A stretch of 26,221 nucleotides of DNA from a virus (taxonomy: Duplodnaviria > Caudoviricetes): positions 1 to 26,221 of the IMG/VR virus record IMGVR_UViG_3300017781_003142; one strand, 5' to 3'. Below the pieces are notes generated by a model. It worked only from the letters and a program-made list of their open reading frames with translations, had not been told where the DNA came from and did no database searches. Of this stretch, positions 1-26,221 are shown in pieces (position 1 is the first letter of the stretch; each line of letters opens with the position of its first letter). Both the position numbers and the translations under genes were made by a program.

Positions 1-41
1 GTATTGAGTGTGGTCATCCCACGTACTAAACTCATTGTCAT
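1..41 (-). CDS. 5' end of a hypothetical protein running off the window (MTMSLVRGMTTLN...)
   Basis: ATG at 41-39, frame open to the window edge, sigma70-like promoter just upstream (76-104). Confidence 0.55.
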   Translation of the reverse strand, partial: MTMSLVRGMTTLN

Positions 42-75
42 ACTATTGCGCCTTTCGTTTGCCTATTACTTGTAT

Positions 76-119
76 ATAATAGCACGCCAAGGCGCAAAAG
101 TCAAGTTATTTTGGTAAAA
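76..119 (-). promoter_or_regulatory. sigma70-type promoter with upstream TTTTACCAAAA box
   Basis: TTGACT (104-99), 17 bp, TATTAT (81-76); box at 119-109; same architecture repeated at 431-474. Confidence 0.7.
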
Positions 120-121
120 GA

Positions 122-382
122 TTACGCAAGAACTCTTCTTTTCATGATTTTGTATGTAGATTCTGGTCTACCTACTGAATCATGTGAGTTAGTTTCAACT
201 ACTCTTACGTCGAAACCTTCTTCTCTTAGTTCAGTTAATCTTGCACCTGGTGACATAATTTCTAAGTCATCAGTTAGATCTGAAGTTGTAAACGATTTAC
301 CGTTACCCCAATAGTTTGCTAAGATTTGTTGGTTTTGAGTTCCTTCGTTAAAGAACTTAGTACCTTTTGCTGTATTTGACAT
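122..382 (-). CDS. small winged-helix/HTH DNA-binding protein
   Basis: Likely start MSNTAK at 382 with AGGAG RBS (394-390); motif SPGARLTELREEGFDV resembles the phage HTH 'ARIxELRxxG' signature. Confidence 0.7.
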   Translation of the reverse strand: MSNTAKGTKFFNEGTQNQQILANYWGNGKSFTTSDLTDDLEIMSPGARLTELREEGFDVRVVETNSHDSVGRPESTYKIMKRRVLA

Positions 383-430
383 AATGTTACTCCTTATTAT
401 TTTTATTATTTTAGTTAACATATTAACAGT

Positions 431-474
431 ATAATAACATAATAAAGCGCAGACGTCAACCTTTTTTGGTAAAA
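431..474 (-). promoter_or_regulatory. sigma70-type promoter with upstream TTTTACCAAAA box
   Basis: TTGACG (459-454), 17 bp, TATTAT (436-431); box at 474-464. Confidence 0.7.
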
Positions 475-501
475 AGTCTATTTTCCGCGTATTTTAGCGG
501 T

Positions 502-969
502 TTATTTACTCATTAGTGCTACAGCCGCATCGTATTCATCGCGGGCAACAACACCTTCACGTAGCAATTTCTCTCTATTTGCCATGTGTTTCATTTCAAT
601 CTCGTCTTTAGATCCACCAAAGTATGCTACAGCATGTCCCTCTTCAATAAGAATATCAGTGCATCTCTTTTCGTCAACAATGAAGTCTCCAAGGATTCTT
701 CCAAATTTTCCTTTTTTGTCTTCTCCGCTTCTGTCAATTTCTGTTTTGAGATGTTGTGTTGATCCAATTGGTAACAGTTCTTTGAGTCTGTCTTTTGATG
801 CAAGTCCAAATGTCTTCTCCACTTTATCTCTTGTTCTTGATTCCGGAGTATCAATTCCCATCATTCGAACACGTTCTTTGTGCATCCATATACCAAAGCC
901 TAGATCGATATCTATATCAACTGTGTCTCCGTCTACTACTCTTAATATTTTACATTTATATTCGTACAT
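502..969 (-). CDS. thermonuclease (staphylococcal nuclease-like) family protein
   Basis: Motifs VVDGDTV, RVRMMGIDTPE and GKFGRILG. Confidence 0.9.
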   Translation of the reverse strand: MYEYKCKILRVVDGDTVDIDIDLGFGIWMHKERVRMMGIDTPESRTRDKVEKTFGLASKDRLKELLPIGSTQHLKTEIDRSGEDKKGKFGRILGDFIVDEKRCTDILIEEGHAVAYFGGSKDEIEMKHMANREKLLREGVVARDEYDAAVALMSK

Positions 970-978
970 TGTTTTCCC

Positions 979-1128
979 TCACTTTATATATTTTTTTAAT
1001 AACAAATAAATTGTATAACAAACAAACAAATATGCTGTTGCTATACCTACGTCTACTAAATGTTCTCGCATATGGTATATAAATTCTATACCTGCTTGAA
1101 CATCACCTTCAGTTACTTTGCCTTCCAT
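979..1128 (-). CDS. 49-aa single-TM hypothetical protein (not in ORF track)
   Basis: MEGKVTEGDVQAGIEFIYHMREHLVDVGIATAYLFVCYTIYLLLKKYIK; GGGAG RBS; fills the gap between neighbouring genes. Confidence 0.65.
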   Translation of the reverse strand: MEGKVTEGDVQAGIEFIYHMREHLVDVGIATAYLFVCYTIYLLLKKYIK

Positions 1129-1309
1129 CTAATATCTCCCTCATTACATTAGTTGCTGTATTAGTGAAGTACCTCGGTGCTACACTGTGTATAATTAAAG
1201 CAGGCACTAATAGTTGTAATTTCACTGCTGTCTTGAGTGCCGTCTTCATGTGTTGTATTGGTGTTTCGTTTACTTTTTCTAAGTGTAATTTACATTGTTT
1301 ACTGAGCAT
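1109..1309 (-). CDS. small hypothetical protein, DUF6356-like
   Basis: Likely start MLSKQ at 1309, overlapping the end of the upstream gene; HLxxVNETxxQH...IHSVAPxxFTNTAT pattern recalled from DUF6356. Confidence 0.6.
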   Translation of the reverse strand: MLSKQCKLHLEKVNETPIQHMKTALKTAVKLQLLVPALIIHSVAPRYFTNTATNVMREILDGRQSN

Positions 1310-1502
1310 TGTCGCCGACCATGTCGAACAAAGCAGGTCCAAAACTGCTTGCCGCCCATCCTAATGCTACAATAGTTACAACTCCATAAATTAACCATTT
1401 AATTTTAAAGTCGTCTACTACCATTTTTAGTGCAACTAACTCGTTGCCTAATATTCTTACTGCTACTTCCATCTTACCTGTATTATCTTCTTTGTCCGCC
1501 AT
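1299..1502 (-). CDS. small membrane protein
   Basis: AGGAG RBS; one hydrophobic segment (WLIYGVVTIVALGWAA). Confidence 0.7.
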   Translation of the reverse strand: MADKEDNTGKMEVAVRILGNELVALKMVVDDFKIKWLIYGVVTIVALGWAASSFGPALFDMVGDNAQ

Positions 1503-1511
1503 ATACTTCTC

Positions 1512-1721
1512 CTATTTTAATTCGCTACCTTGTGGCATACAATCTAACTGTACCTTGTAGTATTCATTTGTTCCATGGAACGACCACGAACTTGGGTTAA
1601 TTATATTTTCACATTGTTCTTGTGTCATAGGAGTATTGTATACATATTGGTTGCCAATGTACATCCATTCGTCTGAGGCTGTTTTGCCCCACATACTTAA
1701 TACTAATATAAACATTTCCAT
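1512..1721 (-). CDS. small hypothetical protein with hydrophobic N-terminus and two Cys
   Basis: ORF tightly packed in the operon; AGGA upstream. Confidence 0.65.
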   Translation of the reverse strand: MEMFILVLSMWGKTASDEWMYIGNQYVYNTPMTQEQCENIINPSSWSFHGTNEYYKVQLDCMPQGSELK

Positions 1722-1724
1722 TTG

Positions 1725-1868
1725 TTATTTTCCTTGTCCTTTGTATTTCTTGTAAGAACGCTTCTTACCTTTATTCATTGAACTAAACTTTGTTCTACTG
1801 TGGTTTCTTCCTATGCTTGTTTTCTTCGGGTGTGTTTCATGTGGTTCGTAATACTTGTGTAATTTCAT
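1725..1868 (-). CDS. 47-aa highly basic protein (not in ORF track)
   Basis: MKLHKYYEPHETHPKKTSIGRNHSRTKFSSMNKGKKRSYKKYKGQGK; AAGGAGG RBS; TAAATA box at 1895-1890; C-terminus resembles small basic proteins of marine T4-like phages. Confidence 0.8.
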   Translation of the reverse strand: MKLHKYYEPHETHPKKTSIGRNHSRTKFSSMNKGKKRSYKKYKGQGK

Positions 1869-1909
1869 AACCCTCCTTGGTTATGTACGTATTTATTAAT
1901 TTTTGTCAT

Positions 1910-1939
1910 AAAAAAAGGCCGCACTAGGCGACCCTTTTT
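1910..1939 (-). terminator. rho-independent terminator after the outer-membrane protein gene
   Basis: GGTCGC-CTAGT-GCGGCC hairpin followed by T7; A-tract on the other side. Confidence 0.8.
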
Positions 1940-1956
1940 ATAAAGTTTAAACTAAA

Positions 1957-2361
1957 TTAGAACGAGAACGATGCTACTAGTTTAATGTCCGAACGCTCAC
2001 CTGCTTCTAGGTCATAGTTCATTGAGCCTTCTAAAGACCATGCATCACTTAAAGCATAATCTGCTTCTAGTTCTAGCACTGGCATATGATCTAACTCATC
2101 TGTAAAGTTTGTATCTGTTACATCTTCCCAAAGGTTAAATGTAGTACCTACTGAAAGGTCAAGAGCAGATGTTGCCGCATATGTAAACTCTGGATTGATT
2201 GTTAAAACGTTAGTTTCTGCATCTACCATGTGAGTCATTTTTACTTCAGTATCTAAACTTAATCTTGGAGCAATTTCAGTTGCTTCTGCTGTTGCTGTTG
2301 TGGCCAATGTCGCTGATGAAAGCGCCATAAGGACCGCTGTGGCGATTGTTGTAATTCGCAT
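1957..2361 (-). CDS. small outer-membrane beta-barrel-like protein with signal peptide
   Basis: Start MRITT at 2361 (AAGGAAG RBS); Sec-type signal peptide; alternating amphipathic strands; C-terminal LVASFSF BAM-type signal ending in Phe. Confidence 0.75.
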   Translation of the reverse strand: MRITTIATAVLMALSSATLATTATAEATEIAPRLSLDTEVKMTHMVDAETNVLTINPEFTYAATSALDLSVGTTFNLWEDVTDTNFTDELDHMPVLELEADYALSDAWSLEGSMNYDLEAGERSDIKLVASFSF

Positions 2362-2433
2362 ATCTTCTTCCTTAAATTTTAAAAAATTAAAGAGTGCTAT
2401 CCCGGTTAGTATGCACTCCATATATTACTTATC

Positions 2434-2460
2434 AAAAGACTAGCAAACCTATGCTAATCC
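2434..2460 (-). terminator. second terminator-like hairpin downstream of tmRNA
   Basis: GGATTAGCA-TAGGTT-TGCTAGTCT followed by TTT. Confidence 0.55.
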
Positions 2461-2471
2461 GGTTCTTCAAT

Positions 2472-2506
2472 AAGAAAGGATGTTGTATTTCTACAACACC
2501 CTTCCC
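2472..2506 (-). terminator. hairpin at the 3' end of the tmRNA transcript
   Basis: AAGGGTGTTGTA-GAAA-TACAACATCCTT followed by TCTT. Confidence 0.7.
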
Positions 2507-2758
2507 AATCGTTCTGTTGCTAGGTGATCAACCCCGGTGACCTAAATTAGGCCGCCATTGCCATTTCTGGCGCATAATTGTCGTTTGCAATTATAAAGTT
2601 TGACCAATAACGCAGTCATCCGGTAAACTCCACTTCACTACAACACCAGTCGATCCTAGTTCGACCCCATCATAAGCACACTCAGTAAATGTGTTTATGG
2701 TGGAGTCGTCGGGTACTGCCCCCGAGTCCTGTATGCGTTCACGTTGCTTCAACGTCTA
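2507..2758 (-). ncRNA. ssrA: permuted two-piece tmRNA, alphaproteobacterial type
   Basis: Acceptor piece ends CGACTCC-A-CCA (2698) with GGCAGTA T-loop; 29-nt intervening segment (2697-2669); coding piece starts GGGGTCG (2668); 7-bp acceptor stem with G3-U70; tag ORF 2588-2547 ANDNYAPEMAMAA*. Outer ends approximate. Confidence 0.93.
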
Positions 2759-2763
2759 CACAT

Positions 2764-2794
2764 TATTTATACAGTCAAAAGGCATTCTTGTCAA
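2764..2794 (-). promoter_or_regulatory. composite tmRNA promoter: sigma70 -35/-10 overlapping a T4-type late box
   Basis: TTGACA (2794-2789), 17 bp, TATAAATA (2771-2764). Confidence 0.8.
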
Positions 2795-2822
2795 CCTTTT
2801 TTTATACTAAATACCTCCAATT

Positions 2823-3185
2823 ATGTTACAACATAAACATTTGATAGTTAGAGCAGAAGTAAGTAACCCTCCAAGGTACGAGCAAACAATTATCGATTGG
2901 TCATCTAATCTAATTCGAGACATTGGTATGAAAATAATGATGGGACCGTTTGCGAAGTATTGTGAAATGGAAGGCAACCGAGGCTTGACTTGTGTTACTA
3001 TTATTGAAACTAGTCATGTTGCAATACATGTATGGGACGAAGGTGCCCCTTGCTTAGTACAACTTGATGTATATACTTGTGGTGATTTAGATAAGCAATT
3101 GATATTCGATGCTTTAGAGAAGTTTGATCCTGTCAAGATCGATTACAAATATCTTGACCGAGAAAAAGAGTTTATTGAACTTTAG
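2823..3185 (+). CDS. speD: S-adenosylmethionine decarboxylase proenzyme (short class 1B-like)
   Basis: GLTCVTIIETSHVAIHVWDE (pyruvoyl-forming Ser) and QLDVYTCG motifs; TAAATA at 2808-2813. Confidence 0.88.
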   Translation: MLQHKHLIVRAEVSNPPRYEQTIIDWSSNLIRDIGMKIMMGPFAKYCEMEGNRGLTCVTIIETSHVAIHVWDEGAPCLVQLDVYTCGDLDKQLIFDALEKFDPVKIDYKYLDREKEFIEL

Positions 3186-3447
3186 AAACTGGCGTTGTTA
3201 CTTCTGAATATTTTATAGCAAACATTGTGCCTGCCTTGTGATCGTCTACATCTACATAGATATCACAACGACAATATATGTCTCCTGGTAAACTTTGACT
3301 ATTGCTTCTAATGTACTCTAATTGAAATCCGTCTTGATTGCATTGCTTCCACAAGTCTTGTCCTAGTTCACGCATTATCCACATGTTTTCCATGCTCTTA
3401 TGTGCGTGGGACCATTTGTATTCACACTGCCCAATTAAATATCTCAT
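3172..3447 (-). CDS. hypothetical protein
   Basis: TATAAATA (3459-3452) 4 nt upstream of the ATG. Confidence 0.65.
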   Translation of the reverse strand: MRYLIGQCEYKWSHAHKSMENMWIMRELGQDLWKQCNQDGFQLEYIRSNSQSLPGDIYCRCDIYVDVDDHKAGTMFAIKYSEVTTPVSKVQ

Positions 3448-3472
3448 ACATTATTTATATGCGTACTAAAAA

Positions 3473-3691
3473 CTATCCGCCTGGAGTAAATTTTTTAGAT
3501 ACAAACCAATTCTTTTGGTCGTGTATTCTTCCTAGTAGTTGTTGTATTTCATTCATCTCTTCTCTTAATTGAGGAGACGTTTCGCCTTCAGCAATGGCTA
3601 AACCTCTTCGGCCTGCTTTTGCTCGTAACGCTTGTTCGATTACTTCTATGTCTCTAACAGAGAGATTAAATTTTGTATTTGGTTTTACCAA
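3473..3691 (-). CDS. hypothetical protein (start uncertain; TTG at 3691 overlaps the end of the upstream gene)
   Basis: Helical-looking sequence FNLSVRDIEVIEQAL...LLGRIHDQKNWF; fills the operon gap. Confidence 0.6.
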   Translation of the reverse strand: MVKPNTKFNLSVRDIEVIEQALRAKAGRRGLAIAEGETSPQLREEMNEIQQLLGRIHDQKNWFVSKKFTPGG

Positions 3692-3894
3692 AGCCCTAAA
3701 GTCTTTCCATTTCCTGCAATGATCATAAAACATGTAACAACATGCAATACAATCCAAAAGGTGCGAAAAGCCAGAGCCTTCTTTACATCTGTTTGTGTAA
3801 TTGGAAGGAACTCTGGCTTATCGTTATCGTCAATGCCTATCGGCATGCCAACAGTCCTAGCCCATAATTTAAGCCAGCGCCGTTGTCCGCTCAT
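3685..3894 (-). CDS. small membrane protein
   Basis: TAATG coupling to the upstream gene; C-terminal hydrophobic segment. Confidence 0.7.
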   Translation of the reverse strand: MSGQRRWLKLWARTVGMPIGIDDNDKPEFLPITQTDVKKALAFRTFWIVLHVVTCFMIIAGNGKTLGLW

Positions 3895-4070
3895 TACATT
3901 GAGTTCTTTTTATCTTGAATTTCTGCTCTACGTGCCTTAGTAAGTTTACCAAGATCGCCTAGTGCTTTTCTTGCTCTTGTTGCCGCGGCTTTCACACCTT
4001 TTTCATCAAAAGTCGATGCTTCTGTTAGGTAATTGTTGAACGCTTGTACAATCTGTTCGTGGTTTGTCAT
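3894..4070 (-). CDS. 58-aa histone H1-like (Hc1-family) nucleoid protein (not in ORF track)
   Basis: MTNHEQIVQAFNNYLTEASTFDEKGVKAAATRARKALGDLGKLTKARRAEIQDKKNSM; GxKAAxxRARK motif; AGGAG RBS; consensus promoter upstream. Confidence 0.8.
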   Translation of the reverse strand: MTNHEQIVQAFNNYLTEASTFDEKGVKAAATRARKALGDLGKLTKARRAEIQDKKNSM

Positions 4071-4093
4071 AGTTTTCTCCTATTTAAATGTTT

Positions 4094-4122
4094 ATTATAT
4101 ATTACTTTCTAGCAGTTGTCAA
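4094..4122 (-). promoter_or_regulatory. consensus sigma70 promoter
   Basis: TTGACA (4122-4117), 17 bp, TATAAT (4099-4094). Confidence 0.85.
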
Positions 4123-4126
4123 CCGA

Positions 4127-4417
4127 TTATTGCAGAGCGATGCCAGTAGTCTTTTCGATATACTGTGCGGCAATGCCTTTTTCAGTTTTTGCTAGGCATG
4201 CAACTGATGAAGTTGCAAGGCTAAATTTACCATCTGGTGCTACACTAAACATGAATGGTGCTAGACCTAAACCTTGTTGTTGTGCAATGATTACCATTGG
4301 CTTGTTGAGTACAAAAGCCTTGTCAGACTCTGAATCGAGTCTTGCAACAAGTTCTTCTCCACTGCTAAGTTTAAAAGATACGGTATCTCCTACCTTATAA
4401 GGTGCTTCAATTAACAT
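4127..4417 (-). CDS. conserved phage protein, probable Sm-like fold
   Basis: GDTVSFKLSSGEELVARL...LNKP motif typical of T4-like phage Sm-like proteins. Confidence 0.6.
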   Translation of the reverse strand: MLIEAPYKVGDTVSFKLSSGEELVARLDSESDKAFVLNKPMVIIAQQQGLGLAPFMFSVAPDGKFSLATSSVACLAKTEKGIAAQYIEKTTGIALQ

Positions 4418-4420
4418 ATA

Positions 4421-4672
4421 TTATCCGTGTCCTGTTCCGTTGTAGTTTGTATCTTCGATATATTTTACAAACTGTTCGTATCCGCCAATTGATTTGCCGT
4501 ATACTTTGATTTGAGGAAATGTTTTTGCATCTGGAAAGTTTTCAAAAACTTCTTCTCTACTAAAATCTTGTCCGAGTGTTTTATATTTAAAATCAAACGA
4601 TCTTGATTCACATAATGCTTTTGCTTTCATGCAAGAAGGGCAAGCAGGCTTACCCCAGATTTCTATACTCAT
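4421..4672 (-). CDS. glutaredoxin (RNR reductant, T4 NrdC-like)
   Basis: CPSC active site, TFPQI cis-Pro loop, IGGY; ATGA overlap with nrdB. Confidence 0.92.
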   Translation of the reverse strand: MSIEIWGKPACPSCMKAKALCESRSFDFKYKTLGQDFSREEVFENFPDAKTFPQIKVYGKSIGGYEQFVKYIEDTNYNGTGHG

Positions 4673-5772
4673 AAACTAAATCCTTTAAGTGCGTCCTTAT
4701 CAACATCCTGTTTAATTCCACCGATGATGTATGATTCAACTTCAGTCTCCTGAGGTGCAACTTGCAATCCAGATGAACTTAGCCAGTGTTGTGTCCAAGG
4801 TAGCGGGTTAGTATTAACTGGAGCATCAAAAATTGTATCAAAGCCCAGTGCTTTTAGTCGACGGTTTGCAATGTATTCTACATACTGATTAAGTAGTGTG
4901 GTATTCAAACCAATCATACTGCCGTCTTTGAACAAGTATTCAGCCCAGTCTTTTTCTTCTGCAACACACTCTCGCCATAAGTCATATACTTCTTCTTTGC
5001 ACTCTTTAGCAATCTTAGCCATCTCTGGATCGTCTTTGCCTTGAGCCCATAGTTTTAATACATGAGTACTAAGTGCCAAATGTTGTGCTTCGTCTCTAGC
5101 AATAAGTGAAATAATTTTTGCACTACCTTCCATTAGTTTTAGTTCACCAAAACCAAATGTACAAGCGAACGAAACATAAAAACGTAAACCTTCTAAGATG
5201 TTTACAGTTTGCATTGCCATATAAAGTTTTTTCTTAACTTCATACATGTTACCTTCGCCACGATGTTGAAACGCATCTACTGCTTCATTAAACGCATCGT
5301 AATGTTTAGTAACACTCGTTGCTCTTGCAATAATTTTTTCATCATCTAAGATAGTATCAAACACTTCTGCTGGATCAGCATATACATTTTTCATAATATG
5401 TGTATACGAACGTGAGTGAATTGTTTCGAAAAAGTCCCAAGTAACAATACAACCTTCTAGTTCAGGAATAGATACATGTGGCAAGAATGCCAAACATGGA
5501 CCACGTCCTTGTACACTATCTAGTAATGTTTGATACTTTAGGTTAGCAGTAAAAATATGTTTCTGCTCTGGACGAAATTGTGCAAAGTCTGCTCTATCTT
5601 TTTGTAGACTTACTTCTTCAGGTCTCCAAAAATAACCTAACATTGTTTGATTAAGTTTATCAAACACAGGGAATTTGAATACATCATATCGCTGTGTATT
5701 TTGATCTGCACCAAAGAACATATTTTGTTTGGTGAAGTCTACTTTTTCTTTGTTAAAGACTGTCTTTGCCAT
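4669..5772 (-). CDS. nrdB: ribonucleotide reductase class Ia beta subunit
   Basis: FWRPEEV, LLDSVQGR, FETIHSRSY (radical Tyr), LEGLRFYVSF, RDEAQH, VAPQETE. Confidence 0.98.
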   Translation of the reverse strand: MAKTVFNKEKVDFTKQNMFFGADQNTQRYDVFKFPVFDKLNQTMLGYFWRPEEVSLQKDRADFAQFRPEQKHIFTANLKYQTLLDSVQGRGPCLAFLPHVSIPELEGCIVTWDFFETIHSRSYTHIMKNVYADPAEVFDTILDDEKIIARATSVTKHYDAFNEAVDAFQHRGEGNMYEVKKKLYMAMQTVNILEGLRFYVSFACTFGFGELKLMEGSAKIISLIARDEAQHLALSTHVLKLWAQGKDDPEMAKIAKECKEEVYDLWRECVAEEKDWAEYLFKDGSMIGLNTTLLNQYVEYIANRRLKALGFDTIFDAPVNTNPLPWTQHWLSSSGLQVAPQETEVESYIIGGIKQDVDKDALKGFSL

Positions 5773-5801
5773 TTCTCTTCCTTACTTACTTCTTCTCTAT
5801 T

Positions 5802-5830
5802 ACTATACACTCTGTATGCGTTCATGTCAA
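5802..5830 (-). promoter_or_regulatory. sigma70 promoter between nrdA and nrdB
   Basis: TTGACA (5830-5825), 17 bp, TATAGT (5807-5802). Confidence 0.75.
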
Positions 5831-5831
5831 C

Positions 5832-8177
5832 CTAAATTGCACATGCCTCGCAATATTCATCATACTCTTCGTCGGTACCGTTAAACTCAGTACGCTCGAC
5901 TGGAGATTCTTTTACATTGTCGTGCCATCCAACATTGTGTGCTGGCTCGTCAATTAATTCACTAGGGTCAGTTTTATAATCATAAGTGTTTTGATAATAA
6001 CTTGTCTTCCACCCTAACTTGTACGTATTTAACAAATCTTGAATCATCTGACTCATTGGAACTTCATTATTTTCAAAATGTGTTGGATTGTATGACCAAT
6101 TTCCGCTGATTGCTTGATCAAAGAACTTTTGCATCACTGCTACAGTTTTAATATAGCCTTCGTTACTAGGCATATCCCATAATAGTGTGTAATGTTGCTT
6201 TAGTGTAGTATACTGCGGAACAATCTGCTTAAGAGGCCCTTTTTTGGACTTCTTAACGGACAAGTATCCGCGTGGTGGTTCGATTCCGTTAGTCGCGTTC
6301 GACACAACGGAACTGCTTTCTGATGGCATCTGAGCGGACAATGTCGAATGTCGAAGGCCGTGATCTCTGATGCTCTTGCGTAAATTATTCCAATCATACT
6401 TTAATTTTACCTTTACAATGTCATCAACTTCTTTCTTATACGTATCAATAGGAAGGATGCCGTCACTGTATTTAGTGCGGTTAAAATACTCACATGCACC
6501 GCGCTCTTGTGCTAATTCATTACTTGCTTTTAACAAATAATATTGAAATGCTTCTGTAAGTTCGTGTACAAGTTTCCATGCTTTTGGATCATCATACTTA
6601 ACTTTATTCTTTGCAAGGTAGTGTGCAAGTCCAATATATCCTACACCTAAACTACGTCTTGCTTTTGTACTAATCTCTGCCGCCTTAATTGGATAACGTT
6701 GATAGTCAATAATTTCTTCTAATGCTCTTACTGCTAGTTCACATAGTTCTTCTAAGTCGTCAACTGATCGAATTGTTCCTACATTAATTGCACTAAGGAT
6801 ACACAACGCAATTTCACCTTCTTCATCATCAATATGATTCAATGGCTTAGTTGGTAACGTAATTTCTTGACACAAGTTACTCATATATACTTTGTCTTTA
6901 AATGAACTGTGCGTGTTACAATGATCAACATTCATAATATAAATGCGTCCTGTTTCTGCACGTTCTTTAATTAGTGCTGAGAATAAATCCATTGCACTTA
7001 CTTTTGTCTTTTTAATACTAGTCTTACGTTCATAAGATTCATATAGTTCTTTAAATTCGTCTGCATCACCAAAGTATGCTTCATACAATCCTGGCACATC
7101 ATGTGGTGAGAATAAAGTTATGTCGCCACCGGACAACAATCTTTCATACATTGTTTTATTAAGTTGAATAGAATAATCTAACTTACGTACACGATTGTCT
7201 TCTGTTCCTTTGTTGTTCTTTAGCACAAGGATGTCTTCAATCTCTTGATGCCAAAACGGGAAGTGTGTAGTTGCACTGCCGCCACGTACACCATTCTGTG
7301 TACAACATCTTACTGTTGCTTCAAACTTTTTAAGGAATGGAATGATACCTGTGTGTGCTACTTCTCCGCCTCTGATCTTCGCATTAACGCCTCTGATTCG
7401 TCCAGCATTGATTCCAATTCCTGCTCTTTGTGCAGTGTATCTACCAATCGACATATCGCTTGCGAAGATACTATCAAGGGTATCGTCGCTGTCAACAAGG
7501 ACACACGAAGCAAACTGTCTAACAGGTGTTCTGACACCCGCCATGACTGGCGTTGGGATATTGATTTTAAAAAGTGAGGTCGCATCGTAGTATCTCCTTA
7601 CATAATACATTCTATCTTCTTTAGGATAGTTCGCAAATAGTGTTGCCGCAATCATCATGTACATGAACTGAGGAGTCTCAAATATTTGACCTGAAGAACG
7701 ATCCTGTACAAGATACTTGTCAGCCACCTGACGCAAACCTGCGTAGGTAAAGTTCTCATCACGCTTGTGTTTAATATAAGAATCTAATGAAGCAATTTCT
7801 TCGTCAGTATAACTTTTAAGTATTGACGGATCATAAACACCACGTTCAATATTTTTTTCAATCATTTCTTTAAACGGAATATTTTCATAACGACCAAAAA
7901 CTTGTTTGTTGATACCATAAGATAATAAACGTGCCGCGGCATACTGATAATTAGGTGCTTCTAATGAAATTAAGTCATTAGCACTTCTAATTAATATTTC
8001 TTGTATTTCGTTTGTACTCATACCATCGTAAAATTGTAAGTTTGCATTCATTTCAATTTGACTTGCACTTACTCCTGCTAACTCTGCACTTGCTTCTTGT
8101 ACTACAAAGTGTATCTTATCAATGTTTAGTGGTTCTTTTTTACCTGTTCTTTTTACGATCATGGTACCGTTTGTCAT
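5832..8177 (-). CDS. nrdA: ribonucleotide reductase class Ia alpha subunit with ATP cone
   Basis: N-terminal VKRTG ATP cone, QFASC, SNLCQEI, SYY, C-terminal CEAC; uninterrupted. Confidence 0.98.
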   Translation of the reverse strand: MTNGTMIVKRTGKKEPLNIDKIHFVVQEASAELAGVSASQIEMNANLQFYDGMSTNEIQEILIRSANDLISLEAPNYQYAAARLLSYGINKQVFGRYENIPFKEMIEKNIERGVYDPSILKSYTDEEIASLDSYIKHKRDENFTYAGLRQVADKYLVQDRSSGQIFETPQFMYMMIAATLFANYPKEDRMYYVRRYYDATSLFKINIPTPVMAGVRTPVRQFASCVLVDSDDTLDSIFASDMSIGRYTAQRAGIGINAGRIRGVNAKIRGGEVAHTGIIPFLKKFEATVRCCTQNGVRGGSATTHFPFWHQEIEDILVLKNNKGTEDNRVRKLDYSIQLNKTMYERLLSGGDITLFSPHDVPGLYEAYFGDADEFKELYESYERKTSIKKTKVSAMDLFSALIKERAETGRIYIMNVDHCNTHSSFKDKVYMSNLCQEITLPTKPLNHIDDEEGEIALCILSAINVGTIRSVDDLEELCELAVRALEEIIDYQRYPIKAAEISTKARRSLGVGYIGLAHYLAKNKVKYDDPKAWKLVHELTEAFQYYLLKASNELAQERGACEYFNRTKYSDGILPIDTYKKEVDDIVKVKLKYDWNNLRKSIRDHGLRHSTLSAQMPSESSSVVSNATNGIEPPRGYLSVKKSKKGPLKQIVPQYTTLKQHYTLLWDMPSNEGYIKTVAVMQKFFDQAISGNWSYNPTHFENNEVPMSQMIQDLLNTYKLGWKTSYYQNTYDYKTDPSELIDEPAHNVGWHDNVKESPVERTEFNGTDEEYDEYCEACAI

Positions 8178-8222
8178 CTGTCTCTCTCCGTTCTTTTATC
8201 TTTTTTTCGTTTCGTGTGGTAT

Positions 8223-8648
8223 TTAGTTTAGGGGCGGCATGTGATGAATCTCTTGCGGTTCTAAATCTTTTAGTGCTTGATCTACATGTACATGCGTTGA
8301 ATTATCAAGTCCTAACACCCTATCACCTACCACTAGTAGATAGTAATGTTCTGACTTTTTGTTGTTTATACCAATATGTATCTCGAATCTTTCCCTCGAA
8401 AAACGGTCAGTTAACTGTAAAGAATAACACATCCCTAGTACACGACAGAAGTCGCAATACATATTTTCGTTAACTAACTCCCAAGGGCCAGGCCAAGTAC
8501 TTGGCGTATACGGATCTGTTTGAATACTCACCGTAGGTATTTTGTTGTAATAATTAATTACATCTTGCAAAGGATCTTTAGAATCTTCTAAAGTATCTCT
8601 AAACGCTGACCATTCAGAGAGCCTTTGCTCATAATTTAAATCATTCAT
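8223..8648 (-). CDS. hypothetical protein, possible transglutaminase-like (BTLCP/LapG) fold
   Basis: WPGPWEL...YCDFC...HYYLLVV...GLDN spacing resembles the BTLCP Cys-His-Asp pattern. Confidence 0.55.
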   Translation of the reverse strand: MNDLNYEQRLSEWSAFRDTLEDSKDPLQDVINYYNKIPTVSIQTDPYTPSTWPGPWELVNENMYCDFCRVLGMCYSLQLTDRFSRERFEIHIGINNKKSEHYYLLVVGDRVLGLDNSTHVHVDQALKDLEPQEIHHMPPLN

Positions 8649-8651
8649 TTA

Positions 8652-10262
8652 TTACCGTTTTGATCTCACGTGGAATTTGAAAGTTCCAGCGTCGGTTGCT
8701 GTTGCATTACTAACATTAATTTCAACTGTATCTTTAGTTGCGTCTGCATTTTCGTCAACTAAATTTGCAGTTAATTCAAAGTTTGTAACAAGTCCTGAAG
8801 AACCAGTAAATGAATACTCGTCCTTTACGATTATATTATCATTATCATAATCAACAGTAACATGAAGTATACCATTGCGATGTGCTTGGTATGCTGTACT
8901 ATGATAAACATAATCAATTTCGTAATTTGTATTTGCGTCACCTGGTAGTCTAAAATATCTATTTGGATTAGGTTGGAACACAACTTCTAATGCACTTGTT
9001 CCGTTCATATCAAATTGACAACTACCTTCAATGACTGGTGTAAACTTTTGGTTTACAATATATTGTTGCTCGAACGACAATGCTTCAAATCGTTTGAAGA
9101 AGTCTCCGGAACTAGTGTTCCCAGTCTTATCAAACTTCATTACTGCATGAGCACTACTTGCTTCAGTACCATTGTTGTTACCAACACTATTAAAAGTGTT
9201 ACCAACACTAGAAGTATTTGTACCTTCTTTGACCCAAACAGCGTTCTTTGCAATTTCGTCAAATGTACTGTTTTGAATTTTTGTTCCTGTTGGTCCTGCT
9301 TCTTGACCTAGTTGTCCTAATGTAATATTTTCACCTAGCACAACGCCATAACCTAGTGTGTCAAATGTGCTACTCTTAACAAGAGTATCGTTAATGTTGA
9401 AGTCACTATAAATTCCGTAAGTCCAACCTTTCATAATAATATCAACAAAGGTATTATTATTACTCATTACTGCCGCACTGTCGCCTATTAGGCTAAATGC
9501 TTTTTGTGTAGGAATTAATGCATCGCCTGAATTCCAATTGCCTACAACTTTTAAATTACTAAAATGACTATTTCTTACACTGTGCATATCAAACATAACG
9601 CCTGCTACACTTTGATTAATTGTCATTCCTGATATAGTAATATCTTTTGCTTGGTTAATAAAACTATTAGTAGAAGTTGCGGCATATGATCCTGGTGTGC
9701 TTCCACCATTTACAAATGTAAATCCTTCTGCGGCACTAGTATTAATAATTGTTTTATCTACTCCTGCACCTAAAATAGTTGCATAAGGAGGAAGTTTAAT
9801 TGTAGCAGAAAGTACGTATGTACCAGGAGAAAGTACTAACTTAACTCTGCTTGATGGATTAGTTTTGTTTGTATTAATAAACAGTTGGTCGATTGCTCTT
9901 TGTAATGCTACAGTATCATCTGTAGTGCCATCGCCTTTCATTCCAAAGTCTGAACCGTATACGTTTTCATCTAATTTTGATTGTAAACTTCTTTGTATTG
10001 GTTGTGTTGAACTTGGACCAGTTGTTAAACCACTATCATTTCTGTAAGTATACTGCCCTGCAAGTTGAAAAATGCTATCATGTTCTGTAAGAATCTTAGT
10101 ATTGCCTACCGCAGGAGCACCTTCGCTCACACTGCCGTTACCTACATAAAACTCTTGACTGTCAATTGCCCATCCAAGTTCTCCAGAAGCAAGTTGCGGC
10201 AAGTTATCCACACCTTTTTTACCTCTTCTAACTTGTATACGACTGATTTGTACTACTGCCAT
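8652..10262 (-). CDS. tail fibre/spike-like virion protein with parallel beta-helix (pectate lyase 3-like) domain
   Basis: N-terminal RIQVRRG...LASGELGWAID...YVGNG attachment module; DFGMKGDGTTDDTVALQRAID beta-helix cap; Asn/Gly/Thr-rich; TAAATA (10287-10282) and AGGAG RBS. Confidence 0.82.
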   Translation of the reverse strand: MAVVQISRIQVRRGKKGVDNLPQLASGELGWAIDSQEFYVGNGSVSEGAPAVGNTKILTEHDSIFQLAGQYTYRNDSGLTTGPSSTQPIQRSLQSKLDENVYGSDFGMKGDGTTDDTVALQRAIDQLFINTNKTNPSSRVKLVLSPGTYVLSATIKLPPYATILGAGVDKTIINTSAAEGFTFVNGGSTPGSYAATSTNSFINQAKDITISGMTINQSVAGVMFDMHSVRNSHFSNLKVVGNWNSGDALIPTQKAFSLIGDSAAVMSNNNTFVDIIMKGWTYGIYSDFNINDTLVKSSTFDTLGYGVVLGENITLGQLGQEAGPTGTKIQNSTFDEIAKNAVWVKEGTNTSSVGNTFNSVGNNNGTEASSAHAVMKFDKTGNTSSGDFFKRFEALSFEQQYIVNQKFTPVIEGSCQFDMNGTSALEVVFQPNPNRYFRLPGDANTNYEIDYVYHSTAYQAHRNGILHVTVDYDNDNIIVKDEYSFTGSSGLVTNFELTANLVDENADATKDTVEINVSNATATDAGTFKFHVRSKR

Positions 10263-10284
10263 ATTCGTCTCCTATTATACATAT

Positions 10285-10965
10285 TTAGCCGTGTTTCTCA
10301 TAATATGCATAAACCCTATTCCACCATTCTTGTTCCCATTCTTTAAACTCATGCGGCCATAGGTCAAATTGTTGATATTCACCTGCTCTGCTACACATAA
10401 AAATGTGTCCTTCACAAATGTTAGTTCCGTATATTTCGTTGTGTGCGATAGCATATGCTGTTAATTGTAAGAAATAATCTTGTACCCACTCTAATTTCTT
10501 AGGCTTGTTAGTTTGCTTGAAGTCCATAATACAAGGATTACCTTTGTATTGTCCTACTAAGTCTGTAGTACCTGCATACATCTGTGGGACATATAATGCA
10601 ACTTCACTACCCCATATTTCATCTACATCTGATAATGCATTTTCTTTTACTTGTGTTGCCATCATGTGTGCTTGTTTAGCATAAGGATTGCTACCTGGTT
10701 CAGCCCATGTGCCAAACTCAACATAGTCTTCTAAGTATTTGTGCATACGTGTTCCAACACCTGCGGCTTCTGTTACAATCTCTTGTGCTTCAGTTTCACC
10801 TACACGCTTGCGCCAAGCAATAAGATGTGTCTTGTCTTTTGTGGCGTCTAAGATTGTTGTAACGCTTGCTACAGCGCCTCCGTCAGGAGTTAGATACTTA
10901 CGCTTACCATCTACACTTTTTCTTTGAATTGTTTGGTAATCAAACTTATTTGTTATTAGTGTCAT
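10285..10965 (-). CDS. PD-(D/E)XK exonuclease
   Basis: SVTTIL, GTRMHKYLE, YAGTTDL, IMDFKQT, QLTAYA motifs; likely start MTLIT at 10965. Confidence 0.88.
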   Translation of the reverse strand: MTLITNKFDYQTIQRKSVDGKRKYLTPDGGAVASVTTILDATKDKTHLIAWRKRVGETEAQEIVTEAAGVGTRMHKYLEDYVEFGTWAEPGSNPYAKQAHMMATQVKENALSDVDEIWGSEVALYVPQMYAGTTDLVGQYKGNPCIMDFKQTNKPKKLEWVQDYFLQLTAYAIAHNEIYGTNICEGHIFMCSRAGEYQQFDLWPHEFKEWEQEWWNRVYAYYEKHG

Positions 10966-11281
10966 CAACCTCGTCCCAATCGTGTTGCATAGCAAATGGA
11001 TCACTATAAAAAGGATCCACTGTACTAAATGGGTCGTCTTGTGCTTCGACCGTATGTACTTCTGGAACGTAGTGCTTAATCATATTTTCGACACCCAGTT
11101 TGAGTGTTATTGTACTGCCTGAACATCCTGAGCAAGCGCCACCTAGTTCTAGTAGCAAGTTTCCTTCTTTGTAGTCGACAAATTCAATATTGCCGCCGTG
11201 ACTTGCAACACCAGGCTTGACATGCGATTCTATTAACTCTTTGATTTGTTTGATGATCTCTTCATCAGTTCTTGTTGTCAT
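10946..11281 (-). CDS. NifU/NfuA C-terminal domain Fe-S carrier
   Basis: VKPGVASHGGNIEFV...GACSGC...TLKLGVE; AGGAG RBS. Confidence 0.92.
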   Translation of the reverse strand: MTTRTDEEIIKQIKELIESHVKPGVASHGGNIEFVDYKEGNLLLELGGACSGCSGSTITLKLGVENMIKHYVPEVHTVEAQDDPFSTVDPFYSDPFAMQHDWDEVDDTNNK

Positions 11282-11305
11282 AAAGTATGCTCCTAATTTA
11301 AGTTA

Positions 11306-11334
11306 ATTATACTAGAAGTATTGTCTATTGTCAA
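11306..11334 (-). promoter_or_regulatory. consensus sigma70 promoter for the nfuA-like and nuclease genes
   Basis: TTGACA (11334-11329), 17 bp, TATAAT (11311-11306). Confidence 0.85.
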
Positions 11335-11645
11335 CCTAAATCTGTGGCTCTTTTTGCCATTGAGGAAACAGTTTGATCAGCACTTGGCTCTTTAGCGTCT
11401 TGTGGAATGTCGTCCATTTCACTGCTTTTAAAAGTAAGTTTCTCTTTATCAAAGTTTTTTATCATTGCTTTGACTGTTGGATCACCATTGTATGCTTGAA
11501 GAAATACATCATAACTGAATTGAGATTTTCCAACGTTTTGCATTAGTTGGTCTAATTGATCAAATTTAAATGTTTTTTGGTCTTTGTTACTGAGGACGGT
11601 TAAGACCTTTTTCAACACTTCCGTGTCGACGTTCTCAGTTACGAC
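11331..11645 (-). CDS. 104-codon reading frame, probably the -1 frameshift extension of the upstream gene
   Basis: Open from the slippery site (VVTENVDTEVLKKVL...); the GTG at 11618 has no RBS and lies inside a hairpin. Confidence 0.65.
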   Translation of the reverse strand, partial: VVTENVDTEVLKKVLTVLSNKDQKTFKFDQLDQLMQNVGKSQFSYDVFLQAYNGDPTVKAMIKNFDKEKLTFKSSEMDDIPQDAKEPSADQTVSSMAKRATDLG

Positions 11646-11651
11646 TTTTTT
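11589..11651 (-). promoter_or_regulatory. predicted programmed -1 ribosomal frameshift signal
   Basis: In-phase A_AAA_AAG (11651-11645), 5-nt spacer, stem ACTGAGAACG/CGTCCTCAGT enclosing TCGACAC-GGAA-GTGTTGA. Confidence 0.75.
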
Positions 11652-12559
11652 CCTGCTAGTAACGTTCCAATCTTGCGTGAGCGTTCTATGCTTTCGCGTG
11701 TTTCGCGTCCTGCTTCTGCTTCGCCACCTGCGGCCGCCGCATCTGCACCAAAGTCATCTGCCGCTTCGCCTGTTTCTGGATCTACTGCTGGTTCTTCTGC
11801 ATCTGCATCAACTGTTGGCTCCATTGCTGGATCTTCTCCTGCTGGATCTTCAGCACCCATTGTATCCACGGCTTCACCTTCGCCTGTTACAATGCCTACA
11901 CCTTGTGTTAGTGCTTCACGTGTTGATTCCATTGCAGTATACATTGCTTCTAATGATGGCTTAACTGCATTAGTAAATGCTTCTGATTTTTCTGCACCTA
12001 GTTCGTCTCTGATAGCATCTGCAAGTTCTAACATTGACTCTGTTTGCATTTCTGCTGTGTCTTCCATCCAACCAGTAACTCTATCTACCATGTCTTTGGA
12101 AGCCATAACTAATTCTGCGTTATCTTCTGCACCTTCTTTGATAACTGATTCTTTCATTTCTGATTTACAATCTTTGCACATCTCTTTAAGTTTTGCTTGA
12201 TCACAATCTGGATACTTTTTACAAATTTCTGCTTCACTCATTCCATCTTTACAGCATTTCATTACTTCTGCTTTGGATGGCATTTTGCCTTCTGGTGCTT
12301 CAACAATCGCTGGTGTTTCTTTAATTGCTTGATTAAGAACATCTAAAAATAATTTAGACTTTTGATAACTTTCGCTTTTCACTGAATCAAAACTTTCGTT
12401 TGTTTCAATGTCTTTTAGCATTGTACGTATTTTGTTACGTGCATCTTCTAGTTGCGGTAAAGTAAACTTGGCAATATCAATTTTAGTGCCATAGCGTTTC
12501 GCAAGACTTTCATTAAGTGTTGCGGCTGTAATTGGTGTTTTAATTTCTCTAATGTTCAT
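11639..12559 (-). CDS. acidic coiled-coil late protein (prohead core/scaffold-like)
   Basis: TAAATA at 12595-12590; Glu/Asp/Ala-rich; repeated LNES/IKEG/TRES motifs. Confidence 0.6.
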   Translation of the reverse strand: MNIREIKTPITAATLNESLAKRYGTKIDIAKFTLPQLEDARNKIRTMLKDIETNESFDSVKSESYQKSKLFLDVLNQAIKETPAIVEAPEGKMPSKAEVMKCCKDGMSEAEICKKYPDCDQAKLKEMCKDCKSEMKESVIKEGAEDNAELVMASKDMVDRVTGWMEDTAEMQTESMLELADAIRDELGAEKSEAFTNAVKPSLEAMYTAMESTREALTQGVGIVTGEGEAVDTMGAEDPAGEDPAMEPTVDADAEEPAVDPETGEAADDFGADAAAAGGEAEAGRETRESIERSRKIGTLLAGKKS

Positions 12560-12600
12560 TGTTCATATCCTTGCAGAATTTGTTATAGTTATTTATCATT

Positions 12601-13017
12601 CTAATTGTATATATAGTCTTCTAGTTGGGTTCTGCCCCTGTCGATCTTAGTTGTAGCAATATCTAGCCTACATTCTAGCACTTCTTTGCGTAATTCATCG
12701 TCTGCTTGCTTGTAACTGTGCTGGAAAAATACTGCATCATTGTAGTTTTTTTCAATTTCATAATCAATTCTAAGCACTTCGTTGACTACATTTTGCCCTT
12801 CGGCATGCTTTTTAGCAATAGCAACTGCGGCAGTTTTACTAAAAGTGTGTGCTACTTGCTTCTTGCATTTCATATCGAATACAAAGTTACCATTTTTGCT
12901 TGTACGCACTACCATATTACCTATGCGAACGCTATTACCCCTTACATACGGAAAGGGTACATCTTCAAGACCTTGTTCAATCAAGGCTTTTAGTTCACTT
13001 ATTAAGGCTTTCGTCAT
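12601..13017 (-). CDS. hypothetical protein
   Basis: Likely start MTKAL at 13017, overlapping the upstream gene. Confidence 0.7.
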   Translation of the reverse strand: MTKALISELKALIEQGLEDVPFPYVRGNSVRIGNMVVRTSKNGNFVFDMKCKKQVAHTFSKTAAVAIAKKHAEGQNVVNEVLRIDYEIEKNYNDAVFFQHSYKQADDELRKEVLECRLDIATTKIDRGRTQLEDYIYN

Positions 13018-13210
13018 TTGCAACCACCATGGTATTCCCATTATTATGTACTTTACTTACTAAACTCTTACGTATTAACCCTTCAAGAACGAATTGTTCT
13101 CTTTCGTCAAAACTTTCTAACGGCATAACGCCCTTTACACTACGAAGTAATTTTGCTTCTTCGTTAGTCATTGCTATGGTAAACTGTGTTATTAAATCGT
13201 TTAGTTTCAT
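12995..13210 (-). CDS. small hypothetical protein
   Basis: ATGA overlap with upstream gene; MKLNDLI N-terminus. Confidence 0.7.
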   Translation of the reverse strand: MKLNDLITQFTIAMTNEEAKLLRSVKGVMPLESFDEREQFVLEGLIRKSLVSKVHNNGNTMVVANDESLNK

Positions 13211-14292
13211 TTCATACTCTGTAGTTGCTTTTTCAACATATCTAATTCGGCTTTTTTAGCCTTAATTTGTTTTTGAGCAACGTCTTTTTGCATTTTTTGC
13301 ATCTTACGTTGCTGTGCTTGCGCCTTTGGATCAGTAGGTTCTGCACCTGGTTGATCTGCGGCCGCTTGCGCCTGTTTTGGTCCAGGACCTGCTACTGAAG
13401 TAGGTACTGGTGCATCCATAGGTTCGCCTGTGGCTCCTTGTGGTTGATTGGGTACATCAAATGTTTGTGGATCTGACTTTTTGTAACCTGTTCCTCCAGG
13501 TCCACCTCTGCCTGATAATGCCGCAAGTCCTGCTAGTCCTAATGCTCCTAGTCCTATGCCTTTACCTATTCCTCCTCCGCCTCCAGGCTTTTTAGGAAGT
13601 ACTCCTGTGCCTGTTCTTGACTTCAACCCTGGTACTTGCTTTGGCTTTGGTTGTACTTGTGGTTTAGGTGCTTGTTGTGGTTTAGGTGCTTGTCCTGGCG
13701 CAGATGGCTGTTGTGGCCTTGCAGGTGTTTGTCCTGGTTTAGGAGCCGCTGTGCTAGGTGCTGGTGGCTTAGGTGCCGCTGTGCTAGGTGCTGGTGCTCC
13801 TGGTTGTTTAGGTGCCGCCACTGATGGAGGTGCTAATCGTCCAGGTGGTTGCGTTCTAATTTTTGGTGCTGTGCCTGGCTTAGGCACTTGCAAAGTTGGT
13901 GGCTGTTGTGTCTTAGGTGCTGATGTTCCGCTTGGTACTGCTGGTGCTCCTCCTGCAGGGCCTTTAGGCATTGCTGGTTGTTTAGGTGCTGTGGTTGTAA
14001 CATTTGGTGGAGTTTGTTTTACTCCTGTTCTAGGATTGTTACGTCCGCCACTACTAGGACCGTCAGGATCACGCTTGAATAAATCTTTACCTTTTTTAAT
14101 CAAATCTTTTACAACAGGAGTACCACGCTTGACTAGTTCCTTCGCACCTTTTTTAACAATTGGTGCCGCTGTTTTAGCCGCTCCTCTTGCTAGTGCTCCT
14201 ATTGCCGGTGCTACTACTGCTAATGGATTCTCATTAATGATTAGGTCGAGTCTTTCGCCTTTGTCATTTTTATTAAATTCGTCAAACCTCAC
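13207..14292 (-). CDS. Pro/Ala/Gln/Lys-rich disordered protein with C-terminal coiled coil (putative internal virion protein)
   Basis: GTG start overlapping the upstream TAG; MRFDEF...IINE N-terminus; APK repeats; Gly/Ala/Leu hydrophobic stretch. Confidence 0.75.
   Translation of the reverse strand: MRFDEFNKNDKGERLDLIINENPLAVVAPAIGALARGAAKTAAPIVKKGAKELVKRGTPVVKDLIKKGKDLFKRDPDGPSSGGRNNPRTGVKQTPPNVTTTAPKQPAMPKGPAGGAPAVPSGTSAPKTQQPPTLQVPKPGTAPKIRTQPPGRLAPPSVAAPKQPGAPAPSTAAPKPPAPSTAAPKPGQTPARPQQPSAPGQAPKPQQAPKPQVQPKPKQVPGLKSRTGTGVLPKKPGGGGGIGKGIGLGALGLAGLAALSGRGGPGGTGYKKSDPQTFDVPNQPQGATGEPMDAPVPTSVAGPGPKQAQAAADQPGAEPTDPKAQAQQRKMQKMQKDVAQKQIKAKKAELDMLKKQLQSMK
13657..13692. repeat. 18-bp tandem repeat x2 (encodes QAPKPQ)
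   Basis: ttgtggtttaggtgcttg at 13657 and 13675. Confidence 0.85.
13745..13796. repeat. direct repeat with 30-bp period (encodes PAPSTAAPKP-type units)
   Basis: gccgctgtgctaggtgctggtg at 13745 and 13775. Confidence 0.85.
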
Positions 14293-14714
14293 TAGCCCAT
14301 CCTCCTTTTGCCTGCAAAACGTTTCTTAGGTCTTACGTTAATACGTTTCAAACGTTTACTTGCTGGATTTGCTCTTTTAGTTTTCTTTGTGTTAATTTTA
14401 ATTTTGTTTGGAGTTTTGCGTTTTGTTTTCTTAAGTGTAATCTTTGCTTTTTGATTTAATGGTTTATTACATGTTGCCGCTCTCGCAACAATACGTCCTT
14501 TACGCACTCCGCTTGTACAACGATACTTACGAACTTGTTTACCACCTGAACGACTCCAAATAGTTCTTACTGCTTCATTTTGAACTAGTTCACCGTCTGG
14601 CATTACTTCCCAGCCATCTGGTATAGGTTTACACATTTGATCATCATTGCAAAAATATTCACCATCTTTACAACTATTTTTATCTTCAAGTGTGAAAACT
14701 TCTCTAAGTAACAT
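14292..14714 (-). CDS. Arg/Lys-rich basic protein, paralog of 14714-15013
   Basis: IWSRSGGKQVRKYRCTSGVRKGRIV...CNKPLN; extra N-terminal Cys-rich insert. Confidence 0.8.
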   Translation of the reverse strand: MLLREVFTLEDKNSCKDGEYFCNDDQMCKPIPDGWEVMPDGELVQNEAVRTIWSRSGGKQVRKYRCTSGVRKGRIVARAATCNKPLNQKAKITLKKTKRKTPNKIKINTKKTKRANPASKRLKRINVRPKKRFAGKRRMG

Positions 14715-15013
14715 TAGCGTCTCGCTTTGTTCATTGCCTTAATTCTTCTACTTACTGGATTAATACGCTTTGTTCTTCTAGACTTTCTTGCTATACGCTT
14801 ACCAAGCCTTGCTTGTGTACGTTTTAAAGTATAACGTGCCTTCATGTTAATAGGTTTGAAACATGCACTAGGAGCACTTACTATTCTTCCATGTCGAGTG
14901 CCACCGGAGCATCTATACTTGCGTACGGCTTTATTACCCCTGCGTCCCCATATTTGTTTCTCTATAATTATTTCATCAGATACGGGATCAGTAATGATTT
15001 CTCTTAAGTTCAT
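14714..15013 (-). CDS. Arg/Lys-rich basic protein
   Basis: IWGRRGNKAVRKYRCSGGTRHGRIV...CFKPIN; TAAATA 4 nt upstream of the ATG. Confidence 0.8.
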   Translation of the reverse strand: MNLREIITDPVSDEIIIEKQIWGRRGNKAVRKYRCSGGTRHGRIVSAPSACFKPINMKARYTLKRTQARLGKRIARKSRRTKRINPVSRRIKAMNKARR

Positions 15014-15026
15014 ACTGTATTTATGT

Positions 15027-15257
15027 TTAGGAAAGGTTTAGTAAAATAACTACGATTGTGGATAGCAAGCCTGCAACTATAGTTCCGCTTGCTCCAATAA
15101 TGACTTTTGTCATTGATTGTTGGCCTTTAGTAATATCATCGTGAATATGATGCACTTTGGCTTCGATTTTATCTAAACGACCTTCAAGATTTTTATATCT
15201 TTGTTCGCATAAATCTACATGTGCTTCTAAGTTTTCACGTTCTAAGGCAGTTGCCAT
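15027..15257 (-). CDS. small coiled-coil plus C-terminal TM protein (XhlA/holin-like architecture)
   Basis: Heptad region LEGRLDKIEAKV, then hydrophobic IIGASGTIVAGLLSTIVVILL; GGAG RBS; TAAATA at 15341-15336. Confidence 0.65.
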   Translation of the reverse strand: MATALERENLEAHVDLCEQRYKNLEGRLDKIEAKVHHIHDDITKGQQSMTKVIIGASGTIVAGLLSTIVVILLNLS

Positions 15258-15325
15258 TTTTATTCTCCATTAGTAAACTCTTAAAGTTAGCCTAATTTGC
15301 CTTGAATAGTGTTTTGATGGTTGCC

Positions 15326-15736
15326 TTATATAGAGTATTTATCATCTTGCTTATAAATCTTAAACAAGATATTACACTTTTTGGGGTCTGATGTACAGAA
15401 TAACGCATCATCTAATTTACAGTTTTCTTTTAGGTTCTTTACAACAGGAACCATATCAAAGTCTTCTTGCATCATTTCAACACTGTGGGATTCGTCTTGT
15501 TCTACAGTTATAATACAACGCCATACGTTAAGACTTTTTGAAGAATACTCACTACCAAAGCCTACGGCTTTTTGTTTTTTGAACACAGGGTCTGAAACTT
15601 CTACGTTTGTTCTAAGGCCAAGAGTTTGTATCAAACTCATATAGTTCTGCTGTTGCCCGTATGCTAGTTTGTCTTCGCCTCTACGTGCATTAGTCTTTGT
15701 AATATCTATAATTGTAGTTAATTCAAACGTGTTCAT
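15326..15736 (-). CDS. hypothetical protein
   Basis: TAAGTAAGTA immediately upstream of the ATG. Confidence 0.7.
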   Translation of the reverse strand: MNTFELTTIIDITKTNARRGEDKLAYGQQQNYMSLIQTLGLRTNVEVSDPVFKKQKAVGFGSEYSSKSLNVWRCIITVEQDESHSVEMMQEDFDMVPVVKNLKENCKLDDALFCTSDPKKCNILFKIYKQDDKYSI

Positions 15737-15755
15737 ATACTTACTTATCGGCCAT

Positions 15756-15786
15756 AAAAAAAGGCCCAGTAAAAACTGAGCCTTTT
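15756..15786 (-). terminator. rho-independent terminator
   Basis: AGGCTCAGT-TTTT-ACTGGGCCT followed by T6. Confidence 0.85.
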
Positions 15787-15808
15787 AATATTTAAATTAT
15801 ACCAACTA

Positions 15809-16141
15809 TTAAGTTGCTACAAATCCGTCTAAGTCACGTGCTGTTACTGTTGCACTTGAAAGATCGATACTGTCTACTGTACCCATGTTCTGTAGGCGTA
15901 CTTGCATTGAAGCCGCTGATTGACCATGTCCGTGTACGATCATAAAGATCTTACCTGCTGTACCTGTTGACTTGTACATAATTGGTGAAAATTCACTAAC
16001 TATTTGTGCTAAACATCCGTCGATACCATCTTTTGCACTGATATCTACGATTGCGTCGATTTCCATACCAACTAGGTCTGCTGTGTTGTATTGAACGCCG
16101 TGATCACGACCGTCTTGATTTACTCTTGCTACTGCTGACAT
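15809..16141 (-). CDS. small virion structural protein (possible capsid decoration protein)
   Basis: Own TAAATA promoter (16206-16201), AGGAG RBS and terminator; small-residue-rich. Confidence 0.6.
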   Translation of the reverse strand: MSAVARVNQDGRDHGVQYNTADLVGMEIDAIVDISAKDGIDGCLAQIVSEFSPIMYKSTGTAGKIFMIVHGHGQSAASMQVRLQNMGTVDSIDLSSATVTARDLDGFVAT

Positions 16142-16226
16142 TTTATTCTCCTATTTTCTCTAATGTCCAATTTCGTTTTCTCTAACGAAGTTGTTATATG
16201 TATTTACCAAAGAGGAGAAAAAACGC

Positions 16227-17174
16227 CTATTTACGGCTCTTTTTTGCTCTCTGATGCAGTGCTCTTAGGAGATTTATGTATGCAGGACCTGCTTTTACTA
16301 TATCATCTAGCATTTTAACCGCCGGAACGTAGCCTTGTACGAACTGACCTGGTACACTTTTACCTTGTTTTGCTAGATTTAAGAAGTTTTTAGTACGCAT
16401 TACATTTTCTGTGCCTACTATATAACGATATAAACTTATATCACGTGCATCTGTAGTAATATCTGGTACACTTACTGTAGGTTCGTTATCTGCTACTCTT
16501 GCTGTTTCTAAGTCGTTGGTTGCAGATAGTTTTCCAAGATCGTCTACTAAATCACTCGTACGTAGTTTTGCTCTTGCGGCAATTAGTAATCTTGTAATAG
16601 TATTTTGTTTGTCTTTGGTGCTTAGGCTTTTGTATCTTGTAAGATTTCTACGTACAATTTTATAGTCAGCATTAGTAATATTCAACGCACCTTCAAGTTT
16701 GATAAGGAATTGTGAAGTTTGGGTGTATTGATGATTACTTGCAATACTTTTCAGCCAACCATTAAGTTGCATCAAAGGAAGAAACGTTCTTTGTCTCATT
16801 GCTTTTGCGGCACTAGGATCTTTTAGTTTGTTCATAGCCTCGTCATTACCATTTACAAAATAAGCAAAGTTATACAAATCTGTACCACTCATTCTATATG
16901 CTTTGAACGTGTCATATCCTGTAGTTCTTCTAGCATACTCTCCTGCGGTTCGTCTAAAATAAGCATATTGATTAAGTGCTTCTAATACCAATACACTTAG
17001 ATACAAACGTTCACAACAATCTGTATACGTTAAACTTTTGACTGTGCCGGCTTGGCGAGTCATACGTGCTTCGTGCATGTCTTTTATAAAAGAAAACTGT
17101 GCTTGTTTAGGAGTGTCCAAACTATGGCCTCCTTCCATGGTTGCCCATTCAGTTGCTGTATACTTTTCAGCCAT
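16227..17174 (-). CDS. hypothetical late-operon protein
   Basis: 315-aa helical-looking ORF packed in the late operon. Confidence 0.75.
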   Translation of the reverse strand: MAEKYTATEWATMEGGHSLDTPKQAQFSFIKDMHEARMTRQAGTVKSLTYTDCCERLYLSVLVLEALNQYAYFRRTAGEYARRTTGYDTFKAYRMSGTDLYNFAYFVNGNDEAMNKLKDPSAAKAMRQRTFLPLMQLNGWLKSIASNHQYTQTSQFLIKLEGALNITNADYKIVRRNLTRYKSLSTKDKQNTITRLLIAARAKLRTSDLVDDLGKLSATNDLETARVADNEPTVSVPDITTDARDISLYRYIVGTENVMRTKNFLNLAKQGKSVPGQFVQGYVPAVKMLDDIVKAGPAYINLLRALHQRAKKSRK

Positions 17175-17179
17175 TAATA

Positions 17180-17665
17180 CTATTCTTCTTTGCCGTTTAC
17201 TGCACTATACAGATCTTCTGCAAATTCTGCTACTTTGTCAACAGCATAATTTACTTTTAATTTGTCTGCTAGGTCTATTGCTTTGAACACTGCGTCTGCT
17301 AGATCTTTATCAGATAAGTTAACACTTTCTTGAACTGATTCTTCTTCTGGATCTTCTGGCTCTGGGTCTTTTACCCCTGCGCCTGGTTTTACATCTGCGC
17401 CTTTGACTTTAGCAATAATTGCTTTTGCCATTTCAATATCTACGTTAGCATCTTTCAATGCTTCGCCTGGTGTCTTAGGTCCAAATGATGATCCTAGTTT
17501 TCCAAATGACGAGCCTAATGCCGCCGCTTTGTTAAACTCTACATCTTCCCATTCGATACCACTTCCTGGCTCTAATGCTGAAGCAATCTTTTGCCCCATT
17601 CTTACATACGGCATAAGTTTTGGATCTACATCGTATGGTCCTTCTTGTAAGTCTGTAATTTTCAT
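17180..17665 (-). CDS. acidic hypothetical protein (putative internal head protein)
   Basis: MKITDLQEG N-terminus; internal EESVQES; AAGGA RBS. Confidence 0.75.
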   Translation of the reverse strand: MKITDLQEGPYDVDPKLMPYVRMGQKIASALEPGSGIEWEDVEFNKAAALGSSFGKLGSSFGPKTPGEALKDANVDIEMAKAIIAKVKGADVKPGAGVKDPEPEDPEEESVQESVNLSDKDLADAVFKAIDLADKLKVNYAVDKVAEFAEDLYSAVNGKEE

Positions 17666-17675
17666 TTTGTTTTCC

Positions 17676-18914
17676 TTATCTTTCTACTGCTCTATTTGCG
17701 GCAGAGAATGTTTTACGTGGTACTAACTTAATGTCGCCTCCAGGATGTGCTAACACATATCCTTCACCACCCGGCTTGTCACCTATTGACTGTTTGACAT
17801 CTCCGCCCTGACTGTCAAACTTAGCAATAATATCGTCTTTTGCTTTTTGTATTGCACTTACAACTTTCCACATTGCTTTGAAATGTCCCATGTGCTCTTT
17901 TATATATGCAAGAACATTTGCTTTCTTCTTTTCACTAATCTTTGCTGATTGTAGCCAATTAGCAAAGTCTCCACCTAAGTTATCTAATCCTGTGTCAACT
18001 TTACTGTTGATGTATGCATAAAATATTTTAGGTAAATCTGTCATTTGCTTCGCTCTTAGGCTAGGCTCATCAAGCATTGCATCTAGTCCTTGTGCGTTTT
18101 GTTTTACAACGGCTTCTGTTTGGTCTAATATAGATGTATCAACTTCAACTGGTGCTACAGTTGTAACACTTGGAACTACAAATACATCATTGCCTTGGAA
18201 TATATCTTTGTTTTTAAATGGACCTTCACTACCTTCAGCATCAACTTCTCTATGTATTACAATACCTGTTGTGCTTTTACCAATGCGTTTACCTAAGTCA
18301 CTCTTAACGTCAATATTATATGTAACTGTTTGTGGCTTAAATGTATAATGTCCGTCTTTTACTTCAGGTGTTGTATAATATAACAAGTCACCTTTGAAGT
18401 ATCCTCTATAATCTTTTGGCACTGCTTTTTCATACAAACTAAAAATTGTTGCCATCTTATCTGCGAATGCTATACGGCCCGGATCATCTCTGAGTTTGCC
18501 ACCTGAACGACCGAGCAACTCTTGCTTAATCGCATCTGGACTTTTGGTTCTTCCGACTCCGCCTTTTTTGCCGAAACCTGATTTGTCTGTAAATATAAAC
18601 TCTCCATTTTCATCGCGGCCAAAAATGAGCGCGGGAGATCCGTCCCATTTGAGTGTAACATTTTTATGCTCTCCTCCTGCCATGTCGCGTAATGATTTAA
18701 GGACACGCATTGCGCCTTTACTACCTTCCCAAAATATTACATCTTCAGCATGATCAATACGAGCACCTTCTCTAAGAGTTTCGCCTACAAGTTTTCCTCT
18801 TGCTGGATGTGGAGTTTCATTACCGCCAGGTTTACTTTTCTTCTTAATGGCGTCTTTGCCTTTAAGTTGTCCTGCCTTACCTTTTTTATATTCTTTAAAT
18901 TCTACGTAACGCAT
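17676..18914 (-). CDS. RNA-ligase-like covalent nucleotidyltransferase (DUF6267-like)
   Basis: Motif I TLKWDGS, motif III FKGDLLY, motif IV GEGYV, motif V IKLV in canonical order; no evident OB domain. Confidence 0.7.
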   Translation of the reverse strand: MRYVEFKEYKKGKAGQLKGKDAIKKKSKPGGNETPHPARGKLVGETLREGARIDHAEDVIFWEGSKGAMRVLKSLRDMAGGEHKNVTLKWDGSPALIFGRDENGEFIFTDKSGFGKKGGVGRTKSPDAIKQELLGRSGGKLRDDPGRIAFADKMATIFSLYEKAVPKDYRGYFKGDLLYYTTPEVKDGHYTFKPQTVTYNIDVKSDLGKRIGKSTTGIVIHREVDAEGSEGPFKNKDIFQGNDVFVVPSVTTVAPVEVDTSILDQTEAVVKQNAQGLDAMLDEPSLRAKQMTDLPKIFYAYINSKVDTGLDNLGGDFANWLQSAKISEKKKANVLAYIKEHMGHFKAMWKVVSAIQKAKDDIIAKFDSQGGDVKQSIGDKPGGEGYVLAHPGGDIKLVPRKTFSAANRAVER

Positions 18915-20079
18915 TCACTATCTCGTTTTCTTGTGTTTGAATTTTCTTTTTATTCCAAGCACTGTTTGGATCTGCTTCTTGGCGATCTACAATTTCTTTT
19001 GCACTTGGCATTTTTGCTAGAATACTTTCTACTGATCCTAAGTCACCTGCTGTTGCATTAGGACCTATCAACTGTTTTGCAATATTTTCTAAGTCATTAC
19101 TTACAAGTTCGTTTGTATCTCTGTTGACTAAACCTTTATAGGGGCTCCATTTGAATCCTTTTTCTTTTGCAAGGTCAGCAAGCATAATTTGTTTATGAAT
19201 ACCTTTGTACGGAGAACCTTTAGGCAAATCGTGTACATGAAACTTACTTGCAGTTTCTCCATTGTCAACTACCATAATGTCAACTTGCTGTGGAGTGTCT
19301 CCTACTGTAGTTTTTACGTGTACAATTTGTCCTGTCTTTTTAGTTTCAAATCCTGCTTGTTGAAACATTTTTTCTAATTCTACTTTAGCAGTCTTTACGT
19401 CAGGTGCTTTGAATCTCTTTATAAGTTGTCCTGCATCTGCAATCATATCTAAGTCGCCACTCATCTTACCTGGTGTAGGAGTTGCGCCTGATCCAATTGG
19501 TAATGCTTTAACACCTGCTTTGGTCATTACACCATTAATCTGTTTCATCATATCAGGAATAATCTTTTGATCAAAGTCTGCTGTTCCTTGGAAAATATTA
19601 CCACCTTCTGTAATAATACTTTCTTTTACATAGTAACGTTGCCCACTAGGTAATTGATTATATCTCAATGCACCTTCCTTACCAGTAAGTGGTTGTGATC
19701 CATCATTTGGTATCCATAAGTCTTTATCTGGAGCATACTGATAACCAATTTCATTATTGTCTTTGAAGCCTGCTATCTGTGGAATTTGACTTGGATTAAT
19801 TTTATCGTTTCTACTTTGCACTGGCTTTTTAGCATCTGGCTTTTTCTTAACTACTTTTTTCTTTACTGTTTTTGTTTTCTTTTTTATTTGATCAATTGAA
19901 GGCTTTTCATCAGGTCCTGGTTTACCAGTTGTTCCCTGCATTGTTTGTATTGCTTTCATAGGAAAACTAGTACGAACCCAATCGTCTGCTTTTTTAACCC
20001 AACTATCGTCATCTTTACTAACGGTTTTCATAGATTTGGATTTTTTAGGTCCTTCGTTTAGTAGATCATTTATCTTCAT
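18895..20079 (-). CDS. Pol-beta superfamily nucleotidyltransferase domain behind a Lys-rich N-terminal region
   Basis: IGSG...SGDLDM (hGS..DxD) and third Asp in QQVDIM. Confidence 0.7.
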   Translation of the reverse strand: MKINDLLNEGPKKSKSMKTVSKDDDSWVKKADDWVRTSFPMKAIQTMQGTTGKPGPDEKPSIDQIKKKTKTVKKKVVKKKPDAKKPVQSRNDKINPSQIPQIAGFKDNNEIGYQYAPDKDLWIPNDGSQPLTGKEGALRYNQLPSGQRYYVKESIITEGGNIFQGTADFDQKIIPDMMKQINGVMTKAGVKALPIGSGATPTPGKMSGDLDMIADAGQLIKRFKAPDVKTAKVELEKMFQQAGFETKKTGQIVHVKTTVGDTPQQVDIMVVDNGETASKFHVHDLPKGSPYKGIHKQIMLADLAKEKGFKWSPYKGLVNRDTNELVSNDLENIAKQLIGPNATAGDLGSVESILAKMPSAKEIVDRQEADPNSAWNKKKIQTQENEIVNALRRI

Positions 20080-20329
20080 TTTTTGCTTCCATTACTTTTG
20101 ACATTACTCTTTTAAATTTACGTGGATCTCCAGTTCTAATAGAATTTAAGAACCTACGTTCTAATTCGTTTGCGGTAGCATCATCATAATTTTCAGCAAT
20201 TCTATTCAAAAGATTAATCGCACTTTCAATAATATTATTGCCAGTGGCTTCAATTAGATGGTCGTTATTCTTCTTTGAACGTCCAACTGTATTCAATTCT
20301 TGCAATATGCTTCTAGTACGTTTTTTCAT
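20066..20329 (-). CDS. hypothetical protein, first gene of the late operon
   Basis: GGAG RBS; TAAATA at 20352-20347. Confidence 0.75.
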   Translation of the reverse strand: MKKRTRSILQELNTVGRSKKNNDHLIEATGNNIIESAINLLNRIAENYDDATANELERRFLNSIRTGDPRKFKRVMSKVMEAKNEDK

Positions 20330-20346
20330 TAGTTACTCCGATACAG

Positions 20347-20367
20347 TATTTAGCGTTAGAATAAATA
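20347..20367. promoter_or_regulatory. back-to-back divergent TAAATA late-type promoters
   Basis: TAAATA on minus (20352-20347) and on plus (20362-20367), 9 bp apart, each followed by an RBS and an ORF. Confidence 0.7.
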
Positions 20368-20393
20368 TAGATGTAAACTTAGGAGATGGGCAT

Positions 20394-21152
20394 ATGTCAA
20401 TTAACGAATTGAATTTCAAAGAACGATCCCTATTATTTGCTAAACTTTCAAGTATTGCTTATAGTAACATAAAAGAAGCAAAAGGTCAAGTAAAGAAATT
20501 AGGGTTTACAACTGTGGAATTCTACAATAAAGATGGGGCGCAAGCATATCGTTTTATGAATAAGACTGATATAGTAATTGCATGTCGTGGAACACAACCG
20601 ACAGAATTTAATGATTTAAAAGCAGATTTGAAGGCAACACCAGTAATGGCTGAAACTGTAAGTAGGGTACACAGAGGATTTAAGCAAGAAGTAGATGATC
20701 TTTGGCCTGATGTGCAAGAAGATTTATTACGAAAAGTAAATGTTAAAAAGACATTATGGTTTTGTGGACACAGTCTAGGTGCGGCAATGGCTACTATTAT
20801 GGCAAGTCGTTGTATGCATGAGGATAGATTAAATGATCCTGTTGAACTATACACCTTTGGTTCTCCAAGAGTAGGCTGGAGAGGCTATTGTAAAAGTTTG
20901 GCTGTAACACATCATCGTTGGAAAAATAACAATGATATAGTTACTACTGTTCCTCTTTGGATTATGGGATATGTGCATCACGGCACACAACATTATCTAA
21001 ATGCATACGGTAAGTATAGAAAACCTACAGGCTGGCAGATGTTTAAGGATAGATGGCGCGGCATGTGGATGGGCATTAAAAAAGGCAAAATAGATAACTT
21101 TGGTGATCACTCTATGGCAGAGTATATCAAACACATATCTAACCTTGACTAA
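20394..21152 (+). CDS. class 3 lipase (alpha/beta hydrolase)
   Basis: IACRGT, VHRGF, GHSLG nucleophile, TFGSPRVG, NNNDIV Asp, DHSM His; start MSINE at 20394 with AGGAG RBS. Confidence 0.92.
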   Translation: MSINELNFKERSLLFAKLSSIAYSNIKEAKGQVKKLGFTTVEFYNKDGAQAYRFMNKTDIVIACRGTQPTEFNDLKADLKATPVMAETVSRVHRGFKQEVDDLWPDVQEDLLRKVNVKKTLWFCGHSLGAAMATIMASRCMHEDRLNDPVELYTFGSPRVGWRGYCKSLAVTHHRWKNNNDIVTTVPLWIMGYVHHGTQHYLNAYGKYRKPTGWQMFKDRWRGMWMGIKKGKIDNFGDHSMAEYIKHISNLD

Positions 21153-22332
21153 TTAATTCTTCCAAAGTTTCTAAAACATTACTGCTATCGTCAGCGGCCC
21201 CTAAGTCGATAGCAGTCTTAACACAATTACGAGTAAACTCTAAATCAAAGCGTTTTCCATTTGTATCCATTCCTGTGTTAATCAAATATACTTTACAATC
21301 GTTAGCATGAACTTTTTGCATTAGCAAATTGCTATACTCTTTTACTTCGCGTGGCATAAACGGTGATCCGTAGCAAGGACTAAACAAAGGTTTGATTTCG
21401 TTTGTTCCTGCTTCAGTGCCTGGCATCTGACTTGTGTATCCTGTTTCAAAGAAACGCCTCACTGTGTCTCCGCTTATCCTACTCAATGGAGGAAACACAC
21501 CTTTAGCATCCATAGTAAGGAAGAATATATTTTTAGGATGTTCAAACAATACAGACTTATGATATGCATTTTCTACACAATCTATTGGATAACTTAAACG
21601 TGCATTAGATGCATTAGGATTTTCTATTACAAGTGTGTTGCGTTCTTTTGCAAGTTCGACAGCATCAAAGATTGTTTTATGTGTTTCAGGCGATAGTCCT
21701 TCTGACTTTGCATAGCAACCTGTTTCAATCATTTGAATGCCTTCTTGTTCCCATATCACTTCGTCATCACTAATAAGTTGATAGTCAGGATCACTACTAA
21801 GTGTAGTTTTACCTGTGCCAGATAACCCAAACATTAAATTAGTTGTATCTTGATAAGTGAACGCTGAACAATGCATAGGTAAAATACCGTTAGCAGGTGT
21901 TTCAAAACTTACAATACCAAACACACCTTTTTTAATCTCACCCAAAAACGTTGTGCCTGCAATCAACATTACTTGTTCATCAAGGTGTACATAAATTTTA
22001 GGCTCAGGTATTTCTAAGTCAGTGTTGTGAAGTATTGTCCAATCTGCTGTGTGTTCTAATCCGTTCTCTTCTACAGTAAACATGTTACGGACAAACTGTG
22101 CATGCCTATCATCATTTGTTTCTACTCTAAAACAAAACCCGCATGTATAAAAAACTAGATTATGATTGTATTCTAGTTCGTACATTATATTATGAAAGTC
22201 TTTGAAGTCTTCTTCAACTCCTATCTTGTTATACTTAGGTCTAGACATATCTAAATGTTTTGTTCTATTGCCAAAGAAGAATTTGTTTTCGGGGCTTCGG
22301 CCAGTAGGCGAGGTAGTGATGTTGATGTTCAT
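21139..22332 (-). CDS. pckA: phosphoenolpyruvate carboxykinase (ATP), shortened
   Basis: TGRSP, GEIKKG, MHCSA, GLSGTGKTTLS, SDDE, GCYAK, NARLSYP, YLINTG. Confidence 0.93.
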   Translation of the reverse strand: MNINITTSPTGRSPENKFFFGNRTKHLDMSRPKYNKIGVEEDFKDFHNIMYELEYNHNLVFYTCGFCFRVETNDDRHAQFVRNMFTVEENGLEHTADWTILHNTDLEIPEPKIYVHLDEQVMLIAGTTFLGEIKKGVFGIVSFETPANGILPMHCSAFTYQDTTNLMFGLSGTGKTTLSSDPDYQLISDDEVIWEQEGIQMIETGCYAKSEGLSPETHKTIFDAVELAKERNTLVIENPNASNARLSYPIDCVENAYHKSVLFEHPKNIFFLTMDAKGVFPPLSRISGDTVRRFFETGYTSQMPGTEAGTNEIKPLFSPCYGSPFMPREVKEYSNLLMQKVHANDCKVYLINTGMDTNGKRFDLEFTRNCVKTAIDLGAADDSSNVLETLEELISQG

Positions 22333-22333
22333 T

Positions 22334-23296
22334 TTACAAGGTTCCTATGTAAGCGGCTGTGTCAGCCATGCGACAACTAAATGCCCATTCGTTATCATAC
22401 CAGCCTAATACTCGACCCATATGATTATCTATAACTTTAGTTTGGTCTGCGGCTATGATACAACTTTCCGCAGTGTGATTGTAATCAATACTAACTAATG
22501 GTTGTGTTTCATATCCCAACACACCATTTAAAAAGAGACCAGCATAACTTTCAAATGCTAAATTAACTTCGTCTACATCAATAGGAGTTTCACTTTCAAA
22601 TGTAAAGTCAACACAACTAACATTTGCAGTAGGAACTCTAATAGCACTTCCAGTTAGTTTACCTTGTAGTTCAGGAATAATTAATCCTATGTTCTTAGTT
22701 GCGCCTGTGCTTGTAGGTATCATACTCATACCTGCTGTTCTTGCTCTATAGGGATCTTTATGTCGTCTATCAACTGTGCTTTGATCTCCTGTGTAACTAT
22801 GAACAGTTGTCATTACTCCTCTTTTAATTCCAAACTCTTTCTGTAACACCATTGCCATAGGAGCAAGGCAATTTGTTGTACAACTAGCATTACTAACAAC
22901 AAAGTCTGTTGATTCTAATTCGTGATGATTAACACCGTAAACTGTTGTGAAGTCTACATTCTTTGCAGGCGCACTAATTAATACTCTAGTTGCACCATTA
23001 TCTATATGTTTACTTGCAACCTTTCCATCATTAAACGCCCCAGTACATTCTAAAACTACATCTACATCATTCCATTTAAGTTGTGTGATGTCACGTTCAT
23101 GAGTCCATTCAATGTCGTTGCTAACATGACCGGGGTTACGTCCATGTATACTATCAAACTTTAATAAATGCAAATTACTTTCTTTGTCGCCACTTGCATT
23201 TATTTTTACTAGTTCTAAGTCGTTACGTTCATTTATAATGTGCCGGGCAACACATCGACCTATACGACCAAATCCGTTTATACCAACCCGTACCAT
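22334..23296 (-). CDS. gap: type I glyceraldehyde-3-phosphate dehydrogenase
   Basis: GINGFGRIGR, SNASCTTNCLAP, TTVHSYT, IPTSTGA, RVPT, WYDNEW. Confidence 0.96.
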   Translation of the reverse strand: MVRVGINGFGRIGRCVARHIINERNDLELVKINASGDKESNLHLLKFDSIHGRNPGHVSNDIEWTHERDITQLKWNDVDVVLECTGAFNDGKVASKHIDNGATRVLISAPAKNVDFTTVYGVNHHELESTDFVVSNASCTTNCLAPMAMVLQKEFGIKRGVMTTVHSYTGDQSTVDRRHKDPYRARTAGMSMIPTSTGATKNIGLIIPELQGKLTGSAIRVPTANVSCVDFTFESETPIDVDEVNLAFESYAGLFLNGVLGYETQPLVSIDYNHTAESCIIAADQTKVIDNHMGRVLGWYDNEWAFSCRMADTAAYIGTL

Positions 23297-24256
23297 TTAG
23301 ACAAACAGGCTACTAACGGATTCTTCGTTAGTAACTCTACGCATTGCTTCTCCAAATAGTGGTGCAACACTTACTTGTCTTGTTTTCTTACAGTTCTTTG
23401 GACATCGATCGGCAATTGAATCAGTAACTACTAATTCATCTAATACACTTTTCTCAACCTTCTGACAGGCATCGTCGGACAGTACACCGTGTGTGATATA
23501 TGCTCTAACACTTAAAGCACCTTGATCCATGATTGCTTTGGCCGCATTGCATAGTGTTCCGCCTGAGTCTACAATGTCATCAACAAGGATAGCATGTTTG
23601 CCTTTGACATCTCCAATTAGATTCATTACTTCTGACTTGCCTGCTTCAGGACGCATCTTGTCTACAATAGCAATGTCTCCATTAAACATATCAGCAAACT
23701 TTCTAGCACGAACAACTCCGCCTGCGTCCGGTGAAACAAAAACAGTCTTTGCTTGTTCTACATCTGGTTCGTCGATAATACCAATTGAACGTTTTATATC
23801 TTTTGCAAATACTACACGGCTTGTTAAATCATCCACTGGGATATCAAAGAAGCCTTGTATCTGTCCTGCATGTAGATCCATTGTAAGGATCCTATCTGCA
23901 CCTGCTGTAACTAACAAGTTGGCAACTAGTTTTGCTGTAATAGGAGTACGACTTGCACTCTTACGATCTTGTCTTGCATAACCAAAGTAAGGAATGACTG
24001 CTGTAATTCTACTTGCACTTGATCTACGTGCCGCATCAATCATAATCAACAGTTCCATAAGACTATCATTAACAGGCGTACATGTACTTTGTACTATAAA
24101 CACATCTTCACCGCGAATGTTTTCGTTAAACTCTACACTAGATTCTCCATCTGCAAACGTGCTGACGTTTGCTGGAACAAGACTAGCAAAACAGTGTTCT
24201 GCTATCTCTTGTGCTAATTTAGGATTAGCATTTCCTGTAATGATTTTCATCTTCAA
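23297..24256 (-). CDS. prs: ribose-phosphate pyrophosphokinase (class I PRPP synthetase)
   Basis: FADGE, PYFGYARQDRK, DLHAGQIQGFF, VSPDAGG, VDDIVDSGGT. Confidence 0.97.
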   Translation of the reverse strand: MKMKIITGNANPKLAQEIAEHCFASLVPANVSTFADGESSVEFNENIRGEDVFIVQSTCTPVNDSLMELLIMIDAARRSSASRITAVIPYFGYARQDRKSASRTPITAKLVANLLVTAGADRILTMDLHAGQIQGFFDIPVDDLTSRVVFAKDIKRSIGIIDEPDVEQAKTVFVSPDAGGVVRARKFADMFNGDIAIVDKMRPEAGKSEVMNLIGDVKGKHAILVDDIVDSGGTLCNAAKAIMDQGALSVRAYITHGVLSDDACQKVEKSVLDELVVTDSIADRCPKNCKKTRQVSVAPLFGEAMRRVTNEESVSSLFV

Positions 24257-25020
24257 GTTGGGTCCTTTCTAACCTGTTGGTTGTAATTGTCTGCTTCTTC
24301 AAGTATAGTTATACGTCCTCCTGCGACCTGAGCAGACCTTATGGTTGCAGTAACGTCTTTAGGAAAACAATGTCCTCCATAGCCACGTGCATTACGTGAT
24401 ACTAAACTATGGCTAGCATTGATTCGCTTGTCGTCTGTAATAACTTTTCTAACTGTTTCAAAGTCTATTTCTTGTGCATCACAAAAGTCTTTTACTTGAT
24501 TAAAGTAAGTAACCTTTAGTGCTAAGAAACTATTTCTTAATTGCTTGGCGGCAATAAGTTCTTTAGGATCTGCTGGAGTAACGCTAATTGAACCTAGTGC
24601 ATCTATAAACAATTCTGCCCAAAAATTTGTATCTCCTCCGCCTACATACATATGATCATTTAATCTAAAATCAGTTTTCCAATGTGCCGCACGTAGGAAC
24701 TCTGGAGAGTAACTAACATTTTTATTCTTACAACAATCTGTTACTAACTTCCAGCCTTCTATACTCATTGTACTTTTAATTAAGTAAGGAACATTAGGAC
24801 CATCATCAAGGACATCACCTACATTGGTTACATCACAATGACCATTACTACTTCCTGGTGTGCTGACACAAATAATAATTGCATCTGCATGACGTAAGTC
24901 TCCGTAGTGGCCTTGTGCAGGGTCGCTAATAATAATATCGTGGTAAGGTTCAAGCATTAATTCGTGTGCTTTACCTACGTATCCGTATCCTGCTATTCCT
25001 ATTTTCATCCTATCATCCAA
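24253..25020 (-). CDS. UDP-glucose/GDP-mannose dehydrogenase family protein lacking the C-terminal domain
   Basis: GYGYVG, CVSTP, IKST, SPEFLR, KQLRNSFLA, GYGGHCFPKD; only 255 aa. Confidence 0.88.
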   Translation of the reverse strand: MDDRMKIGIAGYGYVGKAHELMLEPYHDIIISDPAQGHYGDLRHADAIIICVSTPGSSNGHCDVTNVGDVLDDGPNVPYLIKSTMSIEGWKLVTDCCKNKNVSYSPEFLRAAHWKTDFRLNDHMYVGGGDTNFWAELFIDALGSISVTPADPKELIAAKQLRNSFLALKVTYFNQVKDFCDAQEIDFETVRKVITDDKRINASHSLVSRNARGYGGHCFPKDVTATIRSAQVAGGRITILEEADNYNQQVRKDPT

Positions 25021-25253
25021 TTATAAACTGCTCTCATTGCAAGTAACATATACATAAGTTCCATCATTGCTCGTGGAATGTCTTTGTCTTTGACTGCAAA
25101 GTAAATCCACATCAAACAACTAACACAAGCCATTACCCAACCTACTGCTTGAGTATCAGGATTAGCATCTGATAAAACATAAGCGGCGGCAATGGCTATT
25201 AGAAATCCAATCCATCTACCTTTGTCTAGTTTTTGATAGAACCTTATTTTCAT
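25005..25253 (-). CDS. small three-TM membrane protein
   Basis: Three hydrophobic segments; first gene after the promoter. Confidence 0.7.
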   Translation of the reverse strand: MKIRFYQKLDKGRWIGFLIAIAAAYVLSDANPDTQAVGWVMACVSCLMWIYFAVKDKDIPRAMMELMYMLLAMRAVYNWMIG

Positions 25254-25259
25254 ATTGTT

Positions 25260-25288
25260 ATTATACTTTCTTTACTTTATATTGTCAA
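25260..25288 (-). promoter_or_regulatory. consensus sigma70 promoter of the metabolic operon
   Basis: TTGACA (25288-25283), 17 bp, TATAAT (25265-25260); ATG follows after 6 nt. Confidence 0.85.
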
Positions 25289-25290
25289 AT

Positions 25291-25321
25291 AAAAAAGGCA
25301 GTGCCGTCGAACACTACCTTT
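25291..25321 (-). terminator. rho-independent terminator after the permease gene
   Basis: AGGTAGTG-TTCGACGG-CACTGCCT followed by T5. Confidence 0.8.
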
Positions 25322-25326
25322 CCATT

Positions 25327-26221
25327 TTAATATCCGTTAGGTACAATAACATAGTGTATCATTAACACTACGCCTACTGAAGCACCTAGTCCTATCATCA
25401 TCTTGATGAAGTCTTTGGTAACCAACGGAAACACTGTCTTGAATTTTTCTTTGCCTGTCATAGTTGCCATAGCAAGTTCTCGTCCACATAACAATCCTAC
25501 GAACACCCATGTTGTTGACATTGGAATATCATTTAGTTCTTTAAAGAACCAAAGTATAAGAAAGTATACTGCATCAATTATTGTAGCACTACGAACATAT
25601 CTTGTGTTGTGCTTTTCAATAACAATATTTTGTATCTTACCTCCACCCTCTTTGAACATAAAGCCTAAGCCTACAATAAACACAAGTGAAATCATTACCA
25701 TTAGATCCCAAGGTATCTCTCTAGGCAGGAACACAGCAATGTTTGCCATGTCATGGCTTAACCAAGTGAACCATAGGAAGCCTGTGGTTACCCACTGTCC
25801 TATTCTCCACCATCGTTTGTGTTCTTCTTTAACTGGGTTTGCTTCGTTTAGGATTTTAGTTACTCCTATCCAAATAACATATGCCGCGACTGCCGCCACT
25901 GCATAACCCATCATGCTTTTAACAAGCATCTTCTCTAGCACAAACGTACTAGCGAATGCACTTAATACTAAAAAAGAAGTACTAACTGGTACTCCTATCC
26001 TTGTAAGTATTAATAATAGTCCTGGCGCCATTGCATGGTACCATTGTATCTCTTGGAACGGTATTTTGTTTAGTCGTCCGTAACTGATGTCTCCACCGTT
26101 AGTGTACCAACCATACCAAAGTGTATACAGTAGAACAGCCGAAGCCGCTCCCCACATAACTTTCCAATTAAATTTATCGTTATTACTTGCGATCCATGTA
26201 CCTAAAGTTTGTACGGAATCA
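25327..26221 (-). CDS. multi-pass permease, divergent PiT/PHO4-like; 5' end beyond the window
   Basis: Frame open to the edge (DSVQTLGTWIASN...); duplicated motifs GVPVSTS and IPMSTT plus HDMAN, like PiT repeats; many TM segments. Confidence 0.7.
   Translation of the reverse strand, partial: DSVQTLGTWIASNNDKFNWKVMWGAASAVLLYTLWYGWYTNGGDISYGRLNKIPFQEIQWYHAMAPGLLLILTRIGVPVSTSFLVLSAFASTFVLEKMLVKSMMGYAVAAVAAYVIWIGVTKILNEANPVKEEHKRWWRIGQWVTTGFLWFTWLSHDMANIAVFLPREIPWDLMVMISLVFIVGLGFMFKEGGGKIQNIVIEKHNTRYVRSATIIDAVYFLILWFFKELNDIPMSTTWVFVGLLCGRELAMATMTGKEKFKTVFPLVTKDFIKMMIGLGASVGVVLMIHYVIVPNGY

Follow-up and report, generated by a model that had tools for sequence, protein, structure and literature searches.

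A conserved -1 recoding site probably extends a virion-type protein with a predicted winged-helix domain in an uncultured jumbo-phage family

The frameshift heptamer of IS911 and the IS3 family is A-rich and is followed by a 3' stem with an inner hairpin, and the shift joins an upstream open reading frame (ORF) to one in the -1 frame; the phage locus analysed here resembles it in the A-rich heptamer, in a predicted 3' stem with an inner hairpin and in the proposed joining of two frames. The product of the insertion sequences is a transposase, which that of our locus is not, and the three-way junction given for IS911 in the accessible text has a counterpart here only in the centroid fold, in which a third helix appears that the consensus fold does not contain. 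The dnaX gene of E. coli shares the in-phase A_AAA_AAG and has a 3' stem-loop at typical spacing, as is predicted for our locus; the accessible part of PMC5009743 describes this heptamer as the most shift-prone in E. coli and gives 5-9 nt as the usual spacer. Unlike our locus, however, dnaX has a 5' Shine-Dalgarno (SD) stimulator, and its shift truncates the protein (PMC7412058, accessible part), whereas the shift proposed here would extend it. Such SD-like stimulators, 9-14 nt upstream, are optional and present in dnaX and about half of the IS elements.

Extension of a virion protein by frameshifting is also known. A fraction of the protein gains a C-terminal domain in this way in T3/T7 gene 10, in Lactobacillus phage A2 and in the Listeria phages A118, A500 and PSA (PMC5009743, accessible part), as we propose here. 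Those cases concern major capsid or tail proteins, which mostly gain Ig-like domains, whereas the protein of our locus cannot be assigned to a named family, and what it would gain is a predicted winged helix, preceded by a candidate protease site. Otherwise, annotated phage frameshifts are overwhelmingly those of tail chaperones (PMC10885494, accessible part). Retroviral Gag-Pol offers an analogy in the way of working: a frameshift fusion to an abundant structural protein packages a minor protein, which is released by proteolysis (PMC5009743, accessible part). The proteins are unrelated to ours, and packaging and cleavage at our locus are put forward conditionally below. The closest described genes by descent are pairs in cultured phages, namely RaK2 ORF135/136, 121Q gp27/gp28, phAPEC6 gp183c/182c, CBB_298/299 and PA5oct gp237/238, which are distant homologues, in the same order, of the two frames that we call A and B. 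Like A and B, these pairs sit upstream of an exonuclease and nrdA/nrdB, and several of their products are virion proteins by mass spectrometry. In contrast to our locus, they are separate genes with their own starts and a leader M-K/R-x-x-D/Q-I/L-x-E, and none showed a -1 overlap.

Here, we analysed a stretch of 26,221 nucleotides, referred to as the window, from a large, uncultured marine tailed phage; nearly all genes of this stretch lie on the minus strand. The features of the locus are the following.

12590..12596, minus strand: ATAAATA motif in the intergenic space ahead of ORF A, possibly a late promoter (weak)
11639..12559, minus strand: ORF A, 306 aa, probable virion protein (phrog_14154 match, E 1.2e-11, and profile matches)
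11645..11651, minus strand: slippery heptamer A_AAA_AAG, a run of six A, in phase, two codons ahead of the A stop
11640..11644, minus strand: spacer of 5 nt between heptamer and stem, overlapping the TAA of ORF A
11630..11639, minus strand: 5' arm of the outer stem (minimum free energy, MFE, fold)
11612..11629, minus strand: inner hairpin of 7 bp, capped by a GNRA-type tetraloop that is GGAA in the window and GCAA in certain relatives
11589..11598, minus strand: 3' arm of the outer stem (MFE fold)
11616..11618, minus strand: GTG called as the ORF B start by gene callers, probably no real start (paired, no SD)
11331..11651, minus strand: ORF B in the -1 frame, a 104-residue extension after two Lys, with no usable start of its own
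11634..11642, minus strand: V-T-E in the -1 frame, candidate prohead-protease site, resembling ITE and LTE of T4 Alt
11424..11624, minus strand: predicted winged-helix-like domain of B, about residues 10-76 (model mean pLDDT 68)
11343..11369, minus strand: C-terminal V-x-x-M-A-x-x-A-T motif of B in a flexible tail (M98, A99 and A102 invariant in 45 sequences)

The 3' end of ORF A reads GGA AAA AAG TCG TAA. From the heptamer, the -1 frame runs for 106 residues to a TGA at 11333-11331, 104 of them beyond the two Lys, and the predicted long form has 409 aa. The sequence-only reading from which this analysis started had placed an in-phase A_AAA_AAG at this position, with 104 open codons behind it and products of 306 and 409 aa; on recomputation from the sequence, position, phase and lengths were all exact. 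In-phase A_AAA_AAR is rare in the window, with 3 occurrences at 7311 codon positions across 33 genes, and only at the A/B junction does it open a long -1 frame (106 codons versus 4 and 12). The two other in-phase A_AAA_AAG sites, at 16245 and 19885 on the minus strand, are probably incidental because their -1 frames close so soon.

Is this junction conserved among the relatives of A? A first set contained the window and 80 loci retrieved with A, 81 rows in all. In 78 of them, B is in the -1 frame and overlaps A at its end; in 2 it is a separate gene, and 1 gave no match to B. When junctions less than 85% identical to one another were counted as distinct, 45 clusters resulted, and a usable in-phase A_AAA_AAR was present in 44 of them versus 3 of 322 other ORF ends, one of these three being a duplicated copy of the same site. 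At Lys-Lys pairs inside A, the in-phase motif was found in 17 of 194 cases. One locus (L051) has the 3' end of A twice, at 3232 and 4448, either by duplication or as an assembly artefact.

A second set of 240 loci gave 79 junction clusters, whose proportions are not an unbiased census because sampling was deliberately extended around a separate-gene locus: 62 have an in-phase A_AAA_AAR and no leader ATG, 16 have a separate ATG gene and no slippery site, and 1 has both. A slippery site with -1 overlap instead of a separate ATG, as expected for frameshifting, holds in the 62, and the opposite layout, which the sequence-only reading had named as speaking against itself, is found in the 16. Any ATG, GTG or TTG ahead of the first conserved helix of B occurs in only 10 of the 62 recoded clusters, with an SD-like motif in 1 of those. 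The separate B genes have an SD-like motif in 11 of 16 cases, and they open with a leader M-x-x-x-D/E-I/L/V followed by acidic residues. The terminal Lys codons of A are AAG 14 times and AAA 3 times in those separate-gene lineages that have kept them, versus AAA 130 times and AAG 54 times in recoded clusters. On a midpoint-rooted tree from a quick IQ-TREE search, in which the Lys tail of A was included, at least three changes between the separate and the recoded state are needed. Three loci stand out individually. The cluster with both features (L053) has an in-phase A6G site (six A, then G) with an open -1 frame as well as an ATG and leader for B, and is possibly transitional; its sister (L213) has nine A (A9) and no ATG; and an A9 recoded junction (L205) is nested among separate-gene lineages, which suggests regain or recombination.

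In a more distant lineage, B is a separate gene in 7 of 7 loci, as in the cultured phages examined. The loci L273-L279 have A and B separated by an additional gene, rich in Gly and Ala and provided with a leader; we considered a frameshift joining B to this extra gene and rejected it, as B has its own ATG in 7 of 7. Among 150 distant A proteins, two (P0165 and P0176) are in-frame fusions of A and B, to which the B profile matches with E 8e-21 and 9e-18, respectively. All seven members of the P0176 cluster, from several contigs, read SKKKISE at the junction, the kind of junction that the -1 shift would produce. The DNA encoding the P0176 fusion was looked for and not found, and the in-frame fusions are therefore seen at the protein level only. 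A third apparent fusion (P0272) was rejected, because it is represented by one sequence only and its linker has the look of a translation in the wrong frame. No longer proteins holding B were found among 7995 candidates, although the P0165 and P0176 fusions did turn up among the distant A proteins; at least 4656 A-like proteins were among the 8000 candidates scored. When A, B and the core of A were compared directly with 50,697 phage records by tblastn, nothing meaningful was matched. Based on the conservation of the junction, the lost start, the separate gene in lineages that lack the slippery site and the in-frame fusions, we regard recoding that joins A to B as strongly supported and very likely, and the programmed -1 recoding that had been read from the window alone gains the same four lines of evidence.

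Two other explanations have to be weighed against this, of which the independent start has the more to commend it. B might be a separate gene that re-initiates at the GTG/TTG at 11618-11613 or at a later ATG, with the Lys end of A a protein motif only. Separate B genes do exist, in 16 clusters, in all seven distant loci and in the cultured relatives, and the GTG of the window lies 23 nt past the A stop. As the sequence-only reading had held, this GTG lacks a ribosome-binding site and is buried in the hairpin: it is fully paired in the ensemble, and the region upstream gives +0.4 kcal/mol against the anti-SD, i.e. no pairing. It is moreover GTA in 3 of 18 close sequences, and the -1-frame residues upstream of it are conserved; in the Atlas, the ORF B entry begins at residue 12, probably mis-started by gene callers. 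Across the family, 52 of the 62 slippery clusters have no start codon ahead of the first conserved helix, and the avoidance of AAA in the Lys tail by separate-gene lineages argues against a mere protein motif. Independent initiation of B is thus very unlikely in our estimate. Scarcely credible is the other explanation, a single fused gene split by a homopolymer assembly error or by DNA-level phase variation of the A run. The in-frame fusions and the long A runs of most relatives speak for it; against it stand the same offset in 78 of 81 rows from many assemblies and a zero-frame stop that is kept while the -1 frame stays coding. Furthermore, one and the same A6G junction recurs in 16 of 16 distinct close sequences, taken from other assemblies and from the window, and it is therefore very unlikely to be an assembly error or the sequencing error in the A6 run that had been named as a danger to the frameshift reading.

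We also examined the RNA structure that follows the heptamer. The stem, the GGAA hairpin and the 5-nt spacing described beforehand are all present and make up the MFE fold (-18.7 kcal/mol); the outer stem has one mismatch, and the spacer falls within the typical 5-9 nt. Dinucleotide shuffling shows the fold to stand out only moderately (z -1.2 to -2.6 by segment). Compared with synonymous recodings of the same peptide, it reaches z -4.2, with 2 of 1000 recodings equally stable, and in all 4 clade members tested the stem is more stable than its synonymous recodings (z -2.7 to -4.5). Among 18 sequences, the stem codons have a synonymous diversity of 0.096, compared with 0.279 downstream (p 0.0015, the codons not being independent), and the two A6 clusters of the clade of the window rank 2 and 5 among 44 by 3' folding energy. 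The covarying stem that had been expected is seen only in part: a double change occurs at 1 of 17 pairs, from C-G to U-A in the hairpin, in 3 related sequences and probably as one event. The outer stem showed no covariation, and its last pair is broken in 2 sequences. An Rfam search with the frameshift element returned no family. A 5' SD stimulator was not found, upstream pairing in the window being -3.3 kcal/mol; 8 of 62 clusters reach -5 kcal/mol or below versus 139 of 992 control positions. We also considered a family-wide 3' stimulator specific to recoded lineages, which proved unsupported. Excess predicted structure about 0-85 nt from the first conserved helix of B is found in recoded and separate-gene lineages alike and is equally strong in the two (mean z -1.7 versus -1.5), with a weak difference in the folding window nearest the slip site (-1.32 versus -0.52, p 0.13). 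Since separate-gene lineages carry it too, this structure in the 5' part of B may have another job.

Would the ribosome or RNA polymerase change the frame? Polymerase slippage would add one A to the transcript, and ordinary translation would then give the fusion. The lengths of the A runs lend this route weight: among 63 slippery clusters, 48 have A9, 8 have A10, 4 have A8 and 3 have A6, so that 56 of 63 have at least the nine A or T at which efficient bacterial RNA-polymerase slippage is reported (PMC5009743, accessible part). These 56 resemble dnaX of Thermus thermophilus, for which the accessible text describes transcriptional slippage on a run of nine, and from which the A6 run of the window differs. 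In addition, TCA precedes AAA AAA AAG in 40 of 44 TCN cases versus a usage of 65% (p 1e-4, the clusters not being independent), and in three clusters a run of nine is retained out of its usual phase, as TCG or TCT followed by AAA AAA AAA; taken together, these suggest that a length of nine is kept beyond the need of one heptamer. However, TCA creates a second in-phase heptamer and so fits the ribosomal model too, which leaves this evidence not decisive. That PA5oct, a relative, uses the host RNA polymerase (PMC7318152) also counts for slippage by the polymerase. Against it stands the window with its clade, in which a run of nine is absent: only six A are present, yet B has no start, and the constraint on the 3' stem is not explained by polymerase slippage. 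The 3' structure is still untranscribed while the polymerase crosses the run and would thus act only on the ribosome. The A6G clade forms one branch (support 88), without a B start, inside the A8-A10 clade (support 99), and the A6 state is represented by this single lineage. Since six A are fewer than the reported nine and the stem is synonymously constrained, we take ribosomal -1 shifting to be the best reading for the window and consider it probable in its clade, and polymerase slippage improbable there, though it could persist at a low level at A6. In the A9-A10 relatives, polymerase slippage is likely important, and across the wider family, in which A9 dominates, it may carry part or most of the recoding.

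The genomic surroundings relate the phage to known jumbo phages. The gene order of small ORF, ORF, A, B, exonuclease and nrdA/nrdB is that of 121Q gp25-33 and RaK2 ORF133-140, the order in PA5oct agrees only as far as the exonuclease, and homologous proteins sit on contigs of up to 327 kb; by this shared order and these contigs, the phage of the window is a distant relative of RaK2/121Q-type jumbo phages. Besides ribonucleotide reductase and exonuclease, the window contains a tail-spike-like gene, several virion-type genes and metabolic genes, among them a cluster at 21139-25020 (minus strand) for PEP carboxykinase, GAPDH, PRPP synthetase and UDP-glucose dehydrogenase, next to a class 3 lipase gene at 20238-21152 on the opposite, plus strand. 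A phage-encoded permuted alphaproteobacterial tmRNA at 2456-2798 (minus strand; RF01849, 131 bits) suggests an alphaproteobacterial host. At 11334-11306 (minus strand), a perfect sigma-70 consensus promoter (12/12, 17-nt spacer) overlaps the ORF B stop and precedes a NifU-like gene, which is itself inserted between B and the exonuclease. The ATAAATA motif upstream of A is not enriched, with 7 matches in the window versus 11 expected. Many neighbouring genes (12995-15013, 17180-20079 and, with A itself, 11639-12559, minus strand) start with a similar leader M-x-x-x-D/E-I/L/V/F, which resembles the leader of the separate B genes and is possibly a shared head-targeting sequence.

Protein A is predicted to consist of an N-terminal helical domain, a variable insert, a conserved helical hairpin with a WMEDTAEMQ core, an acidic disordered linker and a basic C-terminal helix. 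The phrog_14154 family is labelled 'virion structural protein', and the A profile matches RaK2 ORF135, PA5oct gp237, CBB_298, 121Q gp27 and proteins of Atu_ph07, SCTP-2 and Vibrio phage 2.275.O, with no match in XacN1 or RsoM2USA; the cultured relatives are reached through fold and profile searches only. Neither A nor B had a match in Pfam; searches with PDB profiles yielded no significant hit, and those in the Atlas led to viral clusters without a name. In the virions of cultured phages, the RaK2 homologue of A (gp135) is represented by 7 peptides, and a search of the same supplementary table (PMC3622015) found no row for gp136. The accessible virion table of phAPEC6 (PMC7247149) lists 1 peptide for the B homologue gp182c and does not list gp183c. 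Both gp237 and gp238 of PA5oct are annotated as structural by ESI-MS/MS; CBB_298 is structural and CBB_299 is not, so that in RaK2, phAPEC6 or CBB virions the homologues of A and B are not both reported. The sequence-only reading had called A a putative head core protein. This is supported only in part: distant homologues are virion proteins, but the annotated scaffold of phAPEC6 is a different gene (gp226; PMC7247149, accessible part), and homology to T4 gp22, gp67, gp68 or internal proteins was found in none of the PHROGs, Pfam, PDB profile and viral fold searches. Since 121Q and phAPEC6 contain an inner body (PMC5646251, PMC7247149, accessible parts), an internal location of A and B is plausible.

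The model of B runs H-E-H-H-(H)-E-E, which fits the helix-strand-helix-helix-strand-strand topology of a winged helix, and its best fold matches are generic winged-helix domains at a middling Z of 6.2 (rmsd 3.2, 67 aligned). Judged by this model the domain may bind nucleic acid, but a shared fold shows no function, and many of the matches are protein-binding winged helices. Homology of B to the cultured-phage genes is weak and leans on synteny, with profile E values of about 1e-4 to 0.06 and a profile-profile comparison at probability 50% and E 1.6e-4; PA5oct gp238 gave no profile match. The candidate cleavage site recurs in its essentials: a Glu lies within -1-frame codons 2-10 in 61 of 62 clusters, with V, I or L two residues earlier in 58, which lends some support to the protease site that the sequence-only reading had suspected at KKVVTE. 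T4-type prohead proteases cut after Glu, e.g. at ITE and LTE in Alt (PMC5694885, accessible part); no prohead protease gene is among the annotated genes of the window. We had considered that the virion might retain B but not A, the latter being destroyed; this was dropped, as RaK2 virions contain the A homologue.

We propose that ribosomes translating the 306-residue virion-type protein A would likely pause at the predicted stem-loop 5 bases past A_AAA_AAG, and that a fraction of them would slip back by one base and continue into the start-less B frame, at an efficiency that would yield from one gene the 306-aa protein and a minor 409-aa form with the predicted winged-helix domain. The extension would then likely be carried on A into the assembling head, where a prohead protease would free B at V-T-E. 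The mature domain would then be essentially that which separate-gene lineages would obtain by removing a leader. The frameshift would thereby take the place of the start codon and N-terminal leader with which the B domain is equipped in sister lineages. For packaging and cleavage as the purpose of the frameshift, we see the chances as about even. Only tentatively, and with more doubt than confidence, we further propose that one abundant aquatic jumbo-phage family has four interchangeable genetic means of bringing the same winged-helix cargo into the head. B would be encoded separately with its own leader, be fused to A in frame, be joined to A by slippage of RNA polymerase on A9, or be joined by a -1 shift of the ribosome on A6G plus stem, the A6G clade having switched to purely ribosomal shifting with a strengthened stem. 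If true, a dnaX-like change of recoding mechanism would have been caught between close relatives, and a tailed phage would be using it for packaging in the manner of Gag-Pol.

In summary, the signal is of a textbook type, and virion proteins extended by frameshifting have been described before; for its occurrence in the A/B family we found no earlier report, in a literature search that covered few subscription journals and, of the supplements, that of RaK2. The word 'frameshift' is absent from the PA5oct paper, and in the accessible part of the PaBG paper dnaX is the sole frameshift mentioned. What is new in the window is a short-run, stem-bearing allele, which points to the ribosome and makes a switch of mechanism within the family testable. 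Phage recoding, so far a matter of tail chaperones and of extended capsid or tail proteins, would thereby gain a very large family of uncultured phages. Nature supplies a series of lineages (separate genes, fusions, A9 runs and A6G with a stem) that offers a test of when transcriptional and when ribosomal recoding is chosen, and that bears on the control a phage has over the copy number of a minor virion protein. We anticipate that the cultured relatives RaK2, 121Q, phAPEC6 and PA5oct will open the function of A and B to genetics.
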